Assembly: GCF_003148465.1 (NCBI RefSeq)
Contig: NZ_QGGI01000001.1
Span: 95,170 to 159,169 of the forward strand
From: Oceanotoga teriensis
GTDB lineage: Bacteria; Thermotogota; Thermotogae; Petrotogales; Petrotogaceae
Direction: 5' to 3'
DNA length: 64,000 bases
The notes under the pieces are model-generated. The model saw only the letters and a list, made by a program, of their open reading frames with translations, was not told where the DNA came from and did no database searches. Position 1 is the stretch's first letter. Every line of letters begins with the position of its first letter. A program made the translations under genes and the position numbers. Shown one piece after another: positions 1 to 64,000 of this stretch.

Positions 1-556
1 TTATAAAAAAGGTCAAAGCTAAGTATACAGGAATCCATATTTTTATCTTTTTTTCGAGGTTTTTACCATGAAGAGTTGTTTTAGAAATTATTTTAAATAG
101 AACAAATGACATAATAAGGCCTAATACAGGGGCTACTAACCAACTAACTGTTATAGTAAGAACTTTAGACCAATGTACAGCCCCAAAACCACCAGCAGCT
201 ATACCATAACCAACCATTCCACCTACTATTGAATGAGTCGTAGACACAGGCCAAGAGAAAATAGTTGCTGTTACAAGCCATAGAGTTGCTCCTATTAACG
301 CTGCCATAGATCCAATAATTACAATGTTAGGATCTTTTAACAATTCAATATTAACAATACCTTTTCTTATTGTCTCTGTAACTTGACTCCCAAAAAAAGT
401 TGCACCTGCAAATTCTAAAATACCTGCTATAAAAACAGCTTGTTTGGGTGTAATAGCTTTCGCTCCCACTGCAGTAGCCATAGAATTGGCTACATCATTT
501 GCACCTATAGCTAAAGACATTCCAAAACCTATCAACAATCCAAGAACCAGGGTCAC
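1..556 (-). CDS. Inorganic phosphate transporter, Pit family (N-terminal part; gene runs off the window start)
   Basis: Reverse-strand translation from GTG at 556 is open to position 1 and reads VTLVLGLLIGFGMSLAIGANDVANSMATAVGAKAIT...WLVAPVLGLIMSF, the classic PiT/PHO4 signature. It lies directly downstream of a DUF47 gene, the usual pit partner. Confidence 0.6.
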   Translation of the reverse strand, partial: MTLVLGLLIGFGMSLAIGANDVANSMATAVGAKAITPKQAVFIAGILEFAGATFFGSQVTETIRKGIVNIELLKDPNIVIIGSMAALIGATLWLVTATIFSWPVSTTHSIVGGMVGYGIAAGGFGAVHWSKVLTITVSWLVAPVLGLIMSFVLFKIISKTTLHGKNLEKKIKIWIPVYLALTFFI

Positions 557-577
557 ATTCAATTAAAATCACTCCCG

Positions 578-1246
578 TTATCCATTTATTAGAATAAATA
601 TTCTGTCACTAACATTTTGGCATGTATCGGCTATTTCTGATAAAATTAAAATAATTTGTCTTAAGAAAAATATATCAACAGGATTCATATCATTTTTTTG
701 TGAAAAAAGCCATTTCCCAAATTCAAATATTTTACTATCAATATCTTTTTCATACCATTTTATTTCTGTTATATCTTTAAAATGGGCCTCTAATTTTTCT
801 TTTGAAAAATCAGAATCTATAACTTCTTCTAAAAATTTTACAGATTTTTTAAATAAATCTATCATCTTTTCAACTTCTTCAACTATAGAAAAGATTTTAG
901 CCTTTGCTTCTGGAGTAATTTCAACTTCATTTAAAAGCATTAAACGTCCTATATCTTCAAAACTATCAGCTATTTTATCTTGAATTTCTATATAATCTAA
1001 TAGATCTACCCTTTCAAATCTATACATATAGCCTCTTTTTAAGTTTTGGCGTATATTTCTTTTTATTTCATCTGCTTCATCTTCAAGAGAATCTATTACA
1101 TTTACTATATTAGTTATATCTTCATGTTCAAGATACTTTCTAAATAATTCTGGTAAGTAATCAGAAGCATTTTCAATTATTCTTGCATGATTTATTATTT
1201 CTGTTATTGGATTAAATTTTTGAAAAACCTTTCCCCATAAAGACAT
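578..1246 (-). CDS. DUF47 / PhoU-like phosphate transport regulator-related protein
   Basis: 222 aa helical protein, MSLWGKVFQKFNPITEI...; resembles the TIGR00153/DUF47 family that is typically encoded upstream of pit permeases. Confidence 0.55.
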   Translation of the reverse strand: MSLWGKVFQKFNPITEIINHARIIENASDYLPELFRKYLEHEDITNIVNVIDSLEDEADEIKRNIRQNLKRGYMYRFERVDLLDYIEIQDKIADSFEDIGRLMLLNEVEITPEAKAKIFSIVEEVEKMIDLFKKSVKFLEEVIDSDFSKEKLEAHFKDITEIKWYEKDIDSKIFEFGKWLFSQKNDMNPVDIFFLRQIILILSEIADTCQNVSDRIFILING

Positions 1247-1258
1247 TTTTATTCCCCC

Positions 1259-2269
1259 CTATTTTATAAACATTGCATCACCGAAAGAAAAAAATCTATA
1301 ATTTTTTTCTACAGCTTCTTTATATGATTTCATAGTAAATTGATGACCATTAAAAGCACTTACAAGCATTAATAAAGATGACTTAGGAAGATGAAAGTTA
1401 GTTATTAGTCCATCTACAATTTTAAAATTATACGGTGGATATATGTATATATTCGTTTTTCCTGAAAGTTTTTTATTTAATGCATATGATTCTAATGTCC
1501 TCACTACTGTTGTCCCAACAGCTATTATTCTTCCACCATTTTTTTTAGTTTCTTCTATTTTGTTTTTAACATCTTCAGATATAGAATAGTACTCTTCATG
1601 TATTTGATGATTCCTTATGTCCTCTTCATTAACGGGTCTAAACGTTCCAAGTCCAACATGTAAAGTTACTTCTTCAAGGTCTATACCTTTTTTACTTATT
1701 TTATCTAATAATTCTTTTGTAAAATGCAATCCAGCAGTTGGAGCTGCAACAGCTCCTTCAATTTTTGCATAATTAGTTTGATATCTATTATTATCTTCAA
1801 GTTTTTTATGAATATAAGGTGGTAATGGAGTTTCTCCAATTTTATTAATTTCATCCCATATATTTTCACCATAAAATTCTAACAATCTTGCTCCATCATC
1901 ATAATGCTTTATTACTTTAGCTTTTAATTTATTTGAAAATATTAATTCATTTCCTAATTTTATTTTTCCACCAGGTTTTACAAGAGATTTCCATTTATTT
2001 CCTTCTCCAATTTTTTCAAGCAATAATATTTCAATTTTTGCACCAGTTGATTTTTTTCCGTATATTCTTGCAGGTATAACTTTAGTATTGTTCACAATTA
2101 AAAGATCTTTAGGATTTAAATAATCTATTATTTCTCTGAAAATTTTATGTTCAATTGTTTTTTTTTCTCTATCTAAAATCATTAATTTAGAAGAATCTCT
2201 TGGTTCAACTGGATCTTGTGCTATTTGTTCCTGAGGAAGATAATAATCATACTCTTCTATTCTATACAT
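1259..2269 (-). CDS. queA: S-adenosylmethionine:tRNA ribosyltransferase-isomerase
   Basis: 336 aa; motifs YDYYLPQEQIAQDP, LLDKISKKGIDLEEVTLHVGLGTF and FNGHQFTMKSYKEAVEKNYRFFSFGDAMFI typical of QueA. Confidence 0.9.
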   Translation of the reverse strand: MYRIEEYDYYLPQEQIAQDPVEPRDSSKLMILDREKKTIEHKIFREIIDYLNPKDLLIVNNTKVIPARIYGKKSTGAKIEILLLEKIGEGNKWKSLVKPGGKIKLGNELIFSNKLKAKVIKHYDDGARLLEFYGENIWDEINKIGETPLPPYIHKKLEDNNRYQTNYAKIEGAVAAPTAGLHFTKELLDKISKKGIDLEEVTLHVGLGTFRPVNEEDIRNHQIHEEYYSISEDVKNKIEETKKNGGRIIAVGTTVVRTLESYALNKKLSGKTNIYIYPPYNFKIVDGLITNFHLPKSSLLMLVSAFNGHQFTMKSYKEAVEKNYRFFSFGDAMFIK

Positions 2270-3254
2270 CTATAAACCTCCCAATTTCATACAACAGATT
2301 ATTATCAAATTCATATTCCGAAAATTTATCATTAGATACAATATTATATTTTAATTTATTTGATATATATATTATAAGTTCATCTGCCGGTGAATTATAA
2401 TAAACTCTTTTTGAATTACTTAATTCTCTTAAAATATCTCTATCTTCATAATTTAAGATATATTCTATATTTTTATCAAAAACTATTATGCATGGAAAAA
2501 AAGCATATTCATTTATATATAAATTATCAATTAAATCTATTAATGTTTTAATTTTATTATTATTTTCAAATCTTATTATATTACTTCCATCTATAATAAT
2601 TCCTCTTGGATTTGAATTTATAAGTTTATAATGATAATACGAATAACTTTTTAAATGTATATTAATCATTTGTTTTTCATAATTATTTAAACTTTTATAT
2701 ATTTCTTTAATTTTAATATAATATGATTTTTTAGATAATAAAGGGTTTAATCCTAAAATTTCATCAAGAATATTTTGAATAAAAGGACTTTTAGAATCTA
2801 TTGGAAAATATGTCATCAAATAATATAGATCCCTATAATCTTTAAATTTTAATTTTTTTAAAATAATTTTTGAATCATAAAATTCTACATCATATTTTTT
2901 TAAACCTTCATTATATTTACCAGGCGGAAATTTATCTGGATATATTAAAAATTTTATATTCTGTAAGGTTTCATCTTTTAAATTATAATGTTTTTTTATA
3001 TCTTCAAATCTATTTTCGGTTGGTTTTTTTAAAACATGCATCACTAAAAATTGAAAATCATTTAAATGTTTTCTTGGTATTTTTCTTTCCGCATCATTTC
3101 CAAGAACTCTGTATATCCAAAACATTCTTCTATTATCAAGTTCTTTAGGCTTTTTTATATAAAAACTTGCAAGATTAAATATTTTTTTCATTCTTTTTAC
3201 ATGTTCATAATAATCTTTTTCATTCAAAACATTAATTATTCTTTGAATAGACAT
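2262..3254 (-). CDS. Hypothetical protein with C-terminal NYN / Zc3h12a-like ribonuclease domain
   Basis: 330 aa; the C-terminal ~110 aa (GIIIDGSNIIRF...CIIVFDKNIEY...YNSPADELIIYIS...NIVSNDKF) match the NYN/Zc3h12a PIN-like nuclease pattern (hhDGSN..., acidic D, ...SND.F). The N-terminal ~200 aa are not recognised. Confidence 0.45.
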   Translation of the reverse strand: MSIQRIINVLNEKDYYEHVKRMKKIFNLASFYIKKPKELDNRRMFWIYRVLGNDAERKIPRKHLNDFQFLVMHVLKKPTENRFEDIKKHYNLKDETLQNIKFLIYPDKFPPGKYNEGLKKYDVEFYDSKIILKKLKFKDYRDLYYLMTYFPIDSKSPFIQNILDEILGLNPLLSKKSYYIKIKEIYKSLNNYEKQMINIHLKSYSYYHYKLINSNPRGIIIDGSNIIRFENNNKIKTLIDLIDNLYINEYAFFPCIIVFDKNIEYILNYEDRDILRELSNSKRVYYNSPADELIIYISNKLKYNIVSNDKFSEYEFDNNLLYEIGRFIDV

Positions 3255-4333
3255 TAACTATTCGCCCTTATCTCCATTATATTACCATCTTCTACAATTT
3301 CATCTTTTCCAGCAAGCCTACTTAATCCTCGTTTTCTAGCTTCTTCATCATTTCCAGCTACTATTAAATCTTCATATTTGATAACTTCAGCTTTTATAAA
3401 ACCTTTTTCTAAAGCAGAATGTATTGCTCCAGCAGCTTTTTTCATATTAGTCCCTTTTTTTATAGTCCAAGCTCTAACTTCATCTTTACCAACAGTAAAA
3501 TAAGAAATTAAACCTATATGATCATAAACTACCTTTGATAATCTTGATATACCTGGTCTTTCTATATTGAGCTCTTCCATAAACATTTTTCTTTCATCTT
3601 CATTAAGTTCTACAAGATCAGATTCTATTTTTCCAGATATGTCTATATAAGCAAAATTATTGTCTTTACAAGTAGATATTAATTCTTCTTTTTGAGAGTA
3701 ATCATCAGAATCATGTTGATTTTCATCAATATTCACAACAGCTATTATTGGTTTTAAAGTAAATAAAGACAATGAACTTATTAATTTTTTTTCTTCTTCA
3801 TTTAATTCATAGTTACTTGCAAATTTTTCTTCCATTAAAAGATTCTTAATTCCTTCTAAAATTTCATTTTCTTTTATCTCATCTTTAGATGCTTTATTTT
3901 TCTTTATTGAAATTTCAAGTCTTGCCAACCTATTCTCAACAACTTCTATATCTCTTATTATAAGTTCTGCAATTAAAGTATTTAATTGTTTTAATGGAGT
4001 TTCATTATTATCTGGATATGGAACTTCATCATTTTCAAAAGCTCTTATTACAAGTATCATAGAATCAACATTTTGAATCATTTGTAATATTCTACTTTTT
4101 TCTTTTTGATCTGAAGAAGAATCAAAACTTGGTATATCAACAAAATCAAGTTCAGCATACGTAGTTTTTTTGGGTTGATATATTTCTGAAAGTTTTTCTA
4201 TTCTTTCATCTCTTATAAAAGCTCTTTTTTCTTCTGAGTTAACTTTATAAGATCCATCATATGGTGTATCTGTTAATAAAGAAAAAATAGTTGTTTTTCC
4301 ACTCATTGGTAATCCAAAAATTCCTATTTTCAT
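3254..4333 (-). CDS. ychF: Ribosome-binding ATPase YchF (Obg-like GTPase family, with TGS domain)
   Basis: 359 aa; Walker A GLPMSGKTT, and a C-terminal TGS-like segment RAWTIKKGTNMKKAAGAIHSALEKGFIKAEV. Confidence 0.9.
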   Translation of the reverse strand: MKIGIFGLPMSGKTTIFSLLTDTPYDGSYKVNSEEKRAFIRDERIEKLSEIYQPKKTTYAELDFVDIPSFDSSSDQKEKSRILQMIQNVDSMILVIRAFENDEVPYPDNNETPLKQLNTLIAELIIRDIEVVENRLARLEISIKKNKASKDEIKENEILEGIKNLLMEEKFASNYELNEEEKKLISSLSLFTLKPIIAVVNIDENQHDSDDYSQKEELISTCKDNNFAYIDISGKIESDLVELNEDERKMFMEELNIERPGISRLSKVVYDHIGLISYFTVGKDEVRAWTIKKGTNMKKAAGAIHSALEKGFIKAEVIKYEDLIVAGNDEEARKRGLSRLAGKDEIVEDGNIMEIRANS

Positions 4334-4725
4334 ATTAATTCCTCCTGAAATTTCTCATCATATTCATTTCCTATATAATTTATTTCTATATCTCTATATT
4401 TAATATCTTCATTATATTTTATTTTTATTTCTAATCTATTTTTTGGGGTTAAATAATCTAAATATTCAGCCCATTCTATAAGGTAAATACCCTCTTCATC
4501 ATTAAAAAGATCTATATATTCTATTTCATAAGGATCAGCAATCCTGTACAAATCAGCATGATATATTTTGATATCCTCACCATATTCATTCATTATAGAA
4601 AAAGTTGGACTCGAAACATAATCTATTTCTTTTAATATATTTTTTATTAAAAATTGTGAAAATGTTGTTTTACCTGCACCTAATTCTCCAAAAAGCAGAA
4701 TTTTATCGCCCTTTTTTATCTTCAA
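4330..4725 (-). CDS. tsaE: tRNA threonylcarbamoyladenosine biosynthesis protein TsaE
   Basis: 131 aa; P-loop GELGAGKTTF followed by SPTFSIMNEY and HADLYRI, the YjeE/TsaE pattern; overlaps ychF by 4 nt. Confidence 0.8.
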   Translation of the reverse strand: MKIKKGDKILLFGELGAGKTTFSQFLIKNILKEIDYVSSPTFSIMNEYGEDIKIYHADLYRIADPYEIEYIDLFNDEEGIYLIEWAEYLDYLTPKNRLEIKIKYNEDIKYRDIEINYIGNEYDEKFQEELI

Positions 4726-4878
4726 AGAAAGTTTTTTAGCTATATTTTTAAAATCATTTAAATCAACTTTTTTATATATTATTTTTTATACCTCCCTTTA
4801 ATAATCCTTCTATATTTTATCATCATAAATGAATTTATATGTATTTTTTTACTTTTTTTCTTGTAAATATTACATAAC

Positions 4879-4906
4879 AAAAAAAGGATATCTTAATTGA
4901 TATCCT
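4879..4906 (-). terminator. Rho-independent terminator of the 2-hydroxyacid dehydrogenase gene
   Basis: Minus-strand hairpin AGGATATC-ttaatt-GATATCCT followed by a T7 run (A7 on the plus strand at 4879-4885), 6 nt after the stop. Confidence 0.5.
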
Positions 4907-4912
4907 CTTGAT

Positions 4913-5881
4913 TTATACAACTTCATTTATTGGTTTTTTATCAGATAATAAAAGATCTATATCTTTTGCGACCATTAATGACATTTCATTTCTAGTTTCA
5001 ACGGTTGCAGATCCTATATGTGGTGCTAAAACAACATTATTTAATTTTTTCAATCCTTCTGTAAGATTAGGTTCAAATTCATATACATCTAAACCTGCTC
5101 CGCTAATTTCATTATTTTTTAATTTTTCGAATAGAGCTTTTTCATCTATTATTGCACCTCTTGCAGTATTTATTATATAAGAATTTTTTTTCATCATATC
5201 CAATCTTCTTTTGTTTATAATATGATGCGTATCTTCAGTTAAAGGCATATGAAGACTTATAAAATCACATTCTCTCATTATATAATCAATATCTGAATAT
5301 AACACTTCTAAAGATCTTTCTGTATCATCATCAAGTCTTTTTCTTTTATAATAAAATACTTCCATATCAAATCCTTTAGCTCTCTTAGCAAAAGCTCTTC
5401 CAATTCTCCCAAAGCCTATAACTCCTAATTTTTTTCCAACTAAATTACTACCTAAAAATAATTCAGGTTCCCAACCTTTAAATTTTCCTTCTCTAACAAA
5501 TTTATCAGATTCTACTATTCTTCTTGAAATTGACATAAGTAAAGCCCAAGCTAAATCAGCTGTTGCATTTGTTAAAACATCGGGAGTATTTGTAACTTTT
5601 ATTCCCAATTCTTTGGCTGTTTTTACGTCGATATTATTATATCCAACAGCATAATTTGATATTATTTTTACTCTATTTTTTTTAGATCTCAAAATATCAC
5701 TATCTATTTTATCAGATAACAAAGTAACTACAGCATCATTTTCTTCAAAAATATTAATAAGTTCATTTTTTGTGAGTTGTCTATTTTCATTATTTACCCA
5801 AACTTCATATTTATTTTTCAAAAAATTAATTCCTTTTTCTGGTATCCTATAAGTAAATGCTACTTTTTTCAATATTATCAC
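4913..5881 (-). CDS. D-isomer-specific 2-hydroxyacid dehydrogenase (glyoxylate/hydroxypyruvate reductase-like)
   Basis: 322 aa; NAD-binding GVIGFGRIGRAFAKR and a catalytic region with ARGAIID and the HIGSAT motif. Confidence 0.75.
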   Translation of the reverse strand: MIILKKVAFTYRIPEKGINFLKNKYEVWVNNENRQLTKNELINIFEENDAVVTLLSDKIDSDILRSKKNRVKIISNYAVGYNNIDVKTAKELGIKVTNTPDVLTNATADLAWALLMSISRRIVESDKFVREGKFKGWEPELFLGSNLVGKKLGVIGFGRIGRAFAKRAKGFDMEVFYYKRKRLDDDTERSLEVLYSDIDYIMRECDFISLHMPLTEDTHHIINKRRLDMMKKNSYIINTARGAIIDEKALFEKLKNNEISGAGLDVYEFEPNLTEGLKKLNNVVLAPHIGSATVETRNEMSLMVAKDIDLLLSDKKPINEVV

Positions 5882-5962
5882 TCCTCTTTATTTTCTTGAA
5901 ATTCCAATATATAAATAAAAATAGTTTACATAAATATGATAACATAATTCGGAGGGATTTTA

Positions 5963-6816
5963 TGGTACAAAAAAATAAAAAATTTTGGAGTTATTTTATA
6001 ATAACTTTAGGTATATTTGTAAACTCATTTGGTTGGGCAGGTTTCTTAATTCCTTCCAAAATCGTTGGTGGTGGTTTTACAGGGCTTTCAACTATAATAT
6101 ACTATGCAACTAAAATTCCTGTAGGGATATCTATAGCTGTCTTAAATACTATTTTAATAATTATAAGCGTTAAAATAGTTGGAGCTAAATTTGGGTTCAA
6201 AACTTTATATGGAATATTTTTATCTGCTTTTTTTGTATTTTTATTACAAGGTTTTATAAAAGAACCTTTAGTAAAAGACTCTTTTATGGCTACAGTTATT
6301 GGAGGATTTTTATCTGGAGCAGGAGTAGGAATTTATTTTTATGAAGGTGCAAGTACAGGTGGGACAGATCTAATAACAATGATTATAACTCATTATAAAG
6401 ATATATCCCCTGGAAAAGTTTTTTTTATTTTAGATTTAATTATAATTGGAAGTTCTTATATAGTTTTTAGATCTGTTGAAACTATGATATATGGTTTTGT
6501 AACTATGGCAATAGCTGCATATACAATAGACATGATATTAGAAGGAAGAAAGCAAACTTCTCAAATTCTTATCATTTCAGATAAGTATGATGAAGTTTCA
6601 AATAAAATAAGCGAAGAGATTAAAAGAGGTATTACTCTTTTAAAAGCTAAAGGTTGGTATACTAAAAATGAAAAAGAAGTTATACTTGTAATAGTTAGAA
6701 AAAAAGAAGTTCAATGGGTATTAAGAAGTATCCATCAAATAGATCCTGATGCTTTTATATCTATATCAAATTCTTCAAGTGTTTATGGCCAAGGTTTTGA
6801 CAAATTAAAATATTAA
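5963..6816 (+). CDS. YitT family membrane protein (DUF161/DUF2179)
   Basis: The track ORF begins at 5857, but GGAGGG at 5951-5956 followed by ATG 5963 (MVQKNKKFW) is the likelier start. Multi-TM N-terminal half plus a C-terminal DUF2179-like soluble domain. Confidence 0.6.
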
Positions 6817-6829
6817 AGGAGCAAATTAT

Positions 6830-7363
6830 ATGTTAAAATTATTCTTAACCTTTTTCAAAATATCAGCATTAACTATTGGTGGTGGTTATGCTATGGTACC
6901 AGTAATACAAAAAAATCTTGAAAAAAAAGGTTGGATGTCTGATGAAGATTTTTATACACTTCTAACAATAGCTCAAGCATTACCAGGTCCAATAGCTTTT
7001 AACATATCTTGGCTTACTGGGAAAAAATTAAATGGATTTAAAGGAGCTCTTTTTGCAAGTTTAGGGGTTATGATACCACCATTTTTTGCAATAGTTTTAG
7101 CTTCGAGTATAATAATGAAATATCAAGATAATATATATCTACAAAGATTTTTAAGGGGTGCTTATGGAGCTCTTTTGGGAATGATATCAGGATTAGTTTA
7201 TAAATTATATAAAAATCAATCCTGGAATTTATATAAAATTATGTTAATAATATTTTCTTTAATAATTGTTTATATGAAATCAGATTTGATGATCCCTATT
7301 TTCGTAGCAATAGTATTATTTGCTTATATAAAAGAAAATCGTGGTTGTGATAAAAAATGTTAA
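6830..7363 (+). CDS. Chromate transporter ChrA family, half-size subunit 1
   Basis: 177 aa; TIGGGYAMVPVIQ and AQALPGPIAFN chromate-transporter motifs. Confidence 0.65.
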   Translation: MLKLFLTFFKISALTIGGGYAMVPVIQKNLEKKGWMSDEDFYTLLTIAQALPGPIAFNISWLTGKKLNGFKGALFASLGVMIPPFFAIVLASSIIMKYQDNIYLQRFLRGAYGALLGMISGLVYKLYKNQSWNLYKIMLIIFSLIIVYMKSDLMIPIFVAIVLFAYIKENRGCDKKC

Positions 7364-7869
7364 AAATGATAATGATATTCTTTAAAGTTGGTTTTATTTC
7401 ATTTGGTGGTGGATGGTCAGCAGTTGGGATTTTCAGAGAAGAAATAGTTAATAATGGATTATTATCTTTAGAAAAGTTCAATGAAGCTGTTTCAATTGCT
7501 CAAATGACACCAGGACCAGTTGCAGTTAACGTAGCTACTTATGTTGGTTATAGTGCTTATGGATTTATAGGAGGACTTTTAAATACTATTTTTTTAATAT
7601 TGCCACCTATAATATTATTTTACATTGGCTTATTCATATTAAAAAAGATAAATGTAAATAGAAAAAATCTTTTAAACTCTTTAAAATTAGGTACTGTTCT
7701 TTTAATTTCATTTAGCCTTATAAGTCTTACCGAAACTGTATTTTTAAATAAAGAATACAGTACATTTATAATTTCAGCAATTTCTTTTATTTTTTTCATA
7801 TTTACTAAAATAGATCCAATATATATTATATTAGCTTCAGCTTTTTCAGCTATTTTTATTTTAAAATAA
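7357..7869 (+). CDS. Chromate transporter ChrA family, half-size subunit 2
   Basis: 170 aa; FGGGWSAVGIF and AQMTPGPVAVN. Overlaps subunit 1 by 7 nt, the usual split-ChrA pair. Confidence 0.65.
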   Translation: MLKMIMIFFKVGFISFGGGWSAVGIFREEIVNNGLLSLEKFNEAVSIAQMTPGPVAVNVATYVGYSAYGFIGGLLNTIFLILPPIILFYIGLFILKKINVNRKNLLNSLKLGTVLLISFSLISLTETVFLNKEYSTFIISAISFIFFIFTKIDPIYIILASAFSAIFILK

Positions 7870-7875
7870 ACGGAG

Positions 7876-8391
7876 TTGATAAAAATAAAAAGTAAAAAAA
7901 TCTCTTTATATGCTATATTTGTATGTTTAATGATATTATTTTCTTGGATTTATATTCCTTTACCAATGGGTATACCCTTTACTTTTCAAGTATTTGGTGT
8001 ATTATTAATATCTTTTATCCTGAAAAAAAACTCATGGAAAATATTAGGTATATATTTAATACTTGGTATATTAGGTTTGCCTGTTTTTTCTGGTTTTAAT
8101 AGTGGAATAGGTACTTTACTTGGACCAACAGGTGGATTTTTGATTGGATTTTTTATTTCTTCATTTATTTATTTTTTTAATTTTAATAATTTAATTTCTG
8201 GTATATTTCAAATAATAATAATATATATAACTGGAATATATTTTTTTAAAGTTTATAAAGATATAGATATATTTTTAGCAATAAAAATTCTTGTTCCAAC
8301 ATTTATTTGGTTAGATATATTCAAATTAATACTCGCTTTAATAGTTTATAAAATATTTTTAAAATACATGAATAAAGGGATTGATTTATAA
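7876..8391 (+). CDS. bioY: Biotin transporter BioY (ECF transporter S component)
   Basis: 171 aa polytopic membrane protein; PFTFQVFGVLLISF and LLGPTGGFLIGF match BioY signatures. The start codon is uncertain (TTG at 7876 or a downstream ATG). Confidence 0.6.
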   Translation: MIKIKSKKISLYAIFVCLMILFSWIYIPLPMGIPFTFQVFGVLLISFILKKNSWKILGIYLILGILGLPVFSGFNSGIGTLLGPTGGFLIGFFISSFIYFFNFNNLISGIFQIIIIYITGIYFFKVYKDIDIFLAIKILVPTFIWLDIFKLILALIVYKIFLKYMNKGIDL

Positions 8392-8414
8392 TCAATCCCT
8401 TTTTATTTATTTCA

Positions 8415-8792
8415 TTATTTTTTCAAATGTTTTTCTATTTCAAGAACTAATGCCTCTGCTGATGCAACATTAGTAGCAAGAGGTATATTATGAACATCAC
8501 AAATTCTAAGAAACGCTGAAACATCTGGTTCATGTGGTTGAGCTGTAAGAGGATCTCTTAAAAAAATAACAAAATCGATATCTCCAGTAACTAAAAGAGC
8601 ACCTATTTGTAAATCGCCACCAAGAGGACCAGAATTGAATGTTTTAATATCGAGTCCTATTTTTTCTTCTATCAATGTTCCAGTAGTTTTAGTAGCAAAA
8701 AGATTACATTGCCCAAAAACATGTTTCCACTCTTTAACAAACATAACTAAATCTAATTTTTTCTTATCATGAGCTATTAAAGCAACATTCAT
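8415..8792 (-). CDS. mgsA: Methylglyoxal synthase
   Basis: 125 aa; [72 protein letters not shown], diagnostic of MgsA. Confidence 0.85.
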
Positions 8793-8800
8793 TTTATCAC

Positions 8801-9805
8801 CTATATATCTTTCTTGCTCATAGCAAGAATTAATTTTACAGTATTTTCAACATCTTCATATGAAACAACTTCATGTGGTGTATGTATATATCTTGTAGCT
8901 ATTGATATTGTACTTACTGGAATTCCTGCTTTAGTCTTTTGATATCCAGCTGCATTAGTTCCTCCAAATAACAATACTTCCATTTGATAAGGGATTTTTT
9001 CTTCAATTGCAGTTTCCTTAATAAAATCAACAACTTCTCTATCGCTTATAGAAGCTGAATCTTTTACTTTTATACATGGTCCTCTATCAAGTTCCATAGA
9101 TATTCTTTTAAGACCTTTAGGAGTATCTCCAGCCATAGTTACATCTATTGCAATTGCCATATCTATATCATAGTCATAACCTGCAACACTTGCTCCCACA
9201 AGACCAACCTCTTCTTGTACTGTAAATGCAAATATAATATTGTTTTTATTATCTTTAATACCTTTAATAGCTTGTATCATAATTGCACAAGCTATTCTAT
9301 CATCCATAGCTTTAGAAATCAATCTATTACCAAGATCAACAAAATTCGCATCATATGTACCAAATGTTCCAATAGGAGCTATTTTCTCAGCTTCTTCTCT
9401 GTTAGAAGCACCGATATCTATAAATATACTATCCATACTTAAAGATGTATTATTTTCTCTTAATTCCTTTAGTGTTTCTCCTTCAACTCCAGCAACACCT
9501 GTAACACCATTAAATTGAAGTCTTGTTCCCAATAAAATAGTTGGATTTACTCCACCAACAGCATCAACTTTTAAAAATCCTGTTTCTGTAATATGAGTAA
9601 CAACAAGACCTATTTCATCCATATGTCCATCAAATAATATAGTTTTATCTGATTGACCTTTTTTAATAGCTATTAAATTACCCAACTTGTCTATTTTTAT
9701 ATCATCAACATAATCCTTTATTTCATTAATTATAAATTCTCTCACCTTATCTTCTCTTCCACTTGGAGAATATATTTCTGTTATATTTTTTATTAATTCT
9801 TTCAT
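8801..9805 (-). CDS. M42 family aminopeptidase (FrvX/TET-like), paralog 1
   Basis: 334 aa; EIYSPSGRE...[13 protein letters not shown]...GGV.P; M42 glutamyl-aminopeptidase/cellulase-like fold. Confidence 0.8.
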
Positions 9806-9807
9806 AA

Positions 9808-10833
9808 TTAAAAAATCCTCCCTTCTGAAATTAATGATTTAACTAGCTTTACAACTCCATCATAGTCATCAAGACTTATTATTGTATTAGGAGAATGTAA
9901 ATATCTACAAGGAACAGAAATAACTCCACAAGGTATTCCATACATACTTCTTGAAAGTCTTGCAGCATCAGTTCCTCCAGCAGTTCTCATTTTATGCTGA
10001 TAGATTATATTTAAATCTTGAGCTGTATTTACAATGTTTTCATATATTTTTTTATCCAATACAACTCCAGAATGCATGAAAGTTAAAACCGGACCATTTC
10101 CAATATGAGTTGCCCATTTTTCAGGCTCATTTTCAGGATTATCTCCAGCTGTCGTACCTTCTAAAATCAAAGCAGCATCTGGCTTAACATATTCAGCCGC
10201 TGAACCACTACCTCTAAGACCTGTTTCTTCTTGAACTACAAAACAAAAATAAGTATCATATTCTGGTTTCAAATCATTTTCAAACAAAAAATCTATAGTA
10301 TCAAGCATTACAGAACAACCAGCTCTGTCATCAAAAGCTTTACAAAGAGCATGTCCATCACTTTCAATATAATCGACATCAAATGTAACCATATCTCCAA
10401 GATTAACTTTACTCTTCGCATTTTCATCATTTGTAAAGCCGGCATATAATTTTATTTCAGAATAATTAGCAACAGCACTTGTATCTTTTTCAAGATGTAT
10501 AGGTTTTGAATTTATTACCGCACTTATCTCTCCGTTTATTAAAAGTCTTTGAGCTTTAACAACTCTTGGATCGATACCTCCTACTGGAGAAATTCCAAAA
10601 GTTCCATCTTTGTTTATCTTAGTAATCAAAAATCCTACTTCATCCATATGTGCAGCAACCATTAATTTTTTTTGAGGATTATTTCCTTTTTTAAAAACTA
10701 TCAAATTACCCATACAATCTTCTTTTATTTCATCTATTTTACCTTCAATTTTTTCTTTTATATAATCTCTTACCTTTTTTTCTTTTCCAGATGGACCATG
10801 AATTTCAACTAATTCTTTTAAATATTTTCTCAT
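9808..10833 (-). CDS. M42 family aminopeptidase, paralog 2
   Basis: 341 aa; EIHGPSGKEKKV...AHMDEVGFLIT...VGGIDPRVV; tandem to paralog 1 with a 2-nt gap. Confidence 0.8.
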   Translation of the reverse strand: MRKYLKELVEIHGPSGKEKKVRDYIKEKIEGKIDEIKEDCMGNLIVFKKGNNPQKKLMVAAHMDEVGFLITKINKDGTFGISPVGGIDPRVVKAQRLLINGEISAVINSKPIHLEKDTSAVANYSEIKLYAGFTNDENAKSKVNLGDMVTFDVDYIESDGHALCKAFDDRAGCSVMLDTIDFLFENDLKPEYDTYFCFVVQEETGLRGSGSAAEYVKPDAALILEGTTAGDNPENEPEKWATHIGNGPVLTFMHSGVVLDKKIYENIVNTAQDLNIIYQHKMRTAGGTDAARLSRSMYGIPCGVISVPCRYLHSPNTIISLDDYDGVVKLVKSLISEGRIF

Positions 10834-11852
10834 CTTTTTTTCCCCTCTTTCATAGCAAAAAGTGCGAGAAGTTTTGAAGATGCATCTATATCACTTAAAT
10901 CAACACATTCAACTGGACTATGCATATTATATATTGGAACGGATACCAATCCTGTTTTAACTCCTGTTTTTGTCATTTGAACGACATCAGTCTCTGTCCC
11001 TGTTCTCATAGGAAGAACTTCTACTTGATGTTTTATATTTTCATCTTTACATATTTTTATTAATAAATCAAAAACTTCATCGTTTATAGCCGATCCTCTT
11101 GCAATTGCAGGTCCTTTGCCTAACAACATCGTTTCAACATTTGCCGGTAAGTCTTCAGAAAAAGTAACATCTACTATTATTGCAGACTCAGGAAAAATAT
11201 CATATGCTGTCCCTTTAGCTCCAACAAGCCCAACTTCTTCTCCCTTATTGAATGCAAGATGCAATTCTCCATCAAATTTAAAATCTTTTAAATAATCTAA
11301 TGCTTTCAAAAGAACTGTAACTCCCACTCTATTATCAAGAGATTTTCCGGTAATTACACCATTTTGTAGTTCCTTTGATTCCATTTTAATATACCCCATA
11401 TCACCAACATCTATATCCTTTGTGCCTCCAGAAATAGAAAAATCTATAAACAATTCATCAAATGATGGTGACTTACTTTTATTTTTAGCATTCTGAAGAT
11501 GTGGAGCAAGCATACCTATAACTCCAATTTTCTCTTTTCCATTTTTAACAAAATAAATTCTTTTTGAAATTAAAACTCTTGGATCTACTCCACCAATCAT
11601 TTCAACTCTCGCAAAACAATCATCAACAATTTTTGAAATAACAACTCCAATTTCATCAACATGTGCAAAAAAACCAATTTTTTTACCTGTATTTCCATAT
11701 TTTGCAATTAAATTACCTGTACCAGATTTTCTCAGTTCTATATCTTTAAAATTCTCTTTTATAATGTTTTCTATCAGATCAAATGTATAACTTTCATATG
11801 AACTAACTCCAAAAGAGTTTGAAAGTTTCATCAATACTTCTTTTGTATCCAT
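10830..11852 (-). CDS. M42 family aminopeptidase, paralog 3
   Basis: 340 aa; AHVDEIGVVISKI...IGGVDPRVL; overlaps paralog 2 by 4 nt. Confidence 0.8.
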   Translation of the reverse strand: MDTKEVLMKLSNSFGVSSYESYTFDLIENIIKENFKDIELRKSGTGNLIAKYGNTGKKIGFFAHVDEIGVVISKIVDDCFARVEMIGGVDPRVLISKRIYFVKNGKEKIGVIGMLAPHLQNAKNKSKSPSFDELFIDFSISGGTKDIDVGDMGYIKMESKELQNGVITGKSLDNRVGVTVLLKALDYLKDFKFDGELHLAFNKGEEVGLVGAKGTAYDIFPESAIIVDVTFSEDLPANVETMLLGKGPAIARGSAINDEVFDLLIKICKDENIKHQVEVLPMRTGTETDVVQMTKTGVKTGLVSVPIYNMHSPVECVDLSDIDASSKLLALFAMKEGKKR

Positions 11853-11876
11853 GAAAAAACCTCCTAAAAATTAAAA

Positions 11877-12479
11877 TTAGATCTCAAGCTGTTCTACCAA
11901 AGCTTCATCTCCAGTTGTTCTTATAGAAACAGGTGTTTCAGGCCATTGATAATTAAAAAGAGGTATTTCTGCTATTTCTATAAGAGAAGATTCCATTTGT
12001 GAAGCGATTATAAAAACATTTCTTTTATTACTCAAACCAGCTCTTATTATTCCAGCTACTTTACCAAAAACAATTACACTTCCACCAGCATTAACCTCTG
12101 CACCTTTATTAATATTACCAAAAATAATTATATCTCCCGGATTTTCTATGACTTGTCCAGATCTGACATGTTTTCTAAAAATTTTTGTACTGGAGAGATT
12201 CAATTCTTTTTTTGATTTTTTTACTGAAGGTAAATCACCAAAATACGCCCCTGCAAGTTGTAAATTCAAAGTAGATGCAAACTTAGCTACTTTAGGTAAC
12301 AAATTATACTGAGTATCATCTTTTAAATAAATATAAAAAGAGTCACCCATCTTAAAAAAGTTTTTCATCATATTCAATTTCTTTTGAAACTGTTCAAATA
12401 ACTCTTTTTGAGTGCAACCTTCTTCAAAAAAGAAAATAATGTCACCATCAATTATTTTGGCGTATATGAAATCATCCAT
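11877..12479 (-). CDS. minC: Septum site-determining protein MinC
   Basis: 200 aa; the C-terminal beta-helix region RSGQVIENPGDIIIFGNINKGAEVNAGGSVIVFGKVAGIIRAG is characteristic of the MinC C-domain. No minD or minE is adjacent. Confidence 0.6.
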   Translation of the reverse strand: MDDFIYAKIIDGDIIFFFEEGCTQKELFEQFQKKLNMMKNFFKMGDSFYIYLKDDTQYNLLPKVAKFASTLNLQLAGAYFGDLPSVKKSKKELNLSSTKIFRKHVRSGQVIENPGDIIIFGNINKGAEVNAGGSVIVFGKVAGIIRAGLSNKRNVFIIASQMESSLIEIAEIPLFNYQWPETPVSIRTTGDEALVEQLEI

Positions 12480-12621
12480 ATCTTCACTCCCCCCAAAATT
12501 CTTCTTCTATCATATAATACCACAAAAAAAGAAAACACTTAATAGTCCAAATAAATAAATAAGAGCCAAATAGAATGAAATTTTTTTCATTATTCTTTTA
12601 AAAGTATTCAATAATAATCTT

Positions 12622-12650
12622 TTGCAAGTTTGTAATATTAAAAATAATAA
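12622..12650 (+). promoter_or_regulatory. Putative sigma-70 promoter for the methylmalonyl-CoA operon
   Basis: TTGCAA, 17 nt, TAATAA; located about 45 nt upstream of the RBS and start of the mutase gene. Confidence 0.3.
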
Positions 12651-12691
12651 TGTAAAATATAAGATGTAAAATGATTCTGGGGGTGTTTTCT

Positions 12692-14365
12692 ATGGCAGAA
12701 CGTGAAGATAAAAACTTAATAAGCGAAAAAGAAAAATGGCAAAATTCTGTAAACAAAGCATTATCAAAGTTTCCAGAGAGAAAAGAAAAATTTGAAACAA
12801 CATATGGAGAAGAATTAAAAAGAATTTATACTCCTGAAGATATTGAAAATTTAAATTATTCTAAAGATCTTGGATTTCCAGGCCAGTATCCTTTCACAAG
12901 AGGTGTACAGCCTACAATGTACAGAGGAAGATTTTGGACCATGAGACAATACGCTGGATTTGCTTCAGCCGAAGAATCAAATAAAAGATATAAATATTTA
13001 TTATCTCAAGGACAAACAGGTCTTTCTGTTGCTTTTGATCTTCCCACACAAATTGGATATGATTCAGATGATGATATGTCTGATGGAGAAGTTGGAAAAG
13101 TTGGTGTTGCTATTGATTCTTTAGAAGATATGGAAATTCTATTCAATGAAATTCCTTTAGATAAAGTATCTGTATCAATGACAATAAATTCAACTGCTTC
13201 AGTATTATTATCAATGTTAATAGCCGTAGCAGAAAAACAAGGTGTAAAACCTGAACAATTAAGAGGTACTATACAAAATGATATATTAAAAGAATATATT
13301 GCAAGAGGTACTTATGTATTCCCTCCAGAACCTTCAATGAAAGTAATAGTTGATATTTTTGAATATGGTTCAAAAAATTTACCAAAATTTAATCTCATAA
13401 GTATATCTGGATATCATATTAGAGAAGCTGGTGCAAATGCAGCTCAAGAAGTTGCTTTTACACTTGCAGATGGTATCTCTTATGTTGATGCTGCAATAAA
13501 AGCTGGATTAGATGTAGATGTTTTTGGAAATAACCTTTCTTTCTTTTTTAATGCTCATAATAATTTTTTAGAAGAAATAGCAAAATTTAGAGCCGCAAGA
13601 AGATTATGGGCAAAAATAATGAAAAATAGATTTAAAGCAAAAAGCGAAAGAGCTATGAAATTAAAATTTCATACTCAAACAGCAGGTTCAACCTTAACGG
13701 CACAACAACCTATGAATAATGTTGTTAGAGTAGCTTTACAAGCATTATCAGCAGTTATGGGCGGAACACAATCTTTGCATACAAATTCATATGATGAAGC
13801 ATTGGGATTACCAACAGAAGAGTCTGCAACAATTGCCTTAAGAACTCAACAAATAATAGCATATGAATCTGGAGTAACTAATACAATAGATCCATTTGCT
13901 GGTTCTTATGTTATTGAAAAACTAACAAATGATATAGAAGAACAAGCTATGAACTATATTGAAAAAATAGATGAAATGGGTGGAATGGTAAAAGCTATAG
14001 AAAATGGTTATATACAGAAAGAAATCTTAAATTCAGCTTATGATGCTCAATTAAAGATTGAAAACAAAGAAGATATAATCATAGGTGTTAATAAATTTGA
14101 AACTGATCATGAACCTCCACGCGAAATATTAAAAGTTAATCCTGAAATGGAATTAAAACAGAAAGAAAAATTAAAAAAATTAAGACAAAATAGAGACAAT
14201 GATTTAGTAAAGAAAAATCTTGATTCTCTAAAAAATGCTGCAAAAAATAATGAAAATGTTATGCCATTCATATTAGAATGTGTAAAATCTTATGCAACAC
14301 TTGGAGAAATAACTAATGTTTTAAGAGAAATCTATGGTGAATTCAACGAGTCGGTAATTCTATAA
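12692..14365 (+). CDS. Methylmalonyl-CoA mutase, large (catalytic, N-terminal domain) subunit
   Basis: The track ORF starts at 12671; ATG 12692 follows [47 protein letters not shown]...; no B12-binding domain is present, consistent with a split mutase. Confidence 0.85.
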
Positions 14366-14380
14366 AAGGAGTGCATTTTT

Positions 14381-14785
14381 ATGGATAGAAGAATAAGAGT
14401 TGTAATAGGAAAACCAGGTTTAGATGGTCATGATAGAGGTGCAAAAGTTGTTTCAAGAGCTTTGAGAGATGCCGGTATGGAAGTGATATATACAGGTATA
14501 AGACAAACACCATCAGAAATAATTGAAACTGCCCTTGAAGAAGACGCTGATATAATAGGACTTTCAATTTTATCTGGAGCACATATAAGGTTATGTGAAA
14601 AAGTAATAGAAATAATGAAAGAAAAAGGATTAGATAATGTTCCACTTTTCCTTGGAGGTATTATACCAGAAAATGATATACCACAACTAAAAAAAATAGG
14701 AGTTACTGAAGTATTTGGACCTGGTACTTCTTTAAATCTTATTTCTACAAGGGTGAAAGAAATTGTTTTGGGAAAAGAAGTTTAA
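14381..14785 (+). CDS. Methylmalonyl-CoA mutase, B12-binding small subunit
   Basis: 134 aa; [35 protein letters not shown]...[11 protein letters not shown], the cobalamin-binding DxHxxG/SxL/GG module. Confidence 0.85.
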
Positions 14786-15686
14786 TGATATAATCGAAAG
14801 TTTTAAAAATAAAAACAAATACGCTTTAGCTAAAATGATAACTTTAGTAGAAAATAATCCAGATGATGCTTGGAAAATAATTTCCAAACTTCCTAAAAAT
14901 AAATCTCCTCACATAATAGGAATAACAGGTTCTCCAGGAGCTGGAAAAAGTACTATGGTATCAAAACTGGTTGAAAAATACTCAGAAAAAAATCAAAAAA
15001 TCGGAATAATTGCAGTGGATCCAAGTAGTCCATTTACTGGCGGAGCATTTTTAGGTGATAGAATAAGAATGAGAACTTTAAATCCTGAAAATGTTTATAT
15101 AAGAAGTGTTGCTTCAAGGGGATCTGTTGGAGGATTATGTGACTCAATATTTGATATAGTAGATGTGATGAGTTCATATGGTTTTGATAAAATAATAATT
15201 GAAACTGTAGGAGCCGGCCAATCAGAAATAGAAGTTGTCTATGTTGCTGATACTATATTATTAGTCATGTCACCTGATTCTGGTGATGAAGTACAGATGT
15301 TTAAAGCTGGAATAATGGAAATAGCTGATTCATATATAGTAAACAAAATAGATCTCCAAAGTGCTAATAGATTTTTAACACAATTAAAAAACACATTAAA
15401 TCTTGAATACGAAGAAAAACATTTAAGAAAAATATTTGGTATAAGTGCAATAATGAATAAAGGATTAGATGAGGTAATTGATTGGATAGATAAACATAAA
15501 CAAAATTTATATAAAACAAATGAAATAGAAGATAGAATAAAAAGAAGAAAAGTTAGAAGAACAAGAAGTAACATAATAAGAAAACTTGATTATACAATAA
15601 AAGATTATAAAATAGAAGAAGAAAACTTATTTGAACTGAAAGATAATTTAATAAAAAAATTAACTGGAGGTAAATCAAATGACTAA
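14763..15686 (+). CDS. meaB: Methylmalonyl-CoA mutase-associated GTPase MeaB/ArgK
   Basis: 307 aa; [12 protein letters not shown]-loop [22 protein letters not shown]. The TTG start overlaps the preceding gene. Confidence 0.8.
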
Positions 15687-16077
15687 AATAGATCATATAG
15701 GTATTGCTGTAAATTCAATCGAAGAAGCATTACCTTTATATAAAAATTTGTTAAAAATAGAACCTTCTGGAGAAGAAATATTAGAAGATAGAGGATTGAA
15801 AGTAGTTTTTTTAGAGATAGGAGATACAAGAATTGAATTATTACAACCTATATCAGATAATTCAGAAGTTTCAAAATTTTTAGAAAAAAGAGGAAATGGA
15901 TTTCATCATATAGCTTATAAAGTTGAAGATGTTTCAAAAGCTATAGAAGAAGCCAAAAATATGGGTTTTAAGCCTCTATCCGATGTTCCTAAAGATGGGG
16001 CACATAATACATTAGTTGCTTTTCTACATCCTAAATCTGCAAACGGGATTTTAACAGAACTTGTCCAACACAAATAG
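15679..16077 (+). CDS. Methylmalonyl-CoA epimerase (glyoxalase/VOC family)
   Basis: 132 aa; IDHIGIAVNSIEEALPLY...GFHHIAYKVEDV, a VOC-fold epimerase; overlaps meaB by 8 nt. Confidence 0.75.
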   Translation: MTKIDHIGIAVNSIEEALPLYKNLLKIEPSGEEILEDRGLKVVFLEIGDTRIELLQPISDNSEVSKFLEKRGNGFHHIAYKVEDVSKAIEEAKNMGFKPLSDVPKDGAHNTLVAFLHPKSANGILTELVQHK

Positions 16078-16090
16078 GGAGGTCATTAAA

Positions 16091-17644
16091 ATGGCTGATG
16101 AGCAGTTAAAAAATATTCTCGGAGAGTTTCATGAAAAAAAAGATAAACTCTCACTTGGTGGCGGTAAAGATAAAATTGAAAAACAACATGAAAAAAATAA
16201 ATTAACCGCAAGAGAAAGATTAAATCTATTTTTAGATGAAAATTCTTTTGAAGAAATTGACAAATTTGTAAAACACAGAAGTACTTATTTTGGATTAGAT
16301 AAAAAAGAATTTCCATATGATGGAGTTGTAACCGGTTTTGGAACTGTAAATGGTAAAAGAGTTGCCGTTTTTTCTCAAGACTTTACAGTACAAGGTGGAT
16401 CATTGGGAGAAATGCATGCAAAAAAAATAATGAAAGTCCAAGATATGGCGTTAAAATTTGGAGTACCTATAATAGGAGTAAATGATTCAGGTGGAGCAAG
16501 AATTCAAGAAGCAATAGATGCTTTATACGGTTATGGTGGAATTTTCTATAGAAATACTATTTCTTCAGGAGTAATACCACAAATCACTGTTATTGCTGGT
16601 CCATGTGCTGGTGGTGCAGTTTATTCTCCTGCTATAACTGATTTTATAATAATGGTAGATAAAAGTTCTCAAATGTTTATAACTGGTCCTCAAGTAATAA
16701 AGGCTGTAACTGGCGAAAATGTAGATAAAGAAAGTTTAGGAGGAGCAAAAGTTCATAATTCAATAAGCGGAGTTGCTCATCTAATAGCAAAAAATGATGA
16801 AGAAGCCATGAATTTGACAAAAAAACTTCTTTCTTATATACCTGCTAATAATTTAGACCCTGTAGAAAATATTGAATATAAAGAAAAAGAAATATCAGAT
16901 AAAATATATGAATTAGTGTCTCCGAACCCAAAAAAATCTTATGATGTTAGAGATGTTTTAAATGAAGTTTTTGACGAAAAATCATTTTTTGAAATACAAC
17001 CCCATTTTGCAAAAAATATGGTAATTGGGTTTGCAAGATTGGAAGGCCAATCAATAGGTATAATAGCAAATCAGCCAAAAGTTCTTGCTGGTGCATTAGA
17101 TATAAATGCTTCAGATAAAGCTGCAAGATTCATTAGATTTTGTGATGCTTTTAATATTCCAATAATAACATTTGTTGATACACCTGGATTCTTGCCAGGA
17201 GTGAATCAAGAACATGGTGGAATAATAAGACATGGTGCAAAATTATTATATGCATACTCTGAAGCATCTGTACCAAAATTATCTATAATACTAAGAAAAT
17301 CTTATGGAGGAGCATATATAGCAATGTCTTCTCAGCATTTAGGAGCTGATTTTGTTTATGCTTGGCCAACAGCTGAAATTGCTGTTATGGGACCAGAAGG
17401 TGCTGCAAATATTATATTTGCAAAAGATATAAAAAATTCAGAAACTCCTGAAATAACAAGAAAAGAAAAAATAGATGAATATAAAAATAGATTTGCAAAC
17501 CCTTATGAAGCAGCTGCCAGAGGATACATCGAAGATGTAATAGATCCAAAAGAAACAAGATACAAATTATCCTACGCACTTAATTTCGCTTCAACTAAAG
17601 CTGAATCTAAGCCTAACAAAAAACATGGAAATATTCCATTATAA
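16091..17644 (+). CDS. Methylmalonyl-CoA decarboxylase alpha subunit / propionyl-CoA carboxylase beta chain (carboxyltransferase)
   Basis: GGGAGG then ATG 16091 (MADEQLKN); the track ORF starts at 16061. Two carboxyltransferase halves (GGARIQEA...PQITVIAGPCAGGAVYSPA and ...TPGFLPG...ILRKSYGGAYIAM). Confidence 0.85.
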   Translation: MADEQLKNILGEFHEKKDKLSLGGGKDKIEKQHEKNKLTARERLNLFLDENSFEEIDKFVKHRSTYFGLDKKEFPYDGVVTGFGTVNGKRVAVFSQDFTVQGGSLGEMHAKKIMKVQDMALKFGVPIIGVNDSGGARIQEAIDALYGYGGIFYRNTISSGVIPQITVIAGPCAGGAVYSPAITDFIIMVDKSSQMFITGPQVIKAVTGENVDKESLGGAKVHNSISGVAHLIAKNDEEAMNLTKKLLSYIPANNLDPVENIEYKEKEISDKIYELVSPNPKKSYDVRDVLNEVFDEKSFFEIQPHFAKNMVIGFARLEGQSIGIIANQPKVLAGALDINASDKAARFIRFCDAFNIPIITFVDTPGFLPGVNQEHGGIIRHGAKLLYAYSEASVPKLSIILRKSYGGAYIAMSSQHLGADFVYAWPTAEIAVMGPEGAANIIFAKDIKNSETPEITRKEKIDEYKNRFANPYEAAARGYIEDVIDPKETRYKLSYALNFASTKAESKPNKKHGNIPL

Positions 17645-17659
17645 TGGAGGCGAATATAA

Positions 17660-18025
17660 ATGAGTGATGTTGCTTTAATAACTCTAACAGGAATTTTTAC
17701 GGTTTTTATTGTATTATTGATATTAATGATAGTTTTCATAATATTTGGAAAAGTATCTACAAAAAATACAAAAAAAGATCTTAAAAAATTAAATAAAATA
17801 TCTCCTAAAGAAACTATTTCTAAAGAAACAAAAGATTTTGCAGAAAACAAAGAAGATGATTTAGAAGAAATTGCTGCAATAAGTGCTGCAATTTCGTATT
17901 TTATGGGTAACAAAAAATATAAAATCAGAAGTATAGAAAAAGAAAATGAAATAAAAATCAAACAATCAAAACCTGCAAGATGGGGTTCTGTTCAACCAGT
18001 ACAAATATGGAGAACAAATAGATAA
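17660..18025 (+). CDS. OadG-like small membrane subunit (methylmalonyl-CoA/oxaloacetate decarboxylase gamma/delta-type)
   Basis: 121 aa; an N-terminal single TM (LITLTGIFTVFIVLLILMIVFIIFGKV) then a Lys/Glu-rich linker; lies between the carboxyltransferase and the biotin carrier, as in Na+-pumping decarboxylase operons. Confidence 0.5.
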   Translation: MSDVALITLTGIFTVFIVLLILMIVFIIFGKVSTKNTKKDLKKLNKISPKETISKETKDFAENKEDDLEEIAAISAAISYFMGNKKYKIRSIEKENEIKIKQSKPARWGSVQPVQIWRTNR

Positions 18026-18042
18026 TTTGGAGGGGTAGGAAA

Positions 18043-18453
18043 ATGATTAAAAATTTTAAAGTTAAAGTAAATGGTAAATCATATGATGTAGAAGTAGAAG
18101 AATTAAATAATGAAATAATAGAAAATAAAACCCAACAAAATATTGATATAAAACCTCAAGAAAAAAATCTAGAAAAAACAATCGCAAAAAAAGAAGTAAC
18201 AGAACCAAAAAAAGAAGAAAAAATCGTTGAAAAATCTTCTGGAGAAGAAATTTTAGCTCCACTTCCAGGAGTAATATTAGATATATTAGTAAATGAAGGT
18301 CAACAAATAAATAAAGGTGATAAATTATTAGTAATAGAAGCTATGAAAATGGAAAATGATATACAATCTGAATATTCAGGAATAATTGATAAAATACTTG
18401 TTAAAAAAGGTGATTCAGTCGATGGAGATCAACCAGTAATAATATTAAAATAA
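18043..18453 (+). CDS. Biotin carboxyl carrier protein (biotinyl domain subunit)
   Basis: 136 aa; the C-terminal biotinyl domain has the EAMKMEN biotinylation motif and a PV..IL tail. Confidence 0.8.
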   Translation: MIKNFKVKVNGKSYDVEVEELNNEIIENKTQQNIDIKPQEKNLEKTIAKKEVTEPKKEEKIVEKSSGEEILAPLPGVILDILVNEGQQINKGDKLLVIEAMKMENDIQSEYSGIIDKILVKKGDSVDGDQPVIILK

Positions 18454-18460
18454 TCAAAAA

Positions 18461-18486
18461 GGGCATCAAAATGATGCCCTTTTTTA
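18461..18486. terminator. Bidirectional rho-independent terminator
   Basis: GGGCATCA-aaa-TGATGCCC stem flanked by an A5 run upstream and a T6 run downstream; it can terminate both the plus-strand decarboxylase operon and the minus-strand XRE operon. Confidence 0.6.
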
Positions 18487-18509
18487 TATATTAATAACAA
18501 ACTCAAAAA

Positions 18510-18689
18510 TTATCTTTTTATTTTTTTATTAATATTATATGAAATTAAAAATATATTGATTAACATAAAAATTCCTACAATTCTTACAATCCAATCTGGA
18601 AATCGATATATAAAAAAATTAACAAACATAAAAACTATTAATAATATCATTATTGTATACAAAAAAGATCCTATAAAAATTTTTTTCAT
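18510..18689 (-). CDS. Small (59 aa) two-TM membrane protein, below the ORF-track cutoff
   Basis: MKKIFIGSFLYTIMILLIVFMFVNFFIYRFPDWIVRIVGIFMLINIFLISYNINKKIKR; starts 8 nt after the stop of the upstream membrane-protein gene; an uncertain call. Confidence 0.3.
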   Translation of the reverse strand: MKKIFIGSFLYTIMILLIVFMFVNFFIYRFPDWIVRIVGIFMLINIFLISYNINKKIKR

Positions 18690-18697
18690 ATTTTAAC

Positions 18698-19138
18698 CTA
18701 AAATTTTCTTAAACAATAAAATTTTATGAACAATCCAATCAACATTTGAATACCGGCAGTGATTATTAGAGTTAAAAATATAATTGTATTAAAATACCCC
18801 AATATTATACCCGATATTATCATAATAACCGAATTAATAAGCAATAATGGCATTCCTGCTTTACTACGTATTAACTTTAATCTTTCATCATTTTCTTTAT
18901 TATACAATAATTTTAATTTTTTATCACTTTTAACAACTTTATTCAATTTGATTAAATTTATAATAGCTAACATTTCTAAACCAAACATCAATCCAAATTG
19001 AAAAGAATTTATAAAATTCTCTGAATCAATATTATTCCTAATAAAAAAAACATCCAAAACAATATAAACACAAAAAATCAAAATAAATACAGTTAAAATT
19101 CTAATTCTTTTTATAACTTTTTTTCTAAAATTCTCCAT
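18698..19138 (-). CDS. Hypothetical membrane protein co-transcribed with the XRE regulator
   Basis: 146 aa; 3-4 predicted TM helices; 12 nt downstream of the HTH gene. Confidence 0.4.
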   Translation of the reverse strand: MENFRKKVIKRIRILTVFILIFCVYIVLDVFFIRNNIDSENFINSFQFGLMFGLEMLAIINLIKLNKVVKSDKKLKLLYNKENDERLKLIRSKAGMPLLLINSVIMIISGIILGYFNTIIFLTLIITAGIQMLIGLFIKFYCLRKF

Positions 19139-19150
19139 GGTTCATCTCCT

Positions 19151-19360
19151 CTATTCTATTTCAGAAAAATCAAAAACTTCTTCAATTGATAATCCAAAAT
19201 ATTTTGATATCTTATATGCAAGAATCAAAGAAGCGGTATATTTTTCAGTTTCAATAGAAGTTATCGTTTGTCTTGTAGTGCCTACTTCCAATGCCAAGTC
19301 TTCCTGAGATAATTTGTTCTTTTTCCTTAATTCTCTAATTTTATTTTTCAAAAAAATCAC
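19151..19360 (-). CDS. XRE-family (Cro/C1-type HTH) transcriptional regulator
   Basis: 69 aa; LSQEDLALEVGTTRQTITSIETEKYTASLILAYKISKYFGLSIEEVF is a canonical HTH_3 domain. Confidence 0.75.
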   Translation of the reverse strand: MIFLKNKIRELRKKNKLSQEDLALEVGTTRQTITSIETEKYTASLILAYKISKYFGLSIEEVFDFSEIE

Positions 19361-19368
19361 CTACTAAT

Positions 19369-19435
19369 TTTGCAAAGTTAACTTTACATTTTTAGTTTAG
19401 CATACTTTGCATTTTTTGTCAAGCTAACTTTGCAA
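19369..19435. promoter_or_regulatory. Palindromic operator (three TGCAAAGT half-sites) overlapping the divergent XRE promoter
   Basis: TTGCAAAGTTAAC at 19370-19382, its inverted copy GCTAACTTTGCAA at 19423-19435, and a third half-site (revcomp TGCAAAGTATG) at 19401-19411. A minus-strand TTGACA-17-TAAACT promoter is embedded between them. Confidence 0.45.
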
Positions 19436-19465
19436 AAAATAAAATATAAAATATTTAAATCAAAT

Positions 19466-19494
19466 TTGACAAATAAAAATAATTATGTTATTAT
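19466..19494 (+). promoter_or_regulatory. Putative sigma-70 promoter of the riboswitch-led methionine operon
   Basis: TTGACA (19466-19471), 17 nt, TATTAT (19489-19494), about 18 nt upstream of the riboswitch aptamer. Confidence 0.4.
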
Positions 19495-19511
19495 TTTATC
19501 AAATTAAATAG

Positions 19512-19615
19512 TACTTATCCAGAGAAGAGTAGGGAATCGGCCCGTTGATACTTCAGCAACCTGCAATTGCGTTGGTGCTAAATCCGACATTTCTATTTGA
19601 AATGAAAGATAAGAT
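19512..19615 (+). promoter_or_regulatory. SAM-I (S-box) riboswitch aptamer
   Basis: acTTATCCAGAGaagAGtAGGGAatCGGCCCgtTGAtaCttcaGCAACCtgcaattgcgttGGTGCTAAAtCCgac...AGATAAGat matches the S-box consensus (CTTATCaAGAG..GGAGGGAcTGGCCC.TGA..CC..GCAACC...GGTGCTAAttCC...AGATAAG). Confidence 0.8.
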
Positions 19616-19625
19616 AAAATATTTA

Positions 19626-19663
19626 TTCCTCTTTCAAACAATAGAAAGAGGAATTCTTTTTTT
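19626..19663 (+). terminator. Riboswitch expression-platform terminator
   Basis: TTCCTCTTTC-aaacaatag-GAAAGAGGAA followed by TTCTTTTTTT, directly 3' of the S-box aptamer. Confidence 0.6.
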
Positions 19664-19803
19664 AAGAGGTGATTAAAATAAATTGTGATATGAGTGATAT
19701 GTATAATATGAAAATTAATAATTCAATAAAATCAAATAAACATAAAAAAGTTTTGATTATTGGCATAACATAAAAATGCCTAAAAAGTTTGCTATAGATT
19801 TTT

Positions 19804-19842
19804 TAGTCAGTTATGCCAATGCATAACTGACTTTTTTATTTG
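19804..19842 (+). terminator. Second terminator-like hairpin immediately before the aspartokinase RBS
   Basis: Perfect 11-bp stem AGTCAGTTATG-ccaatg-CATAACTGACT followed by TTTTTT, ending a few nt before GGAGGTG and the TTG start at 19855; possibly an attenuator. Confidence 0.35.
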
Positions 19843-19854
19843 GAGGTGTAATCT

Positions 19855-21063
19855 TTGAATATAATAGTTCAAAAATTTGGTGGAACATCTATGGCAAACA
19901 AAGAATCTATAAAATTAGTTGTAAAAAAAATAACACAAGAGTTAACAAAAAACAAAAAAGTAATAACAATTGTATCAGCACCATCTGGTATTACTAATTA
20001 TCTTCAAAAATTAATAGAAGAAATGAGTCCTAATCCAAGTAACAAAGAGTTAGACTTGATTTTATCTTTAGGAGAAAATATTTCTATTTCTGTTTTATCT
20101 TCTATATTGAAAAATAATGATATTAAATCTTCATTTGTAAACCCTAGAGATATAGATCTTATCACAGATAATAATTTTAATAATGCAAAGATTAAAAGAA
20201 TCGATATAAACAAAATATATGATCTTTTAAGACTTTATGATGTACTAATAATACCTGGATTTCAAGGAATATCAGAAAAATTTGAAGTGATCACACTTGG
20301 TAGAGGTGGTTCTGATATTACAGCAATAGCTATAGCTGCTGCTTTATCTTTAGAATACGTAGATATCTATACTGATGTGGATTATGTATATTCTTGTGAT
20401 CCAAAATTAGTTAAAAATCCTATAAAAAACAAATCATTATCTTATGAAGAAATGATTGAATTATCTTCATCTGGAGCAAAAGTGTTACATAATAGATGTG
20501 TAGAAATAGCCCATAAATATGATTTAAAAATTAATTTAAAAAATACATTCTCAAATAAAACTGGAACTATCATTCATGATAATATAGAAAAATCTTTTAT
20601 CAGTGGTATTTCTTTATTAGAAGATAATTTTATTATTAATTTTGAAATAACCAATTTAAAAGATCTTTCAGATTTTTTTAAAATACTATCTGAAAATAAA
20701 ATAAACATAAATATAGTATCTCAATCACTAAAAAACATATCTATTTCAATTAATAATAAGTATTACGAAAAGACAATTTCATTATTAAATACTATAAAAT
20801 CCAATATTAATATATTAAATATTAATATTTATAAAAATTTATCAAAAATTTCTATTGTCGGAGATGGAATAAAAGACAATTATGGAATAATAAGTAAAAT
20901 AATTAATACATTAAATCAAAATAAAATAAATATAAATATGATTTCTTGTTCTGAAATAAATATTTCTTTATTAATTGATAAAAAAAACATTTGTAAAGCT
21001 ATAAATTTGCTACATTATGAATTAATAGAATCTGATCTCAAAAAACAGGAGGAAATAATATGA
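19855..21063 (+). CDS. Aspartate kinase (with C-terminal ACT domains)
   Basis: 402 aa, TTG start; VQKFGGTSMA, the amino-acid-kinase fold, and a C-terminal ACT pair (ISIVGDGIKDNYGIISKII...). Confidence 0.85.
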   Translation: MNIIVQKFGGTSMANKESIKLVVKKITQELTKNKKVITIVSAPSGITNYLQKLIEEMSPNPSNKELDLILSLGENISISVLSSILKNNDIKSSFVNPRDIDLITDNNFNNAKIKRIDINKIYDLLRLYDVLIIPGFQGISEKFEVITLGRGGSDITAIAIAAALSLEYVDIYTDVDYVYSCDPKLVKNPIKNKSLSYEEMIELSSSGAKVLHNRCVEIAHKYDLKINLKNTFSNKTGTIIHDNIEKSFISGISLLEDNFIINFEITNLKDLSDFFKILSENKININIVSQSLKNISISINNKYYEKTISLLNTIKSNINILNINIYKNLSKISIVGDGIKDNYGIISKIINTLNQNKININMISCSEINISLLIDKKNICKAINLLHYELIESDLKKQEEII

Positions 21064-22193
21064 GAACATTTGATGAAATAAATAATAAAATAAAAAATGG
21101 TGAAGCTGTAGTATTAACAGCTATCGAAGTAAAAAATTTAATTGAAAAAGAAAGTATAGATAAAGTTTTTGAAAAAGTTGATGTTGTAACAACAGCTACA
21201 TTTGGACCTATGTGTTCATCGGGAGCATTTTTAAATTTTGGTCATGCAAATCCTCCCATTAGAATGGAAAAAACCTTTATAAACAATGTAGAATCTTATT
21301 CTGGTATTGCAGCTGTAGATACTTATATAGGAGTTACACAAGAATCTAAAGTTAATAATAATTATGGAGGAGCTCATGTAATTTATGATTTAATATGTGG
21401 AAAAGAAGTAGAAATAATAGCAAGTGGAAAAGGTACCGATTGTTATCCCAGAAAATATATTAAAAGAAAACTAAAACTATCCGATTTAAATGAAGCTTAT
21501 TTATTCAATCCAAGAAATGTATATCAAAATTATAATGCCGCAATAAATACATCTAATAAAAAACTTCATACATATATGGGAATACTTTTTGAAAATTCAG
21601 AAAATATAAATTTTTGTACTTCAGGAGAAATAAGTCCTCTATTGAATGATCCAACTTATCAAACAATAGGTATTGGAACTTCAATATTTCTTGCAGGAGC
21701 TACAGGAATGATAGTTCATGAAGGAACTCAATTTAATTCTGATATAAAAAGAGATGAAAATAAATTACCTGTAGCACCCGCTGCAACACTTGCTGTTATC
21801 GGAGATTTAAAAGACATGGATAAAGAATATATAAAACCTGCAATTCTTAAAGGTTATGGCATTTCTATGTTTATTGGTATTGGTATACCTATTCCAGTAT
21901 TAAATAAAGATATATTAAAAAGCTTAGCTATTAGAAATAAAGATATTTACACTAATATTTTAGATTATTCAAAAGAAAACAAACCAACAATTAAAAGAGT
22001 TAATTATGATCAATTAAGATCTGGAAAAGTGGAAATAAATGGGAAAATAATTAAAACATCATCAATTTCAAGTTTATATAAATCAGAAAAAATTTGCATA
22101 AAATTAAAAGAAAAAATTTTAAATAAAGAATTTTATTTAACTAAACCTATAAGAAAATTTAATAATACGAAAGTTAAAGAAATGAAAAAATGA
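21060..22193 (+). CDS. DUF39/COG1900 family protein (homocysteine biosynthesis, aspartate-semialdehyde sulfurtransferase-like)
   Basis: 377 aa; the N-terminal ~330 aa resemble the COG1900 catalytic domain (…VVTTATFGPMCSSGAFLNFGHANPPIRM…YIGVTQES…) described for the MA1821-type homocysteine pathway. No CBS pair is seen. Confidence 0.55.
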   Translation: MRTFDEINNKIKNGEAVVLTAIEVKNLIEKESIDKVFEKVDVVTTATFGPMCSSGAFLNFGHANPPIRMEKTFINNVESYSGIAAVDTYIGVTQESKVNNNYGGAHVIYDLICGKEVEIIASGKGTDCYPRKYIKRKLKLSDLNEAYLFNPRNVYQNYNAAINTSNKKLHTYMGILFENSENINFCTSGEISPLLNDPTYQTIGIGTSIFLAGATGMIVHEGTQFNSDIKRDENKLPVAPAATLAVIGDLKDMDKEYIKPAILKGYGISMFIGIGIPIPVLNKDILKSLAIRNKDIYTNILDYSKENKPTIKRVNYDQLRSGKVEINGKIIKTSSISSLYKSEKICIKLKEKILNKEFYLTKPIRKFNNTKVKEMKK

Positions 22194-22202
22194 GGTGGAT
22201 TT

Positions 22203-22916
22203 ATGTATGAAAAAAGAAATTATAGGAATATAATGAAACCTAAAAATTTAATAAATTATAATATATGCGTAGAAGAATCAGATTTGAATATATCCTCAAA
22301 AATTAATTTGAGTAAATTATTGCTAATTCAATTAAAATACATAAGAAATATAATAAAAATGCATTGTATTTATAATTCTTCATTTTTAAAATCCCATACC
22401 CCCATAAATAATGATTATTCATATAATATAATAATTCAAAAAATGATCATAGCTTCTTCAAAAGTAAATGTTGGGCCTATGGCAAGTATAGCTGGTTGTA
22501 TTTCAGAATATATTGGAAAAATAGCTTTATTATTTACAGATGAAATAATTATAGAAAATGGTGGAGATATTTTCTTAAAAACTTTAATAGATAGAAAGAT
22601 TAAAATTTATGCTGGAAAATCTCCTTTATCCAATAAATTATCAATATTAATATCAAAAAATTCTGAACTTGGAATTTGTACTTCTGCAGGAACTTTTGGT
22701 CATTCTTATAGCTATGGAAAAGCTGATGCAGTAGTAATAATATCTAAAGATACATTACTTGCTGACAGTTTAGCAACATCAGCAGCCAATAAAATAAAAT
22801 CAAAGAATGATATAAAAAATGTATTAAATTATATAAATAGTATAGATAATATAAATGGGGGAATAATAATAAAAGATGATAAAGTTGGTGCAATAGGTAA
22901 TATAAACATCTGTTAA
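22203..22916 (+). CDS. UPF0280/COG2122-like (ApbE-like superfamily) protein
   Basis: 237 aa; GPMASIAGCISEYIGK...ENGGDIFL; this family is recurrently linked with COG1900 genes in anaerobe sulfur-amino-acid loci. A tentative call. Confidence 0.35.
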   Translation: MYEKRNYRNIMKPKNLINYNICVEESDLNISSKINLSKLLLIQLKYIRNIIKMHCIYNSSFLKSHTPINNDYSYNIIIQKMIIASSKVNVGPMASIAGCISEYIGKIALLFTDEIIIENGGDIFLKTLIDRKIKIYAGKSPLSNKLSILISKNSELGICTSAGTFGHSYSYGKADAVVIISKDTLLADSLATSAANKIKSKNDIKNVLNYINSIDNINGGIIIKDDKVGAIGNINIC

Positions 22917-22950
22917 ATAAAATTAAAAGTAATTTTCAGGAGTTGATAAT

Positions 22951-23832
22951 ATGTTTATTAAAGATAAATTTATAAATAAAAAACCTATAATTTCATTTGA
23001 AATATTTCCACCTAAAAAAACTGGGTCTATTAAAAAGATTTATAAAACTATAGAAGAATTAGCCGTATTAACTCCAGATTATATAAGCGTAACTTATGGA
23101 GCTGGAGGATCTGAACATGATAAAACTACAGAAATTGCTTCAATAATAAAAAATAAATACAATATTGAATCACTTGCTCATTTAACTTGCATAAATTCTA
23201 ACAAAAAAGATATTTATAATACTTTAAACAATTTAGAAAATGAAAACATAGAAAATATTTTAGCTTTAAAAGGTGATATTCATCCAGATTATAAATTGAA
23301 AAAAGATTTTAATCATGCTTCTGATTTAATAGAATATATAAAAGAAAATTTTAATTTTTGTATAGGTTCTGCAGTTTATCCAGAAGGACATTTAGAAGCA
23401 TTAAATAAAAGCATGGATTTATTTTATACACAAGAAAAAATCAATAAAGGTACTGATTTTCTAATAAGTCAGTTATTTTTTAAAAATAAAATTTTTTATG
23501 AATATCAAGAAAAACTAAAAAACAGAAATATAAAAGTCCCACTTCAGGCTGGTATTATGCCAGTTGTAAATAAAAAACAAGTAGAAAAAATAGTATCATT
23601 ATGTGGAACTTATATGCCAGAAAAATTTATAAAAGTTATGAATAAATATGAAAATAATAAAGAAGCTTTATTAGATGCAGGAGTAACTTATGCTTGTGAT
23701 CAAATAATTGATTTATTATCTTCTGATGTGGATGGAATACATTTGTATGTAATGAATAACCCTATTACTGCAAGAAAAATAGTAGAAAGAATTAAAAATA
23801 TTTTAAAATATTTAGGTGAAAATAATGGATAA
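22951..23832 (+). CDS. metF: 5,10-methylenetetrahydrofolate reductase
   Basis: 293 aa; ISFEIFPPK...VTYGAGGS...TCIN...LALKGD, MTHFR signatures. Confidence 0.85.
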   Translation: MFIKDKFINKKPIISFEIFPPKKTGSIKKIYKTIEELAVLTPDYISVTYGAGGSEHDKTTEIASIIKNKYNIESLAHLTCINSNKKDIYNTLNNLENENIENILALKGDIHPDYKLKKDFNHASDLIEYIKENFNFCIGSAVYPEGHLEALNKSMDLFYTQEKINKGTDFLISQLFFKNKIFYEYQEKLKNRNIKVPLQAGIMPVVNKKQVEKIVSLCGTYMPEKFIKVMNKYENNKEALLDAGVTYACDQIIDLLSSDVDGIHLYVMNNPITARKIVERIKNILKYLGENNG

Positions 23833-24397
23833 AAAAGAGATATTAAGATATTTAAACTATAAAAATCAAATTTTAGATGAAAAAACAAAAATATATTTAA
23901 ATGAATCTATTGAAGAAGTTGAAAAATATTCTAATATTAGATATACATATAAAATTTATAAACTAAAATCAATTTCTGAAGAAATTATTCAATTAGAAAA
24001 CTCTAAAATTCAGCTTAAAGGAAAAAGCATAAACAAATTATTAATTAATTGCAACAAAGTGATAATATTTGCAGCAACTTTAGGAATTAATATAGATAAA
24101 AAAATAAAATACTTAGAAAAAATTAATTTAGCAAAAGGTATTATATTCAATACAACTTCATCAGTATACATTGATGAAATATGTGATGAAATTGAAAAAG
24201 AATTAAAATTAAAATACAAATCTCATATCTTTACAAAAAGATATTCACCTGGATATGGAGATTTAAAATTAAATATTCAATATGATATATTAGAAGAATT
24301 AAATGCAAGTAAAAGTTGTGGAATATACACAGATGAATATAATAATTTAATTCCAATAAAAACGATAACAGCCTTAATAGGTATTAAAAAAATTTAA
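23816..24397 (+). CDS. Stand-alone methionine synthase reactivation (AdoMet-binding activation) domain protein
   Basis: 193 aa; its size and position directly upstream of a MetH that lacks this domain match the split arrangement known from Thermotoga. Confidence 0.6.
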   Translation: MKIMDKKEILRYLNYKNQILDEKTKIYLNESIEEVEKYSNIRYTYKIYKLKSISEEIIQLENSKIQLKGKSINKLLINCNKVIIFAATLGINIDKKIKYLEKINLAKGIIFNTTSSVYIDEICDEIEKELKLKYKSHIFTKRYSPGYGDLKLNIQYDILEELNASKSCGIYTDEYNNLIPIKTITALIGIKKI

Positions 24398-24427
24398 AAA
24401 TATTGAATTATTGTTTGGAGGTATAAT

Positions 24428-26773
24428 ATGAATTTAAGTAATTTACTTAATAAAAAATTTATTCTTTTTGATGGGGCTATGGGAAGCATGATTCAAAAAG
24501 AAAACATCAATACATTGCCTGAACTATTAAATTTAGAAAATCCTCATTTAATAAGATCTATACACAAAAAATATATTGAAGCTGGTGCAGATATTATAAC
24601 AACAAATACATTTGGTGCAAATAATCATAAATTAAAAAAATATAATGTAGATTCAGATTTAATAATCAAAAATGCAATTGAAATAGCAAAGTCAGTTCAA
24701 AAAAATAATTTAATAGCTCTCGATATAGGTCCCATAGGTAGAATGATAGAACCTATGGGAAAAATGACTTTTGATGAAAGTTATGAATTTTTTAAAAAAC
24801 AGGTTATAGCGGGCGAAAAATATGGAGCTGATTTAATATTATTTGAAACATTTTCAGATATATACGAATTAAAATCTGGAATACTCTCAGCTAAAGAGAA
24901 CACAAAATTACCGATATTTGCTACAATGACTTTTTCTGATGATAAAAGAACATTTACTGGAACAGATATTAAAACAATGATATCTGTTCTTGAAGGACTT
25001 AATGTTAACGCACTTGGTATAAACTGTTCTCTTGGTCCAGATAAAATGGAGTCATTAGTAGATAAATTAGTAAAATATTCATCTACGCCAATAATAGTTC
25101 AAGCAAATGCAGGACTCCCAGATTACCAAAATGGAAATACAATATATAATATTAACTCAAATGAATATAATGAACATACAAAAAAATTAATGAATAAAGG
25201 TATTCAAATTATAGGAGGATGTTGTGGAACAACCGATGAATATATAAGAAAATTAAATAATTCTAGAAAACAAATTCCATTTAAACCTGTATTCGATAAA
25301 AACTATTCATTCATATCTTCTTATTCAAAAACATATGATGTTAGCAAAAATATTCATATAATAGGAGAAAGAATCAATCCAACTGGAAAGAAAAAATTAA
25401 GACAAGCCATAATAGAAGAAAATATGGAATATATAACTAATCTTGCATTAAAGCAAAAAGAAGAAGGAGCAGAAATACTAGATGTAAATATGGGTGTTCC
25501 AAAAATAGATGAAAATAAATTAATGATAAAATCTATAAAAGAAATCCAAAAATTAATTGATATTCCACTTCAAATAGATTCAACAAATATAGAGGTTATA
25601 GATAATGGTTTAAGATATTATAATGGTAAAGCTATAATAAATTCTGTAAATGGTAAAAAAAATTCTATGGAAGAAATATTCCCTGTAATAAAAAAATATG
25701 GAGCTATGGTTATTTGCCTTACTTTAAATGAAGATGGAATACCTGAAACAATGGAAAAAAGGTTACAAATTGCTAAAAACATAGAAAACACAGCATTGAA
25801 ATATGGAATATCAAAAAAAGATTTAATATTTGATTTTTTAGTATTGGCAGTATCAGCTCAACAAAACGAACTATACAATACATTGTCCACTTTATCTTAT
25901 GTCAAAAACACATATAATTATAATACAACTTTAGGTGTAAGTAATGTATCTTTTGGTCTTCCAAATAGAAAAATATTAAATAGAACATTTTTAGCCATGG
26001 CTTTGCAAGCTGGATTAAACTTACCAATAATAAACACATCATCACAAGATATGATAGATACAATAAATTCTTACAAAGTACTTGCAAATATAGATAAAGA
26101 TTGCAAAAAATATATAAGTATTTACTCCGAACAAAAAGAAGAAGAAATAAAAAATGAAACATTGGAATACTGTATAGAAAATGGATTAAAAGAAAAAACA
26201 AAAATTATAACTATCGAAAAATTAAAAAATACAGATCCTCTTGAAATAATAAATAATATATTAATCCCAACGTTGAATAAAGTTGGTGATAAATATGAAA
26301 AAGAAATAATATTCTTACCTCAATTAATACAATCGGCAGAAACTGCAAAAATAGTATTTAAAGAAATAAAAAATAAATTACCTGATTTAGATTCATCAAA
26401 TAAAAAAGATAAAATAATACTTGCTACTGTTGAAGGAGATATACATGATATAGGAAAAAATATAGTAAAAGTAATACTTGAAAATTATGGTTATGAAATA
26501 ATAGATTTAGGTAAAGATGTCGTTTGTAATAAAATAATAGATAAAATTCAAGATTCTAAGGCTAAAATAGTGGGACTTTCAGCCTTAATGACTACAACTC
26601 TTATAAATATGGAAAATACTGTAAAAGAAATAAGAAAAAAATTTGATGATATAAAAATAATAATTGGTGGAGCAGTAGTTACAAAAACATTTGCAAATTC
26701 AATAGGTGCTGATTTTTATGCAAAAGATGCAAGAGAGGCTTTAAAATATTTAGAAAAATTACCTTTAAATTAA
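24428..26773 (+). CDS. metH: Cobalamin-dependent methionine synthase (Hcy-MT + pterin-binding + B12-binding; no activation domain)
   Basis: 781 aa; the Hcy-binding barrel (GGCCGTT), a pterin-binding domain, and a B12 module with EGDIHDIGKNIV and GLSALMTTT. Confidence 0.9.
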   Translation: MNLSNLLNKKFILFDGAMGSMIQKENINTLPELLNLENPHLIRSIHKKYIEAGADIITTNTFGANNHKLKKYNVDSDLIIKNAIEIAKSVQKNNLIALDIGPIGRMIEPMGKMTFDESYEFFKKQVIAGEKYGADLILFETFSDIYELKSGILSAKENTKLPIFATMTFSDDKRTFTGTDIKTMISVLEGLNVNALGINCSLGPDKMESLVDKLVKYSSTPIIVQANAGLPDYQNGNTIYNINSNEYNEHTKKLMNKGIQIIGGCCGTTDEYIRKLNNSRKQIPFKPVFDKNYSFISSYSKTYDVSKNIHIIGERINPTGKKKLRQAIIEENMEYITNLALKQKEEGAEILDVNMGVPKIDENKLMIKSIKEIQKLIDIPLQIDSTNIEVIDNGLRYYNGKAIINSVNGKKNSMEEIFPVIKKYGAMVICLTLNEDGIPETMEKRLQIAKNIENTALKYGISKKDLIFDFLVLAVSAQQNELYNTLSTLSYVKNTYNYNTTLGVSNVSFGLPNRKILNRTFLAMALQAGLNLPIINTSSQDMIDTINSYKVLANIDKDCKKYISIYSEQKEEEIKNETLEYCIENGLKEKTKIITIEKLKNTDPLEIINNILIPTLNKVGDKYEKEIIFLPQLIQSAETAKIVFKEIKNKLPDLDSSNKKDKIILATVEGDIHDIGKNIVKVILENYGYEIIDLGKDVVCNKIIDKIQDSKAKIVGLSALMTTTLINMENTVKEIRKKFDDIKIIIGGAVVTKTFANSIGADFYAKDAREALKYLEKLPLN

Positions 26774-26827
26774 TAGTTGATTGAATTAAAAAGTTATACT
26801 ATAAAAATGCAAAGTGATTAATTATAA

Positions 26828-27340
26828 TTAATCACTTTCTTTCTTCATAGTGTTGAAAAAACTCAAAAGAAGACCTAAAACAAAACTCCAAACCGCTGCA
26901 AGAGTTATTTGCCAATTATTTGGTAACATAAAAGTTATTGTATGCGCCGGTAACCAAAACCATAATAAAGCCCAAAATGCTTTTTTCAAACCTTCTTTAG
27001 AAATTTTTAACTTTAAATTATATAAATTTTCTAAAAATCTGTGTATTACAACCATAACAGGTCCAAACATAGAATTCATAAACAATGATTTAAAAAAGGC
27101 TTTCCAAAAATCTCCCGATGGAAGATATCCATAAGATACAAGTTCATTTACAAATCCATTAAACCCTACAAAAACAAATTTTATAATTATACCAAGAACC
27201 CCCCATACAATAGCAGAATATACAGTTTTTAAAACTATAATTTTCTTTTTAGATAGTTTTAAAGCTACTATCTCTCCAAGAGTTCCTAAAATTGCAAATT
27301 GTATAAATGCCATAAAAAAAATACTTTTAAAAAAAGTCAT
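26828..27340 (-). CDS. Hypothetical integral membrane protein
   Basis: 170 aa, 4-5 TM helices; overlaps the stop of the channel gene by 4 nt (probably co-transcribed). Confidence 0.4.
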   Translation of the reverse strand: MTFFKSIFFMAFIQFAILGTLGEIVALKLSKKKIIVLKTVYSAIVWGVLGIIIKFVFVGFNGFVNELVSYGYLPSGDFWKAFFKSLFMNSMFGPVMVVIHRFLENLYNLKLKISKEGLKKAFWALLWFWLPAHTITFMLPNNWQITLAAVWSFVLGLLLSFFNTMKKESD

Positions 27341-28365
27341 TTATAATCCCCCTTAACTATTTTTCTAAGATTTTGAACTTTTTCTTCTTCACCAAGAACT
27401 ATTATTCTATCATTAGCTTCTATTAATGAATCCGCTTTAGGATTGAATATATCTTCATCATAATATTTTTTTATTGAAATAACTATTAAATCAACTAAAT
27501 TAGGTAAAGATATTTCTTTTAAAGTTTTATTTACCATCCAAGATTCTTGAGGTATTTTAACTTCTTCTAGTCTTAACTCTTTATCTTCTGTTCTAGTAAT
27601 GGTCTCTAAAAAAGTTACTATATTAGGTCTTATTGACAAATAACCAAGCCTATTACCAGTTATTTCAGATTCAAGAACTACTTTATCTACTCCAGCATAT
27701 TTTAATTTTTTTAATGATTCAGGTTCGTTAGCCTTGGAAATGATTTTTATATTTTCATTTATAGTTTTAACAGTAAGTATAACAAATAAATTATCTATAT
27801 CAGATGGAAGAGTTAATATAATAGTTCCAGCTTTTTTTATTCCTGCATTAATAAAAACATCTTCATCTTTTATATCCCCTATTATAAAAGGAAAATCCGA
27901 ATTAAAATTATTTATAATTTTATTTACATTCTCTTCATTTTTATCGATAAGAACAAAATCTTTATTACTTTTTTTTAAAGTTTCACAGACATAAAATCCA
28001 GTTTTTCCCGCTCCAACAACTATAAAATGATTATTCATATTAGAAATTTGTTTCATCCTTTTTCTAACCTCCAAAAGATTCTTTATTTCTCCTTCTATGA
28101 TAAATGAAGTTATCTGAGAAAGAGAATAAATCACAAAAGTCATTCCAGATAAAATCAAGAATATTGTGAAATATTGACTTACAAAACTTAGATCATCTGG
28201 AATACTATAACCAACAGTACTTAAAGTAACCAATGTAAAAAATAAAGAATCAATAAATGTCCATTTTTCTAATGCCATATATCCTGCTGTACCTATTATT
28301 ATTATAAAGATAATAACTATAAAAGAAACAATAATCCTTCTAAGTCTCAAATAATAATTTTTCAT
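27337..28365 (-). CDS. MthK-like potassium-channel homolog with RCK (TrkA-N/TrkA-C) domains, atypical filter
   Basis: 342 aa; 2 TM and a pore helix with filter TLSTVGYSIPDD (canonical TVGYGD), then a Rossmann VVGAGKTG RCK domain and a TrkA-C domain. Confidence 0.65.
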   Translation of the reverse strand: MKNYYLRLRRIIVSFIVIIFIIIIGTAGYMALEKWTFIDSLFFTLVTLSTVGYSIPDDLSFVSQYFTIFLILSGMTFVIYSLSQITSFIIEGEIKNLLEVRKRMKQISNMNNHFIVVGAGKTGFYVCETLKKSNKDFVLIDKNEENVNKIINNFNSDFPFIIGDIKDEDVFINAGIKKAGTIILTLPSDIDNLFVILTVKTINENIKIISKANEPESLKKLKYAGVDKVVLESEITGNRLGYLSIRPNIVTFLETITRTEDKELRLEEVKIPQESWMVNKTLKEISLPNLVDLIVISIKKYYDEDIFNPKADSLIEANDRIIVLGEEEKVQNLRKIVKGDYK

Positions 28366-28562
28366 TTAAAACCTCCTATTTTCAACTATATTATACAATA
28401 AATAAAAAAAATTAAAACATCAAAATAAAATTAGTTAATAATAAATTCAACTAAAATTTAAATTCTATATATTAAAAAAAGAAAAAATTCTGATATAATC
28501 TTTAAGGTTAAACCCCGCTTCTATAAAAAATAGAGGCCAAGACCACGGGAGGAGGTGTAGTA

Positions 28563-28943
28563 ATGGCAAAAGTTAGATTCTACGAAACTATGATTGTAGT
28601 AAAACCTGACTTAACAGAAGATCAAAGAAATGCCATGGTAGAAAAAGTAAAGAATTTTATTGAAGTAAAAGTTGAAGGTAAAATTCAAGAAGAAAAAAGA
28701 TGGGGTATGAGAAAATTAGCATATAAAACTCCACATGGTAAATATACAGAAGGTGACTACGCATATTTTATATATGAAGCAGATCCTGAAAAAGTAAATT
28801 TACTCGAAAATTTCTTCAAAATAACTCAAGATGTAATGAGATTTATGACTTTAAGAAGAGAAGATTTAGAAAAAAAAGCTATAAAGAAAGAATCAAATAT
28901 AACAGTTGAAGAACCAGTTACAACTGAAGAAGCTGCGGAGTGA
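28563..28943 (+). CDS. rpsF: 30S ribosomal protein S6
   Basis: 126 aa; YETMIVVKPDL...RWGMRKLAY; preceded by TATAAT at 28492-28497 and a structured leader. Confidence 0.85.
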   Translation: MAKVRFYETMIVVKPDLTEDQRNAMVEKVKNFIEVKVEGKIQEEKRWGMRKLAYKTPHGKYTEGDYAYFIYEADPEKVNLLENFFKITQDVMRFMTLRREDLEKKAIKKESNITVEEPVTTEEAAE

Positions 28944-28948
28944 TATAA

Positions 28949-29446
28949 ATGGCTATTGCATACAACAAGGTCATACTTGTTGGCAGATTAACCAGAGATC
29001 CTGATATTCGTTCTACTGTTAGTGGATCTTCGGTTGCAAATTTTTCCCTTGCCGTTGATAGAATGACTAAAGATAATGATGCAGTAGATTTTATAAACAT
29101 TGTAGCTTTTGGTAAGCAAGCTGAATTTGCTTCAAATTATCTGTCAAAAGGAAAATTAATATTAGTTGAAGGTTCATTGCATATTAATAGATGGACCGAT
29201 AGAAACGATATAAAAAGAGAAACAGCTGAAATTTGGGCCTCCAGAATGAATTTTATGGAAACAAAAAAATCACAGGAAGAATATTCACAATTCAATAATT
29301 TAGATATAAAAGTTGAAGATGGTTATAAAAATAATCCTTCGATAGATAGTATTGATGATGATATACTTTCTGATGAAATGCCTGAATTCGAAGACCCATT
29401 CAGCGATCTCGAAGATGATTTATCTTCAGATGAAAAACCTATCTAA
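28949..29446 (+). CDS. ssb: Single-stranded DNA-binding protein
   Basis: 165 aa; an OB-fold (NKVILVGRLTRDPDIR...FINIVAFGKQAE) and an acidic C-terminal tail. Confidence 0.85.
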   Translation: MAIAYNKVILVGRLTRDPDIRSTVSGSSVANFSLAVDRMTKDNDAVDFINIVAFGKQAEFASNYLSKGKLILVEGSLHINRWTDRNDIKRETAEIWASRMNFMETKKSQEEYSQFNNLDIKVEDGYKNNPSIDSIDDDILSDEMPEFEDPFSDLEDDLSSDEKPI

Positions 29447-29462
29447 TTGGAGGTGAAAATTC

Positions 29463-29687
29463 ATGGCATTTAAAAGAAGAAAAAGAACAAAAAAATGTAA
29501 ATTATGCTCAATGAAAACAAAATATATAGATTATAAAGATTTAACATTATTATCTGATTATGTAAATGAAAAAGGTAAAATTATGCCTAAAAGAATAAAT
29601 GGAAACTGTTCAAAACATCAGAGAGTTTTGAGACAAGCAATACATAGAGCAAGACATGTAATGCTATTACCTTATACAAATGATTAA
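29463..29687 (+). CDS. rpsR: 30S ribosomal protein S18
   Basis: 74 aa; [60 protein letters not shown]. Confidence 0.9.
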
Positions 29688-29763
29688 TAATTAGGGAGGC
29701 TATTGAAGCCTCCCATTTGTTTTATATAAGGCATTATGGTAAAATATTATTGGAGGTGAAGAA

Positions 29764-30213
29764 ATGAAAGTTTTATTACTAGAAGACGTCAAAAAAATAG
29801 GTAAAAAAAATGAAATAAAAGAAGTATCAGACGGTTATGCAAGAAACTTTCTCATAAGAAAAGGTTTAGCAATAGAAGCAAATCAAGGAACTTTAAAACA
29901 TGTAAAAGATATGAAAAAACTTGAGGAAAAAAAGAAAGAAAACATCAGAAATAAAAGTGAAGAAATATTAGAAAATATATCATCTTATACATATGAAATA
30001 AAAGCCAATTCTGGTGAAAATGGCAAATTATTTGGTGCTGTCACATCATCTGATATAGCTAAAAGAATAAAAGAAATATCAAAAATAGATTTCAATAAAA
30101 TGTGGATAGATGAAAAAGTCAATATAAAAGAACTTGGTGTTTTTAGACTCAAAATAAAACTACCTCAAGGTGTTAAAGGTTCTATAGTAATAAAGGTCTT
30201 ACCAATAAAATAA
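29764..30213 (+). CDS. rplI: 50S ribosomal protein L9
   Basis: 149 aa; [36 protein letters not shown]. Confidence 0.85.
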
Positions 30214-30220
30214 ATATATC

Positions 30221-30247
30221 GGTGGTTTAATACCACCTTTTTTTTTA
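30221..30247 (+). terminator. Rho-independent terminator of the rpsF-ssb-rpsR-rplI operon
   Basis: GGTGGT-ttaat-ACCACC followed by a T10 run. Confidence 0.6.
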
Positions 30248-30260
30248 GAGGTGATATTTT

Positions 30261-31091
30261 TTGGAATTCATTATAAAATCAAAAGCATTATATACTACTT
30301 GGGTACTCTATAAACCAGATAGAATATTATTTGATGTTGGAGAAGGAATAAGCTCTTCACTTGGAAATAAAATATATGCAATAGAGAATATATTTTTAAC
30401 ACATTCTCATATAGATCATATATCTGGATTATGGGGATTCATAAATACAAGAAACAATGCTATGGGTTCGAGAGAAAAGCCTTTAAATATATATTATCCT
30501 GAAAACTCCGAACAAATAGTCAAGTATATAAGCTTTATAAAAAATATGAATAATAGATTAAGATATTCTTTAAATTTTATTCCAATAAATCTAAAATCTG
30601 TTATAGAAATATCAGAAACAAGATATATTAAACCATTTAAAACCCGTCATACTCCATCTGAATTAACTTTTGGATATCAAATCTTTGAAAAAAGAAAAAG
30701 ATTAAAAGACGAATATAAATATTTAGATCAAAATAGTATAATAGAATTGAGTAAAAAAATAGGGAAAGACAATATATCACAAAGATATGATGCAAATATT
30801 TTGACAATAAGCGGTGATTCTTTGCCAATACCTTTAGAATATGCTGAAAACTGTGAAATTTTATTACATGAATGTACCTTTTTTAAAGAAGAAGACCGTA
30901 AAATACGAAACCATACTTCATTAGAGGAATTAAAAATACTAATCAAAAATATAAATGCAAAAAAAATAATAATATACCATGTTTCAAGTAGATATAATTC
31001 AATAATAAAATCTACTGAAGAAAAATTAAAAAAAGAGTTTTCAGATAAAGAAATTTACATTGTTCATCCTGAAAGGAAATTAAAACTCTAA
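30261..31091 (+). CDS. MBL-fold metallo-hydrolase, ribonuclease Z-like
   Basis: 276 aa; ILFDVGEG...IFLTHSHIDHISGL (the HxHxDH motif) and a C-terminal LHECTF...IIYHVSSRY resembling the RNase Z/ElaC short form. Confidence 0.5.
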   Translation: MEFIIKSKALYTTWVLYKPDRILFDVGEGISSSLGNKIYAIENIFLTHSHIDHISGLWGFINTRNNAMGSREKPLNIYYPENSEQIVKYISFIKNMNNRLRYSLNFIPINLKSVIEISETRYIKPFKTRHTPSELTFGYQIFEKRKRLKDEYKYLDQNSIIELSKKIGKDNISQRYDANILTISGDSLPIPLEYAENCEILLHECTFFKEEDRKIRNHTSLEELKILIKNINAKKIIIYHVSSRYNSIIKSTEEKLKKEFSDKEIYIVHPERKLKL

Positions 31092-31104
31092 AGGGGGAAA
31101 TAAC

Positions 31105-31539
31105 ATGCAGTTATGGGCATTTTGGGTAATAATGGCAATAATATTCGCTGTTGCTGAAATGCTAACTCCAACATTCTTTTTTTTCTGGTTTGCAATTGGA
31201 GCAGTAGCAACTGCAATACTATCACTTTTCATAAGTTCAATGACATTAAACATTATAATATTCATAGTTATATCATTTATACTTTGGATATCTACAAGAA
31301 AAATTGTAAAAAGACTTTATAAAAATTCAGATCCTAAAAAAACCTATACAGATGATTTAATAGGTAAAGAAGCTAAAATCATTGATATAAGAGAAAATAA
31401 TAAGATAATAGTATCAATAAAGGGAGACAAATGGGTGGCTTTCATAGAAGATACTGAAAAAGTAAAAATAAATGACACAGTATTAATTGACAAAAGAGAA
31501 AGCAATTTTCTATACGTACATTTAAAAAGGGAGGAATAA
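31105..31539 (+). CDS. NfeD-like membrane protein (stomatin-operon partner, C-terminal OB-fold)
   Basis: 144 aa; 3 N-terminal TM helices, then a beta-rich C-terminal domain, immediately upstream of the SPFH gene. Confidence 0.6.
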   Translation: MQLWAFWVIMAIIFAVAEMLTPTFFFFWFAIGAVATAILSLFISSMTLNIIIFIVISFILWISTRKIVKRLYKNSDPKKTYTDDLIGKEAKIIDIRENNKIIVSIKGDKWVAFIEDTEKVKINDTVLIDKRESNFLYVHLKREE

Positions 31540-31541
31540 TT

Positions 31542-32459
31542 ATGATAATTGCATTGATAGTAGCCATATTTCTTATTATCATAGTATCAACAAGTTTAAA
31601 GATTGTAAGACCTTATGAAAAAGCTTTAGTAGAGAGACTTGGTAAATTTCATAGACAAGTTGAGTCTGGGTTAAATTTTATAGTTCCGTTCATAGAAAGA
31701 ATAACTAAAGTTGATATAAGAGAAATGGTCATAGATGTTCCACCTCAAGAAGTTATAACAAATGATAATGTTATAGTTACTGTAGATGCTGTAATATACT
31801 ATGAAATAACCGATGCTTATAGAGTTATATATAATGTCGGTGATTTTACATCTGCTGCTGTAAAACTTGCTCAAACTAATCTAAGAAATGTTATAGGTGA
31901 ACTTGAATTAGACCAAACATTAACTTCAAGAGAAAGAATAAATACCAAATTAAGGGAAGTTCTTGATGAAGCAACAGATAGATGGGGTGTTAAAGTAACA
32001 AGAGTAGAAATCAAAAAAATAGATCCACCTGATGATATAATGGATGCTATGAGCAGACAGATGAAAGCTGAAAGAATGAAAAGGGCTTCTATACTTGAAG
32101 CTGAAGGATATAAACAATCAGAAATAACAAAAGCTGAAGGTGATAAAACATCTGCTATTTTAAAAGCTGAAGGTCAATCTGAATCAATAAAAAGAGTTGC
32201 TGAAGCTGAAAAATTTAAATTAGTTGCTGAAGCTGAAGGTCAATCTCAAGCTATAATAAATGTTTTTAATGCTATTCATAAGGGAAATCCTTCAAAAGAT
32301 TTGATAACTATAAAATACTTAGATGCTTTGAAAGATATATCAAATGGAAAAGCTTCAAAAATATTTATGCCTTATGAAGTTTCTGGAATATTGGGTAGTA
32401 TATCAACTATGGTTGAAGCTGCTAAAACAAATCCAGAAAAAGAGGAGAATAATCAATAA
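31542..32459 (+). CDS. SPFH/band-7 domain protein (stomatin/flotillin-like)
   Basis: 305 aa; an N-terminal TM, an SPFH core (VDIREMVIDVPPQEVITNDNV.VTVDAV.YY.I), then AEG/AEAEGQS heptad-like repeats. Confidence 0.85.
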   Translation: MIIALIVAIFLIIIVSTSLKIVRPYEKALVERLGKFHRQVESGLNFIVPFIERITKVDIREMVIDVPPQEVITNDNVIVTVDAVIYYEITDAYRVIYNVGDFTSAAVKLAQTNLRNVIGELELDQTLTSRERINTKLREVLDEATDRWGVKVTRVEIKKIDPPDDIMDAMSRQMKAERMKRASILEAEGYKQSEITKAEGDKTSAILKAEGQSESIKRVAEAEKFKLVAEAEGQSQAIINVFNAIHKGNPSKDLITIKYLDALKDISNGKASKIFMPYEVSGILGSISTMVEAAKTNPEKEENNQ

Positions 32460-32461
32460 AA

Positions 32462-32977
32462 ATGATCCTTAATGCTTTTTTTATAAATTTAATAGCTTCA
32501 ATAATTTCTTATTTTATAATAAAATATTTAATTATAAAAAACTATAATTTGCCAAATGTCTTCGAATATTTCACAATGTACACTTTAACGGGCATGTTAT
32601 TAATATTATTTTATATAAAAAATATTTCAAATAATATAATGGCTGATATTTTTATATTTATAATATTTATATTTTATTATATAAGATCTTATGACGCTTC
32701 AAGAAAAAAGTTTCATGAAAGATTCCGATCAATGATTTTATCTTTTGGATATACAAGAAATAGCTACTTTGAAACTTTTCTATCAAAAAAATTAATTTTA
32801 AAAGGTACTGAATCTTTTTTTTACGGTACAGGGGTATTTTATATTTTAAATAAATTAATTAATATTTCTAATGATAATGTTAATATCATAAATATTTTAA
32901 TACCATCAATACTATTATTTATAGCCTCTATAGTAAAAACTACAAAAACAGGAAAAATATACAAATTTGTAAAATAG
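32462..32977 (+). CDS. Hypothetical membrane protein
   Basis: 171 aa, Ile/Phe-rich with several predicted TM helices; no recognisable family. Confidence 0.35.
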   Translation: MILNAFFINLIASIISYFIIKYLIIKNYNLPNVFEYFTMYTLTGMLLILFYIKNISNNIMADIFIFIIFIFYYIRSYDASRKKFHERFRSMILSFGYTRNSYFETFLSKKLILKGTESFFYGTGVFYILNKLINISNDNVNIINILIPSILLFIASIVKTTKTGKIYKFVK

Positions 32978-33042
32978 ACTAAATATATCCATGTTAAAAT
33001 ACCCTCAGAGGGTATATAAAACTAATTGGAGGTATCAATATA

Positions 33043-33707
33043 TGGCACAATTATTAGATGAAAAAACAAGAGAACAAGTTGCAGAAATTTTAAAAGATAT
33101 GACAAATAAAGTTAAGTTTATTCTTTTCAAAAATGACAGCGAATATTCAGAAGTTACAGAAAATTTGATAACAGAATTAACGGAAGTAAATGAAAAAATT
33201 CAAATTGAATCTCATTCTAAAGATGAAGACTTTGAAAAATATGGATTAGATAAAAATTTATTTCCATCAATGGTTTTACTCGATTCAGAAGATAAAGATT
33301 TAGGAATTAAATTTTATGGAATTCCTTCAGGTCATGAATTTTCAACCTTATTGCAAAATATAATAATGGTTTCAAATTCTAAAGTAAATTTTTCTGAAGA
33401 AACACAAAATAAAATTAAAACTATTGATAAAAAAATAAGAATAAGAGCATTTGTAACTCCAACATGTCCTTATTGTCCAAATGCAGTACTTGCAGCTCAT
33501 CAATCTGCTATTTTAAACTCAAACATATCTGGAGAAATGGTTGAGGCAAACGAATTCCCAGAATTGTCTTCAAAACATGGAGTAAGTTCAGTTCCACATA
33601 CAGTAATAGAAATATTTGAAAATGATGAATGGAAAACAAAAAACGAATTTATTGGAGCTTATCCAGAACAAAACTTCTTAGATGAAATTTTAAAATCAGT
33701 AGAATAA
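33043..33707 (+). CDS. Glutaredoxin-like protein disulfide oxidoreductase (two thioredoxin-fold units, CPYC active site)
   Basis: GGAGGT then ATG 33043 (MAQLLDEK); the track ORF starts at 32991. The second unit carries VTPTCPYCPNAV, typical of the PDO/Grx-like partners of TrxB in Thermotogae and Thermococcales. Confidence 0.6.
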
Positions 33708-33720
33708 TAAAAAATAATTA

Positions 33721-33746
33721 GGTGACCCATTTGGGTCACCTTTTTA
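33721..33746 (+). terminator. Rho-independent terminator between the PDO gene and trxB
   Basis: GGTGACCCA-tt-TGGGTCACC followed by TTTTT. Confidence 0.55.
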
Positions 33747-33770
33747 GAATCATTTAAAGGAGGATAAAAA

Positions 33771-34727
33771 ATGTTTTTTGATCTTGGAAATGCCGGTAAA
33801 AAAGATCTTATTAAAGATTATTATGATATGATAATAATAGGTGGAGGCCCTGGAGGTATATCTGCTGCAATATATGCTGTACAGGGAGGTATTAAACCTT
33901 TAATTATAGAAAAAACTCTTGAAGGTGGCCAGATGAATCTGACAGAACTTGTAGAAAATTATCCTGGTTTTACTTCAATAAAAGGTTCTGAAATTTCGAA
34001 AAAAATGGGCGAACATGCAAAACATTTTGGTGTTGAGTTTCACTTTGCACAAGTTATGGATATAAAATTGAATGAAAATGAAAAAATTATAATAACAGAT
34101 GATGGAAAAACAATAAAGACTAAAGTACTTGTAATTGCTTCTGGAGCAACTCCAAAACATTTAAATATTAAAGGTGAAGAAGAATTTAATTCTAAGGGAA
34201 TTTCATACTGTGCGACTTGTGATGGACATTTTTTTAAAAATCAAAAAGTTGCTGTTATTGGTGGAGGAAATACTGCAATTGAAGAAGCTTTATATTTATC
34301 AAAAATAGCTAAGGAAGTTCATGTAATTCATAGAAGAGATAAACTAAGAGCCGATAAAATGTTACAAGATAGAGCTTTTAATTCTTCTAATATAAAATTT
34401 AGATGGAATAAAGTGGTAAATGAATTTAAAGGTGATTTTAAACTCAAAGAATTAGAATTAAAAGATACTATAAATTCAGAATTGACTACAGAAAAATTCG
34501 ATGGAGCTTTTATATTTATAGGTCACAAACCAGAAACTTCATATTTAAAAGATATGCTAGAACTCGATGATGCTGGATATATAAAAACTGATAAAAACTT
34601 AGAAACATCTGTAAAAGGAATTTACGCTGTTGGAGATATAAGAGATACACCTTTAAAACAAATAGTTACTGCAGTTGCCGATGGAGCTATTGTTTCATCT
34701 CATGCTGTGAGGAAATACTTTAATTAA
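33771..34727 (+). CDS. trxB: Thioredoxin-disulfide reductase
   Basis: 318 aa; FAD site IIGGGPGGISAAIYA, the redox-active CATCDG, and an NAD(P) site VIGGGNTAIEEA. Confidence 0.85.
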   Translation: MFFDLGNAGKKDLIKDYYDMIIIGGGPGGISAAIYAVQGGIKPLIIEKTLEGGQMNLTELVENYPGFTSIKGSEISKKMGEHAKHFGVEFHFAQVMDIKLNENEKIIITDDGKTIKTKVLVIASGATPKHLNIKGEEEFNSKGISYCATCDGHFFKNQKVAVIGGGNTAIEEALYLSKIAKEVHVIHRRDKLRADKMLQDRAFNSSNIKFRWNKVVNEFKGDFKLKELELKDTINSELTTEKFDGAFIFIGHKPETSYLKDMLELDDAGYIKTDKNLETSVKGIYAVGDIRDTPLKQIVTAVADGAIVSSHAVRKYFN

Positions 34728-34736
34728 AACGATTAA

Positions 34737-34771
34737 ACGGGAATATATACATAAAATTCCCGTTTTTTTGT
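34737..34771 (+). terminator. Rho-independent terminator after trxB
   Basis: AACGGGAAT-atatacataaa-ATTCCCGTT followed by a T7 run. Confidence 0.6.
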
Positions 34772-34887
34772 TAATTCTTTGAAAATCAGTCTATTGTAAT
34801 AAAATGTTTCTATTTATGTAAAAACATTCTCCAAAATAAATAATACAATAGATATAATATAAAAATTTTCAGGAGGTGTTTTTACTG

Positions 34888-36345
34888 ATGAGAGAAGCTT
34901 TAACTTTTGATGATGTTTTACTCGTACCAAAATATTCAGAAGTTATACCTACACAAACTAATACTAAGAGTAGATTAGTAAAAAATATTTTTTTAAATGT
35001 TCCTTTTATATCTGCAGCTATGGATACCGTAACAGAAACAAGAATGGCAAAAGCAATGGCAAGAGAAGGCGGAGCTGGAGTAATTCATAAAAATATGAGT
35101 ATTGAAGAACAAGCTTACAAAGTTTCAAAAGTAAAAAGAGCTGAAAATGGAGTTATCACTGATCCAATAACAATTACTCCAGAAACTAAAATTTATGAAG
35201 CTGAAAAAATAATGGAAGAATATAAAATTGGTGGTCTTCCTGTAATCGATAAAAACGAAAAATTATTAGGAATAATAACAAATCGTGATATTAGATTTGA
35301 AAGAAATTCAGATAAACTCGCCAAAGAACTTATGACACCTTATAAAGATTTAGTTGTTGCTGGACCACATACAGAAATAGAAAAAGCTAAAGAAATTTTA
35401 CATGAAAATAAAATTGAAAAATTACCTATAGTTGATAAACACAATAGAATAATAGGATTAATAACAATAAAAGATGTTATGTCAGTAGTTGAAAAACCAA
35501 ATGCCTCAAGAGATACCAAAGGAAGACTCATAGTGGGTGCTGCTATTGGTACTGGTGATGGTATAGAAAGAGCAAAAAAATTGATAGAAGCTAATGTTGA
35601 TTTTTTAGTTTTAGATTCTGCTCATGGTCACTCAAAAAATATAATAAATATATTAAAAACTATAAAATCAGATTATCCTGAAATGCCTATAATTGCAGGT
35701 AATATTGCTACAGCACAGGCTGCAGAAGATCTAATAAAAGCTGGTGCTGATGGTGTAAAAGTTGGAATTGGACCAGGTTCTATATGTACAACAAGAATTG
35801 TTGCTGGTATAGGAGTACCACAATTAACTGCTATAATGGATGTATATTCAGTTACAAAAAAATATGATATTCCTTTAATCGCAGATGGCGGATTAAGATT
35901 TTCAGGAGATATTGTAAAAGCATTTGCGGCTGGTGCCTCAACTGTAATGATGGGTAGCATTCTTGCTGGAACAGATGAAGCACCTGGTGAAACTATAATA
36001 TATTCCGGAAGAAAATTTAAGACTTACAGAGGAATGGGTTCTATTGGTGCAATGGAAAAAGGTTCTAAAGATAGATATTTTCAAGATTCTGTAACTGATT
36101 CTGAAAAACTTGTTCCTGAAGGTGTTGAAGGTATGGTAGCTTATAAAGGTGGAGTTTCTGATGTAATTCATCAATTACTCGGTGGATTAAAAGCTGGTAT
36201 GGGATATTGTGGTGCTAAAAACTTTGAAATGCTTAGAAATAATTCTGAATTTATAAAAATTTCAAATGCTGCAATGTCTGAAAGTCATGCACATGACATA
36301 AAAATAACTAAAGAATCTCCAAATTATTATTTTTCTTCAAAATAA
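34888..36345 (+). CDS. guaB: Inosine-5'-monophosphate dehydrogenase (with CBS pair)
   Basis: GGAGGTG then ATG 34888 ([17 protein letters not shown]); the catalytic loop [11 protein letters not shown] and [12 protein letters not shown]. Confidence 0.9.
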
Positions 36346-36349
36346 ATTA

Positions 36350-36387
36350 AAAGTAGCTGAAAAATTTCAGCTACTTTTAATTTTTAT
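36350..36387 (+). terminator. Rho-independent terminator after guaB
   Basis: AAAGTAGCTGAAA-aa-TTTCAGCTACTTT followed by a T-rich tract. Confidence 0.6.
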
Positions 36388-36450
36388 ATGTTAAATTTAA
36401 TCATAAACCTCGATTTTATGTTACAAGAAATTTTGTTTTTTTAATTTTTG

Positions 36451-36479
36451 TTGAGTTTTGATTAAATTTAGTGTATAAT
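36451..36479 (+). promoter_or_regulatory. Near-consensus sigma-70 promoter
   Basis: TTGAGT, 17 nt, TATAAT (36474-36479), about 25 nt upstream of the RBS GAGAGGGGG and ATG 36503. Confidence 0.45.
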
Positions 36480-36502
36480 TATTTCAGAGAGGGGGCGATG
36501 CA

Positions 36503-36850
36503 ATGGATAACTTTACTAAAGAACTCAATGAATTAATAGAATTAAAGTATATAATTGACGCTTATGCTATGTATAAAAAAGGCAAAGGTAAAGTTCCAGT
36601 AGAAGAAATATATATAAATAATAAAATTAAAGAATCTTTAGATGATTTACTCATAAAAGATAAAGGTTTTATTGTAAAAAATACCGATGAAATTGAAGTA
36701 GATGCAATTCCTCCCGAAATAGACGCTGCAGATATATTAACAATAATAGAATCTTTAGAAGAGATGGGTTTTTTTACAGAATATGTATTTTCGAAAGATA
36801 TGTCTGAAATGTTTATAAAAGTTAAAAAAGTAAAAGATATAAATTATTAA
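36503..36850 (+). CDS. Hypothetical acidic protein
   Basis: 115 aa; has its own strong promoter and RBS; no family recognised. Confidence 0.4.
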   Translation: MDNFTKELNELIELKYIIDAYAMYKKGKGKVPVEEIYINNKIKESLDDLLIKDKGFIVKNTDEIEVDAIPPEIDAADILTIIESLEEMGFFTEYVFSKDMSEMFIKVKKVKDINY

Positions 36851-36861
36851 AGGGTGATAAA

Positions 36862-37131
36862 ATGATTAGCACTAAACTTATAGTATATGGCAGAGTCCAA
36901 GGCGTAGGTTTTAGATTTTATATAAAAACTCAAGCTAATAAATATAATATAAACGGATATATTAAAAATTTAATAGATGGATCTGTTGAAATAGTAGCTC
37001 AAGGTCAAGAGAGTGATTTAAATAGTTTTAAAGCTTCTATAATTAGAGGCAATGGTTTTTCAAGAGTTGAAAATATTGAAGAAGAACGGTTTAGTGAAAA
37101 AAATTTTTCACTATTTTCTGTAAAATATTGA
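36862..37131 (+). CDS. acyP: Acylphosphatase
   Basis: 89 aa; the VYGRVQGVGFRFY signature motif. Confidence 0.8.
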   Translation: MISTKLIVYGRVQGVGFRFYIKTQANKYNINGYIKNLIDGSVEIVAQGQESDLNSFKASIIRGNGFSRVENIEEERFSEKNFSLFSVKY

Positions 37132-37146
37132 AGAGAGGTAAATAAA

Positions 37147-37623
37147 ATGTCTTATTTAAAATATAGTTTAGGAGATATTGTAAAAGAAATAAAACTTCCA
37201 GATTCAAATGGTGTATTAACAGATGCATTGAATTCAAAAAATATAAAAATTATTTATTTTTATCCAAAAGATAATACTAAAGGTTGTACTACAGAAGCTT
37301 TAGATTTTACATCTAAAGTAAAGGATTTTAAAAAGTATAATACTGTAATATATGGTATAAGTCCAGATGAAGGAAAAAAACATTTTAATTTTATAGCAAA
37401 AAATAATTTAAAAATAACTTTATTAAGCGATACTGAAAAAAAAATACTCAATGAATTTGGAGTATGGCAAAAAAAGAAATTATATGGCAAAGAATATATG
37501 GGAGTTATAAGAACTACCATCCTAATAGACGAAAATAACAAAATAATAAAGATTTGGGAAAAAGTAAATGTTAAAAATCATGTGGAAGAAGTATTAAACT
37601 TTATAAAAGAAATGAAGCAATAG
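37147..37623 (+). CDS. bcp: Thiol peroxidase of the Bcp/PrxQ (AhpC/TSA) family
   Basis: 158 aa; the peroxidatic-Cys motif YFYPKDNTKGCTTEA. Confidence 0.8.
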   Translation: MSYLKYSLGDIVKEIKLPDSNGVLTDALNSKNIKIIYFYPKDNTKGCTTEALDFTSKVKDFKKYNTVIYGISPDEGKKHFNFIAKNNLKITLLSDTEKKILNEFGVWQKKKLYGKEYMGVIRTTILIDENNKIIKIWEKVNVKNHVEEVLNFIKEMKQ

Positions 37624-37646
37624 AAAAAATCTATTGCTTCATTTTT
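37614..37646. terminator. Terminator between convergent bcp and ferritin genes
   Basis: GAAGCAATAG-aaaaaat-CTATTGCTTC followed by TTTTT. Confidence 0.55.
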
Positions 37647-37648
37647 AT

Positions 37649-38161
37649 TTATTCTTCTGATGTTGCAGTTAAAGTTATTACTCCAAGTGATTCATCCATT
37701 CTCAATAATGCCATGACATTCTCATCAATTAATTCTAATCTATCAACTATTTCAGTTGCAGTTGCTTCTTCTTCAACTTGTTCAGCAACAAACCATTGTA
37801 AAAAATTATTAGTTGCATGATCGCTTAATTCAATTGCAAGATCTACCAATTTATTTATAGAATCTGTTATAAATTGTTCATGTGCCAAAGCATCTTTAAA
37901 AGCAGCTTGAACATTATCCCAGTCATGTTTTGGTTCTTCTATCGCTTTTAATAAAACTCTACCGCCTCTTTCATTTATAAAATCATAAATTTTTCTCGCA
38001 TGTATTTTTTCTTCAGATGCTTGTACATCCAACCAATTAGCAAAACCCTTTAAACTCTTGCTTTCAAAATAAGCTGCCATTGATTGATATAAGTAAGCAG
38101 AAAACAATTCTTTGTTAATCTGTTCATTCAATGCTTTTTCCATTTTTTCATTAATAGCCAT
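37649..38161 (-). CDS. ftn: Non-heme ferritin
   Basis: 170 aa; the ferritin-like four-helix bundle with ELFSAYLYQSMAAYFE and ASEEKIHARKIYDFI (ferroxidase-site residues). Confidence 0.85.
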   Translation of the reverse strand: MAINEKMEKALNEQINKELFSAYLYQSMAAYFESKSLKGFANWLDVQASEEKIHARKIYDFINERGGRVLLKAIEEPKHDWDNVQAAFKDALAHEQFITDSINKLVDLAIELSDHATNNFLQWFVAEQVEEEATATEIVDRLELIDENVMALLRMDESLGVITLTATSEE

Positions 38162-38216
38162 ATATAAATACCTCCTAAGATTAAAATTGTCTATAATAAA
38201 TTATAACATATTTAAA

Positions 38217-38666
38217 TTAAAGTTCCAGGACTCTCTTTAATTTATTTGGAGATAATCTAAAATCAGATCCTTTTCCCTGTAAAAAATGATGTTTTTCTAA
38301 AAGATGTACAGATAGATCTGTATAAATTATAGTCTCATTTAAATTATTATTAGTTAAAATAACATTAATTTTTCTAAAAATGCCATCCTCAAATGGACAA
38401 GCTAAAAAACCTCTTGCTTCATCAACTTTTATTTCCCAATTTAAATATTTAATAGGTTCTCCAAAACCTTTTCTTCCTTTTTCTAATAATTCTTTCATCA
38501 TCTCTGAAACTTTTTCAAATTCAAGATTTAATTTAAGCATTTTTTCTTCATCTTCTTCTATAATATCAACTAAAGATCTATCATCATCTCCTAAAAAACC
38601 ATTAGCAGTTATTTCACCTGGTTGCATGTTATGTTGTGCCTTCTTTAATTCAGGAGTCATTTTCAT
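38217..38666 (-). CDS. Hypothetical protein encoded 12 nt downstream of nqrF (possible operon member)
   Basis: 149 aa, acidic, no recognised family; same strand and tight spacing with nqrF. Confidence 0.4.
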   Translation of the reverse strand: MKMTPELKKAQHNMQPGEITANGFLGDDDRSLVDIIEEDEEKMLKLNLEFEKVSEMMKELLEKGRKGFGEPIKYLNWEIKVDEARGFLACPFEDGIFRKINVILTNNNLNETIIYTDLSVHLLEKHHFLQGKGSDFRLSPNKLKRVLEL

Positions 38667-38678
38667 TTTTATACCTCC

Positions 38679-39797
38679 TCAAGCAAATTTATCATAATAA
38701 ATTTTTTCTTCTGATATGTCATTAGATGTCATGACTTTAACACATGCATCTATCATACCAGGACTTCCACAAAGATAACCTTCTCTTTCATGTTCTGGAT
38801 TTAATTTAGTTTTTAAATATTTATCTAATACATCAGTTATAAGTCCTGTTTCTCCTTCCCAATTATCTTCGTCCATTGGATCTGAAAGTGCAGGAATAAA
38901 ATGAAGATTAGGCATCTTTTTAGACAATTCTTTAAATTCTTCAATATAATATAGATCTTTTAAACTTCTCGCCCCAAAAAAATACCAAATTTCTCTATCT
39001 AAAATTTCTTTTTCATACATATCATAAATAATTGATTTTATTGGAGCCATTCCCGAACCACCTGCAACACATACCATATCTGCTTTTGTTTCTCTCATAA
39101 AAAAATCTCCAAAAGGCCCTACAACTTCTACATCTTGATTTTCTTTCAAAAAATCATGTACATATGTAGTTGCTATTCCACCTGGAACAAGTCTAATCAA
39201 AAATTCAACATGTGAATTATCTTTTGGAGCTGAAGAAATAGAATATGCCCTTTGTGTGCTTTCTTTTATTTTTCCATATGGAGGAACAACAATTTGTGCA
39301 TATTGTCCTGCTTTAAATTCTATATTATCTGGATTTTTTAATTTAATATAGACTTCTTTAATATCATGAGTTACATTATTTATTTTTTCAACTTTAGCTT
39401 TATATTGTTTTACATAAAATAATTCTTCAGGTATTTCTATTGAAATATTAGATTTAACTTTAACTTGACAAGAAAGTCTAATTTTAGATTTTTTTTCCTC
39501 ATCTGTTAATAATGGAGCTTCTGTTGGTAAAATAGGACCAACATCCGATAATATTTTAACTTTACATGCACCACAACTTCCTTTTCCACCACAAGCTGAA
39601 GGTATAAATATACCTTGTTCTGCAAGTGTAAACAAAAGAGGAGATCCACCATCAACCTTAAGTTCTTTTGTTCCATTATTTATATTTATGTTTACTTCTC
39701 CATAATTATTGACTATAGAATCAACTATAGTAATAATCAAAGCAAGAACAGAAGTAAGAATTGCCACAATAATAGATGCTGATAATATTCCAGTCAT
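38679..39797 (-). CDS. nqrF: NqrF-like subunit: N-terminal TM + 2Fe-2S ferredoxin domain + FAD/NADH-binding reductase
   Basis: 372 aa; an N-terminal helix, the 2Fe-2S motif CGGKGSCGACKV...C, an FAD motif RAYSISS, and an NAD motif GGSGMAP. The domain order is identical to Na+-NQR subunit F. Confidence 0.8.
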   Translation of the reverse strand: MTGILSASIIVAILTSVLALIITIVDSIVNNYGEVNININNGTKELKVDGGSPLLFTLAEQGIFIPSACGGKGSCGACKVKILSDVGPILPTEAPLLTDEEKKSKIRLSCQVKVKSNISIEIPEELFYVKQYKAKVEKINNVTHDIKEVYIKLKNPDNIEFKAGQYAQIVVPPYGKIKESTQRAYSISSAPKDNSHVEFLIRLVPGGIATTYVHDFLKENQDVEVVGPFGDFFMRETKADMVCVAGGSGMAPIKSIIYDMYEKEILDREIWYFFGARSLKDLYYIEEFKELSKKMPNLHFIPALSDPMDEDNWEGETGLITDVLDKYLKTKLNPEHEREGYLCGSPGMIDACVKVMTSNDISEEKIYYDKFA

Positions 39798-39806
39798 ATA
39801 ATCACC

Positions 39807-40397
39807 TCACTGTACTGCAAGCATTCCGGAAAAACCCAGAAATGCCATAGCCATAAATCCTATAGTTATTAAAGTTATTCCAGGACCTTTTAATCCATAT
39901 GGAACAGGAGCTTTGTCTACTTTTTTTCTTATTGCTGCCAATGCCATAATAGCAAGCCACCATCCAAGACCGGATCCCAATCCAAAAATAATTGATTGTA
40001 TAAAAGAATAATCTCTTAACTGCATAAATAATGCAACACCTAAAATTGCACAATTAACCGTTATCAATGGCAAGAAGATTCCTAAAGCCATATATAAATT
40101 TTCGGATACTCTTTCTATTATCATTTCAAGAATTTGTACTACAGCTGCAATAACTATTATAAAAACTATATATCTTAAATATTCTAAACCAAAAGGTTCA
40201 AGTATATAATTATAAACTAACCAATTAACTGCAGTTGTTATTGTTAAAACAAAAGTCACTGCCATACCAAGACCATTTGAAGATTTATAATCTTTAGAAA
40301 CTGAAATAAATGAACACATTCCTAAAAAGTTTGAAAGTAAAATATTTGATGTAAATATAGATGCAAAAAATAATACAAAAGGACTTATTTCAGGCAT
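39807..40397 (-). CDS. rnfA: RnfA/NqrE family membrane subunit
   Basis: 196 aa; a six-TM protein with the conserved NCAILG motif. Confidence 0.85.
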
Positions 40398-40399
40398 AG

Positions 40400-41002
40400 T
40401 TATTCAGCCTCCTTCTTAGACATAATCCCTTTAACAATCCATATAAAAATAGCCAACATAAAAAATGCACTTGGTGGCATAACCATAATCGTCCATTTTA
40501 TAAAATTTTCTGGCATAATTTGAAACCCAAATATAGTACCAAAGCCTAGTAATTCTCTAAAAAAGGCTATAGTAAGTAAAACATACATATATCCAGTACC
40601 TGAAGTTATACCATCCCAAAAAGAAATAAAAGGTTTATTTGATTGTGCAAAAGCTTCAGCTCTTCCCATTATTATACAATTAGTAATTATTAATCCTACA
40701 TAAGGTCCAAGCGCTCTACTTATATCTGGTAAAAAGGCTTTTAAAATTATATCAACAATTATTACATAAAAAGAAATTATTAATGTTTGAACTATCATCC
40801 TCACTTTTCGAGGTATTAATGACTTAATTGAAGAAATTGTAAAATTTGTAAATCCCATAACTAAAATAACTCCTATTGACATTATCAAAGTATTTTCAAG
40901 TCTATTTGTAACTGCTAAAGTAGAACAAATTCCAAGGATTTGAACAAATATGGCATTATTATTCCATAGATTATCCTTTAAGATTGTTTTATATTGAGCC
41001 AT
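40400..41002 (-). CDS. rnfE: RnfE/NqrD family membrane subunit
   Basis: 200 aa; paralogous to the preceding gene, carrying the family [12 protein letters not shown] motif. Confidence 0.85.
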
Positions 41003-41613
41003 TATTCATTCACCCCCAATATAGTTTTAATTTTATATATAGTATCATTAGTAATTTTTTGAACAGATTCAGAGGTCCTTGTAGCCCCAGTAATAGAATC
41101 TATTTCACTATTTTCCTTATCTAAATCTCCTTCTCCACCACCAACTATAACTTTTATATTATTATTAATTATTTTTTCATTTTTAAATTGATCTTTAAAC
41201 CATTCTTCTTCAATTCTTCCCCCAAGACCAGGTGTTTCATTATGTGAAATAAAATCTATTCCCAATATTTGACTAACATCAGAATTAACAGCTAATATTC
41301 CAGTTATTGTTCCCCAAAGTCCATTTCCAGTGAATTTAAATCCATAAAATTTCTCATCGTTTTTTTCATATTCATACAAAATTTCATCATTATATTTTTC
41401 TATTTTTATAGTATCTTCATATTTTTCAAAGGCTTCATCATCATTTTCATAAATTATTCCAAAAGCATTAAGAACAGCTTTTCTTTCAAATAATTGTTGA
41501 TTTTTTACTATTTGTTCTTTAGTTAATTCATTTGCAAGTGCTAGAACAAAAACAAAAATAAAAGAAACAATAAATGTAAATATTATTGTATATGATTTAC
41601 TTTGTTTTTTCAT
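41002..41613 (-). CDS. rnfG: RnfG/NqrC family FMN-binding subunit
   Basis: 203 aa; an N-terminal TM anchor and a covalent-FMN site SITGATRTSESV. Confidence 0.75.
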   Translation of the reverse strand: MKKQSKSYTIIFTFIVSFIFVFVLALANELTKEQIVKNQQLFERKAVLNAFGIIYENDDEAFEKYEDTIKIEKYNDEILYEYEKNDEKFYGFKFTGNGLWGTITGILAVNSDVSQILGIDFISHNETPGLGGRIEEEWFKDQFKNEKIINNNIKVIVGGGEGDLDKENSEIDSITGATRTSESVQKITNDTIYKIKTILGVNE

Positions 41614-42497
41614 GATTTCACCTTCTTATTAAATTTAATCTGATCTAATAAAGAAGCAAATGTATTTCCCATTAAAACTGCAAAACTTGTTCCTTCTGAA
41701 AATAATGAAAAAGTTCTAATTAAAACAGCTGAAACACCTATTATAATTCCATAAATCCAATGAGACGAATTCTTTTTTGGCCCTGATACAGGATCAGTTG
41801 CCATAAAAACAGTTACAAACAATAAACTTCCAGACATAACAGCTTCAATTGGAGGCATTGCTCCAGATACATTAAAAAAATAAAGTATGGAACTTAATAT
41901 TAAAGCACTCGAAAAAGTTGATATTATTATTCTCCAACTCGCTGTTTTTGTAACCATTAAATAAATTGCGGCAATTACAATAAGCCATATGGCACTTTCA
42001 CCCATTGATCCAGGTCTTATGCCAAAAAACAAATCGCGAATAGAAAGATTATCTCCCATTCTGAGCATCTCTAAAGGTGTAGCGGTTGAAAGAATATCTG
42101 TTCCAAAATTTCCCGGTTTCATCCAACCAGTTGTCATAACATTCGCAAATGTTATATAAACAAAAAGACGTCCTGTAATTGCAGGATTGAAAATATTTCT
42201 TCCAAATCCTCCATAAACTTCTTTTCCAAATAAAACAGCAAAAATAGAAGCTATTAAGGCTATCCACCAAGGTGTTAAAGGTGGCATTGATAATACTAAT
42301 AACATAGCAGTAACTAAGACAGCTTCGCTAACTTTTTTCTTTCTATTTTTTTCAAAGATGTATTCTACTCCTATACTCGAACCAAAAACTATGGCAGATA
42401 ACATCAATAGTCTCCATCCATATAAATAAAAAGAAAAAATATAGATGGGAATTAAAGAGTATAGCACTCTTCTCATCATTATCTGTTTCTGAAACAT
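41610..42497 (-). CDS. rnfD: RnfD/NqrB family membrane subunit
   Basis: A likely ATG at 42497 (MFQKQ...) follows GGGGGTG. About 295 aa polytopic, with the family motifs GRNIFNPA and VFMATDPVSGP (FMN-attachment region). The first gene of the operon; no rnfC, rnfB or nqrA lies upstream. Confidence 0.8.
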   Translation of the reverse strand: MFQKQIMMRRVLYSLIPIYIFSFYLYGWRLLMLSAIVFGSSIGVEYIFEKNRKKKVSEAVLVTAMLLVLSMPPLTPWWIALIASIFAVLFGKEVYGGFGRNIFNPAITGRLFVYITFANVMTTGWMKPGNFGTDILSTATPLEMLRMGDNLSIRDLFFGIRPGSMGESAIWLIVIAAIYLMVTKTASWRIIISTFSSALILSSILYFFNVSGAMPPIEAVMSGSLLFVTVFMATDPVSGPKKNSSHWIYGIIIGVSAVLIRTFSLFSEGTSFAVLMGNTFASLLDQIKFNKKVKS

Positions 42498-42682
42498 GAG
42501 ATGCACCCCCGAATGTTAATATTTTTTTATTAAATCCCATTATATTTTAACACAAAAAGCATAATTTATCAACATTACATTAAATAATGACCCATAAAAA
42601 CGAATAATTTATCAATTTTATTATTATATTAAAAAATAAATTCTGTTATAATTGTAATACATAATATTAAGAGGTGATAGCT

Positions 42683-43900
42683 TTGCAAAATTTAGTGGAT
42701 AGATTTTTAAAATATATCAAAATATATACAACATCTGATGAGAATTCAGATACAATTCCTTCAACAAAAAGACAATTAGTTCTTGCCGAAGAATTAAAAA
42801 AAGAATTGATTGAAATAGGTTTAGATGAAGTATCGCTTGATGAAAATGGTTATTTGATGGCGACTATACCTTCAAATATAGAGAAAAATTGTCCTGTAAT
42901 AGGATTTATAGCCCATATGGATACATCTCCAGATATGTCTGGAGAAAATGTGAAATCTAAAATTATAAATTATAATGGTGAAAAAATTATTTTAAATGCT
43001 GAAAAAAATATTTATTTAGATCCAAAAGATTTTCCATCATTAAATGATTATAATGGAAAAACAATCATAACAACAGATGGAACAACTTTACTAGGTGCCG
43101 ATGATAAAGCAGGAATTGCTGAAATAATTACAGCTTCGGAAATATTATTAAAATCTGATATAAAACATGGAAAAATAAGAATATGTTTTACCCCAGATGA
43201 AGAAATAGGTAGAGGAGCAGATTTTTTTGATGTGAAAAAATTTGGAGCAGATTTTGCTTATACTATTGATGGAGGACCTCTTGGAGAACTTGAATCTGAA
43301 AATTTTAATGCAGCAAGTGCTAAATTTTATATTCAAGGTAAAAATGTACATCCTGGAACAGCTAAAGATCAGATGATTAATTCTATACTAATAGCAAATG
43401 AATTGATATCTTTATTTCCAAAAAATGAAAGACCTGAAAATACCGAAAAATATGAAGGTTTTTTTCATATAAATGATATTAATGGTTCTGTAGAGAAAAC
43501 TACTTTAAATATGATAATAAGAGATCATGATAAAGAATTATTTGAACAAAAAAAAGATTTTGTTCAAAAAGTTGTTGAAAAAATAAATAAAAAATATTCT
43601 AATGCTATCAAATTAGAATTAAAAGATAGTTATTACAATATGAAAGAAATAATTGAAAAAAATCCTCATATAATGGATTTGGCAAAAAAAGCTTTTTTAA
43701 ATTGTGATGTAACTCCTAATATAAAACCTATAAGAGGCGGAACTGATGGTGCAAGACTATCATTTATAGGTCTCCCATGTCCTAATATATTCACTGGAGG
43801 ACATAATTTCCATGGAAAATATGAATACGTTGTAATCGAATCTATGGAAAAAGCTGTTCAAATAATAGTAGAAATTGCTAAATTAAATACTGAATTTTAA
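42683..43900 (+). CDS. pepT: Peptidase T (tripeptide aminopeptidase, M20B)
   Basis: About 405 aa; LVDRFLKYIKIYTTSDENS, the metal ligands HMDT and DDKAG, EEIGRGA. The start is TTG 42683 or GTG 42674. Confidence 0.8.
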   Translation: MQNLVDRFLKYIKIYTTSDENSDTIPSTKRQLVLAEELKKELIEIGLDEVSLDENGYLMATIPSNIEKNCPVIGFIAHMDTSPDMSGENVKSKIINYNGEKIILNAEKNIYLDPKDFPSLNDYNGKTIITTDGTTLLGADDKAGIAEIITASEILLKSDIKHGKIRICFTPDEEIGRGADFFDVKKFGADFAYTIDGGPLGELESENFNAASAKFYIQGKNVHPGTAKDQMINSILIANELISLFPKNERPENTEKYEGFFHINDINGSVEKTTLNMIIRDHDKELFEQKKDFVQKVVEKINKKYSNAIKLELKDSYYNMKEIIEKNPHIMDLAKKAFLNCDVTPNIKPIRGGTDGARLSFIGLPCPNIFTGGHNFHGKYEYVVIESMEKAVQIIVEIAKLNTEF

Positions 43901-43906
43901 GTAAAA

Positions 43907-43943
43907 AGAATAGTTGGAATCAACCAACTATTCTTTTTATTTT
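43907..43943. terminator. Bidirectional terminator between convergent pepT and iorB
   Basis: AAGAATAGTTGG-aatcaa-CCAACTATTCTT followed by TTTATTTT. Confidence 0.55.
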
Positions 43944-44502
43944 ATTCAAATATTCTAAGATTTTTTTCTAATGCATATTCTGGTAAAAGATCTTTTAAAG
44001 CTTTTAAATAATCTTCTCTTTTTATATATTTTATAATTTCATTATTTTTTATTTCATTTAAAACAACAACATTTTGCATTCTTGCATCTTCAAGATTTTC
44101 ATCAAATACTCTGTAAACTTTTATATTTCTTTCTTTACAAATTTTATTTATATCTTCATTAGTAATTTCTTTATCTTTTCCTAAACGAACAGAAAGTGTT
44201 TGCCAAGATGTATCATAATATATTAAACTTCCACCATCTTTTAAAAACTCATTTACTCCCCTTAAGGCTTCGGTTCTTTCAAGAGAAATAACTATGTCTG
44301 CATATCCTTTTTTTATTAGAGCCGAATGTATTCCTTCTCCTATTCTAACATGTGATTGTACAGTTCCTCCTCTTTGTGCAAGTCCATGTGTATCAACTCC
44401 CATAACTGGAAGTCCAGCATAATCTGCTGCTCTAATGATAACTTCACTTAATAATCCTATTCCTTGTCCTCCTACACCTATTATATATATATTTTGTCTC
44501 AT
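43942..44502 (-). CDS. iorB: Indolepyruvate:ferredoxin oxidoreductase beta subunit
   Basis: 186 aa; IIGVGGQGIGL...HGLAQRGGTVQSHVRIG, the pyruvate/ketoisovalerate oxidoreductase gamma-type domain. Confidence 0.8.
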   Translation of the reverse strand: MRQNIYIIGVGGQGIGLLSEVIIRAADYAGLPVMGVDTHGLAQRGGTVQSHVRIGEGIHSALIKKGYADIVISLERTEALRGVNEFLKDGGSLIYYDTSWQTLSVRLGKDKEITNEDINKICKERNIKVYRVFDENLEDARMQNVVVLNEIKNNEIIKYIKREDYLKALKDLLPEYALEKNLRIFE

Positions 44503-44514
44503 ATTTATCCCTCC

Positions 44515-46383
44515 TTAATTATTTTTGGGTTTTATTGCTGAAGTTGGACAAGTTTGAATACAAGAACCATCCCCAATACAAAGATCTTCATGAACCCATA
44601 TATTTCCTTTATCATCTTTTTGAAAAGAAGGACAAGCAAAATCTTCTATACAATAATTAGAATTATTACATATATTTTGATCAATAAATACATGTCTATT
44701 TTTATAAGTTCCTTTTTTTCTCTGTTCTCTTGTAAATTTCAACATACAAGGATGTTTAGCTATAACTACTTTTAATCCTTTTATTTTTGAGGTCTTTTTT
44801 ATTATTTCAAAAAGTTTGTTTTGAGAATATGCATCAACTTCAAATATATTTTCAACACCTATTCCTTCTAAAACTTTTTTCAATGGTATTTCTTTAGTCT
44901 TTTCATTAAAATTACTTCCAACCGCTGGATGATCTTGATGACCAGTCATAGCTGTTGTACCATTTTCCATTATTATTAATGTAAGATTATGTTGATTAAA
45001 AACAGCATTTATTATTCCTGGTATTGCTGCATGGAAAAAAGTTGAATCTCCTAAAAAAGATACTATATTTCTTTTTTCATTAAACAATGAAAGTCCTGAT
45101 CCTGTAGATATTGAATGTCCCATCGATAATAACACTTCACCCATTTCATATGGTGGAAGATATCCAAGTGTATGGCATCCTATATCAGCAACTGTTATAT
45201 CTTCAGAATTTAAAGCTTTTTTTATAGCATAAAACGCTGATCTGTGTCCACATCCAGGACACATTTGAGCTGGTCTTTTTGGTACATTTATTTTTTTATT
45301 TATATTTATACTTTGAAAAATTTCTGGCCATGTATTATTCATTATTTCTTGAACTTTATCTGGAGTATATTCACCTATAAATTCATTGATATCAAATTTA
45401 CCCATTATTTTAGTATATATTTTGTTATCATAAGCTATTCTTTTTATATTTGTTTCAAGAATATCATCGAGTTCCTCTAAAATTTTTATTTCATCATGAC
45501 TATTTAAAAACGATTTTATTATTCCTTCTTCTAATGGGTAAACAACTCCAAGCTTTAATATATCAGGTTTATCTTCAACTTCTTCAAGTACATCAAGTAA
45601 AGATAAATATGGAACTCCCATTGTTATAATTCCTTTTTTGGAATTATTATTAAACAATTTATTTATATTTTTTTCAGAAGTTAGTTTTTTAAATTCATTC
45701 AATTTTAATAAAGCATTTTTTTTCATATTAAATACTTCAGAAGTTATAGGTATATAAGGTCCATTTTTTTTATCAAATTTTGATTGTTTAGAAATATTTT
45801 TTATTTCATATTTTTTAAAATGAACTTTTTGTTTAGCATGACAAACATGCGTAGTAAGTCTCAAAATGACTGGCATTTTCATTTTTTTAGAAATTTTTGT
45901 TGCTTCAATATACATTTCATATGCTTCTTGAGGAGTTGAAGGTTCTAATACTGGTATATATGTCATTTCAGCATAATGTCTATTATCTTGTTCATTTTGA
46001 GAAGAATTAGCTCCCGGATCATCACCTAAAATAATTACCATTCCACCTATCAACTCTAATAATGCCAATTGAACAAATGAATCAGCAGCTACGTTGAGAC
46101 CTACAGATTTAAAAAATACTGTTGATAAATGCCCATTAACACTAGCGCCAAATGAAACTTCAGTTGCTACTTTTTCATTTGTAGAAAATTCAAAATAAAA
46201 AGGCCTTTTTTCAGATTTAATACTTGAAATTGCAGTCGCAATTTCAGGTGTTGGCGAACCTGGATAAGAAGTTACTATTTCTGTCCCAGCTTCTATCATT
46301 GCTCTAACAATGGCTGTATTTCCTATAACAATCTCGGAAAAATTTTCATTTCTTAAGAGCATATCCCCCATTTTTTTCATTTT
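44515..46383 (-). CDS. iorA: Indolepyruvate:ferredoxin oxidoreductase alpha subunit (TPP-binding, C-terminal 4Fe-4S clusters)
   Basis: AAGGGGGA then ATG at 46383 (MKKMGDMLL); the track ORF starts at 46437. A TPP fold (GCHTLG, GDSTFFH) and a C-terminal CxxCxxC...CP ferredoxin motif. Confidence 0.85.
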   Translation of the reverse strand, partial: KMKKMGDMLLRNENFSEIVIGNTAIVRAMIEAGTEIVTSYPGSPTPEIATAISSIKSEKRPFYFEFSTNEKVATEVSFGASVNGHLSTVFFKSVGLNVAADSFVQLALLELIGGMVIILGDDPGANSSQNEQDNRHYAEMTYIPVLEPSTPQEAYEMYIEATKISKKMKMPVILRLTTHVCHAKQKVHFKKYEIKNISKQSKFDKKNGPYIPITSEVFNMKKNALLKLNEFKKLTSEKNINKLFNNNSKKGIITMGVPYLSLLDVLEEVEDKPDILKLGVVYPLEEGIIKSFLNSHDEIKILEELDDILETNIKRIAYDNKIYTKIMGKFDINEFIGEYTPDKVQEIMNNTWPEIFQSININKKINVPKRPAQMCPGCGHRSAFYAIKKALNSEDITVADIGCHTLGYLPPYEMGEVLLSMGHSISTGSGLSLFNEKRNIVSFLGDSTFFHAAIPGIINAVFNQHNLTLIIMENGTTAMTGHQDHPAVGSNFNEKTKEIPLKKVLEGIGVENIFEVDAYSQNKLFEIIKKTSKIKGLKVVIAKHPCMLKFTREQRKKGTYKNRHVFIDQNICNNSNYCIEDFACPSFQKDDKGNIWVHEDLCIGDGSCIQTCPTSAIKPKNN

Positions 46384-46396
46384 TATTCCCCCTTTG

Positions 46397-47494
46397 TCAA
46401 TATTTATATTCTTCAAGAAGATATTCATAATCATCAAACCAAAATGCTCTTGGATTTCTTTTATATATCATAAATTTATTTTTATTTTCTTCTTTATTAG
46501 CTCTATGGTATTTAAACATTATTTTATCTTTTGTAATTCCACTTATTTCTATTTTTCCTGTTTCATGAGACATGACAAATTTTGGCCTTTTTGCAAGACC
46601 TGATATTTCTTCAAGAGCTTTTAAAAAATTTATATATCCTTTTTCAACTTCTAATGCAAAAGGTTTATTACCCATTACAGGTCTATTTTGAAAAACATAG
46701 TATGGTGGGACTCCAATATAAGATAGTTTTTGGAATAATTTTTTTAATGTTTTTACATCATCATTTATTCCTTTAAGTATAGGTGTTTGATTTACAACTT
46801 GTGCACCATTCTTTAATAAAATATCTATGGATTTAATAGTATAATGTGTAATTTCATTGGGATGGTTTATATGAAGCATAAAATATAATCTTTTTTCTGG
46901 AGTAGAATAATTTTGAATTAAACTATGTAAAGTTTCATCTTCAATAATTCTAAAAGGATAAAATGCAGGTAATTTTGTTCCTATTCTTATTATTTTAATA
47001 TGATCTATATCTCTCAACTTTTTTATTATATCATTCAATTTTTTTGTAGATAATAAAAGCGGATCTCCGCCTGTCAATAAAACATTAGTAATTTCTTTAT
47101 TTTCTTCTATATATCTTAAATCTGTAGTTATATCTCTCGTTACTTCATCACCTATATTTATGAATAATCTTTTTCTAAAACAAAATCTACAAAATCCACC
47201 ACATAAATCGTTTATAAGCAATAAAACAGTATCTTTATATTTATGCTGCAATCCTTTGGATATAGTATAAGAATATTCTTTTGAAGCATCTTCAATACCC
47301 CATTCATCTAATTCTGAATACTGTGGAATAATAATCTTTCTTATTGGATCATTTTCATCTTTCCAGTCTATAAGTGATAAATAATATTCATTAGATCTAA
47401 ATTTGTATTTTTTTGATACCTCTTTTAATTTTTCTAATTTCTCTTTAGATATATACTTCATATTATCAAGTTTATGTATATAATTTACTTTCAA
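46397..47494 (-). CDS. KamA-family radical SAM protein (lysine 2,3-aminomutase-like)
   Basis: 365 aa; the cluster motif CGGFCRFCFRKR (Cx3Cx2C) and the family motif LLTGGDPLLL. Confidence 0.7.
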   Translation of the reverse strand: MKVNYIHKLDNMKYISKEKLEKLKEVSKKYKFRSNEYYLSLIDWKDENDPIRKIIIPQYSELDEWGIEDASKEYSYTISKGLQHKYKDTVLLLINDLCGGFCRFCFRKRLFINIGDEVTRDITTDLRYIEENKEITNVLLTGGDPLLLSTKKLNDIIKKLRDIDHIKIIRIGTKLPAFYPFRIIEDETLHSLIQNYSTPEKRLYFMLHINHPNEITHYTIKSIDILLKNGAQVVNQTPILKGINDDVKTLKKLFQKLSYIGVPPYYVFQNRPVMGNKPFALEVEKGYINFLKALEEISGLAKRPKFVMSHETGKIEISGITKDKIMFKYHRANKEENKNKFMIYKRNPRAFWFDDYEYLLEEYKY

Positions 47495-47527
47495 AAAAAT
47501 CCCCCCTTAATTAGTAAAAGAAAATAA

Positions 47528-48010
47528 TCAATCTAAATATTTAGATATTAGATCGATTACTTCTTCACTTAATTTTTTTAATAATATAGGATATACTGTT
47601 GAAAAAATAGAATATAATATTGAAGTTATATACATGAAGAATTCTGAATTAATTTTATTAGGAAGTTTTAGTCCAAAAAAATTAATCATCAATAGAAAAC
47701 TAATAAAAGTTGTTAATATTATGATTATATTTTTCAGGATTTTTTTATTTACAGTTTTATAAATAAAAACTGGTAAAAATATTAATAATAAAATACCTAT
47801 ACTTTCAATGACAAAACCAGAAATAAATATTAAAAACAAAAAAACAAATGTATATATTAATGAATATCTTAAGCTTAAAAAGAATATCGGCATAGGCATG
47901 ATAAAACTTATAATATTAGGAGCTATTTTTAAATATTTTAAAGATATAAATAATATATAAAAAAGCCCCGCTAATATAGATGTTTTTATAATTTCATTTT
48001 TTATTTTCAT
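47528..48010 (-). CDS. Hypothetical polytopic membrane protein
   Basis: 160 aa, 4-5 TM helices; lies between the Cys-rich small protein and the KamA-like gene. Confidence 0.35.
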   Translation of the reverse strand: MKIKNEIIKTSILAGLFYILFISLKYLKIAPNIISFIMPMPIFFLSLRYSLIYTFVFLFLIFISGFVIESIGILLLIFLPVFIYKTVNKKILKNIIIILTTFISFLLMINFFGLKLPNKINSEFFMYITSILYSIFSTVYPILLKKLSEEVIDLISKYLD

Positions 48011-48016
48011 ATCATA

Positions 48017-48253
48017 TCAAAAGAAACTACAAATATCTCCACCCATACATTCACATAATGTATCGGCACATACCAAACCACCTAAACATTGTAAACATTC
48101 ACCACAATCATTTCTTCTATAAGTATAGTATCCAGCCTTAAATTCATTAACTTTGCTTTTAAGCTCTTCATCTTTTTTATATTCATCATATAGGTCTTTA
48201 AATTGACCATTTAATATCTTGTTTTTCACATCTTTCATTATTTTCCCCTCCAT
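48017..48253 (-). CDS. Cysteine-rich small protein (7 Cys in the last 27 residues)
   Basis: 73-78 aa; a Lys/Glu-rich N-terminal half, then NDCGECLQCLGGLVCADTLCECMGGDICSFF. Its 5' end overlaps the upstream ORF in another frame; the real start may be MKDVKNK at 48238. Confidence 0.4.
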   Translation of the reverse strand: MEGKIMKDVKNKILNGQFKDLYDEYKKDEELKSKVNEFKAGYYTYRRNDCGECLQCLGGLVCADTLCECMGGDICSFF

Positions 48254-49055
48254 TTAATATAGAAGTTATTTTATATCTATGATAATTGATAGAAAAACTT
48301 AAGAGTTTTTTAACTAAATGTTTATTATGTAAAGTGTATTTTTCATATTCTTCCATAATATCCATTGAACATAGATCATAAGTAAATAAAAGTCTTTCTT
48401 TATCATTAATTTCTAATTCTTGTAAATCTTTAATATCAAAAGAATTTGAAATAGCATTAAATTTTTTTCTTTTAATATCTTTAGAAAAATCATAAATTGA
48501 ATCAACTATATAAATCAAAGTACCTATACTTACTGGCAATGTTGCATTTTGAGCATTAAAAAATTTCTTAAATAATAAGTTCATCAAAAGTTGTGTCGGT
48601 TTTGCATAACAGTCTATATCTAGTCTTGATTTTTCTATTTCATCTTGATATTCCATTAATTTTTCATATTCACATAAAAAATTATTATCATATTCATTTG
48701 AAAGTTTTTCTTTTATTTTTTTTAAAAATTTTAAAGAAATTGGATATCCTTCAAGTTTATAATCTATAAGTTTACCATATATAATTAACAGATTCAAATA
48801 TGAATATTTGTCTAAAAATTCCATTTGATTTGGTCTATATCTCGTTCCAAATTTCATCCATGGACATTTGAATTCTTTTATATCTTTTGTTTCATTTTGC
48901 ATAATAGAAAAAAGAACAACTTCTTTTATTATAGTTGGTCTATATAAATTACCAAAATTTGCCTTTAAATTATGACACATTCCACAATAATGATATAAAT
49001 AATTTCTTCTTTCTTCTTCACTTGGCTTAAAATAAATAGAAATATATCCGTACAT
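48198..49055 (-). CDS. Hypothetical protein (HYCGMCH motif)
   Basis: 285 aa; no recognised family. A possible metal-binding motif HYCGMCH sits near the N-terminus. Confidence 0.4.
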   Translation of the reverse strand: MYGYISIYFKPSEEERRNYLYHYCGMCHNLKANFGNLYRPTIIKEVVLFSIMQNETKDIKEFKCPWMKFGTRYRPNQMEFLDKYSYLNLLIIYGKLIDYKLEGYPISLKFLKKIKEKLSNEYDNNFLCEYEKLMEYQDEIEKSRLDIDCYAKPTQLLMNLLFKKFFNAQNATLPVSIGTLIYIVDSIYDFSKDIKRKKFNAISNSFDIKDLQELEINDKERLLFTYDLCSMDIMEEYEKYTLHNKHLVKKLLSFSINYHRYKITSILNGGENNERCEKQDIKWSI

Positions 49056-49057
49056 AT

Positions 49058-50269
49058 TTACTCCCTAACTTGTATAACTTTTTGACTTTTAAAAGTTATG
49101 TTATTTATTGTAAAACTGAAATTAATATTATATCTTCCAATTTTATCTAAAGTTATTTTTTTTAATTTTTCAAGATCAAATATCTCTTTATTTCCATATC
49201 CAGCTATTCCAACTCTTATTATTTTATCATTTGAATAATTATATATTTCTTCTTCAGTATCAGAAAAAGATACATTAAATGCTATATTTTGAATTATAAA
49301 TCCTTTATCTTCTGGAGATTTATTTTCAACATAACCTTTAAAATATAAATCTTGATTTTTTTCAAATGTACTCATTGTAAAATTATTAATTCCTAATAAA
49401 TCAGTTTTTTCCTCAATTTTATCCATTATATACATATTAAAGTATATGGATTTTTTCAAGCTATTCAAATCTATTAAGACATTATAAATTCCTTTTTTAA
49501 ATTTTTGAGAAAGTTCCATTTCAAATTTTTTATTCTGCATAATAGGAATATTTATGCTTCCTAAATTAAAATTATCTTCATAAATTTTATTGTCTTTTTC
49601 AAAAATACTAATCTTACCATCTAAAGTAGAATTTATTGTATCTTTAGTTATATTTTCTAACTCAAAGTTAATGATAGGTCTTTCAGATATCAAATAAAAA
49701 TCTTCTTTAGTATAAGCATTCAAAGAAAAATCATGTCTATAATCAAAAAATCTTTTTAAAATTATTGAATTTTCATTATACTTAAAAGACGCCCTTATTT
49801 CATAAAGACCTTTATCAAGTTTTGAGATTTCTTTCTCTTTTGATAAATCAAATATGAGTCTCGTTTGAAAAGAATTTAAATCTGTTTCTATTTCTTGAGG
49901 ATATAAGAATGAATATACAACTTTTGAAGTATCTTTTTTTATAATAAAAAAAGAAAAATCTTGTATTTTTACTTTTTTTGTATTATTTCCAGTATTTTGC
50001 ATTTCTACTGTGACATTAATGTTGTCTGGATAATTAAAAATTTCATCATTTCTTAAATAAAATGATATTCCATCTATTACAACATTATATTCTAAATTAA
50101 ATTTATTGAGTTTTGGCCCTATAAATATAAAAAATAACGTAGCTAAAGATAAAAATATCAATAATAAAAATGTTATTTTTTTTGTATTTTTATATTTGTT
50201 TTTTCTTTTTTTATTCTTTTCTTCATCAACTTTTTTCCATTCTTCTGGACTTTTTGAATAATAATTCAT
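49058..50269 (-). CDS. Hypothetical membrane-anchored protein with large extracytoplasmic domain
   Basis: 403 aa; a Lys-rich cytoplasmic N-terminus (KNKKRKNKYKNTKK), a single TM (ITFLLLIFLSLATLFFIFI) and ~350 aa of beta-rich, Asn-rich sequence. Confidence 0.4.
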   Translation of the reverse strand: MNYYSKSPEEWKKVDEEKNKKRKNKYKNTKKITFLLLIFLSLATLFFIFIGPKLNKFNLEYNVVIDGISFYLRNDEIFNYPDNINVTVEMQNTGNNTKKVKIQDFSFFIIKKDTSKVVYSFLYPQEIETDLNSFQTRLIFDLSKEKEISKLDKGLYEIRASFKYNENSIILKRFFDYRHDFSLNAYTKEDFYLISERPIINFELENITKDTINSTLDGKISIFEKDNKIYEDNFNLGSINIPIMQNKKFEMELSQKFKKGIYNVLIDLNSLKKSIYFNMYIMDKIEEKTDLLGINNFTMSTFEKNQDLYFKGYVENKSPEDKGFIIQNIAFNVSFSDTEEEIYNYSNDKIIRVGIAGYGNKEIFDLEKLKKITLDKIGRYNINFSFTINNITFKSQKVIQVRE

Positions 50270-50278
50270 AAACCACCT

Positions 50279-51331
50279 CTAAAAATATAATAAACCCTTT
50301 TCTTTAAGATCTTTAAATTGTTCTTCTTTAGATATAAAATTAAAATTTTTTATTCTTTCGAAGTTTAAAGTATTATTTAATAAATATTTTTTTACATCAT
50401 CATTTAATATTAAGCAATCAAAAATACTAAAAAATCCTTTTTTACCAGTATTCATACATTCTTTGCAACCTTTACCTTTACAATTTTTACAAATACCTGG
50501 TAATAATCTTTGATTGAGTATCATGTCTGTAAACTTTATTATTTCATTTTTAATACCCATAGAATAAAATCTATTTAAAACATTTTCAATACTATCAGAG
50601 TGTACAGTACTAAAAACATAATGACCCGTAGTTATTGTTTCAAATAAAAATTTTGCATATGATCTTTCTCTTATCTCACCAACAGAAATTAATTCTGGAT
50701 CTTGTCTTAAAATATACTTTAAAATGTCAATACTTTCATTATTAAGTAAAGATATTTGAACTATCCCAGATATGATATATTCAATCGGATTATCAATAGT
50801 GTGTATTTTCATTTTATCTTTTAATTTATTCAAATAATAATTTAAAGTTGTTGTTTTTCCCGATCCTGTAGGACCAGAAAATATTATAAGTCCACTTTTA
50901 TTATTTACATATTCTAATATCTTTTTTTCTATTTTTGTAGGAATATTTATATTTATTTTTTCAATATTTTTTAATTTTCTCATAACACAACTTATACCAA
51001 AAAAAGATTTCATAAATGAGACTCTATAGAAATTATCATTTAATTCGAAAGAACCATCTAAATTTTTAAAGTCTTTTATTATGTCTAATCCACAATTTAT
51101 AAGTATTCTATTTAAAAGTCTATTATATTGATTTTTAAATATTTTTTCTATTTTTATGAGATCTCCATTATATCTAACACTTATATCAACAAAATCTTTA
51201 TGAGGAGTAAAATGATAGTCTGTTATTCCATCATTATTCAACTCATAAAAAATTTTATTATATATATTATCATTATCTTCATTCTTTAAATTTTTAATGT
51301 TTATATTTTTATTCGCCCATAACATTTTCAT
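50279..51331 (-). CDS. Type II/IV secretion-system ATPase superfamily protein (PilT/GspE-like, minimal, C-terminal tetracysteine)
   Basis: 350 aa; Walker A FSGPTGSGKTTTL, an Asp box DPELISVGEIRE, a His box TGHYVFSTVHSDS, and a C-terminal CKNCKGKGCKEC zinc-ribbon-like motif; starts within or just after ftsZ. Confidence 0.7.
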   Translation of the reverse strand: MKMLWANKNINIKNLKNEDNDNIYNKIFYELNNDGITDYHFTPHKDFVDISVRYNGDLIKIEKIFKNQYNRLLNRILINCGLDIIKDFKNLDGSFELNDNFYRVSFMKSFFGISCVMRKLKNIEKININIPTKIEKKILEYVNNKSGLIIFSGPTGSGKTTTLNYYLNKLKDKMKIHTIDNPIEYIISGIVQISLLNNESIDILKYILRQDPELISVGEIRERSYAKFLFETITTGHYVFSTVHSDSIENVLNRFYSMGIKNEIIKFTDMILNQRLLPGICKNCKGKGCKECMNTGKKGFFSIFDCLILNDDVKKYLLNNTLNFERIKNFNFISKEEQFKDLKEKGLLYF

Positions 51332-52415
51332 TTAAAAACTTTTCAAGTTTTGACATTTCATCAGTAACTATCGTTTTTCCAAACTGTCTGTATAAAGCTG
51401 GTTGTTCATAAAGATCAAGATAATTATCTTCTCCAGGTAATTTATCATATCCAGAGGCAACAACTGTAACTTTTATAACTTCTGGTGGCATTTCAACTAT
51501 AGAAATTCCCATTTTGAGTTTAGCATCATCAATTGCATAAGATCTAAGAATTTCATTTATTATTCTAACATCTTCGGTTGTAGGATTCTTACCAGCTATG
51601 TTTACCAATGCAGCATTAGCATTTCTAACTTGATCTTCAAGTAATTTTGAATTCAATGCATTTTTTATAGCATCTTCAGCTCTTCTTTCACCTTTTGCCA
51701 AACCTATTCCAAGCATAGCTGAACCTTTTATTTTTAAAACAGATGCGACATCAGCAAAATCAAGATTTATCATTCCTGGTTTAGTTATCAAATCTGATAT
51801 ACCTGTTATAGCTTGGTATAAAATATCATCAGCTTTTTCAAAAGCTTTATCTATAGGTATATTTTCTCCATTATCTATTAATTTATCATTTGAAATTTTT
51901 ATTAAACTATCAACAGAATGTTTTAAATTTTGTAAACCATTTAATGCCAATCTCTCTTTTGTAGATCCTTCAAAATGAAAAGGCATTGTAACTATGGCAA
52001 CAGTTAAAATTCCCATATTAGTAGCAATATCAGAAATAACTGGTGCTGCACCAGTTCCAGTTCCACCGCCAAGTCCAGCCGTTATAAACAGTAGATCTGT
52101 TCCTTTAAGAATTTCTTTAATTTCATCAGTACTTTCAATCGCAGAATCTCTCCCCACTGAAGGATCTCCACCAGCACCTAATCCTCTTGTCAATTCTTTT
52201 CCAAGTTGGATTTTAGACTCTGTTGGATTGGATTCTAAAACTTGGACATCTGTATTAGCTGCTATAAGTTCGACATCTTCAACACCTTTTGTCACCATTC
52301 TTTGTATTGCGTTATTTCCAGCTCCACCGACTCCAATAACTTTTATAGTATAATGAGATTTCTTAGAAAATATATTTTTAGTTTTATCATTATCATCAAT
52401 TTCAAAAGGCATCAT
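51309..52415 (-). CDS. ftsZ: Cell division GTPase FtsZ
   Basis: The track ORF extends to 52535 through an out-of-context poly-Lys stretch; the real start is likely MMPFEID after GGGGGTGA. GVGGAGNNA and the T7 loop AGLGGGTGTGAAPV. Confidence 0.9.
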   Translation of the reverse strand: MMPFEIDDNDKTKNIFSKKSHYTIKVIGVGGAGNNAIQRMVTKGVEDVELIAANTDVQVLESNPTESKIQLGKELTRGLGAGGDPSVGRDSAIESTDEIKEILKGTDLLFITAGLGGGTGTGAAPVISDIATNMGILTVAIVTMPFHFEGSTKERLALNGLQNLKHSVDSLIKISNDKLIDNGENIPIDKAFEKADDILYQAITGISDLITKPGMINLDFADVASVLKIKGSAMLGIGLAKGERRAEDAIKNALNSKLLEDQVRNANAALVNIAGKNPTTEDVRIINEILRSYAIDDAKLKMGISIVEMPPEVIKVTVVASGYDKLPGEDNYLDLYEQPALYRQFGKTIVTDEMSKLEKFLNENVMGE

Positions 52416-53703
52416 CTTCACCCCCGGTGAGTTTTTGCATGATCGATTTAAAAAAACCTTTTTTATTTTTTTCTTTTTTTTCTTTCTTATCTTGAGTTGG
52501 TTCAACATTTTGATTAGTATTGTCAACCGATTCAATCATATCAAGTCTAAATCTTTCAACGATACCAAAAACTGGCAAAAATTCAGGATCATTTTTTAAT
52601 TCATCGGGAACTTCATAAAACATGTTCAAAGTAAGATTTCCTTTTCTAAAATTACTTCCCATCAAATCTTTAATAGTCATATCAACATTTTTAAGATTAG
52701 AGCCTCCTCCAGTTATAACAATTCCTCCTTGAAGTGCTCCAACTTCTGATGTTTTTTCATATCCGATTTTTGAAAGTTCTCCATTAAGTCTACTTATTAT
52801 TTCTCTTATTCTTGCAAATACTATTTTATTTAAAAGATTTTGTGAAACATATGAGTAACCACTACCAGATATCAATTCAAAGTCTATTTTTTTTATAGTT
52901 TTAGTATCTCTAAGACATACAGCTTCTTCAACTAAAAGTCTATGAGCTTCATCTTCCGAGGTTTTAAGGACATTACAAATATCTTTTAAAACATATTTCA
53001 TACCATAAGAAAAAGCATAATACAATTTTGGTATACCATTTTTAAATATTACAATTCTACACATATGATAACCAAAATCTATAACAGTTACTCCTATATC
53101 TCTATCATTAGCATTTGTAACCGCATATGCCGCAGACAAAGCCGAATCATAAATTGGTATTTGTGAATCAACTATTATATTTTTAAACACATTTATTAAT
53201 AGAGCAAATGAATTTTCAGGTACCCAAACAATATTTAATGAAGTACTTAATGATTCTTGAACAAAAAAAGATATAGGATTTCTAACGCTTTTATTATCCA
53301 GTATGAATTTCATAAATTTTGAATCAAGAATAATCTTAGATTCATCTGTATATTTTGATACTATATGATTTTTTATTTTTTTCAAGTCTGAATCTTTAAT
53401 TTCTTTTTTCTGAGAATATTCTGCAGTATAATTTTCTTGATCTATATACAAATTGTTTGTAGAATATCCTATCGCAACTTCAACATTTTTAGTCTTTTTA
53501 GGCAATTCATTTTGAAAAGAGTTTATTATTGAAGTTATAGTTTGTCTTATCGCTTCAACATCTTGAATTTCTCCATTTATAATTCCATCAGATTTTATTT
53601 TTTTATAATTTAAAGGTTTAAATTTATCATTTTCATATTCAAAAAGAATACCTTTTGTATAATAACTACCTATATCTAAACCTATTAAATACTCTTTAGC
53701 CAT
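52402..53703 (-). CDS. ftsA: Cell division protein FtsA
   Basis: 433 aa, actin-like ATPase; LIGLDIGSYYTK and GGIVITGGGSNL. Confidence 0.85.
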   Translation of the reverse strand: MAKEYLIGLDIGSYYTKGILFEYENDKFKPLNYKKIKSDGIINGEIQDVEAIRQTITSIINSFQNELPKKTKNVEVAIGYSTNNLYIDQENYTAEYSQKKEIKDSDLKKIKNHIVSKYTDESKIILDSKFMKFILDNKSVRNPISFFVQESLSTSLNIVWVPENSFALLINVFKNIIVDSQIPIYDSALSAAYAVTNANDRDIGVTVIDFGYHMCRIVIFKNGIPKLYYAFSYGMKYVLKDICNVLKTSEDEAHRLLVEEAVCLRDTKTIKKIDFELISGSGYSYVSQNLLNKIVFARIREIISRLNGELSKIGYEKTSEVGALQGGIVITGGGSNLKNVDMTIKDLMGSNFRKGNLTLNMFYEVPDELKNDPEFLPVFGIVERFRLDMIESVDNTNQNVEPTQDKKEKKEKNKKGFFKSIMQKLTGGEDDAF

Positions 53704-53723
53704 GGTAACCCCCCTAATATTAT

Positions 53724-54182
53724 CTATTCTTTAAACAACTCAGAGTTTATTAGAGTATAATTTCCTTTACTTAAATTCTCTAAAGTATTCTTTTCGAAAT
53801 ACTTTTTCAAATCTGCTTTTTCATAAAATTTTATACTAATCTTATTATAACAAATTATTTCTTTTTTTTGAAAATCTACTCTTATTATATCCTGTAGTAT
53901 TAATATACTTTTAACAATTTCTAATTCTGAATCCTTATCATCGCTAAAGATTATTTCTAAAGCATCAGGATAATGAACATCGCTTATAGCAACTACATCG
54001 TCCATAAAATTATAATAATAAAACCTTTGATTATTCTTAACAGTATATATATAATCCTTTTTTAAAAAAATTCCTTCATTTTTATAAAAAGGTGCCCCCT
54101 TGGGAACAAGGGGGAATATTATTTTTATTATCGAAAGAATGTATATTACAGTTATAAGAACTATCAAGAAAAAAGGTTTCAT
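53724..54182 (-). CDS. Hypothetical N-terminally anchored protein upstream of ftsA (FtsQ/DivIB-like position)
   Basis: 152 aa; one N-terminal TM, then a small soluble domain. It occupies the ftsQ slot of the ftsQAZ arrangement, but it is much shorter than FtsQ and has no recognisable POTRA domain. Confidence 0.3.
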   Translation of the reverse strand: MKPFFLIVLITVIYILSIIKIIFPLVPKGAPFYKNEGIFLKKDYIYTVKNNQRFYYYNFMDDVVAISDVHYPDALEIIFSDDKDSELEIVKSILILQDIIRVDFQKKEIICYNKISIKFYEKADLKKYFEKNTLENLSKGNYTLINSELFKE

Positions 54183-56108
54183 TTAAATATCTAATTCCTT
54201 AATTTTATATGCATTTTCTTCTATAAAAGTTCTTCTTAAACTTGGATCATCTCCCATTAATATTTCAATAGCTTCATTAGCCATCATAAGATCTTCTATT
54301 TTAATTTTTAACATTTTTCTTTGCTCTCTATCCATAGTTGTATCCCATAATTGGTCTGGATTCATTTCACCAAGCCCTTTATATCTTTGTAATTTATATT
54401 TTTTATCCAAATATTCTTTTTTCTTTTGTTCAAGCTCTTCATCTGTATATAAATAAAAAGACTCTTTACCAACTTCATATTTATAAAGAGGTGGTTGAGC
54501 TATATATACATGACCTTCTTCAATTAATTCTCTCATATATCTGTAAAAAAATGTCAATATTAAAGTTCTTATATGTGCACCATCTACATCGGCATCTGTC
54601 ATTATTATTATCTTACCATATCTTAATTTTGATATATCAAATTCTTCCCCTATGCCTGTACCTAGAGCAGTTGTAATATTCAATATTTGTTCATTTTTTA
54701 AAAGTTTTATCATATCTTTTTTTTCTGCATTTAATATTTTACCTCTTAAAGGCAAAATAGCCTGATAATTTCTATGTCTAGCTTGTTTAGCATTACCACC
54801 TGCTGAATCTCCTTCTACTATAAATATTTCCGATTCATTCAAATCTCTTGAAATACAATCAGCAAGTTTTCCAGGTAATGTTGAATTTTCAAATATTGAT
54901 TTTCTCTTAACAGAATCTCTAGCTTTTTTTGCTGCAATTCTTCTTCTTTGAGCAACTTTAACTCTTTCAATTATAGCCTTAGTTTCTTTAATATGACTAT
55001 CAAAATATATAGTCAAAAACTCATTCATTATATTATTAACAGATTCTCTGGCAAGTTTAGAACCCAATTTTCCTTTTGTCTGACCTTCAAAAATAGGATT
55101 AGCCATTTTAACATGTAAAATAGCAATCATACCCTCTCTTACATCTTCACCAGTAAAATTTTCATCTTTTTCTTTTAGTATATTATGTTTTTTAGCATAT
55201 TCATTTATAAGTCTTGTAAGAGCTGTTTTAAAACCAACTTCATGTTCTCCACCATCTATAGTTCTTATATTATTAACAAAAGATATTATAGTGTTTTCAT
55301 CTGAATTAGTATAACCAAGCTCAAGATCTAACTGAAGCTCTGGTTCACCTTTTTTATATAAATAAGATCCTGTTATAGATATAGAGTCTGTCAAAAGTTG
55401 TTTTTTTCTTTTTTTCATATAATAATCTAAGAATTGTTTAAGTCCACCACTAAAATGAAATTTTTCTTTTTTACCTTTTTTATTGTCCACAAAATTAATA
55501 ACTAAATTAGGATTTAAAAAAGCTATTTCTTTAAGTCTATTTTCTATTGAAATTGATTCAACTGAAATATCTTCATCTTCAAATATTTCAGTATCTGGTT
55601 TAAATCTTATATATGTTCCAGACTTATCAGATTTATCAATTATCTTAACAGGTTCATCAGGTACCCCTCTCTGATATCTTTGATAATAAACATCTCCATC
55701 TTTAAAAACTTTCACTTCAAAAAATTCACTTAAAGCATTTACAACTGAAGCTCCAACTCCATGAAGACCTCCAGAAACTTTATATGCATTTTTATCAAAC
55801 TTACCCCCTGCATGTAATACAGTCATAACTACTTCTAAAGTACTCTTTTTCTCAGTTGGATGCATATCAACTGGAATTCCCCTACCATTATCAAGTACTT
55901 CAACTGTATCATCAGCATTTAAAATAACACTGAGTTCGGTACAATAACCATTTATATGTTCATCGACTCCATTATCAACTATTTCATAAACCATATGATT
56001 TAATCCGGCTTTTGAAGTTGATCCAATATACATACCTGGTCTCATTCTTACAGGTTCAAGCCCTTTTAAAACTTTAATTTGATTACCTGTATAAGATTTC
56101 TCAATCAT
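54183..56108 (-). CDS. gyrB: DNA gyrase subunit B
   Basis: 641 aa; a GHKL ATPase (GLHHMVYEIVDN, GLHGVGASVVNA), a TOPRIM (EGDSAGG) and the QRYKGLGEM tail. Confidence 0.95.
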   Translation of the reverse strand: MIEKSYTGNQIKVLKGLEPVRMRPGMYIGSTSKAGLNHMVYEIVDNGVDEHINGYCTELSVILNADDTVEVLDNGRGIPVDMHPTEKKSTLEVVMTVLHAGGKFDKNAYKVSGGLHGVGASVVNALSEFFEVKVFKDGDVYYQRYQRGVPDEPVKIIDKSDKSGTYIRFKPDTEIFEDEDISVESISIENRLKEIAFLNPNLVINFVDNKKGKKEKFHFSGGLKQFLDYYMKKRKKQLLTDSISITGSYLYKKGEPELQLDLELGYTNSDENTIISFVNNIRTIDGGEHEVGFKTALTRLINEYAKKHNILKEKDENFTGEDVREGMIAILHVKMANPIFEGQTKGKLGSKLARESVNNIMNEFLTIYFDSHIKETKAIIERVKVAQRRRIAAKKARDSVKRKSIFENSTLPGKLADCISRDLNESEIFIVEGDSAGGNAKQARHRNYQAILPLRGKILNAEKKDMIKLLKNEQILNITTALGTGIGEEFDISKLRYGKIIIMTDADVDGAHIRTLILTFFYRYMRELIEEGHVYIAQPPLYKYEVGKESFYLYTDEELEQKKKEYLDKKYKLQRYKGLGEMNPDQLWDTTMDREQRKMLKIKIEDLMMANEAIEILMGDDPSLRRTFIEENAYKIKELDI

Positions 56109-56421
56109 TGGTACACCTCCGTATTACTTTTATTTCTTTGACTACTACTTCATTGAAATAAGAGTTTATCTTATCTATAACCTGTTTTCTCAAAAAAAGC
56201 ATTTCCTGCATTACAATATTATCTTGGCAGGAAATAATCAGTATTTTATCTCTTGGGTAATACTCAACAGGCTCTGTATAAATATTGAGCTTATCAGTAA
56301 AAAGTTCATTCCAATTTTTCTTTATTATAGAAATATTATAAACTTTTTTTATTACATTATCTTTTTTTGACATTTTTTTTAAAATGTCTCCGATAAAATC
56401 CAATATTAAATACCCTCCCAA
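56101..56421 (-). CDS. DUF721 family protein (gyrB-upstream small protein)
   Basis: 106 aa; position immediately upstream of gyrB (overlapping by 8 nt) and size typical of DUF721. A weak call. Confidence 0.5.
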   Translation of the reverse strand: MGGYLILDFIGDILKKMSKKDNVIKKVYNISIIKKNWNELFTDKLNIYTEPVEYYPRDKILIISCQDNIVMQEMLFLRKQVIDKINSYFNEVVVKEIKVIRRCTND

Positions 56422-57233
56422 TTGGTTGAATCATTTAAAATAAATTCTTTCCAATTATCCATAAGAGTTTCCGTAACTAAACCAGGAGCTGCGAATGTAA
56501 AATCAGGAAAAATTCTTCTAACCGGTACAACTCCCATTGAAGTATGGCTTAAAAAGACTTCTTCTGCTGAAAGTAATTCCCATATTTCAACATTTTGTTT
56601 TTCTTCAACTTCCATTGAAAGATTATTAGCAAGACTTAAAACATTATCTCTTGTTATACCTGGTAAAACTCCTGAAGATATATGTGGAGTAATCAATACA
56701 TTACCACTTACATAAAAAATATTTGAAAAAGTACACTCTGTAACATAACCATATTCATTTAATATAATTGATTCATAATAATAATCATATTTTTTATGTA
56801 CATATTTTATAAAACCATTCAAAGGAGATTTCACATAATATGGGATAACTGGATTAAATGGTTTACGTTCTCTGGCAATATTTATAACTATTCCATCTTC
56901 AAATACTTGATTATCTTCTATCAATTCTTCAACAAAAAAATAAAATGTTTTATTCTTAGTTGTTTCAGGAGTAATATACATTCTAAATCTAAACTCTTCA
57001 AAATTGTGTATAGTTAAAGCTTGATTAGTAACTTCAAGTAATTTATCAAATGAAGGCATATCAAGACCCATAAAGTCTGCTGATTTTTTCATTCGTTTAT
57101 AATGTTTTTTTAATGCAAATGGAATCTTTTTATAAGTTCTAAAAACTTCATATACAGTATAACCACTCATAAACCCCATATCATCTGCGTTTATCAACGG
57201 ATACTCTACCCATTCTTTACCATTATAAAACAT
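56406..57233 (-). CDS. Class IV aminotransferase (branched-chain/D-amino-acid aminotransferase or aminodeoxychorismate lyase family)
   Basis: 275 aa; fold-type IV PLP enzyme pattern (GYTVYEVFRTYKK, ECTFSNIFYV, GVLPGITR). Confidence 0.7.
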   Translation of the reverse strand: MFYNGKEWVEYPLINADDMGFMSGYTVYEVFRTYKKIPFALKKHYKRMKKSADFMGLDMPSFDKLLEVTNQALTIHNFEEFRFRMYITPETTKNKTFYFFVEELIEDNQVFEDGIVINIARERKPFNPVIPYYVKSPLNGFIKYVHKKYDYYYESIILNEYGYVTECTFSNIFYVSGNVLITPHISSGVLPGITRDNVLSLANNLSMEVEEKQNVEIWELLSAEEVFLSHTSMGVVPVRRIFPDFTFAAPGLVTETLMDNWKEFILNDSTNWEGI

Positions 57234-58533
57234 AAGAACTCACTCCTTCATCTGAAATATCTTGTATTTTAACCCTGTAAAATTTATTTTTTACAGGATT
57301 TATATTTTTAAAATCACATTTATGATGAATATAATATTCATCATACCCATAAATATAGTTATCATCAATTTTTTCAGAAAGAATAGTAACTTCTTTTCCA
57401 ATAAGTTCTTTTCTATAATCTTCTGATATATTTTTACTATTCAAATTAAGAGTTTCAATTCTATCTTTTTTTATATTACCAAGTACCTGATTTTCCATTT
57501 TAGATGCTTTAGTACCTGGTCTCGCCGAAAATCTAAAACCATGAACTTTTAAAATTTTCATGTCTTTTATGGAATTTAAAAGTTCTTGAAAATCTTCATC
57601 TTCCTCATATGGAAATCCAACAATTATATCGCTTGTAATAGAAAAAAACTTATCTCTTTCTCTAAATAATTCAATAGCCTCAATTATTTTATTTTTGTCA
57701 TACTTTCTTCCCATAAGATTTAATATTTTATTGGAGAAGTGTTGTATTGAGAGATGTACATGTTTTTCAAATATTTTAGAATTAAAAATAATTTCAACCA
57801 TTTTTTTATCTACATATTCTGGATACATAGAAGTCAATCTTATTCTAATATCATCTTCACCAAAATTTTCTTCTATCTTTTCTAAAAGTTCTGTTAAAGT
57901 TTCTGCATTGTCAAATCCAAATTGGTTTAAATTTATTCCGGTAAGAACTAATTCTTTATATCCAAGATCTATATAATTTGATATGGCTTTTAAAACTTTA
58001 TTTATAGGAAGTGATCTTATCGAAGTTCCACGAGAAAATATTATTCTGCAATAAGAACATGCATTCAAACAACCTTCTTCAATGGGTATAAATATCCTTG
58101 TTCTATCATCAAAAGACTTTTCAGGAGTTATTATCTTATCTTGATTTTTTAACCAATAAGATTTATTTAGAATAACTCCTGAATCATTTATATATTTATC
58201 TATAAATTTTTTTTCAAGATTTCCTAAAACAAGATCTGCTCCTATATCTTTAAGTTTTTCTGCATCGGTATGAACATAACAACCCACTGCAATAACTTTA
58301 ACATAATTATTTTTTCTTTTAATTCTTCTTATTAGTTGTCTTATTTTCCTTTCTGCCTCAGAAGTAACTGTACATGTATTAATAACATAAATATCATTTT
58401 TTCCGTTTTTTTCATCAAAAGTTATATTGTAACCTATACAGTTCAACTTATCCGCCATAGCTTGCGTTTCAGCTTGATTAAGTTTACAACCAAAAGTAAT
58501 CATAGAAACATTTTTACTCATCTTCTTCGCCAA
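57223..58533 (-). CDS. mtaB: MiaB-like tRNA methylthiotransferase (likely MtaB)
   Basis: 436 aa; an N-terminal UPF0004 cluster (FGCKLNQAE...INTCTVT), radical SAM CLNACSYC, and a C-terminal TRAM-like region. Confidence 0.8.
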   Translation of the reverse strand: MAKKMSKNVSMITFGCKLNQAETQAMADKLNCIGYNITFDEKNGKNDIYVINTCTVTSEAERKIRQLIRRIKRKNNYVKVIAVGCYVHTDAEKLKDIGADLVLGNLEKKFIDKYINDSGVILNKSYWLKNQDKIITPEKSFDDRTRIFIPIEEGCLNACSYCRIIFSRGTSIRSLPINKVLKAISNYIDLGYKELVLTGINLNQFGFDNAETLTELLEKIEENFGEDDIRIRLTSMYPEYVDKKMVEIIFNSKIFEKHVHLSIQHFSNKILNLMGRKYDKNKIIEAIELFRERDKFFSITSDIIVGFPYEEDEDFQELLNSIKDMKILKVHGFRFSARPGTKASKMENQVLGNIKKDRIETLNLNSKNISEDYRKELIGKEVTILSEKIDDNYIYGYDEYYIHHKCDFKNINPVKNKFYRVKIQDISDEGVSSYVL

Positions 58534-58975
58534 TCTCTCCTCTTGCTGCTTTACTCAAAAGACCTATTCTTCTTATAATACCTACAAGTTTATCATCATG
58601 ATCAACAACAGGAATTATTTTTAATTTATTTTTTATTATTACATCGGCAACATGTAAAACAGTATCATCAATATATACTTTAAATGGTTTATCGCTCATA
58701 AAATCAGATACTGGTTTATCAAGTATTTTGGATAATCCTTTAAAAAATTGATGACTATCAGGTATAAATGCTGAGCTTTCCATTAAACTCAAATATCCCG
58801 GTAAAGAAGCACTTATAACTCCACTTTCACTTAAATATCCTACTAATTTAAAATCTCCATTTATAACAGGCAATGCAGATAATCCATGTCTCTGACAAAT
58901 TTTTATAAATCTTTCTATATTTTCATCTTCCATAATCGAAGTTAAATCTCTTTGCATTATATCTTTAGCTTTCAT
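58514..58975 (-). CDS. CBS domain pair protein
   Basis: 153 aa; two CBS repeats (DIMQRDLTSI...ALPVINGDFKLVGYLS and VSDFMSDKPFKVYIDDTVLHVADVIIKNKLKIIPVVDHDDKLVGII). Confidence 0.7.
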   Translation of the reverse strand: MKAKDIMQRDLTSIMEDENIERFIKICQRHGLSALPVINGDFKLVGYLSESGVISASLPGYLSLMESSAFIPDSHQFFKGLSKILDKPVSDFMSDKPFKVYIDDTVLHVADVIIKNKLKIIPVVDHDDKLVGIIRRIGLLSKAARGEIGEEDE

Positions 58976-58986
58976 TCAGAACACCT

Positions 58987-59949
58987 CTATCCAATTCTCT
59001 CAATTGAAAATTTTGTCTTAGATCTCTCAATTTCTTCTTCAGTTCCAAGAATTTTTGCTATATAATTAGTTGAAGACATTGCAGCAGCCATACCATATTT
59101 TGCCGCTTCAAGATAATCAAACCCATTATTAATTATATAATAGACTATTCCAGACATAAAAGCATCACCTGTTCCAAAAAGATGTGATCTATCTATATCT
59201 TCTGTTGCAGTAAAAAGCCAAGCTCCATCTTCAGTCACAACTATATCACCAACAACATGATAACTCATAACTACCAACCTTGCTCCCGCTTTTATTATTT
59301 CTTTTCCAGTTTTTATATAATCTTCAGGAGTTTCAAGATTATTACCCAAAATTCTGCTACTCTTTCTCAAATCTGGTCTAACTATCATAGGACAATTTTC
59401 TCTTATAGCTTCATCAAAATGAGGTCCAACTGCTTCCATATAAGTTGTTTTACCTTGTTTTTTAGCATAAGAAAAAAGTTCTGAATAAAAAGATATAGGT
59501 ATATCAGGCGGAATACTTCCAGAAATTAAAACATGATCAACAAGATTCAAAGCACTTTTATATCTTTTCAAAAAATGTTTTAAATCTTCATCATGAATAA
59601 ATGGACCCATAGAATTTATTTCTGAAATTTTATTTTGAACAGGATCTATAATTTCTATATTCTCTCTTGTTTCTTCAGTACAATAAATAAAATTAGTCGT
59701 AATATTTTTTATATTGGACATTTTTGTTTGAATAACATTTCCTATAAAACCTCCAAGAAACCCCATATTTATAGAGGTTACACCCAAATCTGAAGTCATG
59801 AGAGAAACATTAATTCCTTTTCCTCCAGGCTCCATATTAGAATTAGATGGATTATTTATTCTAAAAAGATTTCCACTTTCAAAATTTTCAATCACAAATT
59901 CTCTATCCAGAGATGGGTTAAGTGTTACACTAAGCAAATTATATTCCAT
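58987..59949 (-). CDS. PfkB-family carbohydrate kinase (1-phosphofructokinase/tagatose-6-P kinase-like)
   Basis: 320 aa; GGKGINVS and GAGDAFMSG (the second pfkB signature). Confidence 0.75.
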   Translation of the reverse strand: MEYNLLSVTLNPSLDREFVIENFESGNLFRINNPSNSNMEPGGKGINVSLMTSDLGVTSINMGFLGGFIGNVIQTKMSNIKNITTNFIYCTEETRENIEIIDPVQNKISEINSMGPFIHDEDLKHFLKRYKSALNLVDHVLISGSIPPDIPISFYSELFSYAKKQGKTTYMEAVGPHFDEAIRENCPMIVRPDLRKSSRILGNNLETPEDYIKTGKEIIKAGARLVVMSYHVVGDIVVTEDGAWLFTATEDIDRSHLFGTGDAFMSGIVYYIINNGFDYLEAAKYGMAAAMSSTNYIAKILGTEEEIERSKTKFSIERIG

Positions 59950-60032
59950 TATCTTGCCCCCTAAATTAGTATCTGTTTAAATTATACCATATATTGATTA
60001 TTTTAATGTATAAAATTTGTGTACCTAATTTA

Positions 60033-60072
60033 ATAAAAAAAGACATCCTCAATTTATATCAAAGGATGTCTT
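60033..60072 (-). terminator. Rho-independent terminator of the radical-SAM gene
   Basis: Minus-strand hairpin AAGACATCCT-loop-AGGATGTCTT followed by a T7 run (A7 on plus at 60034-60040). Confidence 0.55.
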
Positions 60073-60088
60073 CATATCATAAATATTA

Positions 60089-61534
60089 TCAAGCTTTTTT
60101 ATCAAGAGCTAGTTTTTCTTCATTATTTTCATATCTTCTCATTCTTGTTTCATAATTATATATACCTCTCTTAGAAGGCCATTTTTCAGCATATCCTTCT
60201 TCATACCATAATTTATCTGCATAGACTTTCCAATCTGCAGCTAATTGATCTAATTCAGGAGCTAACTCATTTATAATTCTTTCACTTCCTGGATGCTGTG
60301 GTATCGCATTAAATTTCTTAACCATAGCTCTATAAACCTTTGGATTATCTATAATTGGACAAGGTCTAAATAAGTTTTCAGAATAAGGTATTGTTCTCTT
60401 ATAAGCTTCAAAGAATGGTGAACTTAAAATCTCTACTATCGATTTTTCTCTTATATTATCAACTGCAAATTGCTGGAATATACATGGTTCTGCATATCCT
60501 TTTGCATTTATATGCAAATATTTTGATCCCGCAGCAAGACAACCGTGAGATAAGAATCCATGATTCCAAAAATCAGCAACAAATGAGAATTTTCCACCTA
60601 ATCTAAGTTCTTCAGTTTTTCTAAACCTTTCTAATCTTTGTTCTGCAGTTGGAACTAATTCCATGGTTGCATCGGCACCAACTGGCATGAATTGAAATAC
60701 CCAAGCATAAGAAACTCCACTTTCTTTAAGGTAATCCCAGAAGGTATCATCCATAATCATTTCATGGTTCTTTCTTGTAGCTGTTATTGAAGAACCAAAA
60801 ATAACGCCATTTTCTCTCATTAATTTCCAAGCATTTTGAACTTGCTTATAAATACCTTTACCTCTTCTCCAATCTGTCATAGCTTCATCGCCTTCTACAG
60901 AAATAGCAAAAGTAGCATTACCAAGCTCTGCAAGTCTCTTAGCAGAATCTTCATTTATCATTGTAGCATTTGTATAAACCATAAAATATGAATCTTGGAA
61001 TTCCTCCAAAATATCATAAAAATAAGGATAAACAAAAGGTTCTCCACCAGTTATTATGAAGAAATATATTCCTAAATCATTAAATTGTCTTATTACACTG
61101 AATACTTCTTCTTTAGATAATTGATATTTATGACCATAAAGAGCTGCATAACATCCAACACATCTCAAATTACATGCATAAGTAGGAGAAATTATAGCAA
61201 GTTTAGGTAAAACTATTTTTAATTCATGCATTTTTTCTTGTCTAACTTTTTCACCAACTGCAAATTCATTAATTATCAAATTATTAATAACTTTTTCAAC
61301 CACTTTAGGATTTGATCTATTAAATAATTCTACCCAATTAACAAGCATTGGATCATGTCTATCTGCACCTTCAGCTAAATGTCTTAATCCAGATTTAGCT
61401 GGTTCTTTAGCTAACTTCGTTAAAGTCCATAAAAGCTTTGCAAACTGATCAATATCTGCTTTTCTTACAACATTTGAAACCAGTTTGGCAGCTTGTTTCA
61501 TCATCATAGATTTCATTGAATCCATAATTCCCAT
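60089..61534 (-). CDS. Large radical SAM protein with C-terminal SPASM/twitch-like Cys motifs (possible Tes/Mss-type lipid-modifying enzyme)
   Basis: GGAGGTG then ATG (MGIMDSMKS). About 481 aa; a ~110-aa N-terminal extension, then CNLRCVGCYA (Cx3Cx2C), GGEP, and C-terminal cysteines (HGCLAAG...EPCIFQQ...RPCPIIDNP). Gly/Ala/Arg/Trp-rich compared with its neighbours. Confidence 0.7.
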   Translation of the reverse strand: MGIMDSMKSMMMKQAAKLVSNVVRKADIDQFAKLLWTLTKLAKEPAKSGLRHLAEGADRHDPMLVNWVELFNRSNPKVVEKVINNLIINEFAVGEKVRQEKMHELKIVLPKLAIISPTYACNLRCVGCYAALYGHKYQLSKEEVFSVIRQFNDLGIYFFIITGGEPFVYPYFYDILEEFQDSYFMVYTNATMINEDSAKRLAELGNATFAISVEGDEAMTDWRRGKGIYKQVQNAWKLMRENGVIFGSSITATRKNHEMIMDDTFWDYLKESGVSYAWVFQFMPVGADATMELVPTAEQRLERFRKTEELRLGGKFSFVADFWNHGFLSHGCLAAGSKYLHINAKGYAEPCIFQQFAVDNIREKSIVEILSSPFFEAYKRTIPYSENLFRPCPIIDNPKVYRAMVKKFNAIPQHPGSERIINELAPELDQLAADWKVYADKLWYEEGYAEKWPSKRGIYNYETRMRRYENNEEKLALDKKA

Positions 61535-61555
61535 AAAAACACCTCCACCCAATAT

Positions 61556-62146
61556 TTATACACTTAATTTCATTAAAATATCTTTAAATTCTTCTTTAAA
61601 TTTTTCTTGTGGTACATTAACTCCAACAGCTTTATACATAGTAAGACCATCGAACATGGCATGAATCATCAAAGCTTTTGTTTTTGAATTAACTATCCCT
61701 TCAAGTTTTGAAAGCATTTTATTATAATAATTAGAAAAAATTTCAGTTAATTGTTTTATCATTTCATTATCATGATACGAATTAATTAGTATTTCAAAGA
61801 GTCTCATTAGTTCATCAGAAGCAAATTCAGAATGTAATGAAAAATACATCTCAGAAATAAGTTCTGCTTTATCTTCAAGTGTGTTTTTTTCTTCATATAG
61901 CTTTGATTCAACAGTATTTTCAAATTTTTTTACTAAATCTCCAAAAGCAAAAATTATAAGAGAATTTTTGTTCTTGAAATAATTATAAAGAGAACCTTTA
62001 GATAAAGCAGCTTTTTTAGCAACATCATCCATTGTGAAATTATTAAGACCTTTTTCTACAATAACTTCCAATGCAGTTTCTGCTATAAACTGTTTTTTTT
62101 CAAATTTAGTAATTTTTTTTGATGTTGTACTCAAAGCTTTTTTCAC
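61556..62146 (-). CDS. TetR/AcrR family transcriptional regulator
   Basis: 196 aa; an N-terminal HTH FTMDDVAKKAALSKGSLYNYFKNK; directly upstream of the radical-SAM gene on the same strand. Confidence 0.8.
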   Translation of the reverse strand: MKKALSTTSKKITKFEKKQFIAETALEVIVEKGLNNFTMDDVAKKAALSKGSLYNYFKNKNSLIIFAFGDLVKKFENTVESKLYEEKNTLEDKAELISEMYFSLHSEFASDELMRLFEILINSYHDNEMIKQLTEIFSNYYNKMLSKLEGIVNSKTKALMIHAMFDGLTMYKAVGVNVPQEKFKEEFKDILMKLSV

Positions 62147-62158
62147 CTCTTTTATTTT

Positions 62159-62190
62159 CTGACTGAACAGTCAGTCATAATAATTATGAC
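62159..62190. promoter_or_regulatory. Two abutting perfect palindromes (putative TetR operator) upstream of the tetR/radical-SAM operon
   Basis: CTGACTG-aa-CAGTCAG at 62159-62174 and GTCATAAT-AATTATGAC at 62174-62190, 12-25 nt upstream of the tetR start. Confidence 0.45.
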
Positions 62191-62471
62191 ACCAGACAAA
62201 AAAATAGTCAAATACGACAATTTAACTCTAATTTTAAAGAGTTTATTTCTATTTTTCCAAAAGCCTTAATTATAGCTAAAGAAAACTATAAAAAACAGAA
62301 AACGTACAAAAGTTTAGTTGTAATATAAAAGTATTTAATTAGTTTCATTAAAGAAACTATTGTTATCATTTTTTTACTTTATAAAAAAATTAAAATTAAA
62401 ATTCCATAAACACCTTCACAAATATAACTATGATATAATTATTATGAATTATATTATTGGAGGTTAAAACA

Positions 62472-63695
62472 TTGTATTCTATTATGGTAAGAATAAATGA
62501 AATAGCTTTAAAAAATCGTAATAAAGGTATTTTTATGAATATTTTAAAAAACAATATTGAAAAAAAAGTTGGAAAAGATTTTATTTTTGAAAGGAATAAT
62601 AATCGTATATATTTACATCCAAAAAACGATGGAATTATATTTGAAAATTATTTAGAATCTTTAAATGAAGTTTTTGGAATATATTCTGTATCTAAAGTTC
62701 ATAGATGCAATAATAATTATGATGAAATATTAGAAAATGTTTCAAAAGAATTAAATTTTATTTTAAAAAATTCAGATATAAAAACTTTTAAAATAGAAAC
62801 TAAGAGGATAGATAAAAATTTTAAAATAGAAAGTATAGATATGTCTAAAAAAATAGGTGAAGATATTTTAAAATCTTATTCTTTAGACGTGGATGTACAC
62901 AATCCAGATGTAAAAGTTTTTGTCGAAATAAGGTGTGAAGGAACATATATTTATGCTAATAATTACAAATTGAATAGCGGATTACCAGTAGGTTCATCTT
63001 CAAAAGGATCTTTATTATTATCAGGTGGTATAGATAGTCCTGTTGCTGGCACTATGATGTTAAAACGAGGAATGTCTTTAAATTGTATAAATTTTATGAG
63101 TCCACCTTATACAGGACCAAAATCAACAGAAAAAATTATAAAACTTGCTCAAAGATTGAGTTTATACAATATCAATCCTTTAGATCTATATATGATTCCT
63201 TTAACAAAAATACAACTGTTATTCAAAGATAAAAAATATTCAAAATTTTCCATAATCTTACAAAGAAGATCTATGATGAGAATTGCAAATAAAATATCGG
63301 ATCTATCTGAAACTAAGGTTATTATAACAGGTGAAAGTCTTGGACAAGTTGCATCTCAAACAGTAGAAAACTTGAATAGCATAGACAAAGAATCAAAAAA
63401 ACTTATATTAAGACCATTAATAGGTTTTGATAAAGAAGAAACAATAAAATTATCTAAAGCTTTTAATTATTATGATATTTCCACATTACCTTATGAAGAT
63501 AGTTGTACAGTTTTTTTACCCGATAGGCCTGCAACAAAATCTAAATTTGAAGTTTTAAAAAACATTGAATCAGAAATTTATGAATTAAATGAATTAGAAG
63601 ATGAAGTTATAAATTTATCAAAAAAATTGAGAATAATCAATACAAAAGTAATTGAATTAGAAAAAATCGAAAAAATAAAAGGAGGACTCTTATGA
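62472..63695 (+). CDS. thiI: tRNA 4-thiouridine(8) synthase ThiI (THUMP + PP-loop; no rhodanese domain)
   Basis: The track ORF starts at 62457; TTG 62472 or ATG 62484 after GGAGG. A PP-loop LLSGGIDSPVAG and a THUMP region. Confidence 0.85.
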   Translation: MYSIMVRINEIALKNRNKGIFMNILKNNIEKKVGKDFIFERNNNRIYLHPKNDGIIFENYLESLNEVFGIYSVSKVHRCNNNYDEILENVSKELNFILKNSDIKTFKIETKRIDKNFKIESIDMSKKIGEDILKSYSLDVDVHNPDVKVFVEIRCEGTYIYANNYKLNSGLPVGSSSKGSLLLSGGIDSPVAGTMMLKRGMSLNCINFMSPPYTGPKSTEKIIKLAQRLSLYNINPLDLYMIPLTKIQLLFKDKKYSKFSIILQRRSMMRIANKISDLSETKVIITGESLGQVASQTVENLNSIDKESKKLILRPLIGFDKEETIKLSKAFNYYDISTLPYEDSCTVFLPDRPATKSKFEVLKNIESEIYELNELEDEVINLSKKLRIINTKVIELEKIEKIKGGLL

Positions 63696-64000
63696 AAAGA
63701 TTCTTCAACAATATAGCTGATTTTATTTTTGGTATATGGTATTATATAGGATTATTTGGAATAATATATATTTATGGTAGCTGTGTGCTAATAAAAGCAT
63801 ATTTTATGAGAAAATCAAAGGGAGATGAAATAACAGATAAATATATAAGAAAAGTGGTTGGTAAATTTGGTAGAGGTACTTATAATGTAATAAGGACTCC
63901 TGTAGAGATTATTAATAAAGAAAAAATACCACAAAATGATAATTATGTAATTGTATCAAATCATCAAAGTTATTTTGATATTCCTTTAATACTTGGATTT
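63695..64000 (+). CDS. plsC: 1-acyl-sn-glycerol-3-phosphate acyltransferase-like (PlsC family), 3' partial
   Basis: 102 aa visible; an N-terminal TM and the acyltransferase HxxxxD motif VSNHQSYFDIP. Its ATG overlaps the thiI stop (ATGA). Confidence 0.6.

Follow-up and report, generated by a model that had tools for sequence, protein, structure and literature searches.

The analysed DNA, a 64-kb window from Oceanotoga (phylum Thermotogota), contains a minus-strand unit in which a promoter, a putative operator, a tetR gene, a radical SAM gene and an intrinsic terminator follow one another in that order. The features of this unit and its surroundings are given below.

60035..60073, minus strand: intrinsic terminator closing the operon (stem of 12 bp, then U7; dG -16.8 kcal/mol, z -4.3)
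60089..61534, minus strand: mss, coding for a 481-aa radical SAM enzyme whose auxiliary-cluster domain is twitch-like
61556..62146, minus strand: tetR, FadR-like TetR-family repressor gene, 196 aa when read from GTG
62159..62177, no strand: putative operator, comprising a perfect palindrome and a match to the 18-bp phylum consensus
62174..62190, no strand: second palindrome, GTCATAAT-a-ATTATGAC (GTCATAATAATTATGAC), perfect 8+1+8, overlapping the -10 hexamer
62183..62211, minus strand: promoter of tetR-mss (-35 TTGACT, 17-nt spacer, TG-extended -10 CATAAT)
63692..64000, plus strand: gene of a PlsC-type acyltransferase, 5' portion (NHQSYFD motif, of NHQSxxD type; Pfam PF01553, E 2e-6)

The two genes of the unit both lie on the minus strand, 21 nt apart, and share one terminator, as expected from the original prediction of a two-gene operon with tetR first. 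None of 200 shuffled sequences folded as well as the terminator, whose hairpin loop is longer than 8 nt. At its maximum extent the radical SAM ORF covers 60089..61552 and begins with TTG; the ATG at 61534, which is preceded by the ribosome-binding site GGAGGTG, is likely to be the start, and the resulting 481 aa match the NCBI protein P0001 and the predicted length of ~480 aa. For tetR, the TTG at 62134 (192 aa) fits the N-termini of the orthologs better than the GTG and is the more likely start. A scan of the long intergenic region between tetR and thiI against Rfam gave nothing at E <= 1 except a chance snoRNA match; with no Rfam family matching, the idea that this region holds a riboswitch or another RNA of known type was rejected. 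The PlsC-type gene lies beyond thiI, is divergent from tetR-mss and leaves the window at the 3' side; a neighbour of this type is also present in Petrotoga, Tepiditoga and the closest relative (locus L093). The predicted acyltransferase gene is thus present, ~1.5 kb from tetR.

Relatives of the radical SAM protein

Searches with Pfam detected the domains Radical_SAM (80 bits) and SPASM (28.2 bits, cut-off 21.5) in the protein. No model in Pfam or NCBIfam names the enzyme, all of the 53 NCBIfam matches being far below their cut-offs. The CX3CX2C motif is formed by C121, C125 and C128 (numbering of the 481-aa protein), so that about 120 residues lie ahead of the cluster; this N-terminal extension is real and was modelled by AlphaFold2 as five helices (pLDDT of the whole model 90.4). 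In an alignment of 54 family sequences six cysteines are invariant, namely C121/C125/C128 and, in the C-terminal half, C332/C351/C392, the last three being among 64 invariant columns found beyond the CX3CX2C cysteines; the extra C-terminal cysteines that had been noticed are therefore confirmed. Of the seven-cysteine SPASM motif (CX9-15GX4C...CX2CX5CX3C...C), which stands for two auxiliary clusters, only C332-X13-G-X4-C351 and C392 were found, and with three of the seven cysteines present, the protein should hold no more than one auxiliary cluster. Judged by this alignment, the auxiliary-cysteine set is twitch-like, not full SPASM, although the Pfam SPASM model scores above its cut-off. The protein is richer than its neighbours in W (2.1%) and A (8.5%) and marginally richer in R (5.2%), in line with the stated composition, but G (5.4%) is not enriched. 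The gene has a GC content of 31.5%, and the window one of 26.5%.

When the protein was compared with AGL49750.1 (P0121) of T. maritima, an identity of 67% over 475 aa with 0 gaps was obtained (705 bits, E 0.0). AGL49750 is the T. maritima Mss and AGL49404 is Ger (bioRxiv 10.64898/2026.06.23.733905), and Mss and Ger have been described as Tmari_0825 and Tmari_0479, respectively (Sahonero-Canavesi et al., Sci Adv 2022, PMC13159169); because the Mss-Ger offset is 346 in both the accession and the Tmari series, AGL49750 corresponds to Tmari_0825. Anaerobic expression of Tmari_0825 in E. coli led to C32/C33 diabolic acids; Mss, described in 2022, has been reported from every Thermotogales genome examined, and mss expression was found to be growth-phase regulated in the studied species (PMC13159169). 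The Mss authors took E <= 1e-50 and identity >= 30% as evidence of homology, and the values for the Oceanotoga protein against AGL49750.1 lie within both bounds. In addition, the gene order gyrB-dciA-aminotransferase IV-mtaB-like-CBS-pfkB-mss is common to Oceanotoga, T. maritima, Petrotoga, Tepiditoga and L093. On the strength of the gapless 67% identity and the same gyrB...pfkB neighbourhood, the radical SAM protein is assigned as an ortholog of Mss, the bacterial membrane-spanning lipid synthase. The original prediction of a candidate membrane-spanning-lipid synthase is supported by this result, Mss being the best characterised homolog and the synteny with T. maritima being kept. A second literature anchor for the family, the T. 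ethanolicus Mss WP_129545148.1, was not established: in a search from a Bacillota family member, Moorella and Thermosediminibacterales were present among the 120 matches listed and Thermoanaerobacter was absent from them.

The prediction had also named the archaeal tetraether synthase Tes (GDGT-MAS) as a possible relative, and this part did not stand. The Oceanotoga enzyme is of similar length to Tes (~480 vs 500-526 aa), an analogous tail-to-tail coupling can be assumed, and the GDGT-MAS structure 7tol does turn up in the profile search. However, 7tol aligns on the radical SAM core only (profile positions 112-229, E 7.6e-4, 21 bits), and it comes 14th in that search, behind SkfB, SuiB, BlsE, viperin, MoaA and PqqE; in Foldseek, GDGT-MAS occupies rank 38 with a TM-score of 0.38. 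GDGT-MAS reportedly carries several extra clusters, and no such multiple auxiliary Fe-S sites are seen in the Mss family, in which just three cysteines outside the core are conserved. No Tes homologs were found in Thermotogales by the Mss authors (PMC13159169). Membership of the Tes family (MJ0619, Maeo_0574, TK2145) is refuted, as there is no full-length homology beyond the 7tol core match, and we regard a Tes-type enzyme as wholly improbable. On these alignments 'Tes/Mss-type' should read 'Mss', the kinship with Tes being at the level of the radical SAM superfamily only.

Nearly as improbable is that the enzyme is a SPASM/twitch maturase of peptides (RiPPs) and the TetR the regulator of its cluster. 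The top matches in the curated libraries and PDB are indeed maturases and their relatives (StsB, NirJ2, mycofactocin MftC, SkfB, SuiB and anSME), but all of them are far under the family cut-offs (75 bits vs 265-650), the surrounding genes, a conserved housekeeping set, include neither a precursor peptide nor a protease or exporter, and the enzyme to which the protein is 67% identical has been shown to couple lipids. The closest homology is thus not to a maturase clade: every curated maturase model scores far under its cut-off, and among characterised homologs Mss is the best.

Accepting Mss orthology, the enzyme of the moderately thermophilic Petrotogaceae might make a different coupled lipid, with another chain length or coupling position, or might be expressed only under stress. 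Mss activity is known from heterologous expression of two enzymes only, these two already differ in regiochemistry (omega vs omega-1), some organisms carrying an Mss homolog showed no membrane-spanning lipids, and the literature searched contained no lipid data for Oceanotoga or any other member of Petrotogaceae. Against this, the Oceanotoga protein is 67% identical, without indels, to the omega-1-coupling T. maritima enzyme, and we consider such a deviation unlikely.

The TetR protein and its putative operator

No other sequence in the region resembles a promoter as closely as that of tetR-mss (10/12 with TG). Two abutting perfect palindromes had been proposed here as TetR operators. Both are perfect, and a script check showed that they have one base in common. 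The first, CTGACTGaaCAGTCAG (CTGACTG-aa-CAGTCAG, 62159-62174), is joined with the 18-bp match to the phylum consensus, TGACTGAACAGTCAGTCA, at 62160-62177, and the putative operator thus composed begins 5 nt past the -10 box and covers the position where transcription is expected to start. When a consensus built from other genera was scanned over the 64-kb window, the site of the first palindrome was the sole match. The second palindrome is missing from Petrotoga, Tepiditoga, Marinitoga and L093, and perfect palindromes with 8-nt arms occur 25 times in the AT-rich window. By this comparison the conservation of the first palindrome is genuine, and it alone of the two exceeds chance, but the second, overlapping the -10 hexamer, is probably fortuitous and not an operator.

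The product of tetR contains TetR_N (PF00440; 51.2 bits, cut-off 24), and its AlphaFold2 model has nine helices (pLDDT 85), with the helix-turn-helix and all-helical ligand domain of the TetR family. The best sequence matches in PDB are FadR of B. subtilis and B. halodurans (E ~1e-11), which reach into the ligand domain, and the top Foldseek match is FadR 3whb; the stearoyl-CoA complex 3whc was also matched. The Gly/Tyr/Tyr residues of the FadR recognition helix that contact DNA align with G-S-L-Y-N-Y in the Oceanotoga protein. The DNA site resembles that of FadR as well: CTGACTGAACAGTCAGTCAT of Oceanotoga agrees at 15/20 positions with the B. halodurans FadR operator present in the crystal, ATGAATGAATACTCATTCAT, a score reached by 1 of 5000 random 80-nt windows (empirical p ~2e-4 per 80-nt window), and it has the tandem ATGA(A/G)T-type half-sites and overlapping inverted repeats of a FadR-type operator. 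The TetR scores 48.9 bits with the NCBIfam FadR model NF053878, for which the equivalog cut-off is 200, and its Foldseek E-values for FadR are close to those for unrelated TetRs such as EbrR and RcdA; for these two reasons the ligand assignment is weak. Thermotogota may have no large acyl-CoA pool. On present evidence the TetR may work like FadR but is no member of the FadR family. Covariation between the residue equivalent to FadR Gly42 and the half-site G was looked for, and it fails in Thermosipho and Pseudothermotoga.

Thermotogota loci were collected from the contig scan (at least 4), and close relatives were added one by one. In all those examined except one, a TetR gene adjoins mss in the same orientation. 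The motif T[GT]AC[CT]RA[CA][CT]RGT[CA]AGT[CA]A was found immediately behind the -10 box of whichever mss/tetR gene comes first in 10 of the 11 Thermotogota loci with a neighbouring TetR, the eleventh (L008) having a degenerate copy only, and a -10 box equivalent to that of Oceanotoga precedes the motif in the other loci. The position of the motif is the 5' end of the pair, tetR being first in Petrotogaceae and mss first in Thermotoga, Thermosipho, Pseudothermotoga and Mesotoga. The TetR orthogroup of Oceanotoga is confined to Petrotogaceae, and the motif is kept despite the swapped gene order and an identity of only ~22% between the two Thermotogota TetR groups. L094, the sole Petrotogaceae-like locus without TetR, also lacks the motif. 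Among the 85 loci listed, TetR is the commonest non-housekeeping neighbour of mss (14 loci), and most mss loci outside Thermotogota have none; TetR is dispensable, as these loci do without it and one relative (L094) has lost it. About 610 kb of non-Thermotogota mss loci contain four motif sites, of which two (L079 and L084) are situated exactly upstream of a TetR gene preceding mss, at the same position as in Thermotogota; the palindromes are TTACCTACCGGTAGGTAA in L079 and ATGACTGAATATTCATTCAT in L084, the latter agreeing with the FadR operator at 18/20. The Thermotogaceae-type operators (TTACCG...) agree with the FadR box at 11/20 and do not closely resemble it.

These data bear on the question whether the enzyme is Mss while mss escapes control by the TetR and the palindrome, the TetR having other targets or the conserved element being something else, such as a promoter or leader feature. 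The ~22% identity between the TetR groups and the many mss loci of other phyla without TetR are in favour of this, but the motif stays at the 5' end of the pair when the gene order is swapped, its presence follows that of TetR (both being missing in L094), independent TetR-then-mss pairs in other phyla (L079 and L084) carry palindromes at the same position, and the region is without any Rfam family match. We consider absence of control rather unlikely, though somewhat less so than a deviating lipid product. The predicted regulation of mss by TetR thus gains comparative support from the first palindrome, which is kept across genera.

A proposed lipid switch and its comparison with known systems

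We think it probable that the unit is an autoregulated two-gene tetR-mss operon consisting of the Mss enzyme and a FadR-like lipid-responsive repressor. In the proposed mechanism, Mss would act on a fatty acyl chain bound in a glycerolipid, abstracting a hydrogen from its tail and coupling this to a second tail, a chemistry borrowed by orthology from the enzymes of T. maritima and T. ethanolicus; in T. maritima, two C16 chains are joined at their omega-1 carbons to give the diabolic-acid membrane-spanning lipid. The single three-cysteine auxiliary cluster would probably take part in the coupling step. We infer binding, repression and the transcription start in tetR-mss: the co-transcribed FadR-like TetR would bind the TGAC-repeat palindrome where transcription starts and, when bound, would shut off both tetR and mss. 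Two dimers may sit there on inverted repeats shifted by 4 bp, in the manner of Bacillus FadR. TetR would leave the DNA on binding a lipid-derived ligand, for instance a long-chain acyl-CoA or a fatty acid, free or esterified, and the membrane-spanning lipid fraction would then track the lipid status or the growth phase. Tentatively, and with a little less than even confidence, we propose that the FadR-like TetR and the TGAC-repeat operator form a lipid-sensing switch setting the share of bilayer lipid that becomes membrane-spanning monolayer lipid. This switch would be Thermotogota-wide, would recur in Atribacterota, Bacillota and other phyla, and would have persisted although the gene order was swapped and the repressor diverged deeply.

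The identification of the enzyme by itself adds little, Mss having been known since 2022; it corrects the generic annotation 'radical SAM protein' and leads to the prediction that a moderately thermophilic genus, from which no diabolic-acid lipids have been reported, makes them. The more useful result is the regulatory module, that is, an 18-bp putative operator, a candidate repressor and a candidate ligand class. In the literature searched, nothing relevant was found on TM0823 / Tmari_0824 or on a TetR together with a membrane-spanning lipid synthase, and both the FadR-like repressor gene and the putative DNA site that is kept ahead of the gene pair throughout the phylum are apparently undescribed. 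The abundance of membrane-spanning lipids changes with growth phase and temperature, and these lipids are presumed precursors of palaeoclimate proxy lipids; an mss switch is therefore of interest to lipid biochemists and organic geochemists. If true, it would be the first described regulatory mechanism for bacterial membrane-spanning lipid synthesis and would help to approach the way in which these lipids and, by extension, brGDGT-type proxy lipids depend on growth phase and temperature.

Among known systems, T. maritima Mss is the nearest, sharing with the Oceanotoga enzyme its length, the CX3CX2C motif, the three auxiliary cysteines, the genomic neighbourhood and the phylum. The differences are that Oceanotoga belongs to Petrotogaceae and is a moderately thermophilic genus, that tetR precedes mss in Oceanotoga whereas mss precedes tetR in T. 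maritima, and that the second radical SAM/SPASM gene just upstream of mss in T. maritima is not present in Oceanotoga. The SPASM/twitch enzymes SkfB (6efn), SuiB (5v1q) and anSME (4k36) are the closest solved structures and sequences and have in common with Mss the CX13GX4C start of the motif and a Pfam SPASM score above the cut-off; they differ in that the N-terminal 105-residue helical domain of Mss, as modelled, is not a peptide-recognition (RRE) domain, and in that the maturases act on a peptide and Mss on a lipid. Tes / GDGT-MAS (7tol/7tom) differs in auxiliary-cluster content and in its N- and C-terminal domains, and its substrates are isoprenoid ether lipids, those of Mss being acyl ester lipids. 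As to the regulator, the model is FadR (YsiA) of B. subtilis and B. halodurans, a TetR-family repressor that is released from its operator by acyl-CoA. Tandem 4-bp half-sites, which allow FadR to bind as two dimers to inverted repeats 4 bp apart in register, are common to both operators, and autoregulation would likewise be shared; the target in Oceanotoga, however, would be a lipid-modifying radical SAM gene and not the beta-oxidation genes.

The tetR-mss transcription unit and the identity of its enzyme

The original prediction placed tetR and a radical SAM gene in one operon behind two palindromes, and the palindrome and operon coordinates and sequences it gave were exact. The parts of the unit are listed below.

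Features of the tetR-mss unit
62211..62183, minus strand: sigma-70-like promoter (TTGACT, 17 nt, TG-extended CATAAT)
62174-62190: second perfect palindrome, overlapping the first palindrome and the -10 hexamer
62159-62174: first perfect palindrome, overlapping the second
minus strand, between the palindromes and tetR: GAGGTG ribosome-binding site
61556-62146, minus strand: tetR from GTG; alternative start TTG at 62134
21 nt, minus strand: gap between tetR and the radical SAM gene, containing GGAGGTG
60089-61534, minus strand: radical SAM gene (mss), 481 aa
60035-73, minus strand: strong intrinsic terminator (dG -16.8, z -4.3)

Both mechanically called starts are probably incorrect. In mss a TTG at 61552 is called, but it is the ATG at 61534 that GGAGGTG precedes; in tetR, the GTG at 62146, which is used in the NCBI model P0138 (196 aa), falls within the ribosome-binding site GAGGTG, and a start at the TTG at 62134 gives a better fit to the N-termini of the orthologs.

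The radical SAM protein has the same sequence as the NCBI entry 'radical SAM protein [Oceanotoga sp. DSM 15011]' (100% identity) and is 58-84% identical to its counterparts throughout Thermotogota. The curated libraries assigned it the generic Radical_SAM and SPASM domains alone, and every match to a peptide or heme maturase was sub-threshold. The expected long N-terminal extension (about 120 residues before CX3CX2C) and extra C-terminal cysteines (three conserved ones after it) were found, and a PlsC-type acyltransferase gene does lie nearby, starting at 63692. Of the distinctive composition ascribed to the protein, the enrichment in W, A and, marginally, R was confirmed, but that in G was not.

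The T. maritima ortholog P0121 (482 aa) corresponds to the accessions AAD35906.1 and AGL49750.1. Anaerobic expression of Tmari_0825 (mss) in E. coli yielded C32/C33 diabolic acids, and the ether-forming Ger is Tmari_0479 (Sahonero-Canavesi et al., PMC13159169); a 2026 preprint gives AGL49404 for Ger and AGL49750 for Mss (bioRxiv 10.64898/2026.06.23.733905). Since both the locus tags and the accessions of Ger and Mss are 346 apart, the mapping of Tmari_0825 to AGL49750 is confirmed. The Oceanotoga protein aligns to T. maritima Mss with 67% identity and 83% positives over 475 residues without a gap, and the order gyrB-dciA-aminotransferase IV-mtaB-like-CBS-pfkB-mss is common to Oceanotoga, T. 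maritima, Petrotoga, Tepiditoga and an uncultured relative. Alignment and shared neighbourhood together establish orthology beyond mere family membership and bear out the guess of a membrane-spanning-lipid synthase. The Oceanotoga protein is an unremarkable ortholog of known Mss that had not been annotated as such before, and diabolic acids are predicted in Oceanotoga.

The block from gyrB through dciA and the genes for the class IV aminotransferase, MiaB/MtaB-like radical SAM protein and CBS protein to the PfkB kinase gene (54183-59949, minus strand) is collinear with positions 1-3947 of the T. maritima locus L001, despite the deep Thermotogota divergence between the two. In Actinomycetota MAGs mss lies instead beside infC-rpmI-rplT-pheST; pheST adjoins mss in T. 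maritima too. Homologs of the Mss family were also found in E. coli, Klebsiella, Salmonella, Edwardsiella, Photobacterium and Sodalis (P0052-P0083; 46-49% identity at about 93% coverage). Those of E. albertii and K. pneumoniae are plasmid-borne (NZ_CP117576.1, 2254-3633, L092; NZ_CP077819.1, 86642-88003); on the conjugative IncF plasmid of E. albertii the gene stands alone beside repB, with no TetR gene.

Relation to Tes and SPASM enzymes

The proposed homology to Tes did not hold. In a family profile search GDGT-MAS (7tol) was matched over the radical SAM core only (E 7.6e-4), behind SkfB (4e-18), SuiB, BlsE, viperins, MoaA and PqqE. When a confident AlphaFold2 model of the enzyme (pLDDT 90.4), with a five-helix domain made up of its N-terminal 105 residues, was used as Foldseek query, SuiB, anSME and SkfB came out on top and GDGT-MAS ranked 38th (TM 0.38). 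Only six cysteines are invariant among 54 family members (C121/C125/C128, C332-X13-G-X4-C351 and C392), which indicates a twitch-like single auxiliary site, not a full SPASM set. On these three grounds Mss and Tes appear to be convergent solutions inside the radical SAM superfamily, the view also reached by the Mss authors (PMC13159169).

In T. maritima another radical SAM/SPASM gene (323 aa, full SPASM match) is found directly 5' of mss (L001 4948-5919, plus strand), ahead of the promoter and operator of mss; the Oceanotoga locus lacks it. Among NCBIfam models the protein comes closest to AhbD, NirJ2 and mycofactocin maturase, all sub-threshold. As clustering of Gms genes with mss has been reported, the gene could encode a further lipid-modifying enzyme.

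A conserved putative operator motif and the position of tetR

The tetR gene is located 5' of mss in Petrotogaceae (Oceanotoga, its closest relative L093, Petrotoga, Tepiditoga and Marinitoga) and 3' of it in Thermotoga, Thermosipho, Pseudothermotoga, Mesotoga and two MAGs. TetR identity is 43-53% inside each group and about 22% across them. One motif is common to the Thermotogota loci (alignment A4), directly after a -10-like box and ahead of whichever gene is first.

Putative operator motif in Thermotogota mss loci
Oceanotoga, 62160-62177: TGACTGAACAGTCAGTCA
Petrotoga: TGACTGACCAGTCAGTCA
Marinitoga, L089 3230-3247 and 3370-3387: TGACTAACCAGTCAGTCA, two identical copies 140 bp apart, upstream of tetR
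Tepiditoga: TGACTAAACGGTCAGTCA
Thermosipho: TGACCGAACGGTCAGTAA
Pseudothermotoga: TGACCGACCAGTCAGTAA
T. maritima: TTACCGACCGGTAAGTAA
Mesotoga: TTACCAACCGGTAAGTAA

L093 has a 14-bp core, TGACTGTTCAGTCA, exactly in the register of the first palindrome, and one MAG (L008) has only a degenerate motif. The consensus matched the 64-kb window solely at 62160-62177 and each Thermotogota locus at its promoter only. Four sites were found in about 610 kb of loci from other phyla, two of them immediately 5' of a TetR gene preceding mss (L079, TTACCTACCGGTAGGTAA; L084, ATGACTGAATATTCATTCAT). The uncultured Petrotogaceae-like locus L094 has neither TetR nor motif. The position and specificity of the motif, the L079 and L084 sites and the joint absence in L094 speak for the element being the TetR operator and for autoregulation of the operon.

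Of the two palindromes taken for TetR operators, the first stands as part of a conserved motif that tracks TetR. The second is regarded as fortuitous: it shares bases with the -10 hexamer, none of the relatives compared has it, not even L093, and palindromes of its class occur 25 times in the window.

The paired Marinitoga operators suggest possible DNA looping or a second promoter. A GC-rich stretch between genes of the Marinitoga locus (L089 2774-2882, minus strand) was excluded from any mss role, being a TPP riboswitch (67 bits) for upstream transporter genes. In L094 (2584-3000) mss, whose product is 77% identical, follows dnaK and has a TG-extended TATAAT promoter; this lineage has lost the TetR gene and operator and is a natural 'constitutive' variant, useful for comparison. 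In thermophilic Bacillota-type loci TetR is replaced by a roughly 230-aa protein whose N-terminus shows a weak winged-HTH signal, encoded upstream of mss in L037, L038, L040, L045, L046, L060, L077 and L082 and downstream in L050. Its Pfam matches (Fe_dep_repress, TrmB, GntR) were all below cut-off; it may be a second, unrelated mss regulator.

Comparison with the acyl-CoA-responsive repressor FadR

Among proteins of solved structure, the TetR is closest to FadR of B. subtilis and of B. halodurans, which respond to acyl-CoA (phmmer E ~1e-11, alignment to residue 153). FadR 3whb is its top Foldseek match, with the stearoyl-CoA complex 3whc likewise near the top. The crystallised B. halodurans operator, ATGAATGAATACTCATTCAT, accommodates two FadR dimers on inverted repeats shifted by 4 bp, with ATGA(A/G)T read by each monomer. 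The Oceanotoga operator is identical to it at 15 of 20 positions, a score reached by 1 in 5000 random 80-nt windows, and shares its tandem 4-bp layout, [TGAC][TGAC]..[GTCA][GTCA], which explains how two palindrome registers coexist. The FadR recognition-helix residues G-x-x-Y-x-Y are conserved as well. From this likeness in sequence, fold, operator and recognition helix, we infer that TetR would repress at the transcription start and be released by a lipid-derived ligand. The identity of the ligand is the weakest step of this model, since TetR scores far below the FadR equivalog cut-off, the Foldseek ranking does not discriminate and the Thermotogaceae-type operators are less FadR-like. The proposed switch agrees with the growth-phase induction reported for mss (PMC13159169). 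A literature search found no link between TetR and mss, and the conserved FadR-like repressor with its putative operator is apparently a modest new observation, which is directly testable.
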